In this document: piece by piece, positions 1-64,000 of the stretch
Layout: each line of letters begins with the position of its first letter
How positions within the stretch are numbered: the first letter of the stretch is position 1
DNA from: a virus
DNA length: 64,000 bases
Reading direction: 5' to 3' (one strand)
Virus record (IMG/VR): IMGVR_UViG_3300037247_000961
Span: 1-64,000 of that record
Notes under the pieces: generated by a model
Told to the model about the DNA's origin: nothing
Seen by the model: only the letters and a program-made list of their open reading frames with translations
Databases searched by the model: none
Program-made: the position numbers and the translations under genes

Positions 1-37
1 GATGCTTCTTCCGAGGTATTTTGGTTGGCTTGCCCAT
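1..37 (-). CDS. 5' end of a gene running off the window (MGKPTKIPRKKH...); position suggests terminase small subunit
   Basis: ATG at 37-35 preceded by GGAG RBS and an upstream promoter; product inferred from position only. Confidence 0.35.
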   Translation of the reverse strand, partial: MGKPTKIPRKKH

Positions 38-132
38 GGCACTCCGCCCGTGGTCAACGTCCATGACGCCGAAAGAGCCATCGCGCGGTTGTCGAGCCAT
101 GCTCAGGCGCGCACGCGAGGCTGATGAATATA

Positions 133-161
133 CTGATACCAGAAAATGCATCAGAAGTCAA
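133..161 (-). promoter_or_regulatory. sigma70-like promoter TTGACT-N17-TATCAG
   Basis: Consensus-like -35 with 17-nt spacer in intergenic DNA upstream of the 1..37 gene. Confidence 0.4.
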
Positions 162-273
162 GATGTATCTGCCCAGAGGTTTAAGGAACCTTATGCTCGC
201 GCAGTATGGTTAAGCGTCTGAGGGAGATCGTAAACCGAGCCCAATAACCTTGAAATGGCCCAAGTGGGCGGAA

Positions 274-385
274 GGACATAACTTGAGAGACTTGCGACTT
301 TGGCTTTTCTTGACATTGTACCCTCTAAGTTACTATACTTTCTTATTCTTTCTTTAGAGAGAGAGAGAAGAGATACTTATATACT
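274..385. repeat. Copy 1 of a ~112-bp imperfect direct repeat (copy 2 at 44212-44324); putative origin/cis element
   Basis: Three identical blocks of 36, 27 and 26 bp (274-309, 320-346, 360-385) shared with 44212-44247, 44259-44285, 44299-44324. Confidence 0.95.
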
Positions 386-536
386 GGTTTTATACTGAGC
401 AGTAAAATTATTAAAACGCTAGCAACTCAGAAGGCTCCTATGAAAGCTATGAATGTATCTCCTTGAACAACAAATCTAGCAAAATCAAATACATATTCGG
501 TACAACTTAAAGAAAAGCCAAAGTCGCAAGTCTCTC
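285..536. repeat. Perfect 26-bp inverted repeat (285-310 / 511-536) flanking an AT-rich 200-bp spacer
   Basis: GAGAGACTTGCGACTTTGGCTTTTCT vs AGAAAAGCCAAAGTCGCAAGTCTCTC. Confidence 0.95.
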
Positions 537-569
537 TCAGACTCTCTTTTCTGGGCTTTTCGCCCAATA

Positions 570-812
570 TTACCGGAAACAACCCTGCGAATCGTTACCT
601 TTTGGTAATAAAAAGGATGCGCCTCGCTGTACCGGTGGACGCAGCAAGAGCCATTTTGCCTCACCCAGCTTATGACAACAGACCCGTGCCACAATCACTC
701 CTTGGTCACCAATCAGCCCATCCAACCCCTCAACGCCGTCATCTGCATCGTCATGACACTGATGGCAACACGGCCCATGTATATCTCGGCAACGGATCAT
801 AACGTCTTTCAC
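570..812 (-). CDS. Small Cys/His-rich hypothetical protein
   Basis: ORF with CCHQCH and VCCH motifs, in the minus-strand gene run. Confidence 0.5.
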   Translation of the reverse strand: MKDVMIRCRDIHGPCCHQCHDDADDGVEGLDGLIGDQGVIVARVCCHKLGEAKWLLLRPPVQRGASFLLPKGNDSQGCFR

Positions 813-821
813 CCTCGTTTG

Positions 822-917
822 TTATGCAGCAAAGAACCGGGCCACCTCGAACATAAAGATCCCGCACAGGGCAATAATCATCGCCCACTCGATTGTAGTT
901 GCTCCGCTGTTTCCCAT
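822..917 (-). CDS. 31-aa Flp/Tad pilin-like peptide MGNSGATTIEWAMIIALCGIFMFEVARFFAA
   Basis: Below the ORF-track cutoff; AGGAG RBS; G|ATTIE prepilin motif with Glu at +5 followed by a hydrophobic helix. Confidence 0.6.
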   Translation of the reverse strand: MGNSGATTIEWAMIIALCGIFMFEVARFFAA

Positions 918-965
918 GCTTAAAACTCCTCGGTTTGAATGATAGTGTCCATCTTCGACCCTCGT

Positions 966-1187
966 TTACGTTGTTTTAGCATCGCCCATCCGGTCGCGAA
1001 CCACGCCACGCAAGAATTCGAGGCGCTTTTGATATTCGACCAAGTGCTTTTGCGCCTTTTCGATCTCGCTTTCAGCATTGTCAATTGCGACCTGGACTTC
1101 ATAGATCGCAAACAGGGGATTGCGGACTTCATCTTCGGACAGTTGCTCCCACCACGGCTGGCTCATATATCTATCCAATCCAATCAT
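966..1187 (-). CDS. Coiled-coil hypothetical protein
   Basis: ATGA overlap with upstream gene; heptad-like sequence. Confidence 0.6.
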   Translation of the reverse strand: MIGLDRYMSQPWWEQLSEDEVRNPLFAIYEVQVAIDNAESEIEKAQKHLVEYQKRLEFLRGVVRDRMGDAKTT

Positions 1188-1411
1188 GACTTTATCCTCT
1201 TGAGGGCTTTGTGTCGCCGCACCTGTGCGGTCGATCTATTGTTACGTCTCAATCTGAATTCCACGCGGTTGTAATCGTCAGTGACACGAAACTGCATTTC
1301 GTGGACAAGGCCGCAATCACAGCAACTCATTTTATACCCGTTCATAACGGGGTAGACCCATCTACTCCAACCCTCTGGGTGAATTTCTTCCTCTTGTCTG
1401 ATCCTCGCCAT
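1184..1411 (-). CDS. Small zinc-binding hypothetical protein (CCDCGLVH)
   Basis: ORF with CxxC-H motif; coupled to the next gene. Confidence 0.65.
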   Translation of the reverse strand: MARIRQEEEIHPEGWSRWVYPVMNGYKMSCCDCGLVHEMQFRVTDDYNRVEFRLRRNNRSTAQVRRHKALKRIKS

Positions 1412-1719
1412 GTCAAATTTCCGCTTTGATACATTGTTCCAACTTCCCTACCCGTTCCTGTAGCGCCTGGCAGGCCGACCAAATGGTAAGTACCTTTGAT
1501 GGCAGGCTTGCCGCTACGGGCTCCGCGGTTCTCGATCACATGCCCCGCATAGCGCAGTTGTGTGATGGCGAGCCTGATGATGGGTTGCCGTATTTGCAAG
1601 GCCTTTGATAAAGCGACCACGGTCATTGGCTGCAAGCGCAATTCATCCCGTACACGGAATATGGCATCGGCATCCCTCATTTCAGCGAGGAGCGATGGGT
1701 ATATAAAGGAATTGGTCAT
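1342..1719 (-). CDS. Winged-helix DNA-binding protein
   Basis: MTVVALSKALQIRQPIIRLAITQLRYAGHVIE helix-turn-helix pattern. Confidence 0.55.
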   Translation of the reverse strand: MTNSFIYPSLLAEMRDADAIFRVRDELRLQPMTVVALSKALQIRQPIIRLAITQLRYAGHVIENRGARSGKPAIKGTYHLVGLPGATGTGREVGTMYQSGNLTWRGSDKRKKFTQRVGVDGSTPL

Positions 1720-2135
1720 GACGGCATCCCTATCCTTGCCATACCAGCAGCGTGAACGAAATCAGGGTGCATATCAGCCCTTTCGCATATAACCCTAAAA
1801 TCCCGTCCGGCGCGTTCAAACCACGTGCGTGCATCGTTCCTAATGCGCTCCTTGTTGATATCGACTGTGCCATCCTTCTCCAGAATATTCATGGTAACGT
1901 CATCGTACGCTCTTTTGATGACCTCCAGCCATAGCCGGCGCTCCGACTTGAGTGTTGGTGGCGATTGAGCATCATCGTTATCCAACTCCATGCTCAACTC
2001 ATTTCGTTTCCGGATAAGGCTGGCAATCTCATCCTGGTCACAAGCTGACAGGGGCGGACCGTCGCCGCCTCCTAGTGCTTGGATACGCGCGATCTTTTGA
2101 TCGAGATCAAGCCGCATTGCCTCTTCCCTAATCAT
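1716..2135 (-). CDS. Hypothetical phage protein (ERRLWLEVIKRAYDD...ARTWF...DFRVICERA)
   Basis: ATGA-coupled ORF; C-terminal pattern typical of small phage proteins. Confidence 0.65.
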   Translation of the reverse strand: MIREEAMRLDLDQKIARIQALGGGDGPPLSACDQDEIASLIRKRNELSMELDNDDAQSPPTLKSERRLWLEVIKRAYDDVTMNILEKDGTVDINKERIRNDARTWFERAGRDFRVICERADMHPDFVHAAGMARIGMPS

Positions 2136-2587
2136 GGTCTTCCCTCCGTGTCGAGTCGGTCCTCGCGGATGGCCGCGGCGATATGCCTACAGACTCGTTC
2201 ATCTGATAACGTGTCAAGTGGCTTGGAGTATGTATCGGCTAATGCCATAGTCATGATGCGCTCCGCCAAATCCTCCGGTGTCTCACGCGGCGCAGGTAGC
2301 TTAGACGCATTCCGTGCGATCAGATGCTCACGCTTCGCTCGTTGCATCCATTTTCCCTTTTCCCGGAGCCTATTGATCATCGACGTTGATGGGACAGATG
2401 CTTCACACAAGGCTTGAGCTTCATCCAGGACTGAGGCGATGGAATCGGCCAAGTGGCAAGTTGTCTTGTAACGATAAAGGATTGCACCGGCGTCCCCCAT
2501 CAACCCGCGCACATATTTGTCCGATTGTCCGAACACAGACTCCTCGGCCAAGTTGGCAATGAGCAGGTCTAAATCATCGAGTTTCAT
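2132..2587 (-). CDS. Hypothetical protein
   Basis: GAGGA RBS; ATGA overlap with the next gene. Confidence 0.65.
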   Translation of the reverse strand: MKLDDLDLLIANLAEESVFGQSDKYVRGLMGDAGAILYRYKTTCHLADSIASVLDEAQALCEASVPSTSMINRLREKGKWMQRAKREHLIARNASKLPAPRETPEDLAERIMTMALADTYSKPLDTLSDERVCRHIAAAIREDRLDTEGRP

Positions 2588-2608
2588 GTTGTCCTCTTTC
2601 GTTCACTC

Positions 2609-2829
2609 GGTGGCCGCGGGCCGGATTCGAACCGGCTCTGGGACTTCAGCAGTGAGGCGCAGTCCCGCCGTGTATCAGGCCTCGCCGTGACAGTATGACC
2701 AGACCATCCTATCGTTTGTTGCAAGCGCTGCACCCTTTAAGCCTAGCGCCAACGAATAGGCCAGTAACCCGACAGTAACCCTCGCGACCCTCACACTTCC
2801 GAGCGTGTCCCCACCACGCCGCCGCGTCC
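2609..2829 (-). ncRNA. tRNA-like RNA (~221 nt) with a large structured insert in place of the anticodon arm
   Basis: 5' GGACGCGG pairs with 3' CCGCGGCC-A-CC; D-like hairpin GCGTG/CACGC; perfect T arm GCCGG-TTCGAAT-CCGGC; internal hairpins. Confidence 0.65.
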
Positions 2830-2948
2830 ATAAAATTGCGCCAGTACCTTCATGCTCTCAGGGCCCGTCGGCCCCAACGACCCCTATGTGGGGATCGATC
2901 GATTCGCATGTCCCCGCGCTGACGCGGACCACGGGGAAGGGTTCCACT

Positions 2949-3284
2949 TTATCCGATGGATGCCTCCGACAATTCATCTGACCTATCGCGGATTTCACCT
3001 TCAGGCGTAACCTCGGAGCCATTGACCTCGTCCGCCGGCACCTCGGTAAACTCCGCGTCGATGGTATCCTTGGCCGATGCAGCCTTGGCCTGCGGCTGCC
3101 GATGTATTGACGGGAAGGCCTCCTGGTGCGCCACACGGGGGGCAGCCACAAAGCAAAGCCCTTCGCCGCGGCGGTACAAGTATCCACCCTCAACTTTCAT
3201 GCGGTATGTGGAATGGGTGTAGTCATCGCCCTCGTCCACTTCTTCCCATTTATTCATGATACTTCCCTCTATTTCGAGCATCAT
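2949..3284 (-). CDS. Hypothetical protein with acidic C-terminal tail
   Basis: ORF; TYRMKVEGGYLYR beta-rich motif. Confidence 0.6.
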   Translation of the reverse strand: MMLEIEGSIMNKWEEVDEGDDYTHSTYRMKVEGGYLYRRGEGLCFVAAPRVAHQEAFPSIHRQPQAKAASAKDTIDAEFTEVPADEVNGSEVTPEGEIRDRSDELSEASIG

Positions 3285-3484
3285 CCGGCTGATACAGCGG
3301 CGACAATAATTCCCAACGCGACCGAAATTGGTATTCCTGCGCCTCCGATCATCCAGACCAAGAATGCGGCGGTTTCACCAAATCGATCCTCAACCGCGTT
3401 GTGCAATTTCCAGACGAGGCCCACGTAGCCCATGAACCCGGAAAATCCGAGAAAGGCCATAAGTGCTACTCCCCAATCCATCAT
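3281..3484 (-). CDS. Small membrane protein (2 TM)
   Basis: Two hydrophobic segments. Confidence 0.6.
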   Translation of the reverse strand: MMDWGVALMAFLGFSGFMGYVGLVWKLHNAVEDRFGETAAFLVWMIGGAGIPISVALGIIVAAVSAG

Positions 3485-3575
3485 CTCGCCCTCTATTTCG
3501 GACTCGGCTGCTTCGGCAACGGTGGGTCAAATCTCGGTTCCCAGTTCAATGTCGGCCTCCAAATTCCACGCTTCT

Positions 3576-3604
3576 ATCATAACAAAATTTACGAGCCCCG
3601 TCAA
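3576..3604 (-). promoter_or_regulatory. sigma70-like promoter TTGACG-N17-TATGAT
   Basis: Near-consensus hexamers with 17-nt spacing in an intergenic gap. Confidence 0.65.
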
Positions 3605-3616
3605 GCACAATGCTCG

Positions 3617-3790
3617 TTATCGTTCACGCTTGACCTGATACAGATGACCACCCGACTCCATTCGGTTCCTATAGTCATGGTCTCCCCGTTTACGCCACCG
3701 ACGATCCGCCAAAAGAGCACCGACCCACAGACCTCCAACAAGAGCATAGGCCGCTACAATCCAGGCAATTTGTGCTTCCGTCATAGTCAT
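3617..3790 (-). CDS. Small single-TM protein
   Basis: Hydrophobic N-terminus, basic tail, ATGA overlap. Confidence 0.5.
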   Translation of the reverse strand: MTMTEAQIAWIVAAYALVGGLWVGALLADRRWRKRGDHDYRNRMESGGHLYQVKRER

Positions 3791-4383
3791 AGCCTCAGCC
3801 CCTTCCAACTTTCGTCTCCGTCGATGGTCATTTTGAATAATTGACGCGCTGCCGTATGGTAGATTACTATTCCCTCGGGAGCCATGAACCCTGGTGATGC
3901 CAAAGAGCCGGTATCCTTTAGATCGTAAAGGGTTTTATGGATGGCCTCGGTTTCAAACAGGCCTTCATAGAGGACTGGTACAACATAGCAATGCTTTAGC
4001 TGTTCGTCCTCTGCCCATTGGCTGGTGTTGAAAAGGGAAAACCTCTTTTCCAAACCATACCCACGCTGGATTCCAGATCCCCACCATTCGCCAAAGTGAG
4101 TCCCGTAGCCAAGTTCAAGGACCAATGCTTCCGCATGAGCATGCACCCAACGAGCAAAGCCAAAATTGTCTCCGGCTCCTTTGGGCGTGAGAAATCTCTT
4201 ACGGCTTGCCGCCACTACGGCAAATTCATATATACCGTAGCTAACTATGAGAGCCTCCGCAGGAACCTCCCCCTGGGCATCAAGAATCCAAATACTGGCA
4301 TTGGTCCCATCGATCTTCTCCGTGATAATGCACTCACGCGAAAGACGAGGTATTTTAGGGAATGGTTCAAAAGTAATCATCAT
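3787..4383 (-). CDS. RNA ligase (Rnl2-like nucleotidyltransferase domain)
   Basis: FPKIPRL N-terminus; motif I TEKIDGTN, FGEW, EGIVI, FK motifs; start reassigned to MMITF. Confidence 0.8.
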   Translation of the reverse strand: MMITFEPFPKIPRLSRECIITEKIDGTNASIWILDAQGEVPAEALIVSYGIYEFAVVAASRKRFLTPKGAGDNFGFARWVHAHAEALVLELGYGTHFGEWWGSGIQRGYGLEKRFSLFNTSQWAEDEQLKHCYVVPVLYEGLFETEAIHKTLYDLKDTGSLASPGFMAPEGIVIYHTAARQLFKMTIDGDESWKGLRL

Positions 4384-4559
4384 TGCCTCGTATGCCATTC
4401 GATGGCGTGGCACATAGATACAATACCCCACGCGATCATCAAGTTAGTTGTCAGGGTTTCGGATATGGAGAGCCCTGCCCAAGCGATCAGCGTTATAATG
4501 ATGGCGCAGATGACGGCCAGACTTGCGGCGAACTTGGATGGCGGATAATCCTGCATCAT
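4380..4559 (-). CDS. 59-aa membrane peptide (2 TM)
   Basis: Fills the gap with 4-bp overlaps on both sides; hydrophobic. Confidence 0.5.
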   Translation of the reverse strand: MMQDYPPSKFAASLAVICAIIITLIAWAGLSISETLTTNLMIAWGIVSMCHAIEWHTRQ

Positions 4560-5425
4560 AGAAGCCTGTCCTGAAACCTGTATGCCGTAGTCAAGGCATC
4601 GACGACGGTTGCTGGTAGCACTTTACGATTGGCAATTTGGCCATGGTAAAAGGTTGGTTGTGCATCGACGCCGGCACTATCGATATATCTTTGCATTAGC
4701 GCATGTGCATCATCGAAATGGAGGTGGATGATTTCCTTTCGCTCTACATACCCAGACTGTTTGATAGCGCGCTCTACATTGGAGGTTTCCGGTCCAATAT
4801 CCCACGCTAAGAGCGGCCCAAAATAGATGGCGCTGTTCTTGAAATTGTAAGTGGCCCAACGCTTGAAGACGTTTTGAGCCTTGCCAAACACATACCCATC
4901 TTGGATCAGACTGCCGGGGTAGTCAATCCATGCGGCCATGTAAAGCCACCGCTGGGCCTTAATGGATTTATCGGCCACAAAGAGTCCCCGTCGCCGCTTC
5001 GTGTTTGACCATTCCTCTGTGAAATCGATGCAGCGTGCTCGCCAAATAGGCCAAAGCTTCTTGGCCAAGGCCTCATCGCCTTCGTCCATGGCGTCCTTAT
5101 AGTCTTTTGCCACTAGATTGGTCAAGCCATAAAACAATTCGCGACGGCGGCGCCTGTCAAATTCGAAGTACACCTTGCCAAAATTGTTACGCCTAATATC
5201 TGTGACTAGTTCATTGAACAGTCCTTCCCAGTGTCTGCAAAACAGGCACCGAGGATTGTGTTTATGATTCGTCCCAAACATTGCAAGCGGCAACCAACGA
5301 TGGCACGCCGGATAGTTAGGGTCATGGCTTGTGCATTCCTTGCGCGTGTCGTTGAGCGGCAATGTCTCCGGATCTATAAGGCGGTCCATGTTAATCTGTT
5401 GCATATCCATTACAATCGCTCCCAT
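4556..5425 (-). CDS. Hypothetical protein with N-terminal Cys cluster (C..C..CLFC)
   Basis: 289-aa ORF; no family recognised. Confidence 0.7.
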   Translation of the reverse strand: MGAIVMDMQQINMDRLIDPETLPLNDTRKECTSHDPNYPACHRWLPLAMFGTNHKHNPRCLFCRHWEGLFNELVTDIRRNNFGKVYFEFDRRRRRELFYGLTNLVAKDYKDAMDEGDEALAKKLWPIWRARCIDFTEEWSNTKRRRGLFVADKSIKAQRWLYMAAWIDYPGSLIQDGYVFGKAQNVFKRWATYNFKNSAIYFGPLLAWDIGPETSNVERAIKQSGYVERKEIIHLHFDDAHALMQRYIDSAGVDAQPTFYHGQIANRKVLPATVVDALTTAYRFQDRLL

Positions 5426-5608
5426 TGCTCACGTTAGTTTTAATCTTTGTAGAAGCCCGGTCTTGCAGCGTGGTCCGTGACAGGGATCACTTGGGGCAAT
5501 TTACCTGTGCTCCAAGTCAAACCTTTGTCCCCGGCCTTTTTGCAGCCACGCAATAGGCACCGCCGCAGATAACAACGTCCACCTTCACTATGTATGCAAG
5601 GTATTGGC

Positions 5609-5944
5609 TCAGTCATTGTCAAAGACCCCCAGATCCGTGATCTCGGTAATGATGTATGAACAATCCCTGCCCCACCACGTGATTTGGATCGGCGGCGCGC
5701 TACAGTCTGCATCCTCGTCGAGCACGGTCAACTGATCCACGATCCACTCTGGGCAACCGATACCAGCCGCCAGCAGACACTTTTGCAGCCACAACTCAAC
5801 AGCGGCTTGTCCTTGCTTGATGATCGTGTGATTGTTATCACTACCATCGTGCCAATGACAAAGGTAATAGTTCATCAGGTATGCGCGCCCTTGTTCGGTC
5901 AGTTCAAATGTATCTTGCTCCCTGGGGTTAGCTGGATTGGTCAT
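5609..5944 (-). CDS. Hypothetical protein
   Basis: GGAGG RBS; ATGA overlap. Confidence 0.6.
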   Translation of the reverse strand: MTNPANPREQDTFELTEQGRAYLMNYYLCHWHDGSDNNHTIIKQGQAAVELWLQKCLLAAGIGCPEWIVDQLTVLDEDADCSAPPIQITWWGRDCSYIITEITDLGVFDND

Positions 5945-6510
5945 GGTGCCCCTCCCTGAGCCCTCTTAAGGACGGTGCGGATTTTTGCTAACATGATTTG
6001 AAAATCACCGTCTGGACCTTGAGCGTTTACCCAGATTACAGGACGGCCTTCTGGCGTTATCTTTTCTTCACTACCCTCCTGAAAACCCAAAATATCTTCG
6101 GCATGTTCAAGCACCTCCACCAATTCCTTGTTGATGGCCTCGGCGACTCGGGCACGCCGGAGAAGTTGTACTGTTTTCGAAAGTTCATCACGCCAGCCTG
6201 GGATAAATTCGTCCAATTCTTCTGTGCCAAATCCGCCACGACAATTCTTCTTCTCAAGATCGACCAATGCAGGCTGCGGACCATATTTCTTGCAGTACAT
6301 GTCATAGGCGCGTAGGTGCATCGACCACGGAATACCCGCGCTATAACCTTGCACAGGAGCATGTTTGTCGACCTCAAGCTCCAACACTCGCTCCCACAGC
6401 GCTTCGACGACGGCGATGAGCCGGTCAATATCTATAATGGAAAGTTGGCCATCGAATAGCTTCCGGTGTGCTTCGATCTCTTCTAACAAGTCGATATTGG
6501 TGGCGGTCAT
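5941..6510 (-). CDS. Ead/Ea22-like modular accessory protein
   Basis: VEALWERV...INKELV scaffold shared with 6507..6929; internal RGGFG domain. Confidence 0.55.
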   Translation of the reverse strand: MTATNIDLLEEIEAHRKLFDGQLSIIDIDRLIAVVEALWERVLELEVDKHAPVQGYSAGIPWSMHLRAYDMYCKKYGPQPALVDLEKKNCRGGFGTEELDEFIPGWRDELSKTVQLLRRARVAEAINKELVEVLEHAEDILGFQEGSEEKITPEGRPVIWVNAQGPDGDFQIMLAKIRTVLKRAQGGAP

Positions 6511-6929
6511 GACGGCTCTCCATATTTGGCTAGAACGGCACGGAGCATACCAGCCCCAACCATATCAGATCTGCCAGCCGGCGTATCTTCATAATATTCG
6601 ATAGTTTTTAATGCTACTTTCGCCGCCCACACCAACTCTTTGTTGAGGGTATTGGCTCCGTCCAAGGCATAGTCATACATCGCAACCGGCGTGTGCCCAT
6701 TATAACCACTGTGCTGTTTCACGTAATCCCCACACATGCATGTAGACTTAGCATGGCATTGCTCGACTTCTAGCCGGGCCGTTTCCACCCGCTCCCGCAG
6801 CGCCTCGATGGCAGTGATGGCCTCCTTGAGAAGATCATGGTTGTGGCCGACCTTCTCCCATTGTCGCCAATCGTTCAATCGCCCTATTAGATAGGGCAAT
6901 GCGTTCAATGCTTCTTGCGCGTTTTCCAT
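6507..6929 (-). CDS. Ead/Ea22-like modular accessory protein with Cys/His insert (CMCG..H...H)
   Basis: AGGAGG RBS before MENAQ; IEALRERV...LNKELV scaffold. Confidence 0.55.
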   Translation of the reverse strand: MENAQEALNALPYLIGRLNDWRQWEKVGHNHDLLKEAITAIEALRERVETARLEVEQCHAKSTCMCGDYVKQHSGYNGHTPVAMYDYALDGANTLNKELVWAAKVALKTIEYYEDTPAGRSDMVGAGMLRAVLAKYGEPS

Positions 6930-7113
6930 GTTAAACAATTCCTCCTTTATGTCGCCGGCCAAAATACGTCTCCGGTCTTGTTCTCTTGATCGCCAGGGCA
7001 ACCACATTTCATGCAATACACGGCCGTCTGGCTCTCGTTATGAGCCTGCGAATCGATCTCTGCGCGCCATTTATGATCGCAGTTATACCAATCATGCATT
7101 CATTCATTCCCTC

Positions 7114-7287
7114 CTAGTCGAGCATCCCCATTGAGGGGAAATCGTGCCCTTGATGCAGCTCGCAGCTCCATTTCACGAAATAAGCCCCATGCGATTCATG
7201 GTATGGCTGTTCCTCTGGGCACTTGCACCCCAATTCCTTAGCCCGAGGGGCCCCGGGACGGATCGCGTTCCACTCTTCATCGGTCAT
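7114..7287 (-). CDS. 57-aa zinc-binding peptide (GCKCP...CELH)
   Basis: Translated by hand; ATGA overlap with upstream gene. Confidence 0.55.
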   Translation of the reverse strand: MTDEEWNAIRPGAPRAKELGCKCPEEQPYHESHGAYFVKWSCELHQGHDFPSMGMLD

Positions 7288-7464
7288 GGCTTGCCTTGTT
7301 TTACGAGCGCATAAGCTAAATAGGCTGGGTAGCCGCCCTCTATCATCATCACCATTTCGTCCACTTCCTCTTGCGTGGCCGTGTCGGCTTCCGCGAGCAG
7401 TGTTTTGAAATGGTAAGAAATACTGCCGTCAGGATTGTAAAATGTGAATTCGGCATAATCAGAT

Positions 7465-7899
7465 TCACTCATCGCTCACCTCCTGGCGGGCCTTGAGGGC
7501 GAGGCGGAACGAATCGATCCGCTTAAGATGTTTGGCGCAATCGTCCATCCATGATTGGTTGTGGCCCTTCATTATCTCGATTCCACGCTCGGCATCGCCC
7601 AGCTTCCTTCGTAAATCCTCGATTTCCTTTGCGGCCTTCTCCATCATCTCCGCGTTACCGCTGGTATCATCCAGGCTTCGCAGGTAAGCGGCCTCTGCAT
7701 GCAGGTATTCCTGCGGTGTCTGGGCGTATGGCAATCCCCGAATTATACAGGTGTTGCAAACATCAGGTAGAGTATCTTCAACATCCAATTCCTCGCCACA
7801 ATGACGACAATAATCTATTGGTTCTGGCTCCGGTCTTCCTTCAATCGCGGCAAGTCGTGATTGCCAGTGATTGTCTTTTGGCTTGTAGCTAGCCATCAC
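7465..7899 (-). CDS. Zinc-ribbon plus coiled-coil hypothetical protein
   Basis: CRHC...CNTC followed by a heptad region. Confidence 0.6.
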   Translation of the reverse strand: MMASYKPKDNHWQSRLAAIEGRPEPEPIDYCRHCGEELDVEDTLPDVCNTCIIRGLPYAQTPQEYLHAEAAYLRSLDDTSGNAEMMEKAAKEIEDLRRKLGDAERGIEIMKGHNQSWMDDCAKHLKRIDSFRLALKARQEVSDE

Positions 7900-8126
7900 A
7901 CCAATCTCCCAGGGCTTCCCGCTAGGCCGCAGTAACCGCGCTCAGGATTGCCCGTATCAACGGCGCGGGTCGCCATTTCGCCCAAGCGCCTCGACCTGCC
8001 CTTGCACGCGACACAAAGTTTCCACGTCAACATCGTTGACCTGTCCGGCTTTGATGTCCTGGATGACACCCTCAAGGTTGTCATATGGATCATCCGGATC
8101 GTCTGTTACGGTGTGTTTCTCTCCGG

Positions 8127-8285
8127 TCATGACGGCTCCCCCGCGAACCTAATGTAAATCTCGCTATCCCGCGTTCACTCGTGCGGTCATTCGTGGCCGT
8201 CCAGCAACATGCAAGTCTGGTCGCGCCCATCTTCGGTGCAGGGGCCGTCTTCCCAGCAATGCACGATGCGCTTTTTCTCGTTCAT
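8127..8285 (-). pseudogene. Small CxLxxGHxGxH-type gene interrupted by two in-frame TGA codons
   Basis: MNEKK...CMLLDGHE*PHE*TRDSEIYIRFAGEPS*; linker-bounded on both sides. Confidence 0.65.
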
Positions 8286-8494
8286 GACGGCTCCCCCAAT
8301 GCTGCTCGCGTATTCCATGCCTTGGCAGCGCCTTCCTTTTCCTCGTGATGATGAGTTCTGGCATTCATTGGACAGTCATCAAATCGTCGCTCACACTCAA
8401 AACGATGGGCCTTGGGTAAGCTCTCATCCCATTCAAACTTCAGCGTGTGAACGGCTTTACCACCGCAGAATGGACAGGGCTTCAGATCAGTCAT
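8282..8494 (-). CDS. Lar-like restriction-alleviation family zinc-ribbon protein
   Basis: LKPCPFCGG...C...C...AAKAWNTRA signature. Confidence 0.75.
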   Translation of the reverse strand: MTDLKPCPFCGGKAVHTLKFEWDESLPKAHRFECERRFDDCPMNARTHHHEEKEGAAKAWNTRAALGEPS

Positions 8495-8823
8495 GACAGC
8501 TCCCCTGGTGGTGGGGTTAGGTCAAACCATTCGCTAAACATGAAGGCCACGCCAGCCTCTTTGTGTTCCTGCTTGGGCTCGAAACTGCCGAGACAAGCCT
8601 TGATTGCTCGCATAGTTTTGATCTGGTCAACGCCTTCTTTGGGAGTTAGGCCGAAGTCGGATAGCCGCCCACCTTGAAAGAACAGCTTTGAGACGATTCT
8701 GTTGAACGGCGTTCCGTTAAGGTGCTTGAACTCCTCCGGAATATCATCCCACGCAGGCAAAGGAGGATGCGCCGGAAACGCCATATCGACATCGGTAACT
8801 TCGGGAATTGGTAGTTTGCTCAT
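8491..8823 (-). CDS. Conserved-looking phage hypothetical protein (SFEPKQEHKEAGVAF)
   Basis: GAGGA RBS; ATGA overlap. Confidence 0.65.
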   Translation of the reverse strand: MSKLPIPEVTDVDMAFPAHPPLPAWDDIPEEFKHLNGTPFNRIVSKLFFQGGRLSDFGLTPKEGVDQIKTMRAIKACLGSFEPKQEHKEAGVAFMFSEWFDLTPPPGELS

Positions 8824-9106
8824 ATCCTCACCTCGTCAGCGGCAGCGGCGGGCGGTTCAAACATGTTGTTCTGATAGACTGCAAAGAGCCCGATCCATCG
8901 TGTCCAGCCGGTCGCTCAGGCTTTCAAGCGCCCGTGATAATTCCTGCCCCCCATCTGACAGCGGGGGTTGCGCCCGCATGATGTAATGCCGCAGCACGTC
9001 GAAAGAATCGTTCGGTTGAATTGCCATTCCATCTCCTCCTCGGGGGCGTGTCAGTTGATTCTCCAAAACTGCTCCAAACTCTCAAAGCCCAGCAGGTAGG
9101 CGGCGG

Positions 9107-9319
9107 TCATGACGTTTCTTTCTTCCGCCACGTATCCGGATAGGCTCGCAAACAGATGCGCTCTGTTTTCTCCAAGTTCCACGATAAGGCGACGGCTAAA
9201 TAACACTTGATATCATCTGGTCCCCAGCGAGAGAGTGCGAACACCCCCACGCCCCAGACCATCAGGAGGCAAACCGCAACTCTCATAGGCCATTTGTTCT
9301 TTCGTTCGGCCACGGTCAT
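9107..9319 (-). CDS. Small membrane-anchored protein
   Basis: One TM segment; linker-coupled start. Confidence 0.55.
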   Translation of the reverse strand: MTVAERKNKWPMRVAVCLLMVWGVGVFALSRWGPDDIKCYLAVALSWNLEKTERICLRAYPDTWRKKETS

Positions 9320-9573
9320 GACGGCTCCCCCAGAGCCACCAGCCCCGCTTTCGTAATACAGTACCCAGCCCCAGCCATATCACCGTCCTCTGTGCAAAGA
9401 CCCCGGAAATATTCCGCCAGGCCCTTTCGAGCAAGCGCCCTCACATGACGCCGAACAGTTTTGCGGTCATAGCCCGTGTAATCCTGTATCGGCCGGAACG
9501 GAGAGCATCGCTCACCATCGGGGTAAGTCAATGTTTCCAGGGCTCCCAGACATATTTGCTGACCTTCAATCAT
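9316..9573 (-). CDS. Winged-helix-like protein
   Basis: IQDYTGYDRKTVRRHVRALARKGLAE...GYCITKAG. Confidence 0.6.
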   Translation of the reverse strand: MIEGQQICLGALETLTYPDGERCSPFRPIQDYTGYDRKTVRRHVRALARKGLAEYFRGLCTEDGDMAGAGYCITKAGLVALGEPS

Positions 9574-9965
9574 TTCTTTCTCCGGTATAGGTTGGCGCTG
9601 GCTCAATAGCACGCACGCCAAAGACAAGGGCTGACGTTAATAGGGCAGAGACGAACATCAGCAAAAGCAGCTTGAGCAAAAATAATTTCATGCGGTTTCT
9701 CCCTCGTTTATGACGCTTCAATTTTTGGTGGCTCGACCGCCACATATGGCAGCCCTTTTTCGGCAGCCTCTCTGTCCCAATCCCGGTACATCGCCAGATA
9801 GCCAGCCATCGCCGGAATCGAACCGAAGCGGTCATTGACGAAGCCGAACGACAGCCAAATTTTCTCGGCGCGCACGAGAGGCACGTCATCGGCTCGATAT
9901 ATGATGGACGGACGCGGCTCGGGCGCCGGTTTTACATCGGCTTTCTTCCGTTTAAACCACATGGC

Positions 9966-10187
9966 TCATTCCCTCCTGTTTTAAGCATGAATAATTAAGG
10001 CTTATGCAGATCGCAGATATTGCCGGCCAACACTTCAAACGGCGGATTGACCGCCTTGCATTCGCCTTCACCAGTAGCGACGGGCGCTTCATGGAAGTGG
10101 CAACACGTTTGGCAACATACTGCCCACCGAAAATTAGTCTGACTGCTTTTGGTCATCATTCCCTCCTGTTTTAAGCATGAATAATTA
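9966..10187. repeat. Perfect 32-bp direct repeat (9966-9997 / 10156-10187) carrying RBS and start codon
   Basis: TCATTCCCTCCTGTTTTAAGCATGAATAATTA occurs twice. Confidence 0.95.
9995..10159 (-). CDS. 54-aa Cys-rich peptide (CCQTCCHF...C...CDLH)
   Basis: Translated by hand; AGGAGG RBS; lies between the 32-bp repeats. Confidence 0.6.
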   Translation of the reverse strand: MMTKSSQTNFRWAVCCQTCCHFHEAPVATGEGECKAVNPPFEVLAGNICDLHKP

Positions 10188-10212
10188 TAAATGAGTTAAT
10201 GTCCAAATGCAA
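10184..10212 (-). promoter_or_regulatory. sigma70-like promoter TTGCAT-N17-TATAAT
   Basis: Perfect -10 with 17-nt spacer. Confidence 0.65.
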
Positions 10213-10220
10213 CGATTAAT

Positions 10221-10393
10221 GTAATAGGAGGACAGTGAACAATTGCCTCGGGATCGAACCGGGACACCTCCGGCAGGTCGTCTGTCTTGGCCCTTCCGAT
10301 TATAGCGACTCCCCTGCCCTTACCAGGATCATAGCCGTCAACCTTGGGGCTGCACTTCCCAGGTGCCAAGTTTGCTCACTGTCCTCCTATTGC
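10221..10393 (-). ncRNA. Putative ~173-nt structured RNA: 22-bp terminal stem, D-like hairpin and T-loop
   Basis: 10221-10242 / 10372-10393 inverted repeat (16-bp perfect core); GCAC-CTGGGAA-GTGC; CGG-TTCGATC-CCG; no credible ORF here. Confidence 0.55.
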
Positions 10394-10562
10394 GTTGGCG
10401 TTGACGTAAACGCCCAGGAGCTTGCGCAATGGTCCGGCTGCCCAAGGGCACCGCATGTATAGCTGCAATAAGCATTGTCCGAATGTGGCATAAGGCTCAC
10501 GAACCACTTACGACAGTTTGCGCATTCACGGCGCCGGGCAGCAAAGGCCAAAATGATTGCAC

Positions 10563-10970
10563 TCATGCGTAGGGTTCTCCCTCTTCATCAACAGTCGGCA
10601 CTGTGCGCCACTCCGAATCCCCGGTGCCTGCGCGCTCCCACTTCTGTTGCAAAACATGATTGTGGCGTTTAAGTTGCCGACGCAACTCCATCGTAGGCAC
10701 CCACACATCCTCCGCGGCAAGCAGCTTCGCCGCTTCGACGTCCGTGGCCCAGCACTGCCCACCTTGCCACGCCTCGCATGTGCCGGTTGGATTAAATTTG
10801 AGCCACTCCCATGCGTCGTGGCACGTCATGATCCATTCCCATCCCATGCCCTCCAGCAAGTCAATGACGGGCTGGCTCAGTCCACGGAGTTTCTTCGACC
10901 TTGACCATTCCTTGCCCTCGCGCAGCGTTATAGCCCGGGCGGGGGTCAATTGGTGTTCACTCATCTTCAT
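10563..10970 (-). CDS. Hypothetical protein
   Basis: GAGGAG RBS; Trp-rich 135-aa ORF. Confidence 0.6.
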   Translation of the reverse strand: MKMSEHQLTPARAITLREGKEWSRSKKLRGLSQPVIDLLEGMGWEWIMTCHDAWEWLKFNPTGTCEAWQGGQCWATDVEAAKLLAAEDVWVPTMELRRQLKRHNHVLQQKWERAGTGDSEWRTVPTVDEEGEPYA

Positions 10971-11503
10971 ACTCCTCGCGCATGCGCTTGTTGTTCGCTA
11001 CAGCCCCATCCCAGGGCCATGCGGGCGATATAAGGGGCATCCAGCCATTTGGAAGCCCCCGACAAACGGTCTAATGTCACCCTCCAGGCACCACGAGGAT
11101 CGTATTACCTGACAATGGTAACACAGCCATCGATGGAACCTTATTCGCCATGGACCGTATCTGGAGTGCGCCTTTGCGGCCGTAGTCCGAGTCAAACTTG
11201 ATATCGACGTATGTATCCACATCAAAGTAAAACCGCACCACGGCGCTATTGCGAATAGCGTCAGCGTCGTGTTGCGTAGCAAATTGATGATCCGCTGCAT
11301 CGATATAGCCACGCTCATCAATTATAATGGTCCGTTTCATGCTTTGGTTCCTCCTCCACAATCCTCGGCCCGTAGCCGGCTGAACAGGATCAGGTCGACC
11401 TCATCCAGGTCCATTGTAGAGATGCGCGTGTCCGTATAGCCCAGGGCGCGCAATGCCCCAATGTCGCGCGGTGAAATCTTCACCCGGTCAGATACGGCAC
11501 TGG

Positions 11504-12673
11504 TCATAACACCAATCCCAGTTTAATGTCCTTGACCATGATGCAGCCTTCTTCCTTGGCGGGTTCGGTCTTGGTTATGATGCCATAATGCTGATGCGCT
11601 TCGAGGACTGCCATGTTGAAGAGAATGGCCTTGTGACGAATGCTCTTCGCGATTTCGAAGTAGTCCACGTCGACCTTCGCCGTCGGCTTCTCCCAGTCCT
11701 CCTTGACGTACGCGCCATCGCGGACCATGGACTCTTTTATCCGGCGCTCTTTACCCGAATATCCACCGCCGGGCAGGTCATCTTCGGTCCAGTCAACATA
11801 CTTCAGGAACGCCTCGCGAATCTCTGAGTACAGAAATTCACATCCCACCTCGTCCAGTTGGGCAAAGAAGGCCTTGCTTTCCTCGGGTTCGTCGAAGAAG
11901 AACTCAACCATGTCATCGATAAGCTTCTGGACCTTGTCGATCATGGTACAGTGATCATACCAGAGTCCGGCCTCATTCCAGTCGTCGGCATTCATTCGGT
12001 CGGCGCCGATCACATAGGCCTTCGGCTCTTTATCCAACGGCCCCGGCTCCCCGCGGGCATCGGCTGCCCCTTGCAGTTCCTCCAGGCTTGGAGTGTAATC
12101 GGTCTCCGGCTCTTCCACGGGTATGTCCTCGCCGTAGTTTTCCCGATCAACAACTGTGCCTTCGGGCGTTGGATCACTCAGCTCCCTCTCACGCCGCCGG
12201 CACTGATCTCCGATCTCGGAACAGGTCAGACTATCGAGATGCGGAACGATCAACTGAGCAGCGTCCCATAAGCCACATTGACCGTTCTCATCCGACTCAT
12301 TGCCCTCGGTCACGGTTTCGATCATCATATCGACCGCGGCGCATACCTTGGCCTCCCATTGGGCCTGCAGTGTTTCGGCCTCGCACTGTCGGTCGTACGT
12401 ACGTCCACCTGGCCGGCCCACGCGTTCCTCGGTATCATACTCGGGCAACACTTCCGGGTACATGCGGTCTAGTTCGTCCAGGCGAACCAGACATAAACCG
12501 CCGAGGCTCCCCGCTGTTTTGGAGTCCATTTGCTCCACGAGCGTTTTTGCGATGTTGAGCAGTACCTGTTGCTCGGCGTCCTTCATGGCATCGATGGTGC
12601 GGTCAAATTCCTCATCGCCCATAATGTTCATGAAGACATCCGTTTCGACCTTGTCGGGATTGCTTGGTAACAT
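11504..12673 (-). CDS. Highly acidic hypothetical protein (389 aa)
   Basis: GAGGAG RBS; Asp/Glu-rich; no family recognised. Confidence 0.75.
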   Translation of the reverse strand: MLPSNPDKVETDVFMNIMGDEEFDRTIDAMKDAEQQVLLNIAKTLVEQMDSKTAGSLGGLCLVRLDELDRMYPEVLPEYDTEERVGRPGGRTYDRQCEAETLQAQWEAKVCAAVDMMIETVTEGNESDENGQCGLWDAAQLIVPHLDSLTCSEIGDQCRRRERELSDPTPEGTVVDRENYGEDIPVEEPETDYTPSLEELQGAADARGEPGPLDKEPKAYVIGADRMNADDWNEAGLWYDHCTMIDKVQKLIDDMVEFFFDEPEESKAFFAQLDEVGCEFLYSEIREAFLKYVDWTEDDLPGGGYSGKERRIKESMVRDGAYVKEDWEKPTAKVDVDYFEIAKSIRHKAILFNMAVLEAHQHYGIITKTEPAKEEGCIMVKDIKLGLVL

Positions 12674-12703
12674 CGTCGTCTCCTCAATTGATCGGGTTGC
12701 TTA

Positions 12704-13090
12704 CTAGAACGGCCCAAGGACCGTAGTCAACTTGCCCTTCAGCGTGGCGGCGTTGAACGGTTTGACAATGTAGTTGCTGACACCGGCCTCTTTGGCCGCA
12801 AGCACGTTCTCGCTTCGGCTTTCAGGCACAATCATGATGAAGGGAGTTTCCTTGAGCCCAGCGGCGGCGCGTACTTCCTTGAGGAATTGGAGGCCGCTCA
12901 TCGGCTCCATGTTCCAATCGGAAATGACCAAGCCATAGGGCTTGTCGCGCAGCTTCTGGAGCGCCACACTGCCGTTGGTGGTTTCATCCACATTGTTGAA
13001 GTCAAGCTGCCAGAGCAAGTTCCGGATGATCCTGAGCATGGTCTTGTAATCGTCCACGATCAGAATCGGCGTACACTTCACATCGTTCAT
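12704..13090 (-). CDS. cheY: CheY-like single-domain response regulator (conserved Thr-Ala replaced by Val-Pro)
   Basis: ILIVDD, ISDWNMEPMSG, NYIVKPF motifs typical of alphaproteobacterial CheY. Confidence 0.9.
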   Translation of the reverse strand: MNDVKCTPILIVDDYKTMLRIIRNLLWQLDFNNVDETTNGSVALQKLRDKPYGLVISDWNMEPMSGLQFLKEVRAAAGLKETPFIMIVPESRSENVLAAKEAGVSNYIVKPFNAATLKGKLTTVLGPF

Positions 13091-13117
13091 TGGATTCCCT
13101 CCTTTATCGAACCATTA

Positions 13118-13146
13118 ATTATCCCACAAATGACAAGAGGCGTCAA
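13118..13146 (-). promoter_or_regulatory. sigma70-like promoter TTGACG-N17-GATAAT driving cheY
   Basis: Directly upstream of the AAGGAGG RBS of cheY. Confidence 0.65.
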
Positions 13147-13713
13147 GCCTTAACTTGAAATTTAGCCTCCAAAGCCTTCGCCTGTAGGTACCTCAACGCT
13201 TGATATAGGGTATGGTATGTGCTCGCTTTCATAACCACGGTGCGAGCAACGAATTCGGTGTCTATTCCATGGGGCTCTCTCTCCGGATGGTTAGTATTCC
13301 AGGCAATGCCTTCTGTGATCTCGGCATCATCGATCAGTAGAACCGCCAGCCGATGCGCCAAATCGCGCTTTGTATATGCCGACACTTCCCCATGAGTCGT
13401 CCGCATCATGTGCGGTGAGGTTAGGGTAGTTTTGACACTGGCCTCACGGCAATTAGCCAAAGCCCTAAGGCACTCCTCGATAATCAGCATGTTCGCTTTC
13501 ATCCTGCATCCTCCAGCCTGAGGAAGAACCATTCCTCCCCATCGAAAAAATGAACTTCGTCCGTACGGGCAATTAGTTTTTCGATTACGCTCCAATCCTT
13601 GACCTCATCGTAGCGCAGGGCAATGCTCATTGCACCTTGCATCAAACGCGCTAATCGATGCTTAACATTGTAGCCTACATGAGGCCCCAACGCTAATGCC
13701 AATTGACGACCAG

Positions 13714-13932
13714 TCATGCTTTTCTCCATACCCAGAAGGCACGTATGTTTAGGATTGCAGCGCCAAAGTTTGTTGCCACTACCCCGTAAGCCTCGATGGA
13801 CCAGCCAAACAGTCCCATCAAGACGGCTCCGATTCCGAGTAAAACAGGTGCCCAGAGGGATTTTCGTTCCATTAGGAACAGTCCTGCTAAGATGCCTGCC
13901 GCTCCCGCCCATTGAAGAAGGAAATCGATCAT
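13714..13932 (-). CDS. Small multi-pass membrane protein (half PnuC/SemiSWEET-like topology)
   Basis: Three hydrophobic segments from MIDFLLQW. Confidence 0.5.
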   Translation of the reverse strand: MIDFLLQWAGAAGILAGLFLMERKSLWAPVLLGIGAVLMGLFGWSIEAYGVVATNFGAAILNIRAFWVWRKA

Positions 13933-14393
13933 GGTTGCACATTTGAAAACTTGGTGTTGCCACTGAGCGCCGCTGCTGCATTGATCTTTGCCTCGGCTAC
14001 GTCTAACTGCTCCAGTAGCCATACAACTAGATCCGCATGGTCCGGCCACGTAAGGTCGCGGCCCGTAGCGGCTTGCCACCTTTTGATAGCGCGCATGTCG
14101 GCTGCCCAACGCATGTCGAAGATTGCTTCGATCTCCACCACACTCTCTCGCAACTCCTCAATCTCTTCAGTCATCATAATCCTCCGGGCCTGCCGGATAC
14201 ACGGTTTCAGCCTTCCCGTCCCATCCCGATACCAATGGAAAGCCTCGCCACTCCCTATGGCCATCGGGTATTGGCGACGTCGGCCGACGCACGGCCGGAT
14301 CGCCGGGCTGGCACTCGACATACATCTGTTCGAAGCGTGTGCCCTTACGGCCTACGTTGGCACGGATTCGCGTCGTTGGAACCATGATGTTCA

Positions 14394-14900
14394 TTAGGGA
14401 CCACCTCTAAAGTATGTGGAAGGCGCAGCTTGCGGAGGCTTAGGTGGCCGCGCCCGCTCGGGCGGAGGATTAACAAACTCCGGCGACTTTGGACTCCATA
14501 AATCAAAGATAAACCGCATCCTAAATTTTCCCTTGCGGCCCTTACGCTCTGATTCCTTCCGTTTCTCTTGCATCTTTTCAGCTTGCTTATCTGACCACGG
14601 TAAGGAAATTGCACGAGGCTGTCCCGGCCCGGCATCGATATAGAGATATATCGCTTCGCCTCGCACCAACTTGAACGATAAGACCACCACGTCGCCGTCC
14701 AAGCGTACCGCTGCCCAATGCGGTCGGTGCCAGCCGAGCGTCTCTAGCGATGCCGGGCCGAGCGCGCCAAGGATGACAATGAATCCAAGGACCGCCAAGC
14801 CCCGGACTCGTGTCTCCCGTCGCGACCAAATAGTTGCCCACGTATACAGCGCAAACAGTACTGCAACGCCGCAGAAAATGAGAAAGGCCTGTCCCATCAT
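14394..14900 (-). CDS. Membrane protein (2 N-terminal TM, Pro-rich tail); third gene of MotA/ExbB-like unit
   Basis: TM segments, EAIYLY...PRAISLPW motif; overlaps upstream gene. Confidence 0.75.
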   Translation of the reverse strand: MMGQAFLIFCGVAVLFALYTWATIWSRRETRVRGLAVLGFIVILGALGPASLETLGWHRPHWAAVRLDGDVVVLSFKLVRGEAIYLYIDAGPGQPRAISLPWSDKQAEKMQEKRKESERKGRKGKFRMRFIFDLWSPKSPEFVNPPPERARPPKPPQAAPSTYFRGGP

Positions 14901-15484
14901 AGATCGTCTCTTACCCCACTTGTATCACGTAATGATTCAAACAAATGACTCATAGATCCAGGAACAAGTTTGCCTTTCCGGTCCAGTTCAAATCGAACCA
15001 TGGTGATTTCTTCTTTCGATGCAACCAGTTCGGCCTCAGTATAGGTAATCGTCGTCATTGCTCCATTGGGCTTGACCTTAACCGTGACTTCCAATTTGAC
15101 CAGGACCGGTAAGTACCCGCCGCACTTGTAGCAGTGGACATTGATGATGTATTCACCGGCCGGCACCCCTCGGGTATAGGCGTTTTCATAATTGATGCCA
15201 GACAAATCCGATCCAGTGCCAGTATCATCGCGCAACAAATTCCAAAGTTGACCACTCTTGTTTGAATAGCCTACCGGCACAATTTCCTCCGGTCCCCATA
15301 ACCAAAGGTCAACGTCGATATTGCCGTTCGGCCATACAATGTGGACGATGACATTGCCAGGCGGATTGGATTGATCTTCCATTGCAGGAGGGTTGAGATG
15401 CGGAAGCATCCACACTACAAAGACAAAGAACGCCATGACCAAAAGCAACGTGAAATCACGCCATGTTGTGCCACCTGCGTTCAT
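14897..15484 (-). CDS. Single-TM partner of the MotA/ExbB-like protein with periplasmic beta domain (DVDLW...DDTG...NYE)
   Basis: Asp at the start of the TM (WRDFTLLL), as in MotB/ExbD/TolR; YfaP/DUF2135-like motifs. Confidence 0.7.
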   Translation of the reverse strand: MNAGGTTWRDFTLLLVMAFFVFVVWMLPHLNPPAMEDQSNPPGNVIVHIVWPNGNIDVDLWLWGPEEIVPVGYSNKSGQLWNLLRDDTGTGSDLSGINYENAYTRGVPAGEYIINVHCYKCGGYLPVLVKLEVTVKVKPNGAMTTITYTEAELVASKEEITMVRFELDRKGKLVPGSMSHLFESLRDTSGVRDDL

Positions 15485-16023
15485 GGGGTATCAACACAGT
15501 CCGCAATCATGCACGCCATGGCCGTGCGTAATATACGCTGATTGATCTCGTTCCACATGCTAAAGACTGCACCGACAATGGTTGTATTCAGCGCCACACG
15601 CATTCCATCCATCAATGGCCCAATGGCGTCGGAGACTCCGCGGGCACTGCCAAGGCTCACTTCATTAACGCCGGACAATGCATAACTGAATCCGATAATT
15701 GTTCCAAGCAACCCGAGCCCCACAAGCCAGCCGCTTACGTCCCGGAGCCACGCCACTTTGGCCCAAGCCTTATCGACGGCCCCTGGCGGCATGTGCCATC
15801 CTCCCTCTTTCTTGATGCGATTTAACTCGTATCCCCCGCGGAGTATGCGACGAAAAGTAGTCGCCCAACATGCGACGAACAACAAGGCAATGATTGACGT
15901 GATGTAAGTAAAATCGTTCCCGTAGAGCGGTTGAATCCAGCCATGGTCGAATGCCATGACGCCGGCCAGCACTGCAAGTAAATTGACAAGTAGGAAACGG
16001 TAAATGAGTAAATTGTTAAGCAT
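15481..16023 (-). CDS. MotA/TolQ/ExbB proton-channel family protein
   Basis: LGLLGTIIG and GMRVALNTTIVG motifs. Confidence 0.85.
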   Translation of the reverse strand: MLNNLLIYRFLLVNLLAVLAGVMAFDHGWIQPLYGNDFTYITSIIALLFVACWATTFRRILRGGYELNRIKKEGGWHMPPGAVDKAWAKVAWLRDVSGWLVGLGLLGTIIGFSYALSGVNEVSLGSARGVSDAIGPLMDGMRVALNTTIVGAVFSMWNEINQRILRTAMACMIADCVDTP

Positions 16024-16896
16024 GGCTGGTCACTTCAATCAAAAGCATCTTGGCGGCAATATGGCTCGGAGGCTTACGACCTTGGTTGCGAGGCTGACGC
16101 ACCCATCGCAATGCCCGATTGGCGGCGCGTATGATATCCTCGCGGCGCAGATAGCCTTGAGCATTGCCCTCATCGGTTTTCAGTTGCAGCTTGTGAGTCT
16201 GGTTTGCCATGCTAGTCCTTCGGCTCCATGTCGACACGTTTGACTTCAAAAGGCCACGGCCCTTTAGATGGGTCTGAATCATCCAGGGAATATGTGTATT
16301 CGCCCCGCGCCGTCATAACCGTCAAAGGGTCGTCATCATGGGACGCTTCCTCGGAGCAGTGCCCGAGCAGCTTGTGCCACGTCCACCCCTTCGCCTTGTG
16401 GGCCACAGTCACGTAAGGCTTGTCAGCTATCGGTACATCAAAGGCCTTATGTAAATCGCGCACCATGTCCAGTGTATTGGTCACTTCTTCTCCCTCCAAA
16501 TAAGCACTAATGAAAGCAGGATCACGAACGGCCACAAAAAGAAAACAAGAAGGTTGGCCAGTTTGCCCATCGGCTGCAACCGCCATCTTCCTTTCGTCCA
16601 TCTTATACCCTCAATAAATGCAAGGCCGATGGCAAAGTAGCCTAAAATGATCCAATGAATTTCATTAAGCACTATCATCGTCCTTGTGTTTACGTTCTCG
16701 TGGGTGCTTTTTAGTTTTGTCCTGCGTTCGTTTCGGTCTGAACCGGGCGTCGGCTAGGGATGCCGCCACCCGGTTCTTAAGGTTGATCTTGACCGGCGAT
16801 GTTGGATTAAGTGAGGATCTGTTCGATGGTCCGCATTGCGCACCTCCTTGGTTTTTGGTCATCGGAATCATTTCCATTCATCTTATCAATGATAGA

Positions 16897-17454
16897 CTAA
16901 TGAGACGCAGAAGGCAACCTTAATTTTGCCATTTGACAACGGATGATGGCCTCAGCATTACCGACCGGTAAAAAGCGCCGCAGGTCGGAAGGTATCTTTC
17001 GGTTCTCCAGCCGGATTGCATCTTTGACCGGCATGCCACAAAAGTCGATACGGTCATTGATACGTTCGGCTAAAGTCAAAACCATCTGCTCGCCAACGTC
17101 GTAGCAGCCTTCATTCTCTCGAATGTTCGGCCACGGGCGCTCATGTAATGGCGGCAAATCAACGGAGAAGCCTTCAGGATTACAGATATCAGCCTCTATC
17201 TCAATTGGCCCAAAGCGATTGGACTTGACACCTTGGCCATTGCCGCTGCGAAAATCTGGGAAGCGCAGCCCTCGAATAATGTCATTGATGGAGCATTCAT
17301 TGATTCCATCAGGATCTGCCATAAATGCAAATTCACATCCATCCTGGACATACACATACGGCCCCAATTCACTCAGGACGCGAGCATCACCAGCATCCTG
17401 CGTTTCCAGGCGGACACCTTCCGTGTCCCGAGAGATTTGAACAATGGCACTCAT
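16897..17454 (-). CDS. Hypothetical protein
   Basis: GGAGG RBS; 185-aa ORF. Confidence 0.65.
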   Translation of the reverse strand: MSAIVQISRDTEGVRLETQDAGDARVLSELGPYVYVQDGCEFAFMADPDGINECSINDIIRGLRFPDFRSGNGQGVKSNRFGPIEIEADICNPEGFSVDLPPLHERPWPNIRENEGCYDVGEQMVLTLAERINDRIDFCGMPVKDAIRLENRKIPSDLRRFLPVGNAEAIIRCQMAKLRLPSASH

Positions 17455-18041
17455 TTCACAAAATCCTCCATCTCATCACCCCACGGGTCCACGGGTCGTC
17501 CATGTTCCTCCATGACGCGCGGTGAAATCGTCACTGTGTAGCTGCGGTCATTGACACTCATCAAACGGCTCCATTTGTAGGGGTAAACCCGCGCACTATC
17601 CTTCTTCGTCATGGCGGCGTGCGGGTACGGCCCAAGGCTGTCAGCAATCCCAATCAGCAATCCCTCCAAGGCACTGCCCTCCTCGGCGTAGGTCGTGGTC
17701 ATCTTGCCGGCGAAACCAATCTCCTTGGCCAATGTGCGGAACGGGCCTTTATGCCCATGCTCGCAACCGACAACGGCGTGGATCATTTCATGCAACAGGA
17801 TATCCAACACCTTGACCGGCTGTGCCTCGGTCGGACTGATGTACATCTGTGTCGTCTCATCAGCACTGGCATTCGGCGACCAGCACTGGCCAATCGCCCG
17901 TCGTGAGGCCTTGGGCCAACCGCACGCGGCTTGAAGCTTGACCGGCACCTTGTGACCGTGGCTTGTGAAAAATTCCTTGCCCAAGTGACCGATGGCGTCA
18001 ACCAACCAGCCCTCGCGCGTAGTGTGGTTTTTGGTGGTCAT
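17451..18041 (-). CDS. SprT-like zinc metalloprotease-fold protein
   Basis: HEMIH motif followed by HGHKGPF. Confidence 0.75.
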   Translation of the reverse strand: MTTKNHTTREGWLVDAIGHLGKEFFTSHGHKVPVKLQAACGWPKASRRAIGQCWSPNASADETTQMYISPTEAQPVKVLDILLHEMIHAVVGCEHGHKGPFRTLAKEIGFAGKMTTTYAEEGSALEGLLIGIADSLGPYPHAAMTKKDSARVYPYKWSRLMSVNDRSYTVTISPRVMEEHGRPVDPWGDEMEDFVK

Positions 18042-19069
18042 CGCACCAACTCCAATTCGTCATCAATCACCTCGGCAGGAGGCATTGGGTTGTGGTCATT
18101 GAACGCCGGGGCGAAATCTTCACCTTCTACCGCTGGCGCAACACTGCGGCCGAGGCCCCTGCCTCGCCGGAAGATTTCGTCAACTTGGTGAACGGACAAA
18201 TTATCAAAGTTTCGGATTCGGTATGCCATGGACTCCCTCCTTGGCGGTTAGCTGCGCGGCACAAACATCCAAATTTGCTGTGGCACATGCCGATTGCGCC
18301 CTCGGTCATCCACCCAGTGTAGGCTCCACACTCCGTCATATACAACAACCGTAGTCTTGCCGGCGGCGCGGGCCTCTTTGAGCATCTGGGTGATCGGCAT
18401 TTGCTTGTTCCAGGTGTTGCTAGGCGATCCGGCCCATCTCGTTGGCCACATCGCGCTCGGTGCGGCCGGTGAAGTGTACCCGCACCGGGCCGAAGCGCCA
18501 TCCGCTTTCCTTCATGTAGGTTACATGATCAACGGGGGTACCGCGATCAAGCATCGGTAGGATTTGATGCCAATGATCCTCGGCAATGCGCAGGAGCGCC
18601 ATTTTGCCGCGCCGCGCAGTGAATGTCAGGCGAGTCGTTACGTCGCCGACCGTTACCGCAACCTCGTAGGAGGTGCCGTAACGCTGCATCTGGGTCAGGG
18701 TGCGAGGGTCTGGCTGGCGGGTCATTGGGCTTGCTCCTGTTCGAGTCCGAGGAAGGAGGCCTAAGCCTCCCATCCCCATGTCCGTGGCGCGTAAGTTTTG
18801 CGGCTGACCTTGCCATCATCGCGCCTGGTGAAAACCACCAACGAGTCATCGGCCAGCATGACCAGTGCGCCGCCAATCTGTGCAGCATACTTCCGGGCGG
18901 CAGTTGCCCAGGAAACGCTGCGGTATGCAGCCCGTGAGAGGCGGCACCATTCCTGAACCGTAAGGAGGTTCGTGGGCATGGCGCGGGGGTCGAAGAACGT
19001 GAAGGTCGGGGTCATGGCAAGCTCCTTTGCCTGGGGGTTAAGGGATGTAGCTGTGCTTGTCATGATGTA

Positions 19070-19098
19070 TATATAGCGATTGGAAGTGGCCCCGTCAA
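19070..19098 (-). promoter_or_regulatory. sigma70-like promoter TTGACG-N17-TATATA
   Basis: Near consensus, downstream of tRNA-Tyr. Confidence 0.65.
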
Positions 19099-19148
19099 GA
19101 ACTTTCTTCAAGAAAAGCCAACTTTTTTGTTCCCCTCATGTTCCAGGT

Positions 19149-19235
19149 TGGTGGGAGGGTATGGACTTGAACCACTCCCCCGAAGGGCACGGTTTTACAG
19201 ACCGCGTGCTAAAAAACCCCCAGCTTTACCCTCCC
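19149..19235 (-). tRNA. tRNA-Tyr(GTA), class II, atypical D arm
   Basis: GGGAGGG/CCCTCCC acceptor, loop CTGTAAA, variable arm, GTTCAAGTC, encoded CCA. Confidence 0.85.
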
Positions 19236-19483
19236 TCCGACCTTGGCCCTAGTCACTTAGCGGTGGTTGCCTTTTTAATAGCGGCGGTTGTGATTTGCCA
19301 GATCAGACCACCGATATGTGCAGCAGCATCTTCGGGGCAGGGGTTGTCACCATTGGCCTCGTAATCAATACCGCTTGGCAGGTCTTGGATCATTTCGCTG
19401 ACTGACTGCATTGCGGTTAGCAAATCGGCAACAGTTTTCTGGGATTTTGTCATAGCTAAAATACTCGCACCGCGACCGGCTCA

Positions 19484-19786
19484 TTAGACCTTTTGGCCCA
19501 GGGGGATTTGCTCCATGTTGCGCCAGCCCTCGCCGGTGGCGGTTAGGCAACTCATGCCTTGGGGCGACGTGATGATGATGCTCCAGGTGCCGCTCTTGCT
19601 ATTGGTCAGAACCTCCAACAGGGCACCACCGCTGGTGACGCCGGCCGCGACAGGCGTCTCGCTGTACTTCTTGGCCAGCAACTCCAGAACCTTGTCGCGA
19701 TCATCGCATGGTAAAGATTGGGCCATTGCAGCCGTGGACACGAGGCTCACGGTCAAGGCTGCTATCAGGACGATCAACTTACGCAT
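19484..19786 (-). CDS. Host-like exported protein with signal peptide and two Cys
   Basis: MRKLIVLIAALTVSLVSTAAMA signal; KYSETPVAAG...GTWSIIITSPQGMSCL. Confidence 0.75.
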   Translation of the reverse strand: MRKLIVLIAALTVSLVSTAAMAQSLPCDDRDKVLELLAKKYSETPVAAGVTSGGALLEVLTNSKSGTWSIIITSPQGMSCLTATGEGWRNMEQIPLGQKV

Positions 19787-20224
19787 CGAAAATCTCCTTT
19801 ACCGTAACGCGGGTTATCAGTCCTCCTCAACATGCAACGTGTCGTTATAGGCGACACAGAAGCTCATGCCAAAGCCTGCATCCACTTCCGGGCAATACAC
19901 CCAAGGATTCATCTCAGGCCATTTCACATACTTGACCCGGCACATTTTACCGTGGGCTTCGATGTACGTCCGATGGCCAAGGTCGTTATTGCCTTGGTCG
20001 ATGAATTCTTTGACGGTAATTTTACGGGTCATTGGAACGATTCCCCTCGCCAATGATCTGGGCCACGGGCCACGTGGACGTTACGGCGCCCCTGTCTATG
20101 CTCCTTGTCTCGTTGCCTTTTAGCGAAAAGCTTGGAATCGAAAAACTTTGGTTTGCCTTTGGTACTGGTGAGTACCTTGAAAAGCTGCAAGGTCATCATC
20201 TGCATTCCTCCTGGTTACTCATCA

Positions 20225-20548
20225 TCAAAACTCCAAATATCGACGACCAACTTTGGCTACCTGACGCACTTTAATCAAGTGCTTGAGCGCGCCTTGGACA
20301 ATAGATGTCTCCAACTCAGTCACCTTGCGAATCTTGCCCACAGTATCGGCGCCGCCTTGAACGGCCCAAAGTACAGGGCGCCGAGCATCTTCCCGAGCTT
20401 TGCGCTTGGCTTTCCGGGCCATCTGCTTTTTCACTGAATCAGGCATTTCCCACTTTACCGGTTTCAGGGGCGGGGCCTTAGGGGTATTTTCTCGGGTCCG
20501 CCGCAGAAAGGCAGGTACGGCTAGGTCATTGTTAGGTTGATCGGTCAT
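20225..20548 (-). CDS. Basic DNA-binding protein with C-terminal winged helix
   Basis: GGAGG RBS; DLAVPAFLRR N-terminal motif; wHTH-like C-terminus. Confidence 0.55.
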   Translation of the reverse strand: MTDQPNNDLAVPAFLRRTRENTPKAPPLKPVKWEMPDSVKKQMARKAKRKAREDARRPVLWAVQGGADTVGKIRKVTELETSIVQGALKHLIKVRQVAKVGRRYLEF

Positions 20549-21097
20549 TTTTCCCTCCGTGACCGGCCAGCGCGCCCCCGTGGTGCGTCTCATGGGGTCG
20601 CGGCTGGGGGTTTATGCCTCCGCGGCGACCTCGCGCGCCTATGGGGCCGGTGTCAACTTGATGCCATAAGACTTGAGTGCTTGGCTCGGGGTCGGCCATC
20701 CCTTACGGCTCGGCTTAGCCGGAACTGCGGGGTAGAATCGCCAGCCGTCCCGGCGCCGATAGACAAGGACACCCAAGCAAATACCATCATCGTTGCGGAT
20801 CACGAGGAGGTTCCTCCCTTCGCCCCCGCCGGCAACCCTTCCCGTGTGAGCTAGGATGGTCATAGATCAGCCCTCCAGTTCATCTAGGCACAATTCCGAA
20901 CAAACCTTCTTCGCGGCATTTGGGACCGAATAGGTTCTGGGGATAGTTGCAACGATCTCGGCGACCTCGTGAAACAATTCTCCCTCATTCAGGTCACGAT
21001 TCGCCAGACCATATACCCGCTTCGCCGCTCTAAGAACGATGGCGAAAACGGCACAGTTTCGGTTGAAGCTCATCGGTTCCTCTTTGTTGACAATGTA

Positions 21098-21126
21098 AAG
21101 ATAATCTCGCTTACATCACAAGTCAA
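21098..21126 (-). promoter_or_regulatory. sigma70-like promoter TTGACT-N17-TATCTT
   Basis: AT-rich upstream element; heads the small-gene cluster. Confidence 0.6.
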
Positions 21127-21447
21127 GAAGTTTTTTGTTCACCCTTTGTTCGTCGCCAAAAATTCCCCTGTTAATTCGATGGTCCACAACCCGTCGTCAT
21201 CGTCATCGACCGTGGCCAGTATGCTGTCCGGGCCGACGTCCAGGATGACCAGGACATCACCGATCTCTCCCACGAATCCAGTATAACTGATCTCGGGCCA
21301 GCGGACCAAATCTTGTTCGTCCATTTCCTGAAAGCTACCTATCAACATGCCGCCGAAAATTGCGGCCACGCTAATCGGACAACTAGCGCCCTCCGGTTCG
21401 CCGGTCATGAAAACGTCTACTGGTTTCGTCGACATAGTCCTTTGACC

Positions 21448-22380
21448 TTATTGTCTGATGTGGAGAAGCCTAGCAACTCTGAGAGCAATATCTCCAATCT
21501 TGTTTTGCTCCAAGCATGCCGTTTCGAATTGACCAAGAACCTTCGCCGCCCATATTGCTTGACTTTGGTTCTTGGCATTTAACCAAATAGTGGTCGCATA
21601 AGTAAAAACAATTATTCGAATGCTCTCTGGATTCACGTCCTTCAATTCTTTCAGCAGAGACCGAACCTTGATTGGAGAAAAATCTTGACTAAAGATACAA
21701 CGTGCTATGTCGAATGCTTCTGTCGACCCAACCGCCTCTCTTAGTAACTGTTTTGCAGTGTCAGTATCAATTGCATCATGGCATATTGACAAATTCATTA
21801 AAGCCCGCCGGGGCGAACCATCTGCGGTCTTGGCAAGTAATTCAATGATTTCGTCTGATGTCTCCCATTTCTCTTTGGATACGATCCCAGATAGCAATTC
21901 CTGCAATACGGCGACCCGCACAGGATCGAGCCTAAATTGAGCACAACGCGACCTGATAGTTGCAGGAACCTTTGTTAATTCGGTCGTGCAAAATACCCAG
22001 GTGACATGTTCCGGCGGCTCTTCCACATGTTTCAAAAGAGAATTCCAAGCTGCCTTGGATAGCATATGGCACTCATCCACGATGTAGCAACTGTGGCCGG
22101 ATTCGCTGAATGACCTGTAATGTGTAGTATCAGCAACTTTCCTCATCGCATCAATGCCGGTGTAGGTTGCCGCGTCGATTTCCATTATGCCCAAGCCTTC
22201 GCATCCTGACTTTTCAGCAATGATCCTGGCCAGGGTAGTCTTGCCTGTGCCCGGCGGGCCAGATAGTAAGAACGCCCTGGATGTTCCCTCCTTGACAACG
22301 CGCGCCAAATGGTTGGTGACGAGTTTCTGGCCAATCACTTCATCAAAAGATGTCGGGCGATATTTTGTATGCAGTGTCAT
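21448..22380 (-). CDS. dnaX: DNA polymerase III gamma/tau-like clamp-loader AAA+ ATPase
   Basis: KYRP..F.EVIGQ, Walker A GPPGTGKTT, DECH, TIRSRC. Confidence 0.9.
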   Translation of the reverse strand: MTLHTKYRPTSFDEVIGQKLVTNHLARVVKEGTSRAFLLSGPPGTGKTTLARIIAEKSGCEGLGIMEIDAATYTGIDAMRKVADTTHYRSFSESGHSCYIVDECHMLSKAAWNSLLKHVEEPPEHVTWVFCTTELTKVPATIRSRCAQFRLDPVRVAVLQELLSGIVSKEKWETSDEIIELLAKTADGSPRRALMNLSICHDAIDTDTAKQLLREAVGSTEAFDIARCIFSQDFSPIKVRSLLKELKDVNPESIRIIVFTYATTIWLNAKNQSQAIWAAKVLGQFETACLEQNKIGDIALRVARLLHIRQ

Positions 22381-22396
22381 CGTTTCCCTCTAATTC

Positions 22397-22471
22397 TGGC
22401 TCCACGGGTAGGGCTCGAACCTACACTCTGCGGATTAACAATCCGCTGCTTTACCATTAAGCTACCGTGGA
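22397..22471 (-). tRNA. tRNA-Asn(GTT)
   Basis: Full cloverleaf, GCGGA-TTGTTAA-TCCGC, G73, CCA. Confidence 0.95.
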
Positions 22472-22480
22472 TTATGAAAC

Positions 22481-23173
22481 TCAAAATAATCCTTTCTGAA
22501 CAGGTTTCGCTTCGACGACGAACATGTCCGGCTTCTTGCGGGCCTCCTTCAAACGTGAACATGCTATATCGAAATACTTTGAATCGATTTCTATTCCAAT
22601 AAAACAACGTCCCATGTTAACACAGGCAACCCCTGTCGATCCACTGCCCATGAAGGGATCAACCACAACCTTCTCATTTGGAATGAAGGTAAGGCACCAT
22701 TCCATAATTTCAATAGGCTTTTGCGTCGGATGAAAATTCCCATCTCGCCGCGATAAAGCTTTCCCTCGCGAATAGGTCTTGATACGCATGGCCTTCATCT
22801 GATTGGTCCACGCGACTTCCCCATCGGCTAACGAAAAATCCCGTTGCCCCTTGTCCCAAATTAACCATCGCATCGTTGGTGGCAAATAATCAGTGAAGTA
22901 ATTTCCCCCCCAAATAATTTGGAGATCACTCTGCTCTAGCATTAAATCAAAGATTTTTTGATCTGGGCGCTCTATGTCCCAACTGCTCTCGCCGTAATAC
23001 TTCCAGCCAAAGCTGCCCTTATGTTTGGCACGCGCCTCATCGGCGCCGATCCCATAGGGAGGGTCAGTGACTATCGCATCTATGTGCCCGAGGGCCGGGA
23101 GAATTTTCAGATTATCTCCTAGATAAATCGTGGAAGCCCCAATAACAACCCGCTTGATCCATGGATCGGTCAT
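22481..23173 (-). CDS. DNA amino-methyltransferase (beta class, DPPY)
   Basis: TDPPY, HPTQKP, DPFMGSGST. Confidence 0.92.
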   Translation of the reverse strand: MTDPWIKRVVIGASTIYLGDNLKILPALGHIDAIVTDPPYGIGADEARAKHKGSFGWKYYGESSWDIERPDQKIFDLMLEQSDLQIIWGGNYFTDYLPPTMRWLIWDKGQRDFSLADGEVAWTNQMKAMRIKTYSRGKALSRRDGNFHPTQKPIEIMEWCLTFIPNEKVVVDPFMGSGSTGVACVNMGRCFIGIEIDSKYFDIACSRLKEARKKPDMFVVEAKPVQKGLF

Positions 23174-24045
23174 AACTTGAAGCCCTCCTGAACAGGCTTG
23201 GTGTATGAAAAATCCAGTGCGCCTTGCCGGTTGGCCTTTTCAATGTTTGTACAGGCCAAATCGAAGTATTTCGGGTCCAGCTCGATCCCGATAAATTTAC
23301 GTTCCATACGGACGCATGCTACTCCCGTAGCCCCGCCTCCCATGAAAGGGTCAATGACAACGTCACCCGGCGCTGTATGGACAGATAAGAATTTCTGCAC
23401 CAACTCCGGAGGCTTGTCGTTGGGGTGTACCTCCCCATAGCGTCTAGGCTTGGAAAATGAAACGATGTTCGGCATACTGCCTGGATTAGTGGACGAGCCC
23501 CCACCGGGCCACGCAATTTTAGATCCCTCCCGCATGCCCACAATGATAAGCTCGTGCTGCCGGCGGTAACGCCATCCGGTGCCGGGATTCTTCTTGTCCC
23601 AAATCACCATATGAAAAAAGGTCATTCCCTTTTCGTTCATGCGGTCGCTGATCCAGGTATAAGATGGATCACCTTCAGCGCCCCCGCCCATTGAGCAATA
23701 GCATGCCGCGGAGAAATCCTTCTTGAGAAGCCGTGCCGCATGGATCAAAGTGCCATCGATCACGTGGCGCATGGCTGCCTTATCATCGTTCTCAATCGCC
23801 GCTTGGGCTTGAATGTCACCTTTGCGCGTGCTTGTGCCATCGGTGAACGGTAGCGAATAGCCCCTGGTCGAGTTCAGCGTAGCGAATCCCTTAGCGTTGT
23901 TCTCGTTGCCATACGGCGGGTCTGTCCAGACCATATCCACGGATTCATCCGGCAAGCCGGCCATGACTTCCAAAGAGTCCCCCAGGTATAGCGTGCAATC
24001 TCCTATGACTTTTTGCATGTCAACCGCCTTCATTTGGGCTTTCAT
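23170..24045 (-). CDS. DNA amino-methyltransferase (beta class, DPPY)
   Basis: TDPPY, HPNDKP, DPFMGGGAT. Confidence 0.92.
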   Translation of the reverse strand: MKAQMKAVDMQKVIGDCTLYLGDSLEVMAGLPDESVDMVWTDPPYGNENNAKGFATLNSTRGYSLPFTDGTSTRKGDIQAQAAIENDDKAAMRHVIDGTLIHAARLLKKDFSAACYCSMGGGAEGDPSYTWISDRMNEKGMTFFHMVIWDKKNPGTGWRYRRQHELIIVGMREGSKIAWPGGGSSTNPGSMPNIVSFSKPRRYGEVHPNDKPPELVQKFLSVHTAPGDVVIDPFMGGGATGVACVRMERKFIGIELDPKYFDLACTNIEKANRQGALDFSYTKPVQEGFKL

Positions 24046-26452
24046 CTTCGATCACCGAATCCCAATCGGTTTTCCCGTACTGCTCTTCCCATAAGGAACG
24101 GGCCTTTTCCAATGGAGGAAGGTGATACCAACGCGCACGGCGATGCACCCAACGGGAATAGTGTTCTTCCTGAATTTCATAACTCGTTTTCCTGGACGAG
24201 GTTGTGATGCAAGGGCAAACCTTACTCAAGAAACGGCCCATCGCCGTTGCGTTGCCGCGCTTAGTAATATTGAACCGCTTCACCTCGGCGACATAATCAT
24301 TGACCAAATGCTCAACGGGCAAATCGGTTTGCCATTCATCGCCGTTGGTAATGGTACAACCGTTTAGCAGTTTTTGATACCACCATTCCTCAACCACTGA
24401 TAAACTCAGAAGCTTCTGCTCCCGGAGGGCTGGTGTATTTGGTACATGCCGAACTTCGAAGTCCTCGATGTCCATGGTTCGAAGGTAGTTAAGGAGCGCC
24501 TTGTAACCAGAATTCTCGTCCTTCTTATCCGTACTCTCCTTGCCATCCTTGTCAATCTTGCGTTCCATCTGCTCTGTGATGGCGCGGAAATAGTCAATAT
24601 TTTGCTTCTTCGCATCTCCCACGTCCACCATAAAGAAGCGCCGCTCATCGCCGCCCGCTGGAATCACGTGCAAGTCGTTCGATGCCATTATCAGATGGAT
24701 GCAGTTCGGTGCCATCTCCACGTCAATTCCCTTGGCTTCAATGGCCATTTGTTCCTCGGTGACCAATGTCTTGAGAATCGACTCGTGTTTTTTATCGCCT
24801 GCGAAGAAAGCCTCATCGGCAAAGAGCACCACAAGATCGCGCAGATGGCTATTGAAGTTACCGACCAAGTGCCCAGAGTTGCTGATCTGCATATAGTGAC
24901 GCCCAAACAGCTTCCCGAATGTATGAGCAAAGAAGGACTTGCCCACGCCGCGGCCTCCGCGCAGAACAATGGCCACGAGCCCAGGACGCTCGGGATGTTT
25001 CACGGCGCGTGCCATCCAGTTCAGGAGGTATTCATAATAAACCTCGTTGCCACCACACACGTTTTCACGAACGTGGTCCAAGAACAATCCACATTCGCCA
25101 GGCACCGATGTCACCGAAAAACCTCGCCACAGATTGTAGACATCATCGGGCAACGTGACCTCGGGAGCAAACGCTATAGCGCTATACTGGCGCCGATGCT
25201 CATTCTCCAGCCACCATTTTCCAGCCGGCATGTACTTCGGATTATTGAACTTATCAGTGCCGATTTGGACTCTTTTGTTGTTGTAGGCGTCCTTGAACGT
25301 ATTAAAGGTCTGCCGGGTGAGGCGTTTTCGATCCAACGAATGATCATGCTGGTCACTGATGACCAGACATTTTCCACCATAGTTTTGCACAACAGCATAT
25401 TTATTGTTGAATTTATGGAGCCATGGATCGATGGCATGGAACTTGGCAGACTCGATCTGTTTAATTGCATACTTTTCGATGTGACCCTTTTTCTCTAGAA
25501 CGGATTCACTGATGCCCCATGCAGAGTCCGTTATAATTGCGAAAATCACATCGTCGGGCACGCCTCGGCGGAGCGTGCCACAAACAAAATCGAACAGCCA
25601 AGCCGACCGACTGTTGTCACCTTTCTTTGGCTCATCAGGATGCTTCCCTTGGCCCATGATCACCTTGATGCGCTCCTCCACACCCCACTCGTCCAATTCG
25701 TCCGTGCTATCTATGCGGTCGATGTTACCAGAGATGGTTACGATCTGTGAGGCATTGCTATCAAAGATGGTTTCCCCCTGCCTCTGAACACTTTGTGCCG
25801 CAATAAATGCCGATAAGGGATACGCCACATCATCAAACTGAACGCATACCGCCAACGTAGGCACCCTCCCTTTCTTGATCTTGCGTGCATCGGGGATGTT
25901 CATCGTGTTTGGCAACCGCATGATGCGGTCGATGTTGTGACAGTTGTCGGCACCGAAACGCAGCTCAAGCTGAACGTTATACCGCTTGGCGTCCTCCCCC
26001 TTGGGCAAGTCCCCATCGATCTTGATCGGATCTTCCAACTTCCAAAAAGCCTGATAGCCTCCGCCACTGAAGATGATGACGGTCGGCTTCGGAACTCCAT
26101 CTGGTAAATTGTTGGTAAGTACATCGAGTGCTCGTTTGCGCTCCGCGTCCAAATCTTCGCCGGCGCGGGGGTCGATGTCGATGTGGAACCAATCAACCGA
26201 GAGAATATCTTCACGATCAGCTTTTTTCGTCAAATCCCTCATCGGCGAATTGACATGGAAGTACAGGTTGCGCTTTCCATTGTATTCATTGATCCATTTG
26301 AGCAGGGCGTCCTCCGTCTTTGGGTAAAACGTCCGGGTTTCTATACCCTTCTTGTTCACACAAATCGCCGTCAGAACCCACGGGCCTTCCGGTGCCCAGC
26401 GGCGCAAAAAATCAATTGTTTTTTCATTGTCTTGTTTCATTATTTCTCCCAA
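24020..26452 (-). CDS. Primase-helicase (RepB'-like primase N-terminus, SF3/D5-like NTPase C-terminus)
   Basis: HIDID, SGGGYQAFW, RIMRLP; Walker A GGRGVGKS, FADE, ERRF. Confidence 0.88.
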   Translation of the reverse strand: MGEIMKQDNEKTIDFLRRWAPEGPWVLTAICVNKKGIETRTFYPKTEDALLKWINEYNGKRNLYFHVNSPMRDLTKKADREDILSVDWFHIDIDPRAGEDLDAERKRALDVLTNNLPDGVPKPTVIIFSGGGYQAFWKLEDPIKIDGDLPKGEDAKRYNVQLELRFGADNCHNIDRIMRLPNTMNIPDARKIKKGRVPTLAVCVQFDDVAYPLSAFIAAQSVQRQGETIFDSNASQIVTISGNIDRIDSTDELDEWGVEERIKVIMGQGKHPDEPKKGDNSRSAWLFDFVCGTLRRGVPDDVIFAIITDSAWGISESVLEKKGHIEKYAIKQIESAKFHAIDPWLHKFNNKYAVVQNYGGKCLVISDQHDHSLDRKRLTRQTFNTFKDAYNNKRVQIGTDKFNNPKYMPAGKWWLENEHRRQYSAIAFAPEVTLPDDVYNLWRGFSVTSVPGECGLFLDHVRENVCGGNEVYYEYLLNWMARAVKHPERPGLVAIVLRGGRGVGKSFFAHTFGKLFGRHYMQISNSGHLVGNFNSHLRDLVVLFADEAFFAGDKKHESILKTLVTEEQMAIEAKGIDVEMAPNCIHLIMASNDLHVIPAGGDERRFFMVDVGDAKKQNIDYFRAITEQMERKIDKDGKESTDKKDENSGYKALLNYLRTMDIEDFEVRHVPNTPALREQKLLSLSVVEEWWYQKLLNGCTITNGDEWQTDLPVEHLVNDYVAEVKRFNITKRGNATAMGRFLSKVCPCITTSSRKTSYEIQEEHYSRWVHRRARWYHLPPLEKARSLWEEQYGKTDWDSVIEDESPNEGG

Positions 26453-26778
26453 TAACTGAGCAATTCTTCACACGGCACCAAGCCACGCTCCATTTTGTTG
26501 ATCCACCAACGGGATCGACCCAACTGGCGAGCAACTTTCTCTTGAGACGTGCCGGCACGGCGCCTGTACAGCAAACACCGCTCATACATTTGCAGAGGCC
26601 TAACGGAGCGAATTGAGGGTCCGTCATCGTCATCCCGCTCCCATCGACCATAAATAAATGGGGTTGTATCGAGACGCTTCGCGGCACTGGCCTGTGTTTC
26701 TTTCCGGCGACGCCTATCTGTGATTAAGCGTTCACCACAGGACAACAGTCCCAATGGTCCCAGTCTCTTTGGAGGCAT
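26440..26778 (-). CDS. Tandem XRE-like HTH protein
   Basis: Two RRR..TQ/SQ...A..L......WE/ME repeats. Confidence 0.7.
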   Translation of the reverse strand: MPPKRLGPLGLLSCGERLITDRRRRKETQASAAKRLDTTPFIYGRWERDDDDGPSIRSVRPLQMYERCLLYRRRAGTSQEKVARQLGRSRWWINKMERGLVPCEELLSYWEK

Positions 26779-27173
26779 GTGATTAGACCCTCTTTCTTTA
26801 TACCATTGGTCCAGCGCGCGCGCGCGACCTCATATAAACCCTTGCGAGTCAAAAAACCGACATAATTCTTTGCATCACGGCCCGTAAATAGAAGCCATTC
26901 CCGTTGGACTTGGAGAAGCAACCAAGCATTACCCCCGGCCATGTAACGCTTCTTGAGCCATCGCCTCTGGGCAACGGTGAAATGGTCTAAAGTGACCGGA
27001 GTATCTTCTCCCTTGGGCCACGCTCGGCGCCACTTTAACTCAATCCATCCTTCAATGTAATTAACGTCCGGGCATCCCATCACACCGACGCGGTTTTCAA
27101 CTGGGATGGCATGTAGGGGCTTGAGCAGGCGAATGATCTTGGCGCGTTGTGTGCTTTCACTCACGATGCACAA
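26724..27173 (-). CDS. PD-(D/E)XK nuclease (resolvase/VRR-NUC-like)
   Basis: GCPD...WIELK...QRRW. Confidence 0.75.
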   Translation of the reverse strand: MCIVSESTQRAKIIRLLKPLHAIPVENRVGVMGCPDVNYIEGWIELKWRRAWPKGEDTPVTLDHFTVAQRRWLKKRYMAGGNAWLLLQVQREWLLFTGRDAKNYVGFLTRKGLYEVARARWTNGIKKEGLITCLQRDWDHWDCCPVVNA

Positions 27174-27603
27174 CCGTTATCTTCACACCACAATCATCAA
27201 GGATGCGCTTCGCCCGTGCGACGTTCATCTTATGCTCAGCGGTGAGTGTCCGTTCCGAATGGTCTGACCATACTACCTCGGACAAACCCCAAGACGCAAT
27301 ATGTTTCGCACATTCTTTGCACGGCGGGCGTGTCAAGAAAATAGTATAACCTTCGATGTCCTCGGCCGCATGTTTGATGGCGTTCATCTCAGCATGGATC
27401 ACACGGTCATATTTTTCCGCGCGGTCCTCATACCACTCGACTCGGTCCTCCATGCTTTTGGGGAATCCGTTGTAACCTTCCGAGCAGACGGTTTTGTTAT
27501 GGCGAATGATGACTGCGCCACACTTCGTCGACGGATCGCGAGAACGTATAGCGACAACAGCCGCCTTGTGAAGTTGCCACTCATTGTATCCGGGTCTCAT
27601 CAA
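27157..27603 (-). CDS. dCMP deaminase
   Basis: SRDPSTKCGA, GYNG, HAEMN, PCKEC. Confidence 0.92.
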   Translation of the reverse strand: MMRPGYNEWQLHKAAVVAIRSRDPSTKCGAVIIRHNKTVCSEGYNGFPKSMEDRVEWYEDRAEKYDRVIHAEMNAIKHAAEDIEGYTIFLTRPPCKECAKHIASWGLSEVVWSDHSERTLTAEHKMNVARAKRILDDCGVKITVVHRE

Positions 27604-28889
27604 TTTACCTCCGCAAACATACCAGCGTCCATCTGTATTCGCTTTCTAGCCATGTCCGCATATTCCGGGTTCAACTCAATCAGGATGGCACTGCGCTTGA
27701 GCCGGTCGGCAACCAGCCCCGTGGTCCCGGCTCCACCGAAGGGATCAAGCACGGTGCAGGGCACCTCTGCCAAGCCGCAGTCGCATGATGGGCTCCAGCC
27801 GACTATCTGCGTTTTGTAGCGATCACCAGCTTGTGTGCGGTCGCCGCCGTCTCGGTCTCGTGTTTTACCACGATCAAAAGCACTGCCCTTAAGATCATCG
27901 CGCAACTCGGTTGTTCTCTCCACGTCTCGCATCCACAGCGCCCCGCACTTCGGACAGCAACCTTTCTCACTCGTGCCCGCCTTGATACAGGGCTCGATCA
28001 GCGCCGGGGGGAAAGTGGCAAAGTGGGCACCAGGGAAAGGTTGCGTGGCCACGGTCCAAACATTGCGTATGTTGCGACCTAACTTCTCCTGCCGCATAAG
28101 TTTCTCGTGTTGATTATTAAGTGTCTTTTTATGTGACCGATTACCTGTTAATGTATCCTTAGGTCCACCTGTCTGGTTCTCAAAGTTGGGTTGGCTTAGG
28201 CGCGCAATCGAAACATCACTATAGGGCTCTTTCACAGCTTCAACGTCGTAGTAATACCGCTGCGACTTCGCCAATAGATATATCTTCTCGTGGCTTGACG
28301 TAGGTCGGTCAGTGACACTCTCGGGCATGGGATTCGGCTTGTGCCAAATAATCTCCGAGCGCAGCCACCAACCGTCCGCTTGCAAGGCCAGTGCCACACG
28401 GGCAGGCATCATGCAAAGGTCTTTTTCTTTAAAAGTGTCATTTCTTGTTCGTTCCAATACCGACAATCCTCGATTGGCGGATTCACAATCCAGCCCCCTA
28501 GCATTTCCAAGTGACGCATCAGCATTGTCTTTTTGCCAAGCACGAGAACGCTGTCCCCTGCCGTAAATATCTCCAAGATAGGCATGTTCCTTTCCTCCAT
28601 GTCCGCTACCGCCCTTTGCAGGATTACGGTAATAACTATCCCCAAGATTGAGCCAAACCGTTCCATCCTTCCGCAATACTCTACGCACTTCCTGAAACAC
28701 ATTGACTAATGCATCAATATAATCTTGAGGTATTTGTTCAAGGCCTATCTGCCCATCCACACCATAATCCCGTAAACCCCAATAAGGCGGACTTGTGACG
28801 ACACAATGCACAGACTCATCCGCCAAACTAGAAAGCTTCTCTTTGGCATCTCCGACAAGAATTTTTACGCTCATTTTGCTTCGCCCCAA
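27600..28889 (-). CDS. DNA amino-methyltransferase (beta class, SPPY, likely N4-C) with zinc-ribbon insert
   Basis: VTSPPY, HFATFP, CPKC...CDC, DPFGGAGTT. Confidence 0.92.
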   Translation of the reverse strand: MGRSKMSVKILVGDAKEKLSSLADESVHCVVTSPPYWGLRDYGVDGQIGLEQIPQDYIDALVNVFQEVRRVLRKDGTVWLNLGDSYYRNPAKGGSGHGGKEHAYLGDIYGRGQRSRAWQKDNADASLGNARGLDCESANRGLSVLERTRNDTFKEKDLCMMPARVALALQADGWWLRSEIIWHKPNPMPESVTDRPTSSHEKIYLLAKSQRYYYDVEAVKEPYSDVSIARLSQPNFENQTGGPKDTLTGNRSHKKTLNNQHEKLMRQEKLGRNIRNVWTVATQPFPGAHFATFPPALIEPCIKAGTSEKGCCPKCGALWMRDVERTTELRDDLKGSAFDRGKTRDRDGGDRTQAGDRYKTQIVGWSPSCDCGLAEVPCTVLDPFGGAGTTGLVADRLKRSAILIELNPEYADMARKRIQMDAGMFAEVN

Positions 28890-30865
28890 CTTGGACCGAT
28901 TTCCACGTCCACCTTGAACGGGACAAGTGCGGGTATAGTGTTCCGCATAATGCCGGCTATATGTTCACCCTCGGCGCGATCCGCAACAGAGTTGCCCGCT
29001 TCATCATGCACCTGGAGCATCAACCAATAGCCAGCAGCATCGATTTCCACGATGGCTTTCTTCATTTGATCTGCGGCAGAACCTTGAATCACTCGGTTAA
29101 AAGACTTATGCGTCCATACATACTTGTTCCCTTCCTTGACAAAATGAAGGTGCCGGCCAAGGATCGTAGTCACATAACCTCGTTTGTTAGCACGCTTCTT
29201 TGCAGCATTGGCAACTTTGCGAATGAACGGTGCATGCTCATCAAACTTGTCAAGGATGACCTGCCCTTCCACGCCAGCGGCGCGCCATACGAATCCTTCA
29301 CCAAGTTCATCATGCAAAGCATCGGCCTCTCCCTGAGTTTCGAAATGCTGAATTTTACGATTATCCCAGTTTCCCCAGGCACATGCCCAACGGGTAGAAA
29401 GTTTCAGTTGGTCACAAAGATGTGCTCCACCTTCACCATAACACAGCCCAAGGTAAATCGTTTTGGCGGGGTAGCGGTCCAAGCCTGTCAATTTTGCCAT
29501 CATGGCATGATTATCGAGCGTCGGGTCGTCGTGGTAGCGTTGCGCCATTTCCTTGGCACCAGGGAAGTCCATCAGCGCTGCAAAGTGTGTCGTCCAACGA
29601 GGCTCCTGTTGGCTGTAATCTGCAACACACCACTGTGCACCTTCCTCCGGGAGGAATATTTTTCGCCACTCGCCGGCAATCTCCGGATCTTTCTCCGGGT
29701 TGGGCTGTTGCTGCAAGTTAGGGTTCGTGGCTGAAATGCGGCCGTAGCGAACGCCCTTCTGTTCACCTGTTTCCGACTCTCGGGCAACCGGGTTAAAGGT
29801 GCAGTGGATTCGGCCATTTGTCATATGAGACCGCATCGATGCAGCGAAGGTCGTGCGCAGCTTGTTCACTTTGCGTGCACGGCCCAAGGCCTTAGTCACG
29901 GGATGATCCACCATCCCGAACACTTCCTGGGACACGCTCTTTTTACCGTTGCTTGTCGTGGGCAACTCGATCCCAATATACTCCAGCGCTGGAACCAAGG
30001 ACTCCGCCTTCCAGACGTTGCCTACTTCGATGTTAACGCCGGTCGCCGTCCGCACATAGTCCAGGGCCTTGGCCTCTTGCTTAAGTGACCAATCCTCAAT
30101 TTGTGATAGCTTATCCTGATCAATCCGAACGCCGCGGCGCCGCATGCGAACGAGTACGGGTAAGACGCGACTTTCCAGATCGTAAATACCCCAGAGATCT
30201 TTCTCTTCTATCTGGCGCTCCTGTTGTCTTAGGATAAGCAGGGGCTGCCGTGCGTCGGCCTCGGCGTATTTCCCAACGTAGCGGGCCGGCAGGCGCCACA
30301 GGCCCCCTTTGGGGTCTACCCCATAGGCCGAAGCCGCCTCCCTGAGTTTCGTTTCGTCTTTGCCAGGCCGCCCGTGACGTTCGGCAATGTTCTGGAGGCT
30401 GTAGGAGTTGTGCAGTTCATAAATCAAAGGATCAGCAATTTGAATATCCCTAAAGAATCGTATGGCAGGGAAATTGATTCCAGCTTCCCAAAAATAGTCC
30501 AGGTCATAGCTCAAATTCATTCCTACAATGTCACCGTCGAACGTGGCTCCTTGTTCCCGCATGTACCCGAGCACTTGCTCCTTGTCCAAGTTGTCGCCGC
30601 CTTCGTGAGCGAAGGGGAGATAGTAGGAAGGCCCATCCTCAATGGCGAAGCTAATGCCCACCATGTAGGCGCCGCGGCGTACCCCAACCCCCAATTCCTT
30701 GAGATGGCGGTCGTTGGTTTCACTATCAATGCCAACGCGCTTTGCGCCCTTCCACGATGGCAAATCGCTCATGGACGGAAGCTTCCAATTGCACTCTGGC
30801 TCAATCAAAGGCAACTGCAGAGGCTTAAGCTGCATCCCAATGCGGCCATCGAGGACGTCAGGCAT
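28871..30865 (-). CDS. Family A DNA polymerase with 3'-5' exonuclease (Leu at the E. coli Pol I 762 position)
   Basis: DSET exo I, DYSQQEPR motif A, KTIYLGLCYG motif B, VHDE motif C; start reassigned using GAGG RBS. Confidence 0.95.
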   Translation of the reverse strand: MPDVLDGRIGMQLKPLQLPLIEPECNWKLPSMSDLPSWKGAKRVGIDSETNDRHLKELGVGVRRGAYMVGISFAIEDGPSYYLPFAHEGGDNLDKEQVLGYMREQGATFDGDIVGMNLSYDLDYFWEAGINFPAIRFFRDIQIADPLIYELHNSYSLQNIAERHGRPGKDETKLREAASAYGVDPKGGLWRLPARYVGKYAEADARQPLLILRQQERQIEEKDLWGIYDLESRVLPVLVRMRRRGVRIDQDKLSQIEDWSLKQEAKALDYVRTATGVNIEVGNVWKAESLVPALEYIGIELPTTSNGKKSVSQEVFGMVDHPVTKALGRARKVNKLRTTFAASMRSHMTNGRIHCTFNPVARESETGEQKGVRYGRISATNPNLQQQPNPEKDPEIAGEWRKIFLPEEGAQWCVADYSQQEPRWTTHFAALMDFPGAKEMAQRYHDDPTLDNHAMMAKLTGLDRYPAKTIYLGLCYGEGGAHLCDQLKLSTRWACAWGNWDNRKIQHFETQGEADALHDELGEGFVWRAAGVEGQVILDKFDEHAPFIRKVANAAKKRANKRGYVTTILGRHLHFVKEGNKYVWTHKSFNRVIQGSAADQMKKAIVEIDAAGYWLMLQVHDEAGNSVADRAEGEHIAGIMRNTIPALVPFKVDVEIGPSWGEAK

Positions 30866-30881
30866 AATGGTTCCTCTCGGG

Positions 30882-31370
30882 TTATGCGTCCACAATGCGA
30901 ATAGATCGAGGTTGATCCGGCGTGTAAGTGATAAAACCACGCTCAGTCAGACGTCTGACGAAATTAGTGACGCATCCCACGTATTTTAATCCAAGACCCT
31001 TGGCAATCTCAGCGTAACTTGGCGAATAGCCATTGATATTCCGGTAATTGATAATGAATGCTAGGGCCTTCTTTTGTCGTTTCGTAATTCCACCGTTCCG
31101 TCGCGAATCAGGATGGCGCATATCATAGGCCATCCTGGAGCACTCAATGCAGTAGTTAGTTGAAACCGTCCGCTTCGCCATATGACCATACAAGCAAGGA
31201 TCACCGGTAGAATACTGCTTCAATCCACGGTCGCGGGCCTCTTTCCGGCAAGTTGCCGCACGCTTCCGATGGTCACGGGCTTCCTTCCAACGATTTAACT
31301 CATGTTTTTGATGCACTTTCTTTATGTTGGTTAGCCCTTGGGCGTATTCGACGGAAGTGTTTTTGCTCAT
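30882..31370 (-). CDS. Zinc-binding domain plus LexA-type HTH protein
   Basis: CLYGH...CIEC; ITKRQKKAL.FI...GYSPSYAEIA. Confidence 0.7.
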   Translation of the reverse strand: MSKNTSVEYAQGLTNIKKVHQKHELNRWKEARDHRKRAATCRKEARDRGLKQYSTGDPCLYGHMAKRTVSTNYCIECSRMAYDMRHPDSRRNGGITKRQKKALAFIINYRNINGYSPSYAEIAKGLGLKYVGCVTNFVRRLTERGFITYTPDQPRSIRIVDA

Positions 31371-32061
31371 TGCTGTCCCTTTTCATACTTGACAAGGACG
31401 TCCTCGATCTGGGCAGCAAACTTCGTAGCCACATTACGCCGATCTGCCGGCGTCGGACAGGTATTGAAAATCACCATACCGAACCAACGCGCAATGGCCA
31501 AGAACATCACCTCGATTGAGACGGGTCCGAAGATTTCGTGGAACGTTTCAATGACTTGTGTGGTGCGCGCCTCAAGAATTTTCTCGGCTCGCGCAGCTTC
31601 GGGAGTTAGTGCCACGCTTTTTCTTTCCTTGCTATTGCATCGTCGTGAAGAATTTTGGTGATTGCCGCTCGACGAATGTTTTCGGCCAAGGACTCCGTAT
31701 GCTTCTGGATATTGCTCGGTTTACCATCAGCGATAGATGCCACAAGCTGACCCGCCAAGTTACACACCACAGTTAATGCCGACTCAACATCGGACTCGCC
31801 GATTTGCTCCATAATTATGTTGGTCAGCCGCGTCACCTCATCTTGTAGGGGCGCGGCAATTGGTGGAATGGGAGGTTTAGCCACGAGATTCCATCTCCTT
31901 GATAATACTCAATTCGGCCTCTCTAATTGCCTTAGCAACACGGCGCTCAACTTCACCATAGATCGGAGGCATTAGTTGATGCAACGCCGCTCGGGCACGG
32001 TCAATCGGGTCCATACGCTTGTCGCTTAGTGGACTCTCCCACCAGCGTTCGGCCCCTTCTG

Positions 32062-32475
32062 TCATATGCCGGCGCTATCATCATTGATCAAAGATTGAAT
32101 CGCCGCGCGGCAACCAAACAAGTCTTCAACACACGACCAACGAGAAATCACGGTTACCGCAAACTCCTCCGTTTTGTCCAAGTCCTGCATGACACTGAAA
32201 TACTGTATATCGCTAAGCGATGCACATCCCTTGGGTACGCGGCGATGGTTCTTGTGCAAATCGATCAACTTATCCACAAAATGGATTGCTTTCTCCAAGT
32301 CCATCATGCCGTTGCCCTTATCGCGCCATCGGCACATATACTTGATGATGCACATTTCCAGCCCACCAAGGCCATGCTTTTCCGTAAAATCCCAGACCTG
32401 ATACCCCGCTAGATAATGATCCCCGCCAATTTGCATAGCGTTTGGATTGGCCCCGCGCCCTTCATCCTGGCTCAT
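32062..32475 (-). CDS. DUF3310-like protein
   Basis: QIGGDHY, IKYMCRWRDKG, DLEKAIHF. Confidence 0.8.
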   Translation of the reverse strand: MSQDEGRGANPNAMQIGGDHYLAGYQVWDFTEKHGLGGLEMCIIKYMCRWRDKGNGMMDLEKAIHFVDKLIDLHKNHRRVPKGCASLSDIQYFSVMQDLDKTEEFAVTVISRWSCVEDLFGCRAAIQSLINDDSAGI

Positions 32476-32489
32476 TGATGGACTCCTGG

Positions 32490-33023
32490 TTAGTTCCGGT
32501 TTTCAGGCAGCCGCGTCCATTTGTACTTGGCATAAAACTTGATGCACGGCTCGGGAAAGTTCAAAGCTCGACGCTCAATGGATTGTGTTAAGTATAGCAG
32601 ACTTTTTTCACAATGTCGATTCCCAAATGCAATTTGCTCCTGGCACCACACCCAAGACTCCAGAAGATCGATGGCGTTAAGCCAGTGGAAATCTTCATCC
32701 GTGAGAGATTCAAATCCTTCATACATCCCCCACGTTTGAAGCGCAGCCATGTTGGCTTGATCGTAGGCTTCAAAAAGAGATTCATGGTACTGAGGCGCAG
32801 GCCGCGGCATATCGCCAACCCATCGCTCAGCTCCATCGTGCCAAAGCAAAGCCTTGATCAAAGGGACTGAGGGACTTGGGTGCAAGACGAGCAACATGCT
32901 CACTGCGTCATAGCTATGCTTGCCCACGGTGTATTCGCCCATGTGGGGCACGACATGGAACCGCCGAACGTTGCCGGCTTCCCTGGTAGCCTTGACGCGG
33001 TCTACCTCGCTAAGTTCGATCAT
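32490..33023 (-). CDS. HD-domain phosphohydrolase (YfbR-like 5'-deoxynucleotidase fold)
   Basis: VRRFH, TVGKHS, HDGAERWVGD, D.LE. Confidence 0.85.
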   Translation of the reverse strand: MIELSEVDRVKATREAGNVRRFHVVPHMGEYTVGKHSYDAVSMLLVLHPSPSVPLIKALLWHDGAERWVGDMPRPAPQYHESLFEAYDQANMAALQTWGMYEGFESLTDEDFHWLNAIDLLESWVWCQEQIAFGNRHCEKSLLYLTQSIERRALNFPEPCIKFYAKYKWTRLPENRN

Positions 33024-34014
33024 CGATTCTCCTTAAAAGCCATTCGTTCGCGGCACCTTGCCAATCGGAGGCCCGTACTAGTGATACAGTATCCAGCGCC
33101 TTTCGGGCGCCGTCCATATTGAGGCCGGCTGTCGATTTGTATTGATCCCAAACTTGCCACATGGGCGCCGCCACGTGCCGGAAGAAAGGATCACGCATTC
33201 CCATGACCGGCCCTTCATCGAGGAACATGGACAACTCTCCAAGCCAGGCATCCGAATCGATGGTCGCAATAGGGACAAGGACCGCTAGAGGAGGATAAGG
33301 ATTGCTTGGAGGAAGCTTGTGAAATGAGTTCTTGATTAAATCCAATACCTTGGTTTCCGCCCCAAGGCAATTGGCTACAATTGTCATGCGCCCAATAGGG
33401 ACACTGATCGCCTTAGCAATGAACTCTTGCATCATGGAAAACACGATAGCGTCCAGACGCATGTCGAAGATATCGGCGTCCCTGTATACCACCATCATAT
33501 CCAACCGTTGAGCGTGGTTGATGCTTAGATATAGATGCGTCGCTGCAGGTAGATTCCGGCTTGTACTGCCGAAGTCCTCCCCAGCATCCCACAACGAGAT
33601 CACTGCAGCCTTGTGCCCAGGGTTGTTACGGAGCATATGAACCACGGATTTCAGTTGATCAATAGTGCCAGCCTGGTAATCCATGCCAGGATCGAAGTGC
33701 GCCCGCATGCGTTGTCCATATGCCCCATGAAGTATCTTACCATCATCACTCGTGCCCCCTTGATAGCCATCGAACTTAGCCAGAAACGTAACGTCATTGC
33801 GGCCACCGAGCACCCATAGACTTGTGAACAGTGCGACGAACGGATTCAGGTCATACTCAGTCCCACGTGACAATCGCTCCATGGGCTCCGTCATCATGAG
33901 GGCCACGGGACTGGTTATCTCGGTCATGTGCCTCTTGGGCTGTCCCTCATCGAAAAGCAATTCCAGACCCTGGGGTATGACCTCGTGCATGTTGCGGCCA
34001 TAGATCATTTGCAT
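33010..34014 (-). CDS. Thymidylate synthase-fold dUMP hydroxymethylase homologue, apparently catalytically dead
   Basis: NPF..LW.LGGRND, SDDG..HGAYG.R, DQL, LWD scaffold retained; PC replaced by PA, RSND by RDAD, HxY absent. Confidence 0.8.
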   Translation of the reverse strand: MQMIYGRNMHEVIPQGLELLFDEGQPKRHMTEITSPVALMMTEPMERLSRGTEYDLNPFVALFTSLWVLGGRNDVTFLAKFDGYQGGTSDDGKILHGAYGQRMRAHFDPGMDYQAGTIDQLKSVVHMLRNNPGHKAAVISLWDAGEDFGSTSRNLPAATHLYLSINHAQRLDMMVVYRDADIFDMRLDAIVFSMMQEFIAKAISVPIGRMTIVANCLGAETKVLDLIKNSFHKLPPSNPYPPLAVLVPIATIDSDAWLGELSMFLDEGPVMGMRDPFFRHVAAPMWQVWDQYKSTAGLNMDGARKALDTVSLVRASDWQGAANEWLLRRIDDRT

Positions 34015-34578
34015 TATTGACGCTCCTTCCATTCTTCAAACTTCCGTGGATTGCTCAGCGGCTTCCATTTCCACCACCTCAGCGAGCATCGTCTGCAACA
34101 GAACCACCTCAGCACGGTCACCGCGGTCCAAAGGATAGCCGGCCTTTTCCAACAACGACCAGTGATCAAGCTTGGCCACGATCCTTTCGTGCAGGCCCCT
34201 GCGTTTGATAGCATCAACACTGGATTGGTGTTTGGCCCGCGCATCTTCGCGGAGTTCGACTTGCTCGTCGGTCAATTCCGGGAATACCTCGTCCGGGCTA
34301 ATCGATTCTTTTGGTCTATCCATTGGAACTTCCTACCTCAAGCTGCCCATGCTCGACCAACTCCGCGCGGATGATGTCGCGCAGTTCCAATAGGTGCGCC
34401 AGTTGCTCGCGCTCGTTATCGGCAAACTCGAAGCCATCCTTGCCTGCCCATGCTTTTCGTTCCCAGTCATGCATCGAGGCGATCTTGTTCAACACGCGCT
34501 CGTATGCCAAGCGGCGATGGACGGCGCGGACGCCGTCCATGTGCTTTTGATGAATCAACATGCGGTCGGATAGCTTTG

Positions 34579-35154
34579 TCATGAAGCGATCTGGTACACG
34601 TTGCCACGGCCCTCGACCCGGCTCTTGGTCACCGGCAAGCCAAGGCGCTTCTTCACATCCCGACTGATGGCCCCGCGTGCCGTGTGATTAAGCCAGTTCA
34701 ATGCCTCGGCAATCTCCTTGATCGATGCGCCCTCGGGCCGCTTGAGCAAGGCGATAAGAGCCGCTTGCTTAGAGCCGTCACGCACCTTGCTCTTAGGCTC
34801 CTTACCCAAGGGCGCCAAAGGCTCCTTGCCGGTGGTAGGCACCACCGGCGCTGCCCCCGGTACTGGTTCCGGCATAGGCAGGCCTTTCATCGAGTCCGGC
34901 AGATCGTCGTTGAACTCCTCCATATCGTCGAAGGCGACATCGTACTTGAGCAGCAAGTCGATCACTGCTTTGATGCCCTTGGCCTTGTTCTGGAACATCT
35001 TGATGCGACGGCCCAAATCCAAATTGGAAACGAGAAGGTTGCGCAACTCGACCAGCTTCTCCGCGGCCAAAGTGTCCAGAAAGATAGCATCTTCTGGGGC
35101 ACCCACGCTGCCCTCAACGATGTACTTCTTACCTAAGAATTCGACGGTTTTCAT
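34579..35154 (-). CDS. DUF3489-like winged-helix protein
   Basis: SKQAALIALLKRPEGASIKEIAEALNWLNHTARGAIS...KKRLGL; AGGAG RBS before MKTVEF. Confidence 0.8.
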   Translation of the reverse strand: MKTVEFLGKKYIVEGSVGAPEDAIFLDTLAAEKLVELRNLLVSNLDLGRRIKMFQNKAKGIKAVIDLLLKYDVAFDDMEEFNDDLPDSMKGLPMPEPVPGAAPVVPTTGKEPLAPLGKEPKSKVRDGSKQAALIALLKRPEGASIKEIAEALNWLNHTARGAISRDVKKRLGLPVTKSRVEGRGNVYQIAS

Positions 35155-35200
35155 GGCTTCTGCTCCTTGACCAGAAAGGGTTGAATCAATGATGTTATCC

Positions 35201-35229
35201 ATTATCCCATCGCCATCAAGAAATGTCAA
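35201..35229 (-). promoter_or_regulatory. sigma70-like promoter TTGACA-N17-GATAAT
   Basis: Perfect -35 with 17-nt spacer. Confidence 0.7.
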
Positions 35230-35473
35230 CACCTTATTTTAAGGTGAAATCTTCACCTTCCCGGACAAATTTCAAATTCGCCTAATTGCATGCCGGCCTT
35301 ACACCAACGAGCCCAATCGAGCATGGACTGGCGTTCGTCATATGCCAACCGTCCCCGCTTCCAACTCAGGTCCGTAAACTGCCTAATGATCTGCGTATCA
35401 TTTTCCTCGGCAAACAGGATTCCATGATAGGCCAGCGTAACCCCTATGATGATAACTGACGCAGCTTGACTCA

Positions 35474-37291
35474 TCAATCGCATTCTTTGCGCCCCGTAAC
35501 TTCATCGATGTGGCACATGGTGGTTGCCACCAAGTCCGTTGGGCTGGGCAACGAATCATCCCCTTTCACAGTAAAAATGCCAGTGCGCATCCCGTCAATG
35601 CGAAATGTGGTCAACCCCTTTGCCCCACGGCGCCAGGCCTCGGTGTACAGTTCCTTGAACTCATCCCACTTCACAGAGCCAGGTACATTGCAAGTTTTAG
35701 ATACGGCACTGTCAATGTGGGTTTGCGCCGTACAAAGGACGTCAAGATGCTCTTGTACCGTAACGAACTCGCTGATCTTGCCGCGAACCCCAAACACGCG
35801 AAGGCCATAATCTTCAACGTCCTCGTGAATAACTCCCTCCGCCGTATTGATCTCACGATTAAAGGAATAGGCAAAAACTGGCTCCAAGCCACTCGACACG
35901 TTGTCAGCACAAAGGCTAATTGTGCCAGTTGGCGCAATGCTTGTGAGATGGCTATTGCGAATGCCGTAGCGCGCAATCCCTTCCCGGACATCATCGTCGA
36001 GCGTAGCTATAAATGCGCCCGACAAATATGAATCTTTGTCAAATAGCTTAAATGACCCTTTCTCACGGGCTAAATCAATCGATGCCAAATAGCATTCCCG
36101 AGTTAGCCGTTGCAGAATCATGTTTTCCAATCGAAGGAAATCCGGCGAACCATAGCCACCTGGAATCATGGCCTCGATACAGTTGGCCATTCCAGTTACA
36201 CCAATCCCCATACGACGCTTCCTCTGGGCTTCCTTCTTTTGTTCATATGTAGGATATTTGGCCTGGTCAATCACATTATCCATGGCACGGACGACACAGG
36301 GAATGTCTTTACCAAAACGATCCCAATCGAATATGCGACGCATCCCTTCCGTCTTGACATATTTGACAAGATTCATGCTGCCCAAGAGGCAAGCACCGTG
36401 AGGCGGAAGTGGTTGCTCAGCACAGGGATTCGTCGCCGCGATTTTTTCGCAATACCATAAATTATTCATGCGATTGATCGTATCAATGAACAACACCCCA
36501 GGTTCACCCCAATCCCAGGTTGAACGCATGACCATTTCCCAAAGCGCACATGGATCGATGTGGCGGTATACCCGACCATCAAACCGCAACGGGAAGGGTT
36601 TGCCCTCGGCAAGACACTCCATGAACTCATCAGTCACCGCAATGGACATATTGAACGCGGTTAAAGGCAATGTTTTTTGCAGCGCCTTCCATGCCCGCAG
36701 GCGGACGTTGGGGTCTTTGATCTGTTCAACCAACTCCCAAAGCACGCGCTGCTCTGGCGACGGGTGCTTGGCATTGATAAACATTTCGATGTCCGGGTGA
36801 TCAATTCTCAGAACTGCCATTTGTGCGCCGCGTCTATGGCCGGCGGAGGCAATCGTCTTACACAGGCTGTTATGGATCGACATGAATGAGACTGGCCCAG
36901 ACGCATAAGTATGCTGTGTTCTGATCAAATCCTTATAAGGACGCAACGTTGAAAAGTCGTAACCAATACCCCCTCCCATGCGCATCGTCGCCGCAGCCTC
37001 GGCCAACCGACCCATGATGGAACCGTTGCCATCGACCATGCTGTCCTCGATAATGCCAGACACAAAACAATTGTATGGTGTCACTTCCCAAAGCGCGCCA
37101 ACTGCGGCCTGTATTCGACCAGCGGGGAGGAAGAATTGATTGAGAAGGAGTTGGCTAAAATGTTTAAAATGGTCGTCGTCGTCTTTGAGCGCGGCGGCAA
37201 CTCGGTAGCCATAATCCCGAAACGTCTCTTGTGGTCCACGGTACTTTTCACCGTGCATAGCATCACTGAATGCGAGTTGTGGGCCTTGCAT
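35474..37291 (-). CDS. nrdJ: Class II (B12-dependent) ribonucleotide reductase
   Basis: NCFV, TNPCAEQPL, IAPTGTIS, C-terminal Cys pair; no beta-subunit gene nearby. Confidence 0.9.
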   Translation of the reverse strand: MQGPQLAFSDAMHGEKYRGPQETFRDYGYRVAAALKDDDDHFKHFSQLLLNQFFLPAGRIQAAVGALWEVTPYNCFVSGIIEDSMVDGNGSIMGRLAEAAATMRMGGGIGYDFSTLRPYKDLIRTQHTYASGPVSFMSIHNSLCKTIASAGHRRGAQMAVLRIDHPDIEMFINAKHPSPEQRVLWELVEQIKDPNVRLRAWKALQKTLPLTAFNMSIAVTDEFMECLAEGKPFPLRFDGRVYRHIDPCALWEMVMRSTWDWGEPGVLFIDTINRMNNLWYCEKIAATNPCAEQPLPPHGACLLGSMNLVKYVKTEGMRRIFDWDRFGKDIPCVVRAMDNVIDQAKYPTYEQKKEAQRKRRMGIGVTGMANCIEAMIPGGYGSPDFLRLENMILQRLTRECYLASIDLAREKGSFKLFDKDSYLSGAFIATLDDDVREGIARYGIRNSHLTSIAPTGTISLCADNVSSGLEPVFAYSFNREINTAEGVIHEDVEDYGLRVFGVRGKISEFVTVQEHLDVLCTAQTHIDSAVSKTCNVPGSVKWDEFKELYTEAWRRGAKGLTTFRIDGMRTGIFTVKGDDSLPSPTDLVATTMCHIDEVTGRKECD

Positions 37292-37309
37292 TGAATTCTC
37301 CCTCCGGCG

Positions 37310-37570
37310 CTATTTCGTGCTCAACTGTTCAACAACGCGCTGGACCGTCTCCAGATCTTTGGACCGGCGTTCTTGCATGCGCCAGACTTGACTGGCTTGG
37401 AGTGCTCGCAGAAGTCTTTCACAGGGCTCCACGAAGGCATCGTCACCTATGCGACTTTCACAGATAGATATCGCATCGATCTTCGCCCACTGCGTCAACG
37501 TTTGCTCGTCCGCTTTCGCAATCAGCGGAACAGCAACCGCCAAAAAGAAAATTAGGTGTTTCATGTTCAA
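37310..37570 (-). CDS. Small exported protein
   Basis: Signal peptide MKHLIFFLAVAVPLIAKA; two Cys. Confidence 0.55.
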   Translation of the reverse strand: MNMKHLIFFLAVAVPLIAKADEQTLTQWAKIDAISICESRIGDDAFVEPCERLLRALQASQVWRMQERRSKDLETVQRVVEQLSTK

Positions 37571-37579
37571 GGTTCCTTT

Positions 37580-37655
37580 TGGTAGCGGGGGCCGGATTCG
37601 AACCGGCGACCTTCAGAATATGAATCTGACGAGCTACCAACTGCTCTACCCCGCA
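37580..37655 (-). tRNA. tRNA-Met(CAT), initiator-like body with altered anticodon stem
   Basis: TGCGGGGTAGAGCAG.TGGTAGCTCG, 1:72 mismatch, TCAGA-TTCATAT-TCTGA, CCA. Confidence 0.92.
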
Positions 37656-37999
37656 TTAAAATGGTCTTTCCAATGTTCTTTCCGATGGCAATTTGAGCAT
37701 AACACTTCACATTTTGCAATCTCTTTCAAGATTCTAGCCCACGAGATGTCTCGGATCATTTTGCCAGAAATTCCAAATTCCTTCTTGCTTGGGTCTAAAT
37801 GATGAAAGTCTAAACAAGCGGGATGATCTTCTGGGCAACGATTGCAAGATAATTGAGCCTTCAATTCTTTAAATCGAATAATCCTCTTTCGTTTATTTTC
37901 TGTAGTCCTTGCTCGATGCACCTTCTTATTTTTTGGATACCAAATCTCCCTCATGTATTTTGCATGGTACTCTTTACGTTTGATAGGGTCTTTAATCAT
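37646..37999 (-). CDS. HNH endonuclease
   Basis: CNRC...LDFHH...EIAKCEVLCSNCHRKEH. Confidence 0.85.
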   Translation of the reverse strand: MIKDPIKRKEYHAKYMREIWYPKNKKVHRARTTENKRKRIIRFKELKAQLSCNRCPEDHPACLDFHHLDPSKKEFGISGKMIRDISWARILKEIAKCEVLCSNCHRKEHWKDHFNAG

Positions 38000-38192
38000 A
38001 GTGTAGTTTACCCCAACGGCGACGTGCCGTCAATTAAATTCTGCAACGCCTTCACGGCTTCCGTCGCTTTTTTGTAAGCCTCTCGTGTGTTCACCGGACG
38101 ATATCGCTTGAGTACGATCTGCACCACTAAGAAAAAGGATGCTTGGCAAAGCAACTGGTGGGCACGGCCCAATTCAGATTTGATCGGGTAGC

Positions 38193-39476
38193 TCACATCC
38201 TCACTACAACAACACGCTCTGCGGCGCGGGTGATGCCGGTGTAAAGCCATCGCCATTTGTCAGCGCGGAAACAATGGGACTCATCAAACAAAAGCACATC
38301 ATCCCATTCACTGCCTTGAGCCTTATGAACCGTTAAACTATATCCATAATCAAATTCCTCGGCGTTTTTGCGTTCCCACCAAGGCAATGCCTCACCTTGG
38401 CCAAGGAAATACTGCGTATGCGCCTCGACCTCTAGCGGAGGGCCATCATCCTCCGGCCGCAGGATCATGAACACCCGTTCATCCTCGATAAGGCCGACTT
38501 CATTCACAAACCAAATGGCCCCATTAAGCAGGCCGCGGTCATGATTATTGCGAAGACACACCAACTTGTCCCCGGCCACTGGCAATGTGTCCGTGCGGCC
38601 ATACAGCGCGCGCATACGGCGATTAGATGCATGTCGGGTCTTATTTCTGCCTACGAGAATTTGATCTGCCGCTTGAGCATGAGACTCATTTATGTGAACC
38701 TTCTCCGCAACTAAGCTGTTCCCATAAGAACCAATTGCCAAGTCCTCCTGGTTGCGTACACGAGTCGCCATAGCGATAATAGGGTTGCTTTCGGCTTGGC
38801 GATGTATGTCAGTCAGCATGACATCGGGCTCAATTCCTTCGGTAAAGAATCCTGCACCATAGACCGGCGGCAACTGGGCAGGATCACCCAGAACCAATAT
38901 CTTGGTCCCAAATGATTCCAAGTCCTCCCCCATAGGTCCATCCACCATTGACACCTCATCAATGATGACCAGCTTGGCATCCTTAACCACTGATTCTGTG
39001 TTCAGTGTGAACATGGGACGGCTTAACGCCTCTCGCTCGCGCTTGACCTTGGCCACCAAGTCCATCACCCTCGGATGATTCTCTACTTGCTCATCGACTG
39101 TAAATTGTGGGGGGCCTCCCTCCAACTCCATTTCTGGGGAGGCTCCAATCTCCAACTTCAATTCGGCGCGCAATTCCACTAAGGACCGCTCCAAATCCCG
39201 CAATTTTTCTCGGCTCAGTTCCTTGGAATTGTAGATTATGCTATGGATCGTTGATGCGTCTGGACATCCCTTCTGCCGCAACACATATGCCGCCTTACCT
39301 GTATACGCCATGTACAGTACCGTCCCATCGATACCTTGGCCGAAATGGCGCGCGAGCGTAGTCTTACCGGTACCGGCGTAACCAAACAGGCGAAAGACTT
39401 GCGGCGCCTGAGGATCAGCGAGCCATTGCGCTACAGCCACAAGGGCAGCGTCTTGTTGGGGACTCCATATAGTCAC
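38193..39476 (-). CDS. RecD/Dda-like SF1 helicase
   Basis: GYAGTGKTT, IDEVSM, GDPAQLPPV, TVHKAQGSE, YTGITRA. Confidence 0.93.
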   Translation of the reverse strand: MTIWSPQQDAALVAVAQWLADPQAPQVFRLFGYAGTGKTTLARHFGQGIDGTVLYMAYTGKAAYVLRQKGCPDASTIHSIIYNSKELSREKLRDLERSLVELRAELKLEIGASPEMELEGGPPQFTVDEQVENHPRVMDLVAKVKREREALSRPMFTLNTESVVKDAKLVIIDEVSMVDGPMGEDLESFGTKILVLGDPAQLPPVYGAGFFTEGIEPDVMLTDIHRQAESNPIIAMATRVRNQEDLAIGSYGNSLVAEKVHINESHAQAADQILVGRNKTRHASNRRMRALYGRTDTLPVAGDKLVCLRNNHDRGLLNGAIWFVNEVGLIEDERVFMILRPEDDGPPLEVEAHTQYFLGQGEALPWWERKNAEEFDYGYSLTVHKAQGSEWDDVLLFDESHCFRADKWRWLYTGITRAAERVVVVRM

Positions 39477-39824
39477 GCAGGCACCCGACAGTCTCGCAGG
39501 CCTTTAGTCGCGTGAAATTCTAGGAGTCGGCCCTTGCGAATCGTTGACGCAATGATACGGCGATAATCTTGTCCACGCTTACCAAAGGACGACGTCTCCT
39601 TGCGGTACTTGCGCTTGATGGCTTGTTGGAGAAGATAGTCACGGCGCCGATGCTCATTGCCCCATTCACGAGCGACACAAGGCATCATGCCTTTGCCCAA
39701 TAAGATTGCCTCGATCTCGCCGCCCTTGGCCTCCTCACACATGGCATTGATGAAATCGTGAAGTTGCCGGCGCGTATTCACGTCGCGGCGCTTGAAATTC
39801 TTGATGATCTTATCGTTTTGTTGG

Positions 39825-40346
39825 TCAGCCATGTTGCACCTTCGCTTTTTCGCGCGCCACATCCAGCTTCCGCGTATGGTACTCGATGTCTTTTTGGGCA
39901 CGTCGAATACATCCTCGATGGTAGGTGGCATTCCAAGCCCACGACTTGGTGTCTTTTTCCTTGCAGGCGATCCGTTCCAATTCCTGTTTGCTCGCCTCGT
40001 CAGCCAGTATCTGCGCCATTTCCAATGCCGCTTCTTCGGTTAACCAAAGTCGATCTTCCTCCACGATGTACGACGACGGAATGCGGTACTCGGTTTTGGT
40101 GGATGTAACGTCCATGCCGGTGATTTTTGTTTTTTCCGCCCTCGGGGTGCGCTCATAGGTTCTGATGCGCCCACGGGAGAATTGCTCATACCCGATATGA
40201 CAGTTTTGGCAATCGATGGTTACTTCCGTTCCATCACCCATGATACAGCGGATATAGCCACTACCCACACAATCCGGACACTCCACGGATGTTTCGACGG
40301 TGTCAAATCGCGCCCACCAAACCTCTTGCCCGATTTCATAGTTCAT
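39825..40346 (-). CDS. Zinc-ribbon hypothetical protein
   Basis: CPDC...CQNC followed by coiled coil. Confidence 0.65.
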   Translation of the reverse strand: MNYEIGQEVWWARFDTVETSVECPDCVGSGYIRCIMGDGTEVTIDCQNCHIGYEQFSRGRIRTYERTPRAEKTKITGMDVTSTKTEYRIPSSYIVEEDRLWLTEEAALEMAQILADEASKQELERIACKEKDTKSWAWNATYHRGCIRRAQKDIEYHTRKLDVAREKAKVQHG

Positions 40347-40384
40347 GGCTCAGTGCCCCTGATTTATGCAGTACCTTAAAGGAA

Positions 40385-40424
40385 ACGCGGGCCGGCTTAG
40401 GAGGGAGCAGAAGCCGGCCCGCGT
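40385..40424 (-). terminator. Strong hairpin/likely terminator after the SSB-like gene
   Basis: 14-bp perfect stem ACGCGGGCCGGCTT/AAGCCGGCCCGCGT followed by TTCCTTT on the minus strand. Confidence 0.7.
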
Positions 40425-40450
40425 GCGCGCTGTGTCTAGGCTTAGCAGAC

Positions 40451-41323
40451 CTAGAACGGCGCGTCTTCTCCGTCACCCCCGTCTGCCGCGGGGTCTCCTC
40501 CCTTGCCTGAGGCGGCATGCTGCGACGCGAAGTCGGCTTTGGCCATTCCGCTCACGACCATGTCGCGAAAGTCACGGGCCTCGTTCAACAGTTCCTTGTT
40601 CTCGACCGGGTTGATGAGGCTTCCCTTCCATGTTGCACCGAGCGGATCAATGCGGAAGTTGAAGAAGGTACCGCTGTCATTCTTCTGCTTCACCGTGCGC
40701 AGGATTGCACGATTTGCGAACATCGGGGGCTTGCCCTTCAGCGTGTACATCGCCGTGATCCAGTCCCGATAGGGCTTGATCTTGGTCGACGTGAAGCTCA
40801 CCACACCGAATCCGACCGTCGAAATACCGTCCTCGTCCAGGAAGAGCCCATAGACGTAGAAGGTTTGGACCAAGTCGTTCATTGCGCCAGACTTTGCATC
40901 CGACCGCGAGTCGGGGCAATGCAACTTGCCGAAAGGCTTGCCGTCATTGTCCTCAATGGCCTTTTCGACCACATCGCCGTTGGGATCGTGCATGCCAACC
41001 ATGCCGCCGCCAGCGTCACGCGGCACCCACTCCACATAGACCTGTTCCTTGTGGACGGGGATGAAGGCGACGCCATCGGCCGTGGGGCCTTCGCCATCCC
41101 ACATTTGCTTGGTCACGGTATTGAACAACATGCCACTTTCGGCGCCGACTGGATCTTTGTCGACGACCTGGGGGCTGTTGCTTTGCAGGATGGCCAGGAA
41201 CGGCACGGACAGGTCTTTGCTCTGCGTGCCTTCGAAGCCGGCACCCGAGTCATCACCATAATCATAACTCGTGGCTGGAACGCCCGCGGGTGTGGCCACA
41301 GCCACCTCTTTCGATTCACTCAT
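40451..41323 (-). CDS. Putative single-stranded DNA-binding protein
   Basis: Acidic C-terminus ending EDAPF; lies in the replication block; LAILQSNSPQV motif. Confidence 0.7.
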   Translation of the reverse strand: MSESKEVAVATPAGVPATSYDYGDDSGAGFEGTQSKDLSVPFLAILQSNSPQVVDKDPVGAESGMLFNTVTKQMWDGEGPTADGVAFIPVHKEQVYVEWVPRDAGGGMVGMHDPNGDVVEKAIEDNDGKPFGKLHCPDSRSDAKSGAMNDLVQTFYVYGLFLDEDGISTVGFGVVSFTSTKIKPYRDWITAMYTLKGKPPMFANRAILRTVKQKNDSGTFFNFRIDPLGATWKGSLINPVENKELLNEARDFRDMVVSGMAKADFASQHAASGKGGDPAADGGDGEDAPF

Positions 41324-41777
41324 CTTCGTTCTCCAGTTCTCGGTTCATAGTTCATAGATTGCAGCCCATCACACTCACCACTTCGCAGGTGACGCGGTGC
41401 GCCCCTCTAAGGACGCTGGGGGTTTCATTTATAAAGGCATTGAACCCCTAAGCTCTAGCCTATACAATATGCGCCGGCCGGGGCGTGACTCCTAGCACAG
41501 CATCCGCTTTCCCTTATCCAATATGGGCGTCTTAATTCAACAGGCTGATTAGACCTATTGGTATCCGGTTATGTGACCGGCTCCTTATGACACCTCGGCG
41601 CATGTAGAATATCAGACCAATTCCACAGTCCAGTTGTATGCTCATCTGGCGCAGGCTCTATCACATGGAGCATCTGGGATAAGTGATAATGCAATCGATC
41701 ATCGATGTAACTATCACAATCTCTCGGCTCAGACTTTGCACCGCAGACTAACGTCCCGTCGCATCGCCATCTAAGGC

Positions 41778-42347
41778 TCACGCCTTCACCTTAACATCGG
41801 TGAAGCGTTGACGATAGGCGCCGAAGGTATCCAGCGGAATTGCAATGCCATCCGCAAGCGCCCCTTTGATGAAGGCGCGAAGGGTGTTGGTGTGAACGCC
41901 ACGCACCAATTTGAGATTGAGAGGCTTCTTGCGCTGCGCACAGTCCCGCATGAACTTACGTGCCCAAGCCTCTTGGTCCTTATTGAAGTCGATGGTCACT
42001 GTGCGCTTGATCAGATTGGCGTTGCCATTGTCCTCAAGCCAGGCATGAGCCTTTTCCTCATTGCCCTTGGGGATGGACCCACGAATCACTTCCTTGAGAT
42101 TGATAATGATGCCACCGGGGGTGATCACCTTGGACTTGTCAAGCTGGGCCTCCTCCAAAAGGTTCGGCAACTTGGTTTCCTTAACCAACGTCACCGCGGC
42201 CTTAGCCTCGCCCAATTGGGCCTCCAGCGCAGAAACACGAGCCTCCGCATCAAGCTGCTCTTGGGCAAGGCCTTCGATCCGGCTCATCAAATTGCCGCCG
42301 GGCTCGTTAGTCTCCCAAGCACTGTAATCGTGTTCTTTGTCCATCAT
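41778..42347 (-). CDS. Conserved replication-block coiled-coil protein
   Basis: AHAWLEDNG...VHTNTLRAFIK motif; lies between helicase and SSB-like gene. Confidence 0.65.
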   Translation of the reverse strand: MMDKEHDYSAWETNEPGGNLMSRIEGLAQEQLDAEARVSALEAQLGEAKAAVTLVKETKLPNLLEEAQLDKSKVITPGGIIINLKEVIRGSIPKGNEEKAHAWLEDNGNANLIKRTVTIDFNKDQEAWARKFMRDCAQRKKPLNLKLVRGVHTNTLRAFIKGALADGIAIPLDTFGAYRQRFTDVKVKA

Positions 42348-42707
42348 CGATGCTCCCTTCCCGTTAAATAATGTTAGCTTCGTCCCTCGCCATGTCCTCA
42401 AGATGAGCCTGCAAGGCCTCTGGGATATCGTCCCACGTGATGCCATCTGGGCCAATCACTTCCAAGTCCTCGACCTCGCCGCCCTCTGCCGGGTAGCCAG
42501 GATCGCCATTGCTCAAATACCAGACTGCCGGATAGTAATCCGTGATCTTGGCGCTTACATCAAGCATCAACGTCGGATAGTTGCCGTCCGCATCGGGCTT
42601 AAGCAACTCATACTCATATTCAAAATTGACGTCGGTTCCACGGATCACTGAATCGCTCCTCAAGCCATGATCAAGTTTAAACAGTGTGGCGTCAAAAGTC
42701 AATTCAT

Positions 42708-44189
42708 TTAAATCCATTCGCGCAGCATGTCTCCGGTCAATCGAGATGCAATATCATATTTACCTCGGAGATTTTCAACGATGTGCATATCGACCGTATC
42801 GTGGGCAAGCACATCGGCATACAGCACACCAAATCCATATTCACCGTGATCCACTCCATCTTGTCCAATGCGATGATTACGATCTTCAGATTGCATGCGG
42901 TCGCGGTATTTGAACGAATTGGAATAATACATCGTCGTCTTTGCCGCATTGATCGTGATACCTCGGGAGCCTTTGCTCGGGTTGCCCACAAACCAGTCCG
43001 CGTCGCCTGCATTGAATGCTAATTTAGACCGTTCGCATTCATCATCATCCAATGTGCCGTCATAGCGCACGGCCCTTGGGCCAAGGGCGTCCATAATTTG
43101 ATCAATATCGCGAGTGAAGCGGGACCAAACAATGGCCGGGTGATTTAGCTTCTCCAAAAACGCCAACGAGCAATCCAATCGAGGATTCTTGACGTCGCAC
43201 AGTTCAACCGGCTCCTCGGCATCCGTCACCATATACCCACACGTGATTTGCTGAAGCCGCAGCAAACGGGTCAGGGCCAAGTTGCCATCAACGATACGGC
43301 CATCCTGCAATTCGATCTCGAACTCGTCCCGCATCTTGTCGTAATACGCTTGTTGCTTCGGCGTCATGTCGAACCATCGTTTAGTGTACAGCTTATCAGG
43401 TAAATCCAGAACGTCGGTTTTCAACAGGCGATCACTCACCGATGCAAGTATCTCGGCCAACTCATCGATGTTCTTATAGCGCAGCAATTTGTCATATCCG
43501 GGATCGTAGCCGTGAAGCGCCTCACAATCCGCAGCCGTGAACCATTCTGCATAATGCTGTTTGAATGAGCGAAAGTTTTCCATTCCAAGGCGGCGCCAGA
43601 TTCCTTCATCAAGGAACCGTAACTGCGAATAAATATCAAAGGGCTTGTCTGCCGGGGTGCCGGTCAAGATGCGCTTATACGCGGGATAAGCGCCCGAGGC
43701 TACTACGGAGCGCGTCCGCTTGGCGCTTGGCGTCCTGATATCATCAGACTCGTCCAATGTCATGAACACCTTGCGACGTTTTAAGAATCGCCAGACGGCT
43801 TTCTTCCCTTTGGCCGTCATGAATCCATCATAACTGATGCAAAAGAAAGCCAAGCCCTGGAACTTGATCAGATTATTAAACGCCGCAGCATGCCATTTGG
43901 TGTTAGCCCGTTTGGTTTGCCAAAGGAAGATCATCATTTTCTTCATGACCGCATCAGGCATGTGCTTCGGCAATTCGTCCGTGACCCAGTTTCGCTCGAC
44001 ACCCCCCGGAGCCACGATCAGCGCCCCGTCGATCTGCCCGCCTATGAATAAATAGGCAATGGAGTCAATGATTGGTTTGCTTTTTCCCGTGCCCTGTTCC
44101 CAGAGAATACCGTGGAACGGCAGTTCCCGCGTTTCCTTAAAGATGCGGTCTTGATGATCAAATGGATCAGTTTTGTATTGGTATGCCAT
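42708..44189 (-). CDS. SNF2-like SF2 helicase
   Basis: EQGTGKS, LDES, LTGTP, QSEDRNHRIGQ. Confidence 0.92.
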   Translation of the reverse strand: MAYQYKTDPFDHQDRIFKETRELPFHGILWEQGTGKSKPIIDSIAYLFIGGQIDGALIVAPGGVERNWVTDELPKHMPDAVMKKMMIFLWQTKRANTKWHAAAFNNLIKFQGLAFFCISYDGFMTAKGKKAVWRFLKRRKVFMTLDESDDIRTPSAKRTRSVVASGAYPAYKRILTGTPADKPFDIYSQLRFLDEGIWRRLGMENFRSFKQHYAEWFTAADCEALHGYDPGYDKLLRYKNIDELAEILASVSDRLLKTDVLDLPDKLYTKRWFDMTPKQQAYYDKMRDEFEIELQDGRIVDGNLALTRLLRLQQITCGYMVTDAEEPVELCDVKNPRLDCSLAFLEKLNHPAIVWSRFTRDIDQIMDALGPRAVRYDGTLDDDECERSKLAFNAGDADWFVGNPSKGSRGITINAAKTTMYYSNSFKYRDRMQSEDRNHRIGQDGVDHGEYGFGVLYADVLAHDTVDMHIVENLRGKYDIASRLTGDMLREWI

Positions 44190-44211
44190 GGGAACTCCTC
44201 AGGCCCAAGGG

Positions 44212-44486
44212 GGACATAACTTGAGAGACTTGCGACTTTGGCTTTTCGTACTTGTTGGACCCTCTAAGTTACTATACTTTCTTATCTTTCTTTCAGAAAG
44301 AGAGAGAAGAGATACTTATATACTTCTTTCAAAACGTTGCGGTAAAAACTTTCTTTCCCCGCAACCCCAAAAAGGCCTCTGAAAGTTGAAAAGTATGTCT
44401 TTCTCAGATTCACTCTTTTGGGCCAGGGACTTACCCCGAGTATCCTGGGAAATCCCTACCTCTGAAAGTATAGTCTCAAGTCTCTC
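44212..44486. repeat. Copy 2 of the ori-like element with its own inverted repeats
   Basis: Direct repeat of 274-385 at 44212-44324; IR 44223-44237 / 44472-44486 (1 mismatch) and 44271-44280 / 44465-44474. Confidence 0.9.
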
Positions 44487-44487
44487 C

Positions 44488-45282
44488 TTAGGTCATTTCG
44501 TAGTGAGGCGCGTCAATGAAGGCCGGCTTGTCCCTGGCCCGCTTGCGCTCCGCATAGGCCTGTACCAGCTTTTCAGGGGCCTGGAGGGGGGTCTCGTTAT
44601 AGAGGGGTACCCAAGCGCCCCCCCAACGTAATAGGCCCCCACAGGCGAACGAGGCCCGCCGTACGGCCTCCATGATCTTGTAGCAGGCCAGTAATTCCCA
44701 TCGGGCACGTCCATTGATCCATGGAACCAGGTCCACGGCATGGCTAAAGCCATCGCTCTGAATCAGGTGCTTGGACTTCATGGTCTGGGATACCCTGGTA
44801 CGTACGTATTCTGCCTGTTCCTCGCGAGTGCGCACGCCATCGGTCACAGTGAAATCTTGTGCCGTGATTCCGATGGCATGGTGAACGATCCTCACAAGAT
44901 CAGGATGAACGCCTTCCAGGTTTTTGAGGCTGCTTTTGCCCAGCTTGTAGGAGCCAATCTCCACGTCGTCCAGCAACGGGTCTGTTGCCTCTTGCTTCGC
45001 ACCGTGTGGGCGTGTGGGCGCCTTGGGCGCGCGGGCTGGCGCACCATGGTCCTCCATGCAATGGACCGCGATGCCTGCCATCTTTCGCATCACGTCGAGG
45101 GCTTTGGTGTCGCCGGGGTTGAGGGTCCAGTCCCGAATCAGTTGGGCCTGATAATGTGCCATCATTGTGGTATAATCGCCCACGGAATGAGGCTCGGGAG
45201 TCGGCTCCATTCGGTTGGGGCCGAGGCTGTCCTGGTAACGGCGCTCGCCGTCGATCAGGTTGTAAACATCTTTGCGTTTCAT
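44488..45282 (-). CDS. M15-family peptidase endolysin with fused N-terminal alpha-helical domain
   Basis: LEGVHPDL, GVRT..Q, SKH, HAVD, WGG.W, DAPHYE. Confidence 0.85.
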   Translation of the reverse strand: MKRKDVYNLIDGERRYQDSLGPNRMEPTPEPHSVGDYTTMMAHYQAQLIRDWTLNPGDTKALDVMRKMAGIAVHCMEDHGAPARAPKAPTRPHGAKQEATDPLLDDVEIGSYKLGKSSLKNLEGVHPDLVRIVHHAIGITAQDFTVTDGVRTREEQAEYVRTRVSQTMKSKHLIQSDGFSHAVDLVPWINGRARWELLACYKIMEAVRRASFACGGLLRWGGAWVPLYNETPLQAPEKLVQAYAERKRARDKPAFIDAPHYEMT

Positions 45283-45342
45283 GATTGGTTCCTAATTATG
45301 AGGGTGAAGCGGGGCTGTTACATAACAGCACCGCTGCAAAGG

Positions 45343-45654
45343 TTACTTTGCGTCGACCAGTTTTGGCAAACTAGTCACCAATTTGTTCTCCGGCCTATAG
45401 GTATCAACCGTTTGGCCTTGATTGTTTAGGACGTAGCAGTATCCCGTCAACAGGTAAGTTGATGAGATATCTGTATCCGGGAACGTGCATTCGGCCACAC
45501 ATACAGTCCACACTTTTCCCTTTGGTGTTTCGCTGAGGTTGAACAGTCCGCATTCATATTTTGTTGCAAGGATGCGGCAAAACTTGATCTCTTTGATGCC
45601 ACCGATGATTCGATAATTCTTGTCCTTGCCCGACATGATTTTCAAGGTCAACAT
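45343..45654 (-). CDS. Hypothetical protein (MLTLKIM...YVLNNQGQTVD)
   Basis: AGGAG RBS; clean ORF. Confidence 0.6.
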   Translation of the reverse strand: MLTLKIMSGKDKNYRIIGGIKEIKFCRILATKYECGLFNLSETPKGKVWTVCVAECTFPDTDISSTYLLTGYCYVLNNQGQTVDTYRPENKLVTSLPKLVDAK

Positions 45655-45729
45655 GACCTATCTCCTTCTACTTCTACTGATTGCGCTACGTCAACTCACG
45701 ACGCGCCTCGCGCTTAGCGGCGCCGCTTC

Positions 45730-47370
45730 TTACGCTCTCCATCTCCCATTCCACATTGTGTATATGGCTCGTTTGCCTGTGCAATAGGTCACGATATGGG
45801 AAGGTGACCACGACGACGGCCCTTTATTATACCCTTGATCCATATCGCCACTCAAGCCTGAAGTATAAGTGCCCTCCAGAATTCCGGCGGAGTGTTCGTG
45901 GGCTCGATTAGCCTTGCGTCCCATGCGCGCCATATTAGAAGCACTTCCGCGGCTACCGTTAGGCCCAAGATGTCCGTGCATTCCGTGCTCGATGTCGAGC
46001 AACACAAAACTCTCATCCTCGTTCAGGAATCGAATTGGCACAGCGCTTCCATCTTGCATCGTGTCGAATTCTCGGAGTATTGCCCAACGGAGTAGATTGT
46101 GAGGTTCATCCGGATTATCCCGAATCGCACGGTAAACCTCAATCTGGGCTTCCAAGAAGTAAATGGCATTGACAGGATCATTCTTATAATCACCGATACG
46201 TAGCCACTCTTTGAAAAACCCATCGTGGTTTGAATTCACTACTACAGTCTGGCACCACTCCCGGCTTGATTCTTTCAGGAATCGTGCCACATTATTGACT
46301 TCTGTCTGAACAGAGTCGTGGCCCTGGATATAAGCCAAAAAACGGTCATGAATCAGATGCTTCTTGAGTGTGTGACCATTGCGCGCCCGGAAGTCCATAA
46401 CGTCGTGCATCATTTGATACTCTGGGCGCAGGACATCCATCATGCCCCCCTTGCCCCATGCCAACTCTGCAACTTCGGGGTCAAGTGTAGCTTCATGGAT
46501 ATCGCCCCATGTAATTGACTTGGCGCGGTGCCTATGGGTAATTTTGATGCCATCGATTTTCAGGTCCATGTCGCAGATGACACCCTTGTTCGTGGAAATC
46601 AACTGGCGCACAAACCAATCACCTCGGCAATTTACTTCGACGATTAGGCCTCCATATACGTGATGGAAATCCGCCTTGAGGCCTGCCTTCTTGGCGATAT
46701 AGTTCCGCTTGGTCACGGTGCCCGTCGTATAGGTGAACTTCGTCGGTTCATTCTTGCCACTAGCAACCGATGACATGTGCATCTTGACGTGGGGGAAAAT
46801 CGAACTATGCCTTCCGGTGTAAACCTCAAGTCCTTGTAACGGCTTTACCGCGGTCGGTTCGATGTTCATTTCCCCGCAGAAGATTAGTCCCGGGGCCAGC
46901 TCAACTTGGTCATCGCAGATGTAAGGCTCAATGATAGGATCATACCAGACAGGTGCAAGGTCGGACGCTGTTGGTTCTTGGCCCCGCTTGACGGCCTTAT
47001 TACCGAAACGTGCCTTGTTATAGGTGAACGTCGCCACCATCAACCTCGACGTCTCGACGCGCTTTTCTTTGCGCTTGGAATAGGTTATCAAAGAATCCCA
47101 GGCTTTCGAAAAAACTTTGGTGTTATTCTGAGCGGAAGTTAAAATGTAACGATTGATTTTGCCTTTTGAGGGCAACGGGAGGGAGGTTTGCTCGAACGGC
47201 GCAACGCGGCCCGCGAACAAGGGCTTGTCGTCATAGATACCAGCGGCTCTGATGCAGTCCCGAATCGTGCCGCGGACGTGACCGGTTTCCAATGCCGTGC
47301 CATATATCGTTCCGATGCGTTGATAAACTTCGACGATGCGCGCAGATTGCGCGTCTGTCAATGCGGCCAT
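45730..47370 (-). CDS. T5 A1-like calcineurin-type metallophosphoesterase with N-terminal HTH
   Basis: TSAQNNT, GDIH, HD, SNHD, HGHLGPNGSRGS, HEHS, YNKGPSSW. Confidence 0.7.
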   Translation of the reverse strand: MAALTDAQSARIVEVYQRIGTIYGTALETGHVRGTIRDCIRAAGIYDDKPLFAGRVAPFEQTSLPLPSKGKINRYILTSAQNNTKVFSKAWDSLITYSKRKEKRVETSRLMVATFTYNKARFGNKAVKRGQEPTASDLAPVWYDPIIEPYICDDQVELAPGLIFCGEMNIEPTAVKPLQGLEVYTGRHSSIFPHVKMHMSSVASGKNEPTKFTYTTGTVTKRNYIAKKAGLKADFHHVYGGLIVEVNCRGDWFVRQLISTNKGVICDMDLKIDGIKITHRHRAKSITWGDIHEATLDPEVAELAWGKGGMMDVLRPEYQMMHDVMDFRARNGHTLKKHLIHDRFLAYIQGHDSVQTEVNNVARFLKESSREWCQTVVVNSNHDGFFKEWLRIGDYKNDPVNAIYFLEAQIEVYRAIRDNPDEPHNLLRWAILREFDTMQDGSAVPIRFLNEDESFVLLDIEHGMHGHLGPNGSRGSASNMARMGRKANRAHEHSAGILEGTYTSGLSGDMDQGYNKGPSSWSPSHIVTYCTGKRAIYTMWNGRWRA

Positions 47371-47383
47371 CCTTAACCCCTTC

Positions 47384-47650
47384 TTAGAATCCGAATTTGG
47401 ATTTAATGCCGAGACCTATCGCCGTCGCTGTAACGCCGATGATAATAACGACGATGGTCATTAAGCTTTTGTCTTGTATGCGCTCAATACGCAAACGCCA
47501 CTCTCTTAAGTGTAGCATATCCTTCTGGAATTCTAAAGGATTTTCTGGATCGATGCCGTGAGAAATAAGCGTCCGTTCCACGGCCTGGCAAGCAGCATCG
47601 TAGGCGATCTCACGCAAAAGGGCTTCGACTTCGGGAGTTACGTCCTTCAT
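47384..47650 (-). CDS. Single-TM holin-like protein
   Basis: C-terminal TM; located in the lysis-like block. Confidence 0.5.
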   Translation of the reverse strand: MKDVTPEVEALLREIAYDAACQAVERTLISHGIDPENPLEFQKDMLHLREWRLRIERIQDKSLMTIVVIIIGVTATAIGLGIKSKFGF

Positions 47651-48303
47651 GGTACGACCCTTATATACTTGGCGACACTGTGACGAGACACGGGGCCAGG
47701 CCAGCCTCCACTGTTGATCTTAACCTGGTTCTTCGGGTGATCAAAGCCAGGAATCGGAGGCCAAAAGGGGGCAAAGTCATAGCGATTCGTAAAGCGGAAA
47801 ACAGGGCAAGCGATGCTCGCTATAGCTTCATCGCTCAAACATTTGGGGGCACCATAGGTGATAAGCCCAGCCAACTTATGATCATCAATCCCGCCTGAGG
47901 CAACCCATGAGGCATAAAGTGTTGCAAGGCAACCACCCATGGAATGACCAGTGACGATTAATGGAATCGGAGTTGGAATACGCTCTGCAAAATCTCTGGC
48001 AGGCCCACGGATATAGGAGAAGTGTCGAGCATAGCCACTGTGGGCTTTACCTTTTCCAATCCAGTCCCTTGGGACACCGAAATTGGAAATAAGGTCTCGA
48101 AGTTTTGCTCGTGATACCTCGGTGCCTCGGAATACGAGATATGCGTGTGTAGGCCCAAGGACGAGCATGCCCTGTGAGCCCATGATATCGAAGGGCTCAC
48201 AAACCATGTCCATATCCATGGTATCCAAGCCAAGATTGACGTGGGGCCATTCTTCATAGATTAAGCCTGAGAGAATGGCCCCAGTCTTGAAGTTTGTCAT
48301 CAC
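47647..48303 (-). CDS. Lipase class 3 (alpha/beta hydrolase)
   Basis: VFRGT, HSGY, GHSMGG, TYGAP, D.AP, H. Confidence 0.9.
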   Translation of the reverse strand: MMTNFKTGAILSGLIYEEWPHVNLGLDTMDMDMVCEPFDIMGSQGMLVLGPTHAYLVFRGTEVSRAKLRDLISNFGVPRDWIGKGKAHSGYARHFSYIRGPARDFAERIPTPIPLIVTGHSMGGCLATLYASWVASGGIDDHKLAGLITYGAPKCLSDEAIASIACPVFRFTNRYDFAPFWPPIPGFDHPKNQVKINSGGWPGPVSRHSVAKYIRVVP

Positions 48304-49115
48304 ACTATGGGCCTTCCAATGCCCTTGCGCTCATTCGGCGCAACGCCGTCGCGCGTGATGATGTCATACTCGGCCATCCACACAGCCCAATCGCCCGCGC
48401 TGCCGCCATCACCCGGGTATATTAAGTCTAATTCCCCGGTCTGTGTGCCGCCGTAGGGTCCAGTGCCACCCCCGCCGCTGATGAATCCTGGCATAGGTAA
48501 CATAGTTTCCGTGGAAGACAATGTCGGTCCGCCGGTTAGAGCGCGCAAAGTATTACGGTTCATTGCCGTTCGATCCTCGCAAGCTTTCCAAGCGGCGACC
48601 TTTTGCATTTCGCCGGCTTCAACCGCCGTAAGGACTCGATTGATATCCTTCATGACCGCATGCCCCTTGACCGTCAAGACCATAATCCGCTTGGCCACGT
48701 TCAAGAAGTTCGTCACGGTTGGTCCGCCAAGCAAGATTTGGGATAATCGGGACTTGTCCACGTCTTTCAAAACGGCCGCAAACAGTAGGGCCACATCGGC
48801 AGTGTCCGTTTCGATCCAGAACGGATCGGTCATGCGCGCCTTGTCAATGGCGCCCTGCAACAATGCCAAATGCCCGAGTGCTCGTACGGCTTCGGCGCCC
48901 CCGGCCTGTTGGGCCAAGTCCGTCATCACTTCGACCGCGCCGGCTGCAAGCCAGCACACCCGGAGATCTCGGTTCTCATTGCTCACGTCGACGACGGCAC
49001 CTGCCACTTGTTGCCCAAGAGAACCGAGCGGTATTTTGCCATCGTTTGGAACAATGCTACAGGCCCCAAGGGCCAGCATGCAAAGTCCGATGAAAAGTGC
49101 CTTGAATGTATTCAT
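48300..49115 (-). CDS. Lipoprotein of unknown function
   Basis: Signal peptide with LGAC lipobox. Confidence 0.75.
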   Translation of the reverse strand: MNTFKALFIGLCMLALGACSIVPNDGKIPLGSLGQQVAGAVVDVSNENRDLRVCWLAAGAVEVMTDLAQQAGGAEAVRALGHLALLQGAIDKARMTDPFWIETDTADVALLFAAVLKDVDKSRLSQILLGGPTVTNFLNVAKRIMVLTVKGHAVMKDINRVLTAVEAGEMQKVAAWKACEDRTAMNRNTLRALTGGPTLSSTETMLPMPGFISGGGGTGPYGGTQTGELDLIYPGDGGSAGDWAVWMAEYDIITRDGVAPNERKGIGRPIV

Positions 49116-49384
49116 GATTTTGTCTCCTTGTCGGATTGAGGTGCGCGTTCCCCTGTATCGAATGCAGGGTGTTGCACAATTGGCGCCTTTGTCGTAAAGC
49201 GCCGGATTACGTTGACCAATGCCGTGGAAACCACGCCAAAGGCTGCTGTGAGGGCCGCATACTTGATCTCTGACAAGTCAGGCGGAACGAACTGCCACGA
49301 TTCGCCGTAGGTCATCCAGATCGTTGAAATCGCCAGCCCGACACTGCCGGGGGCAATCTGATCTTGTAATTGTTCCTTGTTCAT
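49112..49384 (-). CDS. Two-TM holin-like protein
   Basis: Two hydrophobic segments, charged tail; GGAGG RBS before MNKEQ. Confidence 0.55.
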   Translation of the reverse strand: MNKEQLQDQIAPGSVGLAISTIWMTYGESWQFVPPDLSEIKYAALTAAFGVVSTALVNVIRRFTTKAPIVQHPAFDTGERAPQSDKETKS

Positions 49385-49908
49385 TTCAATTTCCTCCACC
49401 AGAAGTCGTGGCCAGGCCATTCTTCTGAAATCCATATGTAGTTGCCGCGCTGGCGCTTACGCCAGAGGCTCTCGGTACGGTTGTCCAGGATCACTGCGTC
49501 GCCATCGTCTAGATACACCAAGAGGACGCAATGGTAAACTTGGCTCAACCCAATTTGGCAAATAGCCAGGCGCAACGCCCCGCGGGGGTAGCCCCGCGCC
49601 ACAAGAGCTTGTAACTTATGGACGGCATAGTCGTCACAATCCCCAACACGGAATCCGTTGACCAATTTCCACGGCCCCCAGACGTCCTTGCCCGGGTCAT
49701 CTGCCACATACATGGCAGACCGGTTGACTTGCTCAGTTACCTCGGCCAATGCCCACTTCAAATGGGATGAATTGGCCAACCCATCCGGGCGCACCTTCCA
49801 CATTGAAAGATGTTGGTAGCGAGGCAGCTTCATCATTTCGCGATAACCTTTCGGCGCCCATGCGAAGATGGGCGTCGCGATGCCAATGGCCTGTGCTAAC
49901 GATGGCAT
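49381..49908 (-). CDS. Transglutaminase-like cysteine proteinase (BTLCP/C93, LapG-like)
   Basis: VN...Y..D...D.W, GDCDDYAVHK, HCVL, ILDN catalytic triad pattern. Confidence 0.85.
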   Translation of the reverse strand: MPSLAQAIGIATPIFAWAPKGYREMMKLPRYQHLSMWKVRPDGLANSSHLKWALAEVTEQVNRSAMYVADDPGKDVWGPWKLVNGFRVGDCDDYAVHKLQALVARGYPRGALRLAICQIGLSQVYHCVLLVYLDDGDAVILDNRTESLWRKRQRGNYIWISEEWPGHDFWWRKLK

Positions 49909-49938
49909 GATGTATTCCTATTCCCTAGCTACTTTAGA

Positions 49939-49967
49939 AGTTTACACGTCCCACGGCTAGAACGCAA
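49939..49967 (-). promoter_or_regulatory. sigma70-like promoter TTGCGT-N17-TAAACT upstream of the BTLCP gene
   Basis: Hexamers at 17-nt spacing in an intergenic gap. Confidence 0.45.
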
Positions 49968-49974
49968 GCCTTAT

Positions 49975-50697
49975 TTAGCTCGCAGCCTTCCGCGTGTACT
50001 CGATCCAAGCCGCCCGGAGCCTCACGGCGTCGGTTCCATGTGCGCCGGGCACCAGGGATATGTTGAAATATCCTAAAGGCCCACCAGAGATGTCGGCGTT
50101 GGCTATCGTGACGATCAACTCCGCCGCTGTCACAGACAGCGCCGCCGTGGGGCCACCCATCTCCGTGTCGCCGGTCTTGTCGAAGACTTGCACGTCGACC
50201 GTCGGCGTGTCCGCCCCACCGCTCATGTCCATAATGAGGTGGATCGTCACATCCACCGTCTCGTCAAGGTCGGGCGGCATGGGGAACGTCGGGAACTGTA
50301 CCTCGTCCACGTTGCCGAGCGGCCAGTTGACGACGAGGGCCTTGTCGGTGGCCAGATTAACCCGCTTCAAAGACGGCGTGGTGTCGGCTGCAAGTATGCC
50401 GCCCGAACCTTTGGCGGCGCCGTCGGCCGCGTCGCCGATTTCGTTAGCGGTATCCACTCCAATCTCTCGGAGGGATGTGATGTCGAGTGCTTGGAACCCC
50501 TTGCCAGCTATGAGCGTCCGAAGTTCCGCCATGGTGAACTTCGCGCTCGTCCCACCATCATTGGTATAGCCCTCGTCGCCGTCGGTGAGCGTGGCGGAGG
50601 GGAGCGCAGACAGTTTCGTATCTACCGCGTAAAGGGGGTACGGCGCAGTCGCCACGAGGGCGAGCAGGAGCGCCGCAGTGCAGAGTCTCTTGAGCAT
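49975..50697 (-). CDS. Beta-rich protein with Sec signal peptide in the tail-fibre locus
   Basis: MLKRLCTAALLLALVATAPYPLYA signal; DTKLSALP motif. Confidence 0.75.
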   Translation of the reverse strand: MLKRLCTAALLLALVATAPYPLYAVDTKLSALPSATLTDGDEGYTNDGGTSAKFTMAELRTLIAGKGFQALDITSLREIGVDTANEIGDAADGAAKGSGGILAADTTPSLKRVNLATDKALVVNWPLGNVDEVQFPTFPMPPDLDETVDVTIHLIMDMSGGADTPTVDVQVFDKTGDTEMGGPTAALSVTAAELIVTIANADISGGPLGYFNISLVPGAHGTDAVRLRAAWIEYTRKAAS

Positions 50698-50709
50698 TGG
50701 TCTCGTCTC

Positions 50710-51459
50710 CTAGTCTGAAGGTGAAGTTATTGAATCTGTCACCGCGCCAGAACCACCTTCCATTGTGAAGTTCTGTGCGGTTCCTTTATTCGTCCCAGCG
50801 TTCCATACCGCAGCATCTCCTTGGAAAAAGATAACTGGGCCAGTAGCTGTGGGTAATTCTCCATTGTTACCAAGAAATACCGGCTTCCCCGCAACGCTCC
50901 TGAATAGGAGGCGATTTGCTGCCATACTCAAGTCGATATATTGGTTGGGCGCGAACCAGAAGTCTGCAAGGTTTTCTTTTAAATTGTTCAGGTCAGTTCC
51001 CTCTTGCGAGCCCACAGCATGATTTGTTCGTTGAAAGATGATGTTATCATTCACATAAGTTGTCCACGTTGCATCACTGACGCCATCAACATACAAATGC
51101 CTTTTACCTGTATCAGTAAGGTCGAAACTGATTATGAAATGGTGCCAAGATGTTGTATCAGTAATAGCTGTGGTAGTTTGTGCATCTATTCTACTTCCGC
51201 TAGAGACAACTCTTATTTGGTCACTCGACCAGCGTATTTCTAATCGTGCCCCTTGGTTGTGGTAGAATCTCCCAGCAGTCCCTGAAGCTGGCCTCCTAAA
51301 CCAGAAGGAACAAGTAAACAATTTACCGTCGCCCATATTAGGGCCGGTGAGAGAGCCGTTGCTCTCTACCCTGTCTTGATCAAACTTCACGCCAGTCGTG
51401 ATGTAACCTGCTGGCGCAGCCTCACGACTCATGGCAACTCTAAGTGCTGATGCAAACAT
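50710..51459 (-). CDS. LamG/concanavalin-A-like domain protein (putative receptor-binding)
   Basis: FTCSFWF, WHHFIISFD, LYVDG. Confidence 0.75.
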   Translation of the reverse strand: MFASALRVAMSREAAPAGYITTGVKFDQDRVESNGSLTGPNMGDGKLFTCSFWFRRPASGTAGRFYHNQGARLEIRWSSDQIRVVSSGSRIDAQTTTAITDTTSWHHFIISFDLTDTGKRHLYVDGVSDATWTTYVNDNIIFQRTNHAVGSQEGTDLNNLKENLADFWFAPNQYIDLSMAANRLLFRSVAGKPVFLGNNGELPTATGPVIFFQGDAAVWNAGTNKGTAQNFTMEGGSGAVTDSITSPSD

Positions 51460-52295
51460 TATGTGAAGTCCAATCCACCGAGGAAACCGTCCCAGGTACT
51501 ACCGCCGTCAAGTGTGATGAAGGAAAGCCAGTCAACATCGTTCGCCCCCACACTCAATGACGGCACTATTCCTCCTGCCCATGCGACTTCCGCAGGGAAT
51601 GTCGAGGTCCATCCTCCTGTTCCATCTTGGACAACCCTCAAGGAGAAACTTCCTGCGCTACCACTCGCAGGAGGATTGCTAAAGACATAGGTAGTGTCCT
51701 CTGTAAGAGTAACATCAAACACATTACCATTTTCAAGATCGAGTGTCAGCGTTCCTGCTACACTTGAAGGACTTGTAAAGGTCTCCCCGTAATCTTTCAA
51801 CTCCGCCTGCGTAATCTTCTTGTCGACCCAGTCGAAGTTCCCGGTCGCCGGGACCGAGCCGTCCGCCTTGAGGGCGCCCGTCTCCAGCGCGTCGTCCGCG
51901 ACTATGGTGATCTCTATGCCCCTCACGTGGATCGTCTTGGTGGCACCAGATGCTATATCAACCGGTGGAGTCGCGCCCGTGACTGTATCAATCGTGGTCG
52001 CCTGGGTCGAGGCGTTCTCGAAGGCGACCCGTATGTTCCCGTCCGGCACGATGATGGTGGTCGCTGCGCCGGGCGAACCCGTCAGACGGATCAGACCGTT
52101 CTCCAAGTAAAGGTCGAGGTTCGCCTGGGGTGTGTCCAAGTTGAACGTGCCGCCCGCTCCGACGGCGAGGACCGAGGTCTTGTTTTGGGAATTGTCCAGC
52201 AACGCATCCAGGAGATTGGAGGTGACCTCCTTATCGTCCTGGCCCTCTGTGACTGTCCCGCCATCCGTATGCGCGCCTCTGTTTGGAAGTACCAT
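51459..52295 (-). CDS. Tail fibre/appendage protein, paralogue of 52305..53207
   Basis: LTGSPGA, FENAST, GNVFDVTLTED, QDGTGGW. Confidence 0.7.
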   Translation of the reverse strand: MVLPNRGAHTDGGTVTEGQDDKEVTSNLLDALLDNSQNKTSVLAVGAGGTFNLDTPQANLDLYLENGLIRLTGSPGAATTIIVPDGNIRVAFENASTQATTIDTVTGATPPVDIASGATKTIHVRGIEITIVADDALETGALKADGSVPATGNFDWVDKKITQAELKDYGETFTSPSSVAGTLTLDLENGNVFDVTLTEDTTYVFSNPPASGSAGSFSLRVVQDGTGGWTSTFPAEVAWAGGIVPSLSVGANDVDWLSFITLDGGSTWDGFLGGLDFT

Positions 52296-52304
52296 TATTT
52301 TTCC

Positions 52305-53207
52305 CTACTTCATATCAAGGCCAAGGACAAAAGCATCCCACGTCGTTCCGACATCTACAGTCACGAATGAATAGATATCCTTAGCATCCGGGTCCAACGT
52401 TTGACCTTCTGTGGAGGTTAATTCAAGAAGCAGCACACCAGTTCCATCTTCGAGTAACAAACTGTCCACTCCGTTCTCTAGCAGTAGCTTATCAGAGAAT
52501 TTACCCCATGAAACGGAAGCGGGCCATGTAATTGTCCAACCTCCTGTGCCATCTTGTTTCGCGAAGAGTGTGAAGGAACCAGAGCTACTTGGAGGATTAC
52601 TAATAGTGAGCGTTGTTACGTCTTCCGTGAGGGTAACTTCAAATACATTTCCGAGAGATAAGTCTAGGACGAGTGTTCCACTCGAACTCGACGGCGCAGT
52701 TCTCGTAAGTGCTGTATCCTTAAACTCGGGTCGGGCGATCTGGAAATCGGCCAGGTCTATGTCGCCGGTCGGGTCCACCTGCCCGGAATGCAGGAGGGCT
52801 CCAACCTGAAGGCCCACGATGCCCAGGACCGTAAAGTCTGTGCCGCGCAATTGCAGCAGCACTGTCGTCCCCGACGTGACCGAGGGGGGTGATGCTGCCC
52901 CCGTGGCGCTCTCAATCGTCGCCGTCTGACTGGTAGCGTTCTCGAACTCCATCTGCTTGTTGCCGTCGGCCATCTCTATCGTGAAGCCGGCCCCCGGTGT
53001 CCCGGTCAGGCGCACAAGCTGCGCGGCATACCGCTGAGTGACGGTAAGGACGATGGTGCCCCCGGCCGTGCAGTCGACGTCAATGACGTCATTGTTGCTC
53101 CATCCAAGGAGTCTGTCGCGCACGTTCGAGATGATCTCGCGCCACAGACCCGTCGCAGGCATATCGACCGCGCCATCTGGGTGGGGAGATAGGTTCGGGA
53201 GCCCCAT
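52305..53207 (-). CDS. Tail fibre/appendage protein with LLLE-x-G repeats
   Basis: Same architecture as the neighbour plus a three-fold LLLE insert. Confidence 0.7.
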   Translation of the reverse strand: MGLPNLSPHPDGAVDMPATGLWREIISNVRDRLLGWSNNDVIDVDCTAGGTIVLTVTQRYAAQLVRLTGTPGAGFTIEMADGNKQMEFENATSQTATIESATGAASPPSVTSGTTVLLQLRGTDFTVLGIVGLQVGALLHSGQVDPTGDIDLADFQIARPEFKDTALTRTAPSSSSGTLVLDLSLGNVFEVTLTEDVTTLTISNPPSSSGSFTLFAKQDGTGGWTITWPASVSWGKFSDKLLLENGVDSLLLEDGTGVLLLELTSTEGQTLDPDAKDIYSFVTVDVGTTWDAFVLGLDMK

Positions 53208-53208
53208 T

Positions 53209-56200
53209 CTAGCCCCCGATCAACGTCTGTTCAATCGAGAAGCCCCGGCCAACTCCGCCCAGGCTGATGGGGTAAATCTTGAACGTGACCGTTGTCTGAG
53301 GTGATCCAAAGTCCACACTCTGATCTGCATCGTCATAGAAAAATTGATGGCTTGCGCCGGTAACAACCGAGCCGTTTGCCGATGCCGTTGACGTGTAAGT
53401 GGCCAGGACCGTACCCCCAGGGCCGCTCAGTATATCGACCTCATAATCAAAGGTGCCAGGAGCAGCGAGTCCTTGTAGGTTGCGCCATCGTCCGTTAATG
53501 CGATTGCGCCACGTCCAGTTAACAGTCCAGTCGTTTGCGGTGATTGAACCATTTACATGTACGGGTGCCCATGTCCACTGGGACTTACCAAGCACCGTTC
53601 GAATCTTTCGCAGCGCCTCGCTCAATGACCCGCCTCGGGTGACGCCTTTGTAAAAGAACGGATCTCCCTGATCAGACAAGTCCATTGCTTTACGGATGAG
53701 CGTATCCGCGGAAATCACAATCACACGTTCCTCGGCGATGTGGTTATCTATCTCGCCTTCTGTGCCGCCTCGGCCGCGTAACAAGGTTGAAACAGTAAAG
53801 GAGCTATTCCCATTATCAACCGAGGTAACATAGCACAAAAGCTCGTTTCCTACAAGCAAAAGTCCAGCACCGTCCAAGGCAAGAGCCTCGGTCGTTGATG
53901 GCAAAGTACCACGCGACATTGTGATAGTGATTGATGTATCCCGGTCCCATACCCCAGGGTCTGCGTCAGCCGGGATAGTTGTCGTGAAGCCATGATCAAC
54001 CGCACGGGAGCCAGGGATAAAGGCGAATGGCGCATAATCCATACCATCAAGGGATCGAAAGATTTCTTCACCTTTCCATCCAGTAGAATTATTGAACGGT
54101 CCACCGCCAACATACACCCCAAAGCCGTCATCCTGGTCACGGAGCAATGAGATATCCAGGATAAAGAATTGAGACGCTGCAGTGTTGCTGATCGTCTGCC
54201 CCGGGATCTCGCCACTGAATCCAGTGGCCACACTGACCAAGTCTCGCGGGTCATCTGCCGATCCTCGAATCTCAAGCACGTTGTTTGCGCCTTGGTCAAT
54301 TTGCCCAATGACCATTTGATGTGAAAGGCCTTCAGCCTGGACCGTAATTACATCAGCCGGACTTAGCTTGAGCCATTTCTGGGATGTGCGGATTACGACT
54401 GGGAGTCGCTTGTTCCAAATCTGGTAAAGCAACGTCTCAAGTCTCTTGGCTGCATCGGTGTCCGAGATAAAAGTACCGGGGAAAGATAGGAACCGGCGTC
54501 GCCTGGAATTGGTTGTTGTCCTCGGCCACTTCGCGACTTGAATCTGGGCTTGATATTCCCGTTTTTCACCTGCCGATTCCATCTCAAGGACTTCAGGCAA
54601 TTCAATTTCGCTGATAATTTCCTCAACTAACTTGTCCACTTCAACCCGCACATCTCCATCATCCCCAGCAGCCAAATCATCCTCGGGGATGGTGGCAATG
54701 GAAGCTGTGCCCAATAGTGGAAACTTTATTTTGAAATCCTCGCTAATGGGATTGAAGAAGAAGAAACGTCGCAATGGGTCGATTGCTGTATTCGCTGCTA
54801 CGCGCTGCGCTATAAGGTAACCGTGAAGTTGCTGCGTTAAGTTGGAAGTAACAAATTGGGGAAGCTTGAGGCCAATGCGCAAACAGATGAAGTCCACAAT
54901 CTCCTTAACGGTGATAGGGTCGCCAGTCTTGCGGTCAAAGTACAACCAATGAATCTCAAGGCTTACGTCCTCTCGTTTCATCATGGCATTGCGGCTTTCG
55001 TCCATCATGCCACGATGAATCGCGCTACTTGGTAGGCCCCAATCACCGGCAGGTGACCATATTCGCGGTTCAGCCGACATGGAATGGACGTTGTATTCCT
55101 GGAAACCACCAAGCGTGGCCCCCACTTGGATGTACATGGTCCCGTCGCTGTTTGGTCCATTCCAAAACACAGAATCGTTTTTGTCGCCACCGGCATAGGT
55201 GAACGAGTCATCCCTGGCATCAATAACATGACTATCCAAACCCCAACGCACCATTCCATTAGTCACATTTCCAAGGATCAAGCTATTTGTGACAGGATCA
55301 TATGTCATTAGGTCGAAGGTTTCACCTGTGATTGTGTAAGTCTCAATCGGCTGACCTGAGCCAGGATTGATTCGGTTTAGTTCAGTGTCCGCTCCATTTT
55401 CAGCAGCCGTCCACAAAAAACGCTCACCATCAACCACTATAGTATCTATATGCTTAAGCGGACTGTAGAAATTGATGCACCCTCCACCGCGCTCAAGCAA
55501 ATTGTCTATTGCAAAGACCCCAGTTTCCGCCGTAGCACTAAGCGTATCACGTTGACAATAGATCATCTCCCCAATGAGATTACCCTCAGGCGACCTTATA
55601 CCACCAAAAACACGGGCCTTAGACCAGTTGAGACTTCCCAAGATTTTAGCATCCGTGAATGGATCTCGAAGCTGCGCACTTTCTAGAAGTTGATTCAAAG
55701 TTTCCCCACTGACCTTTGTGATCCGCCCACCCTTCTGTTCTGGATCACCAAAGCCATCTCGGATGCGATAGAAATTTCCTTCACCATCGACGCACGGGAA
55801 CTGAGGCTCACCGCCTCCAAAGCCCCCTTTTTTCAAAATCTGTTGATTGGCATTGCTAATGCGTGTTTGTTCACTTGTAAGAAAGGACTGTTTACCGGGC
55901 TGCCATTCCCACTCACTGTTTCCACCAGGCGCACCGGTTAATGTGGTGATTGGAAGAATCTCGGTTGCCTTCATCGCAATGAGTACTGTGATCTGCGGAG
56001 GCAATCCCCCGGAATCATCCAACGGGTAGTTTTGGAAGAAGGCACCAACGATCCCACGATAAGCCGGCGTAGCATTTACACCCTTGTCAGCTTGCTCGGT
56101 CGGATCGGGAAGCTGCGTCTCTGTGCCAAGATACAGGCGAATCGCATTAACACCTGGTGCACGTTCGAGTCGCGCTAAATCAATGATAGGTTCGGTCGTA

Positions 56201-56688
56201 TTTGTTGCATCATAGATTAAAACACGATTCATCCAAATCTTGAGGATTGCATCGGCAGGGCCTTCACAGAAATTGGCCCGGAATGAGCCGGTATAGGTAT
56301 AGGAGCGAGACGTCTGGGTTGGGCCCATCTTGCCACCCAATTCCTCAGTGATCTCGTGTTCAACAAACCCCGGATAATAGGATATAATGCCGCCAACCAC
56401 AAATTGGCCGAAACCAATTGGAATCGGGGTGCCATATGCAGCCACCATTCTTTTGTTGGGGTCTAGACGCGAGCCCACAATGTCGGGCAGTATTTGTGGA
56501 AACAGGATATTTCCTAACAGCGTTCCGCCTATGAAACCTGCCTGTGCGCCGAACGCGGCTGCACCAAAAGGACCACCAATGGCGAATCCTATGGCAGCAC
56601 CAGCCAGTCCCAGTCCCAATCGGCCAATAGTACTAGAGTCCCCAGACTCATCTGACCATATATCCCTGAGGACATTGAGGATATTCAT
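53209..56688 (-). CDS. Tail tip/host-specificity protein (GTA-like)
   Basis: YGTPIPIGFG, TPAYRG, LLRGRGGTE motifs; 1159 aa. Confidence 0.85.
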   Translation of the reverse strand: MNILNVLRDIWSDESGDSSTIGRLGLGLAGAAIGFAIGGPFGAAAFGAQAGFIGGTLLGNILFPQILPDIVGSRLDPNKRMVAAYGTPIPIGFGQFVVGGIISYYPGFVEHEITEELGGKMGPTQTSRSYTYTGSFRANFCEGPADAILKIWMNRVLIYDATNTTEPIIDLARLERAPGVNAIRLYLGTETQLPDPTEQADKGVNATPAYRGIVGAFFQNYPLDDSGGLPPQITVLIAMKATEILPITTLTGAPGGNSEWEWQPGKQSFLTSEQTRISNANQQILKKGGFGGGEPQFPCVDGEGNFYRIRDGFGDPEQKGGRITKVSGETLNQLLESAQLRDPFTDAKILGSLNWSKARVFGGIRSPEGNLIGEMIYCQRDTLSATAETGVFAIDNLLERGGGCINFYSPLKHIDTIVVDGERFLWTAAENGADTELNRINPGSGQPIETYTITGETFDLMTYDPVTNSLILGNVTNGMVRWGLDSHVIDARDDSFTYAGGDKNDSVFWNGPNSDGTMYIQVGATLGGFQEYNVHSMSAEPRIWSPAGDWGLPSSAIHRGMMDESRNAMMKREDVSLEIHWLYFDRKTGDPITVKEIVDFICLRIGLKLPQFVTSNLTQQLHGYLIAQRVAANTAIDPLRRFFFFNPISEDFKIKFPLLGTASIATIPEDDLAAGDDGDVRVEVDKLVEEIISEIELPEVLEMESAGEKREYQAQIQVAKWPRTTTNSRRRRFLSFPGTFISDTDAAKRLETLLYQIWNKRLPVVIRTSQKWLKLSPADVITVQAEGLSHQMVIGQIDQGANNVLEIRGSADDPRDLVSVATGFSGEIPGQTISNTAASQFFILDISLLRDQDDGFGVYVGGGPFNNSTGWKGEEIFRSLDGMDYAPFAFIPGSRAVDHGFTTTIPADADPGVWDRDTSITITMSRGTLPSTTEALALDGAGLLLVGNELLCYVTSVDNGNSSFTVSTLLRGRGGTEGEIDNHIAEERVIVISADTLIRKAMDLSDQGDPFFYKGVTRGGSLSEALRKIRTVLGKSQWTWAPVHVNGSITANDWTVNWTWRNRINGRWRNLQGLAAPGTFDYEVDILSGPGGTVLATYTSTASANGSVVTGASHQFFYDDADQSVDFGSPQTTVTFKIYPISLGGVGRGFSIEQTLIGG

Positions 56689-57122
56689 CGGTCCAAATCC
56701 TCAATGCGGAATGCCATCGTTGGAATCCAGCCAGCCGGGAGGCTGGTTTTCATCATTCTCCTAGCATCGCGATCAGCGTGGAAAAATTGCAAGGGCTTGA
56801 GGCTGGCAATGAGGGCAATGTGGTCTGGCCGACCATTGAGGCGGAACAGTAACATGTCGCCTGGGATGGCATCTTGCACCATAATAGGCACCATATGCTC
56901 TTGCATCGCATCGACCATCATGCGCGGAGTTAAGGGCCTTGGGAGCATAGCCAGTGGTGTTCCAAGCGCCACAAGTTCATTATATCCACCCATCTCACGT
57001 GCCACGCCGATAGGATAACCGATGCAGTTCGCACCTTCACGTGTCGAACCAACTTTGCGCCACGGCACCTCGTCATCAACCCATAATTGGGCAATGCGAA
57101 GAAATTCATTACGCGCCGGCAA
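56685..57122 (-). CDS. NlpC/P60 family tail peptidase
   Basis: VPW, GANCIG, PGDMLLF, HIAL, HA. Confidence 0.8.
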   Translation of the reverse strand: MPARNEFLRIAQLWVDDEVPWRKVGSTREGANCIGYPIGVAREMGGYNELVALGTPLAMLPRPLTPRMMVDAMQEHMVPIMVQDAIPGDMLLFRLNGRPDHIALIASLKPLQFFHADRDARRMMKTSLPAGWIPTMAFRIEDLDR

Positions 57123-58215
57123 CGGGGGGTCTCACAATTTTGTTAGTGCCTGGCACGTGAGGCCAACCACGGTAATTGTTGATGTTGAAGAATCCTCCGC
57201 TACATCGGCCAATGCTCTTATCGCAGCCTGCGCTTAGGTTGAGATCTTCTCCAACTGTAATGGTGAAAGGTAAGGGCCGAGCAAAAAGGATTGTACCTGT
57301 GGCTAAATCCCAGTCTTTGACCGCGGATCGCAACGCGAGGTTAGTGTTGGGGCCATCGATAAACTTGGCAGTGCCCTCACGCAAATGAATGTCTGGGGCA
57401 TCCGCCGCTGGGCTCATTGTGATTGTAATCTCACTCTGATCCACCACAGTCGCCACGGTCCCGACCAAACGGTTAGCGTGCATCGTGGTCCACTCAACGC
57501 CGCCCGTCTCCGTAGTCACGTTGCCAATGGTCAAATCCCACGTTGGCTCACTTGCATCGGTTGTACCTCCCTTGGTGCAACGAAAGATTCGATTCTTATC
57601 GGACGCACCTGTTGGACTTACATAATCTCCGATGCTGGCGTCGGCAGTATTAGTTTCGGTAACGGCCGTTGTTCCCTGCCAATTGGTTGGAACTTCAATC
57701 ACCTTGCACTTACTATCGAATAGGTCTACAGGGCACTCCTCAACGACAATATCGCCAATCTCATTCAGGAATAATTCAAGCAGATCGCGGAATTCTGCAA
57801 CAAACAAATTGTCGTGGATGCTGATACGTCCAAGGAAACCGGTTTGGAGTTTGATCTCTTTATGTGTGAGGTTTTTCCAATTGACTTGGAAAATCCATAC
57901 CTGAGCAAAGTCGTAGCGCTCCGCGCGAATATCTTCCTTGGTGATAGTGGTGCTTTCAATGATGCCTTGGATTTCCATATTGCCGACTTTGAAATCGGCC
58001 GTACTCTCCAGGGCAGTGCGATTGAAGCCGGTATCTGACTTATAAATGAGCAAGCCGTCACTTTCACCATCGTCGACAAGGTCAAACGGCACATCAATAT
58101 CAAGTGATGTGGCAGCAATGATAACACCATCGGTGCGCTTGAGTTTCCAACACGTCGTCATCGACGTGGTGATCCCTTGCATGTGGGTATCAAGCGTCGA
58201 ATCGATTACCTTCAT
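57109..58215 (-). CDS. Baseplate hub (DUF2163, GTA-like) with inserted domain
   Basis: TCWKLKRTDG, C...LFDSKC, GCDK...C...F.N..NYRGWPHVPG. Confidence 0.85.
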   Translation of the reverse strand: MKVIDSTLDTHMQGITTSMTTCWKLKRTDGVIIAATSLDIDVPFDLVDDGESDGLLIYKSDTGFNRTALESTADFKVGNMEIQGIIESTTITKEDIRAERYDFAQVWIFQVNWKNLTHKEIKLQTGFLGRISIHDNLFVAEFRDLLELFLNEIGDIVVEECPVDLFDSKCKVIEVPTNWQGTTAVTETNTADASIGDYVSPTGASDKNRIFRCTKGGTTDASEPTWDLTIGNVTTETGGVEWTTMHANRLVGTVATVVDQSEITITMSPAADAPDIHLREGTAKFIDGPNTNLALRSAVKDWDLATGTILFARPLPFTITVGEDLNLSAGCDKSIGRCSGGFFNINNYRGWPHVPGTNKIVRPPVAGA

Positions 58216-59087
58216 TGTTTTTCTTCCACGAGCGGGATATTTTGCCAGGAGCCCCGCCGGAACATGAGCAAGTTGAGTTTCAATTTGTCCGTATCGAATC
58301 GCATTGGAATATCGAACTCAAGGGCCACCTGAATATCGACACCCACGGCCGGCCAAAATCCGGCGAGCCATGTAATGATACCCGTGGTAAGATTGACGGT
58401 GTAATGTGTGTTTTCGGTCTGGACGACATTGTCCTTGAGCACAATAACGCGGCCACTGACAAGGTGTGTGATTGGACGGTCATAGTTGATACCACCATCA
58501 CTGTACCGTTTGAAAATTGAATCTGTCTCACGGAGCAACGTAATTGTGACGCTGGCTCCGGCACCCTCATTCACAATACCACTGGGCACTGTAATAGTGC
58601 CGGCCGATGTGGTACTGATTAGGAAAGTACCATCGTTGCTTGCGCTCCCGGAAATCTCGATGTAGTCAGCCGCAAGGAATTTCTCTAGGTCGTTCCCGCT
58701 GTCCGAAATAGTGTCTGTCGCTGTAAATGAGATCGTCGAAGCCGTAAGTGTGATCGACGTGCCACCGGTTGCAACGGACTGATTATCTGTTGTGGGATTC
58801 TGCCAATCCCCGATCTTGAAGTCCGACCAATCCTTGAATCGAAACGTGTGGGCTTTACCCTCGCGCGTGTAGAAAAAGGCCAAAAGGCTGTCGATGGTTG
58901 CCTCAAGGATGACACTGTCTTGATCCATCAGGCCATAGCCAATATCGAATTCAGCGCGTGTCCGCGCCCAATCAATATTGCGTTGCTCTTTACCTGAGCC
59001 CAACGGAGTAACAGTTGTTTTGAATCCTGGCCCGCCAAGCGCGCCGCGTTCTACGTCAACTGGAAGCCTGGTATCATGGAACGCCAT
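58212..59087 (-). CDS. Distal tail protein (DUF2460/TIGR02217) with inserted domain
   Basis: GALGGPGF.T, SGKEQRN..W, FRFKDWSD, FDIPMRFDTD. Confidence 0.88.
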   Translation of the reverse strand: MAFHDTRLPVDVERGALGGPGFKTTVTPLGSGKEQRNIDWARTRAEFDIGYGLMDQDSVILEATIDSLLAFFYTREGKAHTFRFKDWSDFKIGDWQNPTTDNQSVATGGTSITLTASTISFTATDTISDSGNDLEKFLAADYIEISGSASNDGTFLISTTSAGTITVPSGIVNEGAGASVTITLLRETDSIFKRYSDGGINYDRPITHLVSGRVIVLKDNVVQTENTHYTVNLTTGIITWLAGFWPAVGVDIQVALEFDIPMRFDTDKLKLNLLMFRRGSWQNIPLVEEKQ

Positions 59088-62000
59088 TAACCTCTCCCTC
59101 GCGCAGCGGCAATCCCACTGCCTGCTTGGCCCATGATCTGATGGCGACTGCGGTTAAACCCGCCGACGTCCGGCGATTCAATGTTCCAAATTTGTGTGAT
59201 GTTTCCACCTTCCTGTCGCGCTTGCTCTGGCGTTCGTACAGACACTTCTTCGCCGCGGGTTGCCTTGAATTGAACTAATGTTCTATCTATGCCGCCTGGC
59301 CCTCCAACGGTGAAGTCTCCGCCATGTCGGAAGGATGGGCCTAGGGGGAGCAGAGCCGCGCTGGCCCCGGCGCTGCCGGCGCCGGTCAGTGGAGCAGCGC
59401 CGCCTCCTAAACTAAACAGGCTCTCTAAGAAGCCCCCACCCCCTCCACTTGCAGCAATGGTTTGAAGGGATAAGGCTGCGGCTTCGGCTGCAACGGCAAG
59501 CGTTGTTAATGATGTTGTCGCGGTTACCGTTGCCGCTGTCTCGGTTGCGGTGCCAATCGCGGCCTCTAAGGTGCCCTTTACCAGATCCGTACCAAGAGCC
59601 GTTGCCGCTGGCAGTGCCGCGCTTGTTACATTCTCAATTGCCGGTGCGGCGTTTGTTAAAGCCTGCGTAACGGTATCTGCCGCTGTGCCTATTGCGGTCA
59701 ACGCAGGGTCGACGCTAAATCCGCGACCTCCAGGATCTGAACCTGCTGGTGGTAAAGTGTCCTCAGACCCGAAGAACTTATTGAACAATCCCTGTAAACC
59801 CTTGGTCGGATCTTCATCACCGATACCAGTTTTGCCTAAGCCAAGTAAGTTGGCCAATGGATTGACGATGGCCCCCTGGATTGCCAAACGGGCCAGATCT
59901 GAAATGATGCTATTGATGAGGCTGGCAAAATCCAATTTGCCCGTGGTGACGAATTCGGCCAATGCATCACCGGCACCACGGAAAGCATTCGTGAGCACAG
60001 ATTCAATCCTTGACGCAAGGTCTTCCGAGTCACGTCCCATCTTGAGGAACGAGCGCTCGATGCCGGATACAAGGTCTGTTTGTTGATCAAGGAACGCAAT
60101 GCGCGCGTCGCGCATGGCCTGCGTCCGTTCCTTCTCGGAAAGTGCAGCCGTGGCCATTGAACCATTTAGCGCATCGATAGCATGCTTATAATCTTGTACC
60201 GGCCCAAGGATATCCTCGATCACTTCACGCTGATCTCGGAGCGCCTGATTCTCACGTGCCAAATTCTCGATGAGTAGTTTATGTGCGGGCTGGAGTGCGT
60301 CATCGGCAGCAGCCTTGGCATCAAGCAGCACTTGTTGAATCTCGCGTTCGCGGTTAGACACCTTGAGCAGGTCCGCTTCTTGAATTAAGGCTTGCCTAAG
60401 TTCCTCTAACTTTGGCGGAAGCGCCTTTGGGTCACGCCCCGAACCATCGTCGACGACTAACCCCTTTCCGGCTTGAACGCCACGAAGCCTTTGTAATGCT
60501 GCGTCCAGATTCTCCACGTGGGCAGTCAAAGTTTTCACGGCTTCGGAACCAGGAGCCAAAAATTCCGTGATTAGAAGCTGGTCCGAAATCCGAGTTTTCA
60601 ATTCCTCAATGGTATCGATGAAGGCGGTAAATTCATCGCCGGTCAATTTCCCATTCTTCGTGGCTTTTTTCAAAGCCCCTGCAATTTCCCCAATCTCTTC
60701 CGAAAAGCCTTGGATTGCATCGGTTGGAATCACAATATCCTTGAAGAAACCTACAATTTGCTCCTTCATCTTCTCAAAAGTTTCCGCGATGTCTTCACCA
60801 TTTGCCTTAGCGATAGCGGCCAAAATGGCAAATGCAGCAATTGCTGCCGCAGCCATTGCCGGAATAATGCGTGCACTAAGCAAAGTCATCGTAACAACCA
60901 ACTTTTTAAGTTGACTGATGAGGATGGCAATGGCTCCAACGACGAGCCGTCCCAAGATCACAGTGCCCATGATGGTTAGGGCCTTCGCCAACATGTCCGC
61001 ATTATTGGCAACGATGCGCAAGAACTGCGCAGTCTTTTCGAGCAACGTACGTAACCCGGATGTTCCCCCCTCGTCTCCCAGTTCAAGGATCACACCTTCA
61101 AAGGCAGACTTCACACGTAGCAAAGCGCCATTAAGGTTATCATCCATGACCTCGGCCATCTCTTCAGCAGTGCCAGCGGCTTCCCGATTCAGTCGGGCCA
61201 GTTCCTTGAGACGTGGCAAACTATCAATCAGGATTAGGAGATTATTCGCTTGTCGTATACCGACCAATTCATATGCTTGTGTCAATCCAATGTTGGCCGC
61301 ACGGAGCGTCTCAAGAACTGGAATAAGCCCGCGGGATTCGATGTTGACGTCTTTTAGGCTCAGATCAACGGCCTTAAGAGATTTCTTGGCAGCACCTGCA
61401 CCAGCGAGCAATTTGATGAAGGATGTACGCAAGCCTGAGCCGGCTCGCGTACCCTGAATAGCAGCGTCAGACAGTACACCAATCGCAGCCGCGGTCGTCT
61501 CAACGGAAACACCCAAGGCAGCCGCGGCCGGCGCCGCAAAGGACATAGCGTCACCAAGCTGTTCGACATTGGTATTAGACTTAGATGACGTTTTCGCGAG
61601 CACATCAATAACACGATTCATGGAATTGGCTTCCAATCGGAAACCCTTTAAGACGTTGGATGCAATATCTGCAGCCCGCGCCACATCAATCAATCCAACT
61701 TGCGCAAGGTTGAGTGTGCCCTGAATTGTTTGCAAAACCTGATTTGCATCGAAGCCCGTACGGGCAAGAAATACCATTCCCTCCGCTGCCTGTGTCGCGC
61801 TGAACCGGGTTTCAATACCAAGTTTCTTTGCTCGATTACGAAGCGCATCGAAGGCGGCACCTGTCTCCCCCGTGATAGCCTTAATCGTCGACATGGACTG
61901 CGAGAAATCCGCAAGCGTACGAATGGTACTGCGTAGAATCAGCGCCCCGCCGAGCGCGCCCAGAGCGGAGCGGAGGAGCGACACTCCACCCTGAGCGGCT

Positions 62001-62089
62001 CGTGACGCAGTCCCGATCTTCGCGATATTACGCGAAACGCGCCGGGAACCGCGTTCACTGACGACAATGTCCAGACGCTCTACGGCGAT
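59087..62089 (-). CDS. Tape measure protein (~1000 aa; probable ATC start at 62089)
   Basis: TP901-like core (TRFSATQAAEGM..LA, SNTNVEQLG) and lambda-type C-terminus; frame open 35 codons upstream of the track start. Confidence 0.92.
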   Translation of the reverse strand: MAVERLDIVVSERGSRRVSRNIAKIGTASRAAQGGVSLLRSALGALGGALILRSTIRTLADFSQSMSTIKAITGETGAAFDALRNRAKKLGIETRFSATQAAEGMVFLARTGFDANQVLQTIQGTLNLAQVGLIDVARAADIASNVLKGFRLEANSMNRVIDVLAKTSSKSNTNVEQLGDAMSFAAPAAAALGVSVETTAAAIGVLSDAAIQGTRAGSGLRTSFIKLLAGAGAAKKSLKAVDLSLKDVNIESRGLIPVLETLRAANIGLTQAYELVGIRQANNLLILIDSLPRLKELARLNREAAGTAEEMAEVMDDNLNGALLRVKSAFEGVILELGDEGGTSGLRTLLEKTAQFLRIVANNADMLAKALTIMGTVILGRLVVGAIAILISQLKKLVVTMTLLSARIIPAMAAAAIAAFAILAAIAKANGEDIAETFEKMKEQIVGFFKDIVIPTDAIQGFSEEIGEIAGALKKATKNGKLTGDEFTAFIDTIEELKTRISDQLLITEFLAPGSEAVKTLTAHVENLDAALQRLRGVQAGKGLVVDDGSGRDPKALPPKLEELRQALIQEADLLKVSNREREIQQVLLDAKAAADDALQPAHKLLIENLARENQALRDQREVIEDILGPVQDYKHAIDALNGSMATAALSEKERTQAMRDARIAFLDQQTDLVSGIERSFLKMGRDSEDLASRIESVLTNAFRGAGDALAEFVTTGKLDFASLINSIISDLARLAIQGAIVNPLANLLGLGKTGIGDEDPTKGLQGLFNKFFGSEDTLPPAGSDPGGRGFSVDPALTAIGTAADTVTQALTNAAPAIENVTSAALPAATALGTDLVKGTLEAAIGTATETAATVTATTSLTTLAVAAEAAALSLQTIAASGGGGGFLESLFSLGGGAAPLTGAGSAGASAALLPLGPSFRHGGDFTVGGPGGIDRTLVQFKATRGEEVSVRTPEQARQEGGNITQIWNIESPDVGGFNRSRHQIMGQAGSGIAAARGRG

Positions 62090-62123
62090 GGCACACCTGC
62101 CTTTCGATTAGAGGGTTCGGCCA

Positions 62124-62531
62124 TTACTTAAAAACCCTCGTCTTAGCAAGTACCGCAACTGCTGCCAATACAGCAAGTTGAACAAATCCAGCCGGTGCCT
62201 GAGACGATGACCCCTCATTCAATTCGTTAATGTAAGGAACATTATTCGACAAAATAATGTCCACACGCTTTTCGCGTGCCCGAATCAGTGTATTGTTCCG
62301 TGCAATAGTGGCTGCTCCGTCTATGTCCTCGGCATCAATCTCCTTTGTGATTGGTGCGACTAACCCAATTTGCCAATTCGCGCGTGCGTGTCCTGTCTTG
62401 ACCGGGGTCTCTAGTATTACAACCTGGTTAATAACTAGCGCTGCGGACTTGACAGCGTCCGACGCGCCCGACTCAACTTGCCGAGCGCGTCGTCGAATCC
62501 GTCTTGCAAAAATCTCTGGACTCGCCATCAA
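62124..62531 (-). CDS. HK97 gp10-like tail completion protein
   Basis: TPVKTGHARANW, NNVPYI..LN.G.S.QAPAGFV. Confidence 0.85.
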   Translation of the reverse strand: MMASPEIFARRIRRRARQVESGASDAVKSAALVINQVVILETPVKTGHARANWQIGLVAPITKEIDAEDIDGAATIARNNTLIRAREKRVDIILSNNVPYINELNEGSSSQAPAGFVQLAVLAAVAVLAKTRVFK

Positions 62532-62869
62532 CCGTTGCCTTTATTCTTCTCACGGTGCCATTCCACATACCAAGCATCAAGTGCTTGAACGCAGTAAATC
62601 AGGTCTATCCGCTGATCTCCAATTACTCCAATTCGGTCGCAGTAATCATAGATCGTTAACCACGGAATCCGCCCCATCGACATGCTGTTGAGGCGGCTTG
62701 AGTCTAAATCCATGAAGGCTTGCATATACAAGCCCAACCCCATATCAAGCTCCGGCGCGTCGCGGATGCTGTTCGGATAAGGTTGTTTCGTCTGCAAGCA
62801 AGCCCTCAAGATTGCCTGTTCATGCGGTCCTTGCTCCAGTGTGTACTGGAGGACCGCGATTAGTTTCCC
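62528..62869 (-). CDS. Tail assembly chaperone -1 frameshift extension (gpGT-like)
   Basis: Opens at the slippery site; F.DL...R..MG.IPW..I..Y motif. Confidence 0.75.
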   Translation of the reverse strand, partial: GKLIAVLQYTLEQGPHEQAILRACLQTKQPYPNSIRDAPELDMGLGLYMQAFMDLDSSRLNSMSMGRIPWLTIYDYCDRIGVIGDQRIDLIYCVQALDAWYVEWHREKNKGNG

Positions 62870-63309
62870 GTGTCTGCCTCCTGATACTGAATCAGGTACA
62901 GTGCCAGCTTCTCCGCATCTTCCTTGAACCACATGAACAATTCCGGCAAATCGATCATCGCCTGGACCACGTTGTCACGGGTGAATGGAACCAGCTTGAT
63001 GGGGTCACCCGCCTTCTTGGACTTGGCCTCGATGCCAATTTCCCATTCGCCCTTGGCATTTTTGGTTTCCCAATGGAGGACGATTGAATCAGCATAAACC
63101 TCGCGCAGGATCTCGATGGCCACGTCATTATCCATGGTCCCGGTTTTCCTAGCACGTTCATGTGGCTTCGCCCGAGCGTCCAAAAGCCTTTCATATTTCT
63201 TGTTAGACCCGCCAGCACGGGCCAATGTGACACGGAACGAACCGTAATTGATCTCCACGCCCTTGGTCTCAAGGGCTTTGTCGGTTTCGAGTTGTTCATA
63301 CATGCTCAT
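62860..63309 (-). CDS. Tail assembly chaperone (gpG-like)
   Basis: GGAG RBS; ARAGGSNKKY; ends G GGA AAC TAA. Confidence 0.8.
   Translation of the reverse strand: MSMYEQLETDKALETKGVEINYGSFRVTLARAGGSNKKYERLLDARAKPHERARKTGTMDNDVAIEILREVYADSIVLHWETKNAKGEWEIGIEAKSKKAGDPIKLVPFTRDNVVQAMIDLPELFMWFKEDAEKLALYLIQYQEADTGN
62863..62869 (-). other. Programmed -1 frameshift slippery heptamer GGGAAAC
   Basis: X XXY YYZ in the correct phase immediately before the stop; the -1 frame is open. Confidence 0.85.
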
Positions 63310-63338
63310 GGTGTTGCTCCTCTGCAATTGGGGTTGAC

Positions 63339-63415
63339 GCGAGGGCCATGTGACCCTCGCGTTTAGTGCCATCCCGATTAGGTGTCCAAGGAATCGGGCC
63401 ACAATGGCCCGATTC
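63339..63415. terminator. Two hairpins after the tail tube gene (attenuator/terminator-like)
   Basis: GAATCGGGCCA/TGGCCCGATTC (63391-63415) and GCGAGGG/CCCTCGC (63339-63360). Confidence 0.5.
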
Positions 63416-63424
63416 ATGGCCCGT

Positions 63425-64000
63425 TTAGATGTCCGCGGAATCGGGAAGGAAGTCGAAGAACACGAACATCGCGACATAATCGAGGGTAGAATCGATTATC
63501 GCCGCAGTGGCCGCGGTCATATCCAACGGCAACGTGATTGCTTGGTCTTGCACAACGTTCAATCGCGCATCGCCCAAAGTGATCAGCGGCAAATCAAGCA
63601 CGAAGCCCGCTTTGCTCCCTGCTACACCCTTGACACATGCGAAGTCGAGGGTCACATTGGCATTGTCCTTGACCGCTTCAATCGACGCCACACTGGCGAA
63701 GTACGCAGTAATCGACCCGCCGATGTTCAGCGTGCCATGACTAATCTCGAAAGAGCCCAACGTGCCAACGGCTTTGTTCGGAGTCAGGTTTTCGTTGAAC
63801 GTGATTTCGAGGTTCTGTGCGAAAGCGAACAGTGGAGTCGGCGCCTCGGTGCCGTCCACGTGTACCGCCAGCCGAATGCGACTAAAGTCGGACGAAGTGT
63901 TGAAAGCGTCCGATTCAACTACGGCCGGGCGCGTCCCGGTCTTGAGCGCAGTCGGCCCGTCAACCGTTGAACTGTCGCCGGCGATGAACGAAAGGTTGGC
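63425..64000 (-). CDS. Major tail tube protein, C-terminal part (runs off window)
   Basis: ENLTPNKAVGTLG...GGSITAYF; lies upstream of the chaperones. Confidence 0.8.
   Translation of the reverse strand, partial: ANLSFIAGDSSTVDGPTALKTGTRPAVVESDAFNTSSDFSRIRLAVHVDGTEAPTPLFAFAQNLEITFNENLTPNKAVGTLGSFEISHGTLNIGGSITAYFASVASIEAVKDNANVTLDFACVKGVAGSKAGFVLDLPLITLGDARLNVVQDQAITLPLDMTAATAAIIDSTLDYVAMFVFFDFLPDSADI

Follow-up and report, generated by a model that had tools for sequence, protein, structure and literature searches.

The acceptor/T stack of tRNA, together with its T loop, is the target of RNase P, of 3′-end trimming enzymes and of the CCA-adding enzyme, and both tRNA-His and tRNA-Sec provide precedents for substrates with an 8-bp acceptor; tRNA-Sec adopts an 8/5 fold with a long D stem. 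A 13-bp stack without an anticodon arm fits normal decoding poorly. Among non-decoding RNAs, T arms that mimic those of tRNA occur in YrlA, which belongs to the bacterial and phage Y RNAs, and in species 1 RNA (rnaC) of phage T4 (PMC4201824).

The named precedent for the locus described here is RNA2 of phage T5, a misc_RNA (rna2, 32959-33083) annotated in GenBank AY543070 as a 'tRNA-like stable RNA with unknown functions'; a literature search for its function or for a partner protein found no paper giving one. T5 rna2 reads CAUUCUAG-CG-UGGUU-GAUGGGGA-AACCA-[69 nt]-GCAGG-UUCGAAU-CCUGU-CUAGGAUG-A. It is conserved in >400 T5-like phages, and covariation is evident in its fold: both sides have changed in 11 pairs, and the observed values were reached by 0/500 shuffles. 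The D stem is UGGUG/CACCA in Epseptimavirus as opposed to UGGUU/AACCA in T5, a compensatory change.

Here, we examined a window comprising the first 64 kb of the 94,430-bp IMG/VR phage genome IMGVR_UViG_3300037247_000961, which carries direct terminal repeats at its ends. Judged by its primase, this phage is distantly related to YuA/PaMx11-like Pseudomonas siphoviruses (45-58% amino acid identity). The minus strand carries the large ORFs and tRNA genes of the phage, the genes surrounding the element and the element itself, which occupies a 360-nt gap between the ORFs at 2949-3284 and 2132-2587. According to a codon model trained on this genome, the gap (2588-2948) is non-coding, and its two small ORFs (2709-2831 and 2584-2733) scored -3.4 and -6.2, compared with +10 ± 4.9 for real 40-codon windows. 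We estimate at roughly 60% the probability that the 219 bases from 2829 to 2611 (minus strand) encode a small RNA of the T5 RNA2 type that is tRNA-shaped and non-decoding and that perhaps serves as a decoy or competitor or as a handle for its insert. Its parts, in 5′ to 3′ order of the RNA, are as follows.

2830-2837, minus strand: AU-rich 5′ leader AAUUUUAU, which abuts the 5′ end and is presumed to be an RNase P leader that would be cleaved off
2829-2822, minus strand: 5′ strand of the acceptor helix, GGACGCGG, which pairs with 2612-2619 at 7/8 positions and corresponds to positions 1-8 of our covariance model R3
2821-2820, minus strand: linker CG, in the place of tRNA nucleotides 8-9
2819-2803, minus strand: D-like arm GCGUG / GUGGGGA / CACGC, a 5-bp stem with a 7-nt loop
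2802-2637, minus strand: insert of 166 nt that replaces the anticodon arm and variable loop
2636-2620, minus strand: T arm GCCGG UUCGAAU CCGGC, with a canonical T loop
2619-2612, minus strand: 3′ strand of the acceptor helix, CCGCGGCC, 8 nt, which gives the 8/5 layout
2611 and 2610-2609, minus strand: a discriminator-like A, then CC, followed by G at 2608

The original prediction, made from the letters of the sequence, had described an acceptor helix of 8 bp in which pair 3 is a mismatched A.G, a long D-like stem, ACCG as the 3′ end and a perfect T arm that the phage's tRNA-Met has as well, and all four features were borne out. The GGACGCGG/CCGCGGCC helix is paired at 7/8 positions, with A3×G at pair 3 as its sole mismatch, and together with the T stem it forms a stack of 13 bp. 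The D stem GCGUG/CACGC recurs identically in unrelated IMG/VR contigs. The T arm and two further bases (19 nt in total) are identical to the tRNA-Met at 37580-37655(-), directly upstream of which there is also a similar leader, CAUUUUAA. Elsewhere in the 94-kb genome, a T-arm-type hairpin was found only in three tRNAs and in one G-U-rich hairpin at 41449. The base after CC is G, so that the gene does not supply the last A of CCA. The free energy of the whole element is ordinary (z = +0.67 relative to shuffled sequence).

Standard detectors pass over this locus. ARAGORN at default settings made no call, and Rfam returned no match at the gathering threshold or at E<=10, an outcome in favour of the original prediction. 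The Rfam tRNA model RF00005 covers the T arm only (12.4 bits versus a cut-off of 29), and no Rfam tRNA or tRNA-Sec match extended beyond that arm. The word 'uncharacterised', which the original prediction had applied to the RNA, calls for qualification, in that T5 RNA2 is an annotated stable tRNA-like RNA of this type. We evaluated chance levels for the chassis by keeping the real 3′ part and randomising the 324 nt upstream. An acceptor partner pairing with the 3′ strand at 7/8 positions or more arose in 76% of the random trials, such a partner with a perfect 5-bp D stem two bases on in 3.5%, and the partner and D stem with the CG linker in 0.3%. Once the D loop was required to end in GGGGA in addition to the acceptor partner and D stem, the proportion fell to 0.017%. 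The acceptor helix alone therefore proves nothing, whereas the whole chassis is far beyond chance.

Evidence also comes from other phages. When IMG/VR was scanned with two patterns and the matches were filtered by structure, further members were recovered on unrelated contigs, among them the following.

L241/L240: GGAUGACG-CG-GCGUG-GUGGGGA-CACGC-[144]-...-CGUCAUCC-A-CC
L285: GGGCGCGG-...-[60]-...-CCGUGCCC-A, with an acceptor similar to that of the element
L263: acceptor UGAAUUGG/CCAAUUCA, insert 51
L279: acceptor UUGAUCGG/CCGAUCAA, insert 66
L174: acceptor AUCUGCUG/CAGCAGAU, insert 87, within a cluster of 19 tRNA genes
L176: insert 65
L201: insert 27

Across members the D arm hardly varies, and in L241, L263, L285 and L201 it is the same as that of the element. 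Throughout the family the D stem comprises 5 bp, and its loop of 7-9 nt begins with G and ends in GGGGA, a rule to which the element conforms, as does its UUCGAAU loop to the UUCRANU type expected of the family's canonical 5-bp T arm. The CG linker was present in 12/12 tabulated chassis sequences and in further model matches. The acceptor and T stems, in contrast, vary freely between members yet remain paired; acceptor sequences that are wholly different but still pair were observed in L241, L285, L263, L279, L174, L176 and L201. Across the 12 sequences, 13/18 pairs were changed on both sides and 210/216 chassis cells were paired, although pairing percentages are partly selected here, since most new members had passed a filter for the D-arm motif and for an acceptor paired at 6/8 positions or more. 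All six unpaired cells fall at acceptor pairs 1-3, the zone of the element's A×G. The filter is no explanation for the observed 7-8/8 pairing or for the covariance model score; by our estimate, a fixed 8-mer pairs with a random 8-mer at 7/8 positions or more in ~0.6% of cases with G-U pairs allowed.

Covariation among phage homologues, which the original prediction had put forward as a check, was counted formally on an alignment of ten members from which the element was left out, and the chassis does covary. Changes on both sides occurred in 12/18 pairs, compared with an average of 8.1 in shuffled alignments, and the covariation score was 0.783 versus 0.159; the proportion of paired cells, itself partly selected by the filter, was 96.6% versus 67.1%. 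As a control, sliding the 3′ partners by 1-3 columns left 34-40% of cells paired. We then built a covariance model (R3) from the same ten sequences, again without the element. Over the 64-kb window, its best match was 2611-2829(-) (51.7 bits, E = 1.7e-11), and the second-best was tRNA-Met at 19.2 bits. R3 thus recovers nearly the same span as the original prediction, whose tRNA-shaped RNA, non-decoding, folded 8/5 in acceptor and T arm and carrying a large insert where the anticodon arm would be, is supported. Run over 0.9 Mb of pattern-fetched loci, R3 found 16 further matches with inserts of ~22 to 129 nt, including tandem chassis copies (three in L212 and two in L259). The family size and host range given here are those of the sampled material only.

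The 3′ ends of L240/L241 read ACC like that of the element, and CCA is not encoded in most other members. T5 RNA2 and two other members were searched against Rfam 15, which has a family for none of them, and ARAGORN made no calls on family members, bar one dubious call at relaxed settings. The phages that host the IMG/VR members are unrelated, and tests of the L174 and L176 loci detected no protein similarity. While the IMG/VR chassis RNAs share with the element the 8/5 layout and an identical or near-identical CG-GCGUG-GUGGGGA-CACGC D arm, their inserts (~22 to 144 nt) are all different, and some of them occur in tandem arrays or tRNA clusters.

T5 RNA2, in both Tequintavirus and Epseptimavirus, resembles the element in its 8-bp acceptor, CG linker, 5-bp D stem and loop of the form G(N)NGGGGA. 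The two also have in common a helix-closed insert for the anticodon arm, a T arm of canonical form, a 3′ strand of 8 nt and, in most cases, a following A. Both tolerate mismatches at acceptor pairs 1-3 only, both are outside Rfam, and neither is called by ARAGORN. They differ in that the insert is 166 nt in the element versus 69-71 nt in the T5 RNA2 type, with unrelated sequences, and in that the T5 insert contains a second T-loop-like hairpin that was not seen in that of the element. The variable region before the T arm is possibly longer in the element (~10 nt versus 4-5 in T5). Furthermore, the element is solitary, whereas T5 RNA2 lies within a tRNA cluster. A model built from T5 sequences only (R2) gave 13.7 bits at the element locus, being too sequence-specific, while the broader R3 scores well.

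Other known RNAs match less completely. With bacterial tRNA-Sec and tRNA-His, the element has in common the 13-bp acceptor/T stack as well as a lengthened D stem whose loop is short, but it is without an anticodon arm, a supported UCA or GUG anticodon, or a Sec-type long variable arm. The likeness to tRNA-Sec that had been pointed out earlier is thus confined to the 8/5 layout, and nothing else indicates selenocysteine. A reading as Y RNA was rejected, given that there was no Rfam match, that a search of the genome found no TROVE (Ro60) domain, and that the order of the arms is tRNA-like; YrlA, on the other hand, is permuted (T arm before D arm), has its two ends in a Ro60-binding stem and is linked to Ro60. 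In T4 rnaC, which does possess a T arm, inspection by eye shows only 5/8 candidate acceptor pairs and no such D arm, and R3 gave no match to it at E<=1e-4.

Inserts across the family range from ~22 to 166 nt with unrelated sequences, that of the element being the largest among the members seen. The hairpins that the original prediction listed in it do occur in the sequence, but the folding energy of the insert does not stand out from that of its shuffles (z = +0.27). A closing helix is possible between 2801-2797 and 2651-2647 and between 2794-2789 and 2657-2652; this candidate (CGGAA..GUGAGG / CCUCAC-UGCUG) stands at the place of the anticodon stem, like the helix in T5 RNA2. No supported anticodon stem-loop was found in the insert. 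A search of 2.18 Mb of fetched loci gave no relatives of it, and the phage's own genome offered no antisense target of at least 12 nt. Two copies of GGGUUACUG form a tandem repeat inside the insert; it is not a genome-wide motif, and neither is the GGGTTACTG repeat.

Expression of the element in its phage, its processing and any function are what we infer from this anatomy. The element would be transcribed together with the leftward (minus-strand) genes and cut by RNase P just after the AU-rich leader. Its 3′ end would be trimmed to A-CC, with the last A added by the CCA-adding enzyme of the host, and the D and T loops would form a tRNA elbow. The predicted product is a processed, stable RNA of ~220 nt, in which the upper body would be the conserved part and the insert a lineage-specific module. 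Since an anticodon arm is missing and the acceptor/T stack measures 13 bp, the element cannot decode. Its most likely action would be to occupy a protein by which the upper bodies of tRNAs are recognised. It might, conceivably, act as decoy or competitor towards a host nuclease directed at tRNAs or towards a tRNA-handling enzyme; also conceivable would be a chassis that acts as the handle by which a variable insert is matured and stabilised. The roles offered in the original prediction, namely decoy, ribosome ligand or processing scaffold, are conjectural.

A bolder reading, which we regard as doubtful, takes the 8/5 chassis for a carrier with which phages use host tRNA maturation for swappable RNA cargoes, or else for a chassis that is charged for non-ribosomal use. 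As a carrier, it would receive RNase P cleavage, 3′ trimming, CCA addition and perhaps modification from the host, and the 166-nt insert would be the active part, e.g., a protein sponge, an aptamer or a regulator. Alternatively, the chassis, with its A discriminator and CCA end, might be aminoacylated for a purpose outside the ribosome. Either version, if true, would amount to a modular phage RNA system that is so far undescribed.

For the non-decoding RNA of the T5 RNA2 type that we favour, these data show that 1) the RNA2 layout is no oddity of T5, as the 8/5 chassis is spread over unrelated uncultured phages, and 2) a kind of RNA that was previously known but uncatalogued is now defined as a family with a working covariance model. 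The family invites questions as to what binds the chassis, whether it counters tRNA-directed host defences and whether it carries an RNA cargo. For the window itself the gain is modest, i.e., one more, unusually large member.

The element may, even so, be a dead copy within a live family. A search with blastn against phages found no close relatives of the phage or locus, nor did searches with the flanking proteins (2132-2587 and 2949-3284) and the protein at 4556-5425, and the tRNA model found no such element in the YuA/PaMx11-like primase relatives. IMG/VR, metagenomes and genomes were also scanned for exact 28-mers and 22-mers, the sole match being a broken tRNA-like fragment of Nitrobacter. 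In particular, the 22-mer of the 3′ end occurred once among 185,579 species genomes, in a Nitrobacter MAG, and the sole metagenome match was the same Nitrobacter sequence. The fragment is intergenic, between motA and a transporter gene, and has 27 nt in common with the phage, the sequence upstream being unrelated. The T arm and 3′ strand are also found, with one C fewer, in an intact tRNA-Leu(UAA) of a related alphaproteobacterial genome.

These matches bear on the suggestion that the element is a functionless relic, i.e., a decayed or rearranged class II tRNA-Leu-like gene whose anticodon arm was lost to an insertion. Its 3′ 27 nt match alphaproteobacterial tRNA-Leu(UAA) save for one extra C in the phage, its 5′ region GGCGGCG-UGGUGG..ACAC resembles the 5′ half of tRNA-Leu, and the broken fragment in Nitrobacter has the same 27 nt. 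A missing terminal A, a fold of ordinary stability and the singleton status of the phage would also suit a relic. However, the chassis (8-nt 3′ strand, CG linker and D arm) recurs in unrelated phages with compensatory acceptor changes, and random decay is not expected to yield the one layout that an independent model recognises at E = 1.7e-11. Moreover, a profile of the tRNA-Leu 5′ half does not pick out the element site in the genome, and a tRNA-Leu covariance model reaches only 14.9 bits, with another 5′ strand. We consider a relic unlikely. The 7-bp tRNA-Leu register (GGCGGCG + UG + GUG...) was also tried and rejected, as the comparison with T5 RNA2 supports the 8-bp register of the original prediction.

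Another possibility, which we regard as improbable, is a cis-acting, tRNA-like processing or stability signal in a polycistronic mRNA, with RNase P or RNase Z setting the 5′ end of the 2132-2587 transcript. The position of the element is compatible with such a signal, its 3′ end being 21 nt upstream of the start codon of 2132-2587 and 7-8 nt upstream of the ribosome-binding site of this ORF, and neither a promoter nor a terminator for the element stands out. Homologues in T5 and L174, however, lie in tRNA clusters and not before genes, T5 RNA2 is annotated as a stable RNA, and the tandem copies in L212 and L259 fit a leader role badly.

It is very unlikely that the element is an intron-containing tRNA-His (GUG) that is spliced to a decoding tRNA, perhaps with the help of a nearby RNA ligase. 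The idea derives from ARAGORN at relaxed settings with introns allowed, which called a tRNA-His(GUG) with a 138-nt intron, and it agrees with the 8-bp acceptor, which is also a tRNA-His trait, and with an RNA ligase (PF09414) encoded 1 kb upstream. Yet the intron-tRNA call recurred in 273/400 trials in which the real 3′ part was kept and the upstream 324 nt were randomised under the same settings, and it appeared about once per shuffled genome; because randomised controls give it too, we treat the call as noise. In addition, there was no group I intron or ribozyme match, and the 22-166 nt inserts of the relatives do not have a common anticodon loop. As a partner of the element, the ligase is suggestive. 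No RNA ligase was found near other chassis members, and homologues of the ligase led to 80 phage loci that are rich in tRNAs and tmRNAs without having the neighbourhood in common.

The analogy with tmRNA that the original prediction drew, including a tag-like frame ATNDRMVWSYCHGEA*, fared worse, and we think it highly improbable that the element is a reduced, aminoacylated, tag-encoding RNA of this kind. tmRNA and the element do both combine an upper body like that of tRNA with a large internal domain in the position of the anticodon arm, the A discriminator would be suitable, and an open frame starting GCA ACA AAC GAU is present. Against this, pair 3 is A×G, so that G3:U70 is absent, as had been noted with the analogy itself; there is no pseudoknot or tag architecture, and the real D stem of 5 bp and the 8/5 layout are not features of tmRNA. 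ARAGORN reported no tmRNA even at lowered thresholds, no Rfam tmRNA family matched at E<=10, and neither the frame nor the insert is common to the relatives. A phage attachment site (attP) containing the 3′ end of a host tRNA gene, to which the 27-nt identity with the Nitrobacter chromosome at a tRNA-like 3′ end might point, can practically be dismissed, for searches of the 94-kb genome found neither a tyrosine integrase (PF00589) nor a serine recombinase (PF00239), the 22-mer is in no intact tRNA gene among the 185,579 species genomes, and the 5′ half of the chassis would be left unexplained.

With regard to the genes around the element, the neighbouring ORFs had no Pfam, PHROG or PDB match except for the RNA ligase, and the proteins on both sides of the gap are orphans. 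Protein P0002, upstream of the element, is also encoded on a second contig of 6 kb.

The conserved tRNA-shaped frame of these RNAs (the chassis) occurs with more than one type of D arm, and its variable insert, which replaces the anticodon arm, appears not to be confined to one of them. Two phage RNAs illustrate this:

L165:1502-1645, minus strand, rna1 of phage T5 (T5 RNA1)
L171:126-240, RNA of Acinetobacter phage AB1I1M-1

In both, the D arm (GGAAUUGGUAGA / UGGUGGAAGA) is of the tRNA-Leu type and not of the GGGGA type, whose G-rich loop ends in GGGGA. Part of the T5 RNA2 insert is also present in the Acinetobacter phage RNA, and therefore chassis types and inserts appear to mix among phage RNAs. 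Single IMG/VR phage contigs carry two or three chassis RNAs in tandem, with differing inserts, and one further locus has a second tRNA-like stretch beside its chassis RNA:

L212:4502-4683, 5483-5622 and 6071-6212, plus strand, three tandem chassis RNAs
L259:10843-10958 and 11062-11231, minus strand, two tandem chassis RNAs
L176:about 610-755, minus strand, second tRNA-like stretch, about 25-170 nt downstream of the chassis RNA

The L176 stretch shows a T arm (GCGGG-UUCAAUU-CCCGA) followed by CUGGGCC-ACCA; ARAGORN called neither a tRNA nor a tmRNA in it.

Most members share a GAGG(G) motif lying a few to about 20 nt 3' of the D arm (columns 40-41 of the chassis RNA alignment, A5), where it may serve as a conserved element of the junction or of the tertiary structure:

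window about 2791-2783, GUGAGGG and GCGAGGG, in the tRNA-like element

Its forms in relatives include GCGAGGG in T5, UGAGGG in L174 and GAGGUG in L201.

We also compared the element with the phage's own tRNAs, including:

window 37580-37655, minus strand, tRNA-Met(CAU)
G000 (whole phage genome) 84131-84205, minus strand, outside the window, tRNA-Thr(UGU), the third phage tRNA

The element and tRNA-Met(CAU), the acceptor stem of which is topped by a U1xU72 mismatch, have 19 nt in common (the T arm with two further bases) and also resemble each other in their AU-rich leaders. CCA is encoded in all three phage tRNAs but not in the element.

A bacterial sequence shares part of the element:

L115:7454-7526 (= L116:1454-1526), degenerate tRNA-like fragment of 73 nt in a Nitrobacter MAG, flanked by motA and a gene for an MFS transporter

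Common to both are 27 nt, within which falls the extra C giving the 8-nt 3' strand; upstream, the fragment is unrelated to the phage element. ARAGORN made no call on this fragment, and 80 related genomes yielded no copy of it.

Upstream of the element, at a distance of 1 kb, is an RNA ligase gene:

window 3787-4431, minus strand, RNA ligase (PF09414, PHROG 548)

Homologues with 45-55% identity are present in many phage contigs, and in some of these (L003, L076, L078) they adjoin tmRNA genes and large clusters of tRNA genes. Among the neighbours, which are unannotated, no partner polynucleotide kinase could be recognised.

Outside any tRNA call, one further hairpin resembles a T arm and is probably a chance occurrence:

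window 41433-41449, minus strand, AGGGG UUCAAUG CCUUU

Follow-up and report, generated by a model that had tools for sequence, protein, structure and literature searches.

A 64,000-nucleotide stretch of viral DNA (hereafter the window, to which all positions refer) encodes a protein that resembles the CheY of a bacterial host closely but has a different pair of residues at the active-site switch. This raises the question of whether a phage has turned the host's own motor-signaling protein against it, or has simply caught a host gene that is now wearing away. The original prediction, made from this locus, favored the former and proposed a decoy that binds CheA or drains phosphate without signaling to the motor, thereby fixing the swimming mode of the infected cell.

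A phage-encoded CheY and its β4–α4 loop

The gene and the active-site features that define it are as follows, with residue roles mapped by homology to Escherichia coli CheY; an AF2 model (shallow alignment, pLDDT 63.5) was left unused.

12704–13090, minus strand: cheY-derived ORF of 128 aa with a single receiver domain, stop codon included (ORF list, profile matches)
13049–13054, minus strand: Asp13–Asp14, the metal-binding acidic pair, kept (translation; invariant alignment columns)
12917–12919, minus strand: Asp58, the phosphorylation site within SDWNMEP, kept (translation; invariant column)
12761–12772, minus strand: Tyr107–Lys110 (YIVK in NYIVKPF), with the aromatic switch residue and the active-site Lys, kept (invariant columns)
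12824–12829, minus strand: Val88–Pro89 (GTG CCT) in place of the switch Thr (position T) and the small Ala at T+1 (alignments)

The encoded protein matches PF00072 (Response_reg) with 85.8 bits (cut-off 30.2; E = 2.9e-24) over profile positions 1 to 109 of 111. Its best NCBIfam match is the CheY equivalog PRK10610 (NF007901) at 133.5 bits, which falls short of the 189-bit cut-off set for this enteric-CheY equivalog. Against E. coli CheY structures the E value is 3.8e-36, with E. coli and Salmonella CheY both near 1e-36. Identity to the 129-aa CheYs of Kiloniellales and other alphaproteobacteria is 84–88%, the two closest proteins (P0002 and P0003) standing at 88%, and the product is thus the near-host CheY that had been claimed, with the acidic pocket (D13–D14), the phospho-Asp (D58), Y107, and K110 all in place as described.

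The record that carries the gene is a virus genome rated complete, 94,430 bp long and bearing direct terminal repeats, and it encodes tape-measure and tail proteins, DNA polymerase, primase, RNR, helicase, and methyltransferase, as expected of a tailed phage; the attribution of the gene to a phage therefore stands. No HATPase_c, Hpt, CheW, or CheZ is encoded anywhere in these 94,430 bp, so that the lack of a kinase gene noted for the window extends to the whole phage genome. The nearest matches to the A1-like protein of the phage come from Rhodobacter and Dinoroseobacter siphophages (45–52%), which makes an alphaproteobacterial host likely. Searches for sister phages in IMG/VR with the genes that flank cheY found none closer than 40% at the amino acid level, and a megablast of 12 kb of the phage against 50,697 phage records gave no match.

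What sets the phage protein apart is the end of β4, which reads IMIVPES, with Val88 encoded by GTG at 12827–12829 and Pro89 by CCT at 12824–12826. Of the 119 nearest database proteins, 118 have T-A at T/T+1 and a single one (P0062) has M-V, and the cellular cheY genes extracted from species-representative genomes have T-A in 70 cases, S-A in one, and T-S in one, the motif being unmatched in another two. The replacement of Thr-Ala by Val-Pro is accordingly confirmed. It changes four of the six bases of the cellular codons (ACG GCC to GTG CCT); an origin by a small inversion or by a compensating pair of frameshifts was considered and rejected, since the nucleotide alignment shows substitutions alone.

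A protein that is computationally recognized as a receiver but in which any of DD, D, T, or K is missing counts as a pseudo-receiver (PMC12632262, J Bacteriol 2025), and the phage CheY fits this definition through T, which has become V, while DD, D, and K are present. Among the residues that mark true receivers, it lacks both Thr/Ser at T and a small residue at T+1. Position 87 (T) of true receivers is T in 68.8%, S in 31.0%, and V in 0.02%, and position 88 (T+1) is A in 51.9%, G in 21.6%, and P in 0.04% (PMC12632262). In pseudo-receivers, V at T reaches 5.11% and P at T+1 3.05% (PMC12632262), and in this respect the phage protein resembles bacterial pseudo-receivers, in which both residues are enriched relative to true receivers.

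The structural setting of the pair suggests what such a change could do. The T+1 residue is usually small, which leaves the phosphorylation site accessible; in the conserved active geometry the backbone N of Ala88 lies 2.0–3.3 Å from a phosphoryl oxygen, and on activation Thr87 shifts from 6.1 Å to 2.5 Å of Asp57. Because Val has no hydroxyl and Pro no amide hydrogen, both ligands that the β4–α4 loop offers the phosphoryl group are gone, and Pro89 likely restricts access to Asp58 as well. In the clockwise C-ring as seen by cryo-EM, the N-terminal helix of FliM is held by α4–β5–α5 of CheY, α1 and loops L2, L6, L8, and L10 contact FliM_M, and a helix of FliG_M is clamped by L6 and L8. The β4–α4 loop is L8, which places Val-Pro in the switching contact with FliM_M and FliG_M, and not in the tether.

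The allele is unique in the collections that we searched. A scan of viral contigs for PFIMIVPE gave 0 hits, the V-P motif gave 104 hits in 185,579 species-representative genomes with none in a CheY-like receiver, and no second phage copy of a near-host CheY was found in the collections searched. The clade motif ENVLAAKEAG returned nothing closer than 79% from the genome collection. A single metagenome scan with another clade motif, GLKETPFIM, gave nine loci, all of them T-A, 67–76% identical, and sharing no other DNA with the phage; a 97.6-kb contig among them, taken up as a candidate relative, was dropped on these grounds. The other viral receivers that we found in IMG/VR (L196–L199) are 33–37% identical and have T or S at the switch position. 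Phages seldom carry CheY-like genes, but the phenomenon is not new: Nitrosospira phages have annotated CheR, CheY, and MCP genes (bioRxiv 10.64898/2026.05.02.722434). No other near-host motor CheY with an active site altered solely at T/T+1 turned up in the collections searched.

The one database relative with a changed pair, P0062, is an otherwise typical 129-aa CheY that carries T88M and A89V (IMIMVES) together with K118R. It represents a second, independent double replacement at T/T+1 in the same CheY clade, and Met could be a one-step intermediate on a path from Thr to Val. Its source is a 578-bp ENA contig, which may be cellular, viral, or a sequencing artefact.

Donor lineage, capture, and expression signals

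In a FastTree phylogeny that includes cellular CheYs, a check that the original prediction had proposed, the phage gene is sister to the cheY of a Kiloniellaceae MAG (L003) with a support of 0.97. This is also the nearest genome, and its cheY is flanked by flagellar genes in the order rod protein, fliL, fliM, DUF6468, an MgtE_N-like gene, cheY, cheZ, and two MotB-plug proteins. In relatives more widely, cheZ lies directly downstream of cheY in 10 of 10 tested loci and fliM upstream in both loci checked. This flagellar fliM–cheY–cheZ context indicates that the captured gene was a motor-proximal, CheZ-partnered CheY and not a sink-type paralogue. The genomic association with fliM and cheZ is a feature of the donor lineage; in the phage, cheY is solitary, and the genome has no cheZ, cheA, cheW, or Hpt gene. 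Loci L003–L016 (e.g., L003:2489–6029), from Kiloniellales, Rhodospirillales, and relatives, share an arrangement in which an E. coli-like cheY sits in the flagellar cluster behind fliL, fliM, DUF6468, and an MgtE_N-like gene, followed directly by a CheZ-family phosphatase and then by MotB-plug proteins, and is distant from any cheA operon.

Homology between the phage gene and the cellular loci begins a few codons inside the ORF, ends exactly at the stop codon, and runs without indels in between, whereas the first ~7 codons, the ribosome-binding site (RBS), and the upstream region of the phage gene have no cellular counterpart. By this comparison, capture is limited to the body of the ORF, and the promoter-like site, the RBS, and the start codons are phage-side. 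With a GC3 of 0.775, cheY tops the 98 ORFs of the phage (mean 0.588, sd 0.082) and approaches the 0.82–0.94 of the donor clade. Such a host-like, unameliorated composition suggests that the capture is probably fairly recent.

Three features bear on how the gene might be expressed.

13097–13105, minus strand: RBS AAAGGAGGG, 6 nt before the ATG (read from the sequence; absent upstream of cellular cheY)
13118–13146, minus strand: sigma-70-like promoter match, TTGACG, 17 nt, (TG)GATAAT (consensus scan)
11504–12673, minus strand: acidic ORFan of 389 aa, which starts 30 nt after cheY (ORF list)

The candidate promoter agrees with the consensus at 10 of 12 positions and has an extended −10 TG; it shares bases with the stop codon of the ORF upstream and stops 27 nt short of the ATG. 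The coding strand of the 94 kb has seven sites that score 10 of 12 or better, three of them, including the cheY site, intergenic; in total, such sites are no more numerous than in shuffled sequence or on the other strand. The own promoter of the original claim is plausible, as a match to the consensus.

The ORFan that follows is probably cotranscribed with cheY. It has no match in Pfam, PHROG, or PADLOC, no usable atlas hit, and no detectable link to chemotaxis. More generally, cheY lies within a block of small and medium ORFs (~10500–17000) without matches in Pfam, PHROG, or PADLOC. On the minus strand at 14394–16023, 1.3 kb upstream of cheY, there are three overlapping genes. One encodes a 180-aa product with a weak match to the MotA/ExbB/TolQ channel family (Pfam 22.2 bits, just below the cut-off) and a PADLOC match to ZorA over residues 96–164 (E = 3.9e-7); its partners (195 and 168 aa) match no family. 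We considered a functional link between this unit and cheY and found none to claim: the matches of the product are weak and confined to channel helices, and its 180 aa fall short of a flagellar MotA, so that it looks ExbB/TolQ/ZorA-like and not like a flagellar stator.

Selection, decay, and the reading of the Val-Pro allele

The material for judging selection is one sequence from one metagenomic phage lineage. We estimated branch-wise dN/dS by a least-squares fit of Nei–Gojobori distances on the FastTree topology. For the phage branch, which includes a pre-capture stretch, dN is 0.077, dS is 0.598, and dN/dS is 0.13; cellular terminal branches fall mostly at 0.07–0.14, with L006 at 0.40. A cellular-like ratio argues against long neutral evolution, within the reach of a branch that begins before capture. 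The original prediction was to be abandoned if the substitution proved unique in a gene evolving neutrally; the substitution is indeed unique, and the gene may have evolved neutrally since its capture.

The distribution of amino acid changes speaks in both directions. At columns conserved in at least 97% of the sequences, the phage protein departs eight times (K27W, G30D, D39N, L69F, D76A, T88V, A89P, and K92R), the most among 120 sequences: 85 relatives have no such departure, 22 have one, 7 have two, 4 have three, and a single relative has six, in this last case conservative changes only. Altogether, 14 rare states are specific to the phage, 8 in the 86 conserved and 6 in the 35 variable columns (p = 0.23 versus uniform); this is about what a uniform process would give. 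The cellular constraints are clearly relaxed or altered. Along the sequence, however, the 14 states are clustered, as shown by permuting the three longest stretches free of them (p = 0.022). Residues 8–26 (β1, the DD loop, and α1), 43–68 (α2, β3, and the phospho-Asp loop), and 98–126 (the end of α4, β5, the Lys loop, and α5) contain none of them, the last segment covering the α4–β5–α5 docking face, in which Y107 is also kept. A set of functional residues chosen a priori is spared at p = 0.07. The open frame itself is weak evidence of function, as 48–59% of simulations of unconstrained drift to 14–20 amino acid differences stay stop-free. Function is more likely than decay when one considers that the ORF alone was captured, that its expression signals lie on the phage side, and that the other active-site loops and the docking face are free of changes.

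Our preferred reading, to which we give a probability of about 0.45, is that the phage CheY is a dominant-negative, non-signaling competitor of host CheY. A motor-type cheY would have come from the fliM–cheY–cheZ cluster of a Kiloniellales-like alphaproteobacterial host, with only the ORF body captured, and phage-side signals would drive its expression during infection. The change from Thr-Ala to Val-Pro would make a pseudo-receiver that has lost the grip of the Thr hydroxyl and of the T+1 N–H on the phosphoryl group, so that the protein would accept phosphate poorly, or to no effect, and could not undergo the L8 movement or make the L8 contact that switching needs. Its α4–β5–α5 face would still dock the N-terminal peptide of FliM, the C-terminal peptide of CheZ, and the P2 domain of CheA, in competition with host CheY. 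At high expression, this would lower the effective CheY-P signal and keep the motor in the default state, no longer coupled to chemotaxis. Any gain for the phage is a matter for speculation: the infected cell may be kept running or in place, flagellum-dependent superinfection may be excluded, or behaviors that depend on CheY-P may be shut off. The analysis establishes what the gene is and where it came from, the bounds of the captured segment, the altered residues with their rarity, and the lack of phage-encoded partners; that the protein is expressed, binds these host partners, prevails over host CheY, and helps the phage is what we infer. The more pointed version is held a little more tentatively: the phage would have turned a captured CheZ-partnered motor CheY dominant-negative by altering only the β4–α4 loop, with the phospho-site and docking face kept, so that the protein occupies CheA-P2, FliM-N, and CheZ-C, never switches the motor, and freezes the swimming of the infected cell.

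As to the form of the decoy, the best supported part of the original proposal is a CheY that engages partners and does not signal; the draining of phosphate is less likely than stoichiometric competition or trapping. The donor lineage pairs with CheZ and not with a sink CheY, the phage encodes no phosphatase, and the loss of T together with Pro at T+1 would be expected to slow phosphoryl chemistry, all of which argue against a catalytic sink.

The most serious rival, although unlikely in our estimate, is that the gene is a recently captured passenger, brought in by illegitimate recombination, drifting without benefit to the phage, with Val-Pro as the most visible of its inactivating hits. The host-like GC3 at the top of the 98 phage ORFs would then simply mark a recent arrival. 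The eight departures at conserved columns, with radical ones such as K27W, G30D, D76A, T88V, and A89P, hits on conserved and variable columns that are indistinguishable from uniform, the uniqueness of the allele, an intact frame that drift often preserves, and a location within a block of ORFans are all as a passenger would have them. Drift explains less well why the capture is confined to the ORF, which has a start region new to it, a strong RBS, and, directly upstream, a near-consensus promoter match with extended −10, why changes cluster so as to spare three long functional segments, and why there are no indels in the homologous region. An identical CheY protein is, moreover, recorded on three JGI contigs, and phage genomes quickly delete useless DNA.

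The remaining two alternatives accept a function but assign it differently. A pseudo-receiver repurposed for a new partner, either phage-encoded or a host protein outside chemotaxis, would make chemotaxis irrelevant; we regard this as improbable. Pseudo-receivers are common and thought to work through protein–protein contacts instead of phosphorylation, and 5 of the 14 phage-specific states lie in two "bottom" loops distant from the active site, so that the altered α1–β2 (W27, D30) and α3–β4 (A76–A77–G78) loops are candidate surfaces for such a partner. Against it, 84–88% identity to motor CheYs and the conserved docking face make host partners the likeliest ligands, and the neighboring genes hint at no partner. 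More improbable still is a locked-on or phospho-trapped CheY that would occupy FliM and keep the motor in the state set by CheY-P (tumble, stop, or reverse). This would account for the kept phospho-Asp, DD, Lys, and Tyr and for the other unchanged active-site loops, which a non-phosphorylated competitor would not need, and it accords with the lack of a phage CheZ and with Thr87 substitutions that reportedly accept phosphate from CheA and lose it more slowly. Known Thr87 variants, on the other hand, are said to signal less, not more; Pro leaves no T+1 N–H to contact the phosphoryl group, bulk at T+1 is thought to hinder phosphorylation, and the known activating substitutions D13K and Y106W are absent from the phage protein.

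Relation to known receivers and significance

The best PDB sequence match of the phage CheY is 1VLZ, the Thr87Ile variant of E. coli CheY. This variant reportedly can be phosphorylated, and cells that carry it are said to be smooth-swimming and non-chemotactic; substitutions of Thr87 in E. coli CheY, more generally, are reported to permit phosphorylation by CheA with slower loss of phosphate. The two proteins are alike in being single-domain motor CheYs in which the switch Thr has given way to a β-branched hydrophobic residue while the other active-site residues are kept. They differ in that the phage allele is natural and not a laboratory mutant, has Val and not Ile, adds a Pro at T+1 with the consequent loss of the backbone N–H, and is accompanied by six further changes at otherwise conserved positions. 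Furthermore, the phage CheY would act beside a wild-type host CheY, so that its effect would depend on dominance.

Alphaproteobacterial phosphate-sink CheYs, such as CheY1 of Sinorhizobium meliloti, keep the Thr and turn phosphate over. The phage protein resembles them in having a single domain and in that it would compete for CheA phosphoryl groups without a main role in motor signaling, but it has neither the Thr nor the T+1 N–H, derives from a lineage that uses CheZ, and comes from a phage that encodes no phosphatase; sustained drainage of phosphate by it is unlikely. Typical pseudo-receivers belong to old, divergent families, whereas the phage CheY would be a very recent, virus-encoded derivative of a canonical CheY, still 84–88% identical to its cellular relatives. 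It also stands apart from the other stand-alone receivers found in phages (L196–L199), which at 33–37% identity and with T or S kept include no near-host motor CheY.

If the allele is what we propose, it would be a natural double replacement at T/T+1 that takes a true receiver to a pseudo-receiver in few steps, and the first viral chemotaxis decoy made from CheY itself. A decoy of this kind would place the chemotaxis-motor axis among the targets of host takeover by viruses. The gene would offer, in addition, a very young pseudo-receiver with a parent known at 84–88% identity, in which the minimal steps could be dissected residue by residue, and a natural dominant-negative CheY could serve as a genetic tool in marine alphaproteobacteria that are hard to manipulate. 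Should the gene prove only a decaying passenger, it would be an unremarkable instance of phage gene capture. The Val-Pro hypothesis rests on one sequence and is testable with a defined wild-type comparator.

Two further observations concern other genes. Elsewhere in the window, at 22481–24045 and 27600–28889, there are three DNA methyltransferase-like genes of the PHROG 67 family, two of them adjacent to each other, and these adjoin a clamp-loader-like gene and the primase gene. Finally, L198:3941–4375, on a 58,954-bp IMG/VR contig, encodes a viral single-domain receiver that is 33% identical to the phage CheY, resembles this CheY clade at its start (LIVDDYKTM), and has a remodeled phospho-site loop, MVTDHMSDEPVIGMTG, with T-Q at T/T+1, perhaps a phage pseudo-receiver of another kind.

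Follow-up and report, generated by a model that had tools for sequence, protein, structure and literature searches.

A thymidylate synthase-like protein of an uncultured marine phage as a probable pseudoenzyme descended from M6/YuA-type dUMP hydroxymethylases

Thymidine hypermodification is a major counter-defence of phages, and the dUMP hydroxymethylase carries out its committed step. The closest known enzymes of this kind to the protein studied here are those of the M6/YuA-like phages and Sonora (Mesyanzhinovviridae; phrog_5131), M6 being a Pseudomonas phage and Sonora a Stenotrophomonas phage. In both genomes the slot between the ribonucleotide reductase (RNR) and thymidylate synthase (TS) homologues is filled by hypermodification genes, as seen from annotation and from the Pfam families ADDT, HMUDK and Nmad5. 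The same fold is found in cellular ThyA and the T4 dCMP hydroxymethylase gp42 (PF00303), and in MilA, the CMP 5-hydroxymethylase of Streptomyces rimofaciens (PDB 5jnh, 5b6d, 5jp9). It is also the fold of the flavin-linked 5-hydroxy-dCMP synthases RB69 gp48 and DLP3 gp80, which keep Cys146 and carry the substitution D169N (PMC13326640). A literature search returned nothing relevant on a phage TS pseudoenzyme or on a TS homologue without the catalytic cysteine.

The window analysed here is a stretch of 64,000 nucleotides (positions 1 to 64,000 of IMG/VR record IMGVR_UViG_3300037247_000961) from an uncultured phage of a marine sediment metagenome, the 94.4-kb genome of which is complete (direct terminal repeats, CheckV 100%). 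The original prediction treated positions 32062–34014 as one full-length reading frame for a dUMP hydroxymethylase homologue stripped of its catalytic residues. An intact TS-fold frame is indeed present, but it takes up only 33010–34014; the span contains two more ORFs, overlapping or adjacent, that encode an HD-domain protein and a DUF3310 protein (Table 1). The TS-fold frame is open over 33010–34032, and the ATG at 34014 is its likely start, since a ribosome-binding site, GGAAGGAG, lies 8 nt upstream and this start agrees with the homologues.

Table 1. Coordinates of the TS-like gene and its neighbours in the window, with the supporting evidence.
Feature	Coordinates	Strand	Evidence
N6_N4 DNA methyltransferase ORFs, adjacent pair (23170–24045 and 22481–23173)	22481..24045	-	PF01555, E 1e-28 and 5e-22
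dCMP deaminase	27157..27603	-	PF00383, E 2e-17; HAE and PCxxC motifs intact
Third N6_N4 DNA methyltransferase ORF, 429 aa	27600..28889	-	PF01555, E 2e-46; between PolA and dCMP deaminase
Family A DNA polymerase (PolA)	28871..30940	-	PF00476; 53% identity to M6 polymerase (tblastn)
DUF3310 protein	32062..32475	-	PF11753, 25 bits; phrog_5839, E 1.5e-28; phrog_236 'nucleotide kinase', E 1.6e-15
HD-domain protein, YfbR-like 5'-deoxynucleotidase homologue	32490..33023	-	phrog_6047, E 2e-49; weak YfbR-like match
TS-fold pseudoenzyme, 334 aa	33010..34014	-	PF00303, phrog_5131, alignments, AF2, Foldseek, dN/dS
RNR/TS-like slot: DUF3489 protein (34579–35232) and two small ORFs of unknown family	34036..35232	-	Pfam, PHROGs
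Ribonucleotide reductase large chain	35474..37291	-	PF02867, E 1e-98; 61% identity to M6 protein (tblastn)

The TS-like protein is homologous from end to end to M6/YuA-type dUMP hydroxymethylases, which bears out the scaffold that had been predicted for it. It aligns with the M6 and Sonora enzymes over its full length at 35–36% identity (E 1e-48 to 1e-55) and has the same length and C-terminal helical extension. The Pfam family PF00303 is matched with 36.8 bits, above the gathering cut-off of 24.3, and the 'thymidylate synthase' family phrog_5131 with E 1e-60 over residues 7–338. The AF2 model (pLDDT 92, pTM 0.92) has the TS alpha/beta fold, so that family score and structure both place the protein in the TS/pyrimidine hydroxymethylase superfamily. 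Foldseek ranked MilA (5jnh) first, with a full-length TM score of 0.75, and placed ThyA structures next; the probability was 1.00 for MilA and for many ThyA entries. Judged from the model, the protein would still fold as a MilA-like TS fold with an extra C-terminal helical domain.

The neighbourhood is also that of M6 and Sonora, comprising RNR, TS, HD, DUF3310, PolA, dCMP deaminase and primase genes, and the gene order TS-HD-DUF3310-PolA-dCMP deaminase agrees with both phages as predicted. The TS-like gene shares an operon with the genes for the 5'-deoxynucleotidase homologue, the DUF3310 kinase-family protein, PolA and the dCMP deaminase. The HD protein, with its H..HD..D motif intact, is 47% identical to M6 CDS0050, a protein that passes the Pfam YfbR-like cut-off. 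A DUF3310 gene, a member of the T7 gp1.7 family, was found in every related locus that reaches its position, and the dCMP deaminase is 75–90% identical among relatives.

Motifs were compared in an alignment with 28 Cys-bearing homologues, and every loss claimed for the window protein holds against them, namely those of the nucleophilic Cys, the Arg loop, the Glu, the RR pair, RSND and HxY. The nucleophile motif is LPAAT in the TS-like protein and FPCNT in the Cys-bearing homologues; in the HMMER alignment to L. casei TS, the Cys of LPPCH falls on the second Ala of LPAAT. The SRNG loop (Arg21 loop) is deleted and Thr takes the place of Glu58 in FESLW; the RR pair (Arg126/127) has become KA, RSND has become RDAD, with loss of Ser167 and Asn168, and HxY (His207/Tyr209) has become GxE. 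The equivalents of Tyr94 and Arg166 are retained, the latter as the sole dUMP phosphate-binding arginine, three of the four being gone. An active M6/YuA-type enzyme requires the Cys nucleophile, the phosphate-binding arginines with Ser167, and Glu58, Asn177, an acidic residue at the Leu143 position and the His207-Tyr209 pair; in the TS-like protein none of these sets is intact (roles of Glu58, Asn177, the Leu143 position and His207/Tyr209 assigned after PMC13326640).

Twenty-two close homologues (48–72% identity) share the loss of the catalytic residues and are referred to below as the dead clade. The Cys, the Arg21 loop, Glu58, Arg126/127, Ser167/Asn168, Asn177 and His207/Tyr209 are absent from all 22 and invariant in the 28 Cys-bearing homologues. 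Because the same state recurs in 22 homologues, the pattern lies far beyond chance. In a set of 149 other representatives at 50% identity the Cys is kept in 142 and each other residue in 112–150. Nine more representatives are Cys-less, at least three of them outside the dead clade in the tree, and Cys-less lineages appear to comprise the dead clade together with several in which the Cys was apparently lost independently. The original prediction had named an alignment to TS and hydroxymethylases as a check: at any one column of the clade alignment, Cys is shared by at most seven of the 22 members, three members have no Cys at all, and relocation of the catalytic residue was rejected, the clade having no conserved Cys anywhere. 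With the nucleophile and most substrate-binding residues gone, the TS-like protein should be unable to act as a TS-type enzyme, and both canonical dUMP binding and Cys-dependent C5 chemistry would no longer be possible.

Close relatives were sought in several further collections. Among 50,697 phage records there was none, the best match having 36% identity, and none was found in the viral contig set with the single protein, the clade alignment, P0058 and P0059 as queries. The genome contig set yielded distant Firmicutes TS matches only. In cultured phages, tblastn with P0058 and P0080 gave matches that were all Cys-bearing, at no more than 43% identity, and no isolate with a dead version.

The residues that now occupy the former pocket bear on a different reading, in which the TS fold was reused for Cys-independent chemistry or nucleotide sensing, with a new site built from the fixed substitutions together with Arg166 and Tyr94. 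All 22 clade members have Asp at the Asn177 position and Ala at Cys+1; 20 of 22 have Asn in place of the Leu143-position Asp, an acidic hydroxymethylase signature, and 20 of 22 retain Arg166. The uniformity of the Asp, the Ala and the nearly fixed Asn could mean that the pocket has a new ligand and is not simply empty. Recent work has found unexpected chemistry in TS-fold enzymes, the flavin-linked synthesis of 5-hydroxy-dCMP (PMC13326640), and the TS-like gene stays next to genes of nucleotide metabolism. However, most pocket positions vary within the clade, including the Cys position (A/S/R/P/E/F/T), Ser167, Asp169 and the RR pair, and this variation, the loss of phosphate-binding arginines and the stronger constraint on the C-terminal domain than on the pocket make a neo-functionalised enzyme or ligand binder rather doubtful. 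Membership of the 5-hydroxy-dCMP synthases themselves was rejected: those enzymes combine Cys146 with D169N, whereas the window protein has no such Cys and carries Asp at position 169, as do 16 of 22 clade members.

Conservation has shifted away from the pocket. At 23 positions the active clade never varies but the dead clade shows an entropy of more than 1 bit. Residues 251–320, by contrast, exceed their active-clade counterparts in conservation by 0.7–1.7 bits, against a mean difference of 0.28 bits, and the segment 261–290 is nearly invariant. The strongest constraint therefore falls on the C-terminal helical domain, unusually conserved in the dead clade; in MilA the equivalent domain sits away from the active site (PMC5175136).

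dN/dS was estimated by the NG86 method, with all genes compared on the same genome pairs. The TS-like gene has values of 0.15–0.28, as against 0.04–0.09 (mostly 0.04–0.06) for PolA, RNR and Dda and 0.06–0.15 for the HD gene. The comparison among relatives proposed with the original prediction thus finds a gene that is not evolving neutrally and has an intact ORF in every locus that covers it. Selection on it is purifying, yet 3–5x more relaxed than on PolA and RNR; it is the fastest-evolving gene of the module, with a dN 2.5–4.5x that of PolA, and its rate, measured against PolA, is about twice that of the active enzyme in the M6–Sonora comparison. The best-supported variants of the gene in other marine metagenomes comprise nine synonymous and five non-synonymous changes.

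Such fast evolution would also fit slow decay. The gene could be a relic whose frame survives only because its translation drives expression of the overlapping HD gene, or because there has not yet been time to lose it: the TS stop and HD start overlap by 14 nt in the window and by 14–23 nt when every checked relative with an HD gene is included, and the TS-like gene is the least conserved of the module. Nevertheless, its dN/dS reflects constraint on the amino-acid sequence and not on the frame alone, identity within the clade is down to 48% and none of the 10 related loci spanning the full gene contains a frameshift or stop, and the segment 261–290 has hardly changed. Moreover, two relatives (L018 and L024) retain the TS-like gene and lack the downstream HD gene, so that an obligate TS-HD pair is unlikely. 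Taken together we regard a decaying relic as improbable.

By the operational definition, an enzyme homologue that has lost essential residues, is folded and stays under purifying selection, the TS-like protein is a pseudoenzyme, and since its gene is under such selection it probably has a non-enzymatic job. The predicted pseudoenzyme with a new role is upheld as far as its death and its selection are concerned. RNA binding, one of the roles put forward, is not favoured, and neither is DNA binding, the clade being acidic (mean pI 5.45).

Loss of the Cys goes together with loss of the entire post-replicative thymidine-hypermodification cassette. The 5-hmdU DNA kinase, amino-acid:DNA transferase, PLP and radical-SAM genes adjacent to the M6 and Sonora enzymes are absent here, and the predicted absence of a 5-hmdU kinase and an aGPT-Pplase extends to the complete 94.4-kb genome (tblastn; Pfam HMMs PF18724, PF18723, PF18748). 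That genome contains no ThyX, ADDT, HMUDK_hel or HMUDK kinase either, and the TS-like gene is its only PF00303 match. Among loci for which 5 kb or more of upstream sequence is available, the kinase and transferase genes lie near 23 of 23 Cys-bearing genes and none of six Cys-less genes, a contrast that represents essentially one evolutionary loss. The three methyltransferases of the original prediction correspond to three N6_N4 ORFs (PF01555); the lineage has two to four such genes and the M6 and Sonora stretches that were read have none. Abandonment of hypermodification agrees with the absence of its genes from a complete genome, but its replacement by methylation is a correlation only.

The state of the precursor genes allows a further reading, in which the dead subunit poisons or sequesters a host protein such as ThyA, or in which it acts with the dCMP deaminase, the 5'-deoxynucleotidase homologue and the DUF3310 protein in a pathway that places dU instead of T or 5hmdU in phage DNA. 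These three partners are retained under strong selection although the hydroxymethylase step is dead (the logic of steps upstream and downstream of the hydroxymethylase follows the hmU-type precursor pathway of PMC8989533), and the phage encodes no TS or ThyX. Yet no uracil-DNA-glycosylase or dUTPase inhibitor came to light, some relatives do without the HD gene, and a sequence written in A, C, G and T carries no record of other bases. At 14–19% in the Foldseek alignments to TS structures, identity to cellular ThyA is low, so a heterodimer with the host TS is unlikely. A decoy or a rewired pool is the least probable of the explanations considered.

We therefore prefer, with a probability of roughly 55%, the reading in which the TS-like gene encodes a pseudoenzyme that derives from an M6/YuA-type dUMP hydroxymethylase and is kept for a non-catalytic role. 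The ancestor would have been the dUMP hydroxymethylase of Mesyanzhinovviridae-like phages. The catalytic residues and the hypermodification cassette have been lost together; the active-site positions drift, while purifying selection still acts on the protein and above all on its C-terminal helical domain. For dTMP the lineage would then depend on the host thymidylate synthase. The retained role would be one that active hydroxymethylases also have, most likely that of a structural or regulatory subunit of the phage machinery for nucleotide precursors and replication.

On this account the lineage presents a hypermodification pathway that was dismantled while its entry enzyme was retained as a selected, catalytically dead protein, which implies that the fold does something besides chemistry. 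More tentatively, M6-type pyrimidine hydroxymethylases in general might serve phage DNA replication or dNTP channelling in a second, non-catalytic capacity through the MilA-like C-terminal helical domain, and Cys-less lineages, having discarded the pathway, might be natural separation-of-function variants in which this role alone survives. The conserved C-terminal domain is a concrete target for interaction studies. For annotation, calls of 'thymidylate synthase' or 'hydroxymethylase' in phages can be taken as evidence of 5hmdU DNA only after a check of the Cys/Arg/Glu signature and of the kinase/transferase genes.

Compared with the M6 and Sonora enzymes, the TS-like protein has lost all catalytic and most substrate-binding residues. 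MilA, its best structural match at 17–19% identity, resembles it in having Asp at the Asn177 position and an additional C-terminal helical domain, which is missing from TS and T4 gp42; MilA is, however, an active Cys-dependent enzyme of an antibiotic pathway, whereas the TS-like protein has neither the nucleophile nor an equivalent of the Arg31 loop. The 5-hydroxy-dCMP synthases are likewise phage TS-fold proteins with a non-canonical active site and Asp at the Asn177 position. With ThyA and gp42 the protein shares the core alpha/beta fold, Tyr94, Arg166 and, in most clade members, Asp169, and it differs from them in lacking Cys146, Glu58, Arg21, Arg126/127, Asn177 (of TS) and the His/Tyr pair. 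T4 gp42 has reportedly been described, by Wovcha et al. in 1973 and by the Mathews laboratory, as a direct participant in DNA synthesis and in the dNTP-synthetase complex, and a non-chemical function of the fold would be in line with this old claim.

The interval 32062-34014, originally predicted to hold a single full-length ORF, comprises three minus-strand genes, of which the one with the thymidylate synthase (TS) fold is indeed full length. A ribosome-binding site, GGAAGGAG, lies 8 nt 5' of ATG 34014 and the N-terminus read from this codon agrees with all homologues (MQxIYGRN), so the product, hereafter the TS-like protein, is 334 aa long. It scores 36.8 bits against PF00303 (Pfam cut-off 24.3) and matches the PHROGs family phrog_5131, 'thymidylate synthase' (E 1e-60, residues 7-338 of the TS-fold protein). 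For the adjoining HD protein the matches are phrog_6047 and, at a weak level, YfbR-like 5'-deoxynucleotidases; its homologue in Pseudomonas phage M6 (47% identical) exceeds the Pfam YfbR-like cut-off. PHROGs families matching the DUF3310 protein are labelled 'nucleotide kinase', and we take it to belong to the T7 gp1.7 family. The TS-like ORF is intact (316-338 aa) in all ten related loci that span it completely.

Features of the window and of related metagenome loci (L0xx)
Feature	Position	Strand	Details
TS-fold ORF	33010-34032, ATG 34014	-	334 aa; PF00303, phrog_5131
HD ORF	start 33023	-	starts within last 14 nt of TS ORF; own AAGGAG upstream
DUF3310 ORF	32062-32475	-	next after HD ORF
HD gene absent	L018:128-1525, L024:13-1368		DUF3310 gene directly after dead TS gene
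162-aa protein	30882-31370	-	C-terminal LexA-type DNA-binding domain (PF01726, E 4e-11); N-terminal Cys-containing segment has 3-4 tandem partial matches in L017 and L024
HNH endonuclease ORF	37646-37999	-	between RNR and Dda-like helicase genes; phrog_3106/2255, E 2e-24; may be a mobile insertion
Endolysin-like ORF	44488-45282		neighbour of the next two ORFs
'DNA transfer protein' homologue	45730-47370	-	phrog_1745, E 2e-163
Class-3 lipase-domain ORF	47647-48303	-	adjoins 'DNA transfer protein' homologue
RtcB-like RNA-ligase ORF	L016:8061-9308, L017:8357-9574, L022:8614-9831		405-415 aa, MPDVHxGxG...GVDIGCGM; between DUF3489 gene and dead TS gene; absent from window
Fic-motif ORF (HPFTDGNGRSGR)	L017:7555-8103		in DUF3489-TS slot
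QueF-like-motif ORF	L017:9602-9997		short, ELKSLKTYL; directly upstream of dead TS gene
Cys/His-rich ORF	L016:9502-9678, L019:6209-6421, L020:9545-9850, L022:8383-8601, L026:1164-1391		small, ...CKTFGHWHSFK...CLRCGWxDPCVWT; conserved just upstream of dead TS gene; not seen in window's RNR-TS slot

Searching 5.8 billion proteins revealed two groups of homologues separated by an identity gap: a tight set of 22 full-length proteins, 48-72% identical to the TS-like protein, and a second group at 38% or less. Invariant in the second group are the SRNG loop (Arg21), Glu58 in FESLW, the RR pair (Arg126/127), D-x-PCN (an acidic residue at the Leu143 position, and Cys146), RSND (Arg166, Ser167, Asp169), Asn177 and HxY (His207, Tyr209). 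Of these classic TS residues the 22-member clade keeps only Arg166, in 20 of 22 members. The Arg21 loop is deleted, Glu58 is replaced by Thr or another residue, PCN became P-x-A (x being A, S, R, P, E, F or T), Asn177 is Asp in 22/22, and the RR pair and HxY are variable. An independent HMMER alignment places the Cys of L. casei TS (LPPCH) at the second Ala of LPAAT. The predicted loss of catalytic residues is therefore real, robust and common to all 22 homologues. Relocated catalytic residues were looked for and none was found: no column of the clade alignment has Cys in more than seven of the 22 and three members contain no cysteine at all, which excludes a relocated nucleophile. The alignments show a protein that would be unable to perform TS-type catalysis. 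Membership among the flavin-linked 5-hydroxy-dCMP synthases of TS fold, which keep Cys146 and carry D169N (PMC13326640), is also rejected by this signature.

A search of 1.84 billion 50%-identity representatives with the clade profile found the entire clade condensed into one entry at 526 bits, the next match scoring 280 bits; Cys is absent in 9 of the 149 other representatives listed. Two of these (P0058 and P0059) have the clade's derived motifs, i.e. DLGLQS, x-A-T and Asp at the Asn177 position, and together with P0066, P0079 and P0123 they cluster with the clade (FastTree, support 0.94), a placement possibly due to long-branch attraction. P0080 with P0084, P0085, and P0188 fall elsewhere in the tree and are missing just the Cys and the Asn after it, most keeping the Arg and Glu residues; they thus look like independent, younger losses of catalysis. 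No close relative of any dead form was found in cultured phages.

An AlphaFold2 model (50-sequence alignment; pLDDT 92, pTM 0.92) has as its top Foldseek matches structures of the CMP hydroxymethylase MilA (whole-chain TM 0.75), with numerous ThyA structures ranking next, and so the protein as modelled is not degraded, having a complete TS fold and an extra C-terminal helical domain. MilA has the same extra domain, distant from the active site and without known function (PMC5175136).

Per-column entropy was compared between the dead clade and the Cys-bearing, active group. At 23 positions, all in the active site, near-invariance in the active group gives way to variability in the dead one. The reverse holds for residues 121-130, 141-150 and especially 251-320, where the dead group is the better conserved by 0.7-1.7 bits, with LSMFLDEGPVMGMRDPFFRHVAAPMWQVW as the standout segment; overall the two groups differ by only 0.28 bits. 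Constraint has thus been lifted from the pocket and is strongest in the C-terminal domain. The fixed substitutions to Asp, Asn and Ala would favour a rival reading, a new ligand or new chemistry, but the variability of the pocket within the clade speaks against it.

A metagenome scan yielded 16 related loci (L015-L030), all from the WGS record sets SDBS, SDBT and SDBV, which may be one project; 15 belong to the dead clade, five of them with long flanks, and one (L028) is Cys-bearing. Identity to the window proteins is 48-67% for TS-like, 81-87% for PolA, 83-88% for RNR, 59-85% for HD and 46-82% for DUF3310 (full-length matches 57-74%). Between M6 and Stenotrophomonas phage Sonora, the active enzymes share 65% identity and the PolA proteins 72%; measured against PolA, the dead gene thus changes at about double the rate of the active one. 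Its dN/dS (Nei-Gojobori) is 0.15-0.28, the least saturated pairs giving 0.18 at dS 0.74 and 0.275 at dS 0.83; the corresponding values, calculated from the same pairs, are 0.04-0.09 (mostly 0.04-0.06) for PolA, RNR and Dda and 0.06-0.15 for HD. Among diverged strains on contigs of four further marine metagenomes, 9 of the 14 best-supported TS-like differences are synonymous in a small, selected sample. The gene is relaxed, clearly not neutral, and purifying selection has conserved it throughout a diversified lineage. Its dN/dS, and the relatives that keep it without an HD gene, argue against a relic retained for translational coupling to HD. The original reading of the protein as a pseudoenzyme is well supported.

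The full record, of which the window covers the first 64 kb, is 94,430 bp long, has a 128-bp terminal repeat (direct-terminal-repeat class, 100% complete by CheckV) and most likely derives from a marine sediment metagenome. The replication module and those of M6 and Sonora (Mesyanzhinovviridae) are collinear and share an SNF2 helicase, two Pam3 gp33/gp34-like proteins, a Dda-like helicase and a DUF3489 protein. RNR is 61% identical to the M6 protein; in the module PolA is 53%, HD 47%, primase 44%, dCMP deaminase 42%, the TS homologue 35% and DUF3310 33% identical. Between RNR and TS, M6 and Sonora encode ADDT (aGPT-Pplase; PF18724), 5-hmdU DNA kinase (PF18748 and PF18723), Nmad5, a PLP decarboxylase and a radical-SAM isomerase (functions from PMC8989533), whereas the window has only a DUF3489 gene and two small ORFs. 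The predicted absence of 5hmdU kinase and aGPT-Pplase extends to the complete genome, in which PF18724, PF18723 and PF18748 had no match at E ≤1 and the M6/Sonora modification proteins no tblastn match; nor did the latter match any related dead-clade locus. Across 38 Cys-bearing loci (37 from IMG/VR, and L028), hypermodification genes are neighbours of TS at every locus with enough upstream sequence. With at least 5 kb upstream they occur at 23/23 Cys-bearing and 0/6 Cys-less loci (Fisher p 2e-6), a contrast amounting to about one evolutionary event because the Cys-less loci form one clade. The hypermodification pathway once fed by the ancestral enzyme is gone. The QueF-like motif is a hint of 7-deazaguanine chemistry in a single relative, L017.

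As predicted, there are three methyltransferase genes (N6_N4) in the window; relatives have two to four and the M6 and Sonora regions read have none. This pattern fits a changed anti-restriction strategy and is consistent with methylation replacing hypermodification, as originally proposed, but it is a correlation only and does not establish the replacement.

The TS-like gene is the only PF00303 match in the complete genome, which has no ThyX, and the phage's dTMP must come from the host enzyme. The dCMP deaminase (intact, with HAE and PCxxC motifs), HD and DUF3310 genes are retained under stronger constraint than TS-like. A decoy, or a part in a dU-DNA scheme, would be a speculative role for the protein.

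We infer that the TS-like protein is kept for a non-catalytic function, probably also present in active enzymes and centred on the C-terminal domain. It is a new variation within a known enzyme family, opens a way to test whether phage pyrimidine hydroxymethylases may have a second function, and calls for caution when modified DNA is deduced from genes annotated as 'TS/hydroxymethylase'. The most economical guess would be a structural or regulatory role in a nucleotide-precursor and replication complex of the same operon; for the dCMP hydroxymethylase of T4, a direct part in both DNA synthesis and the dNTP-synthetase complex has been reported.
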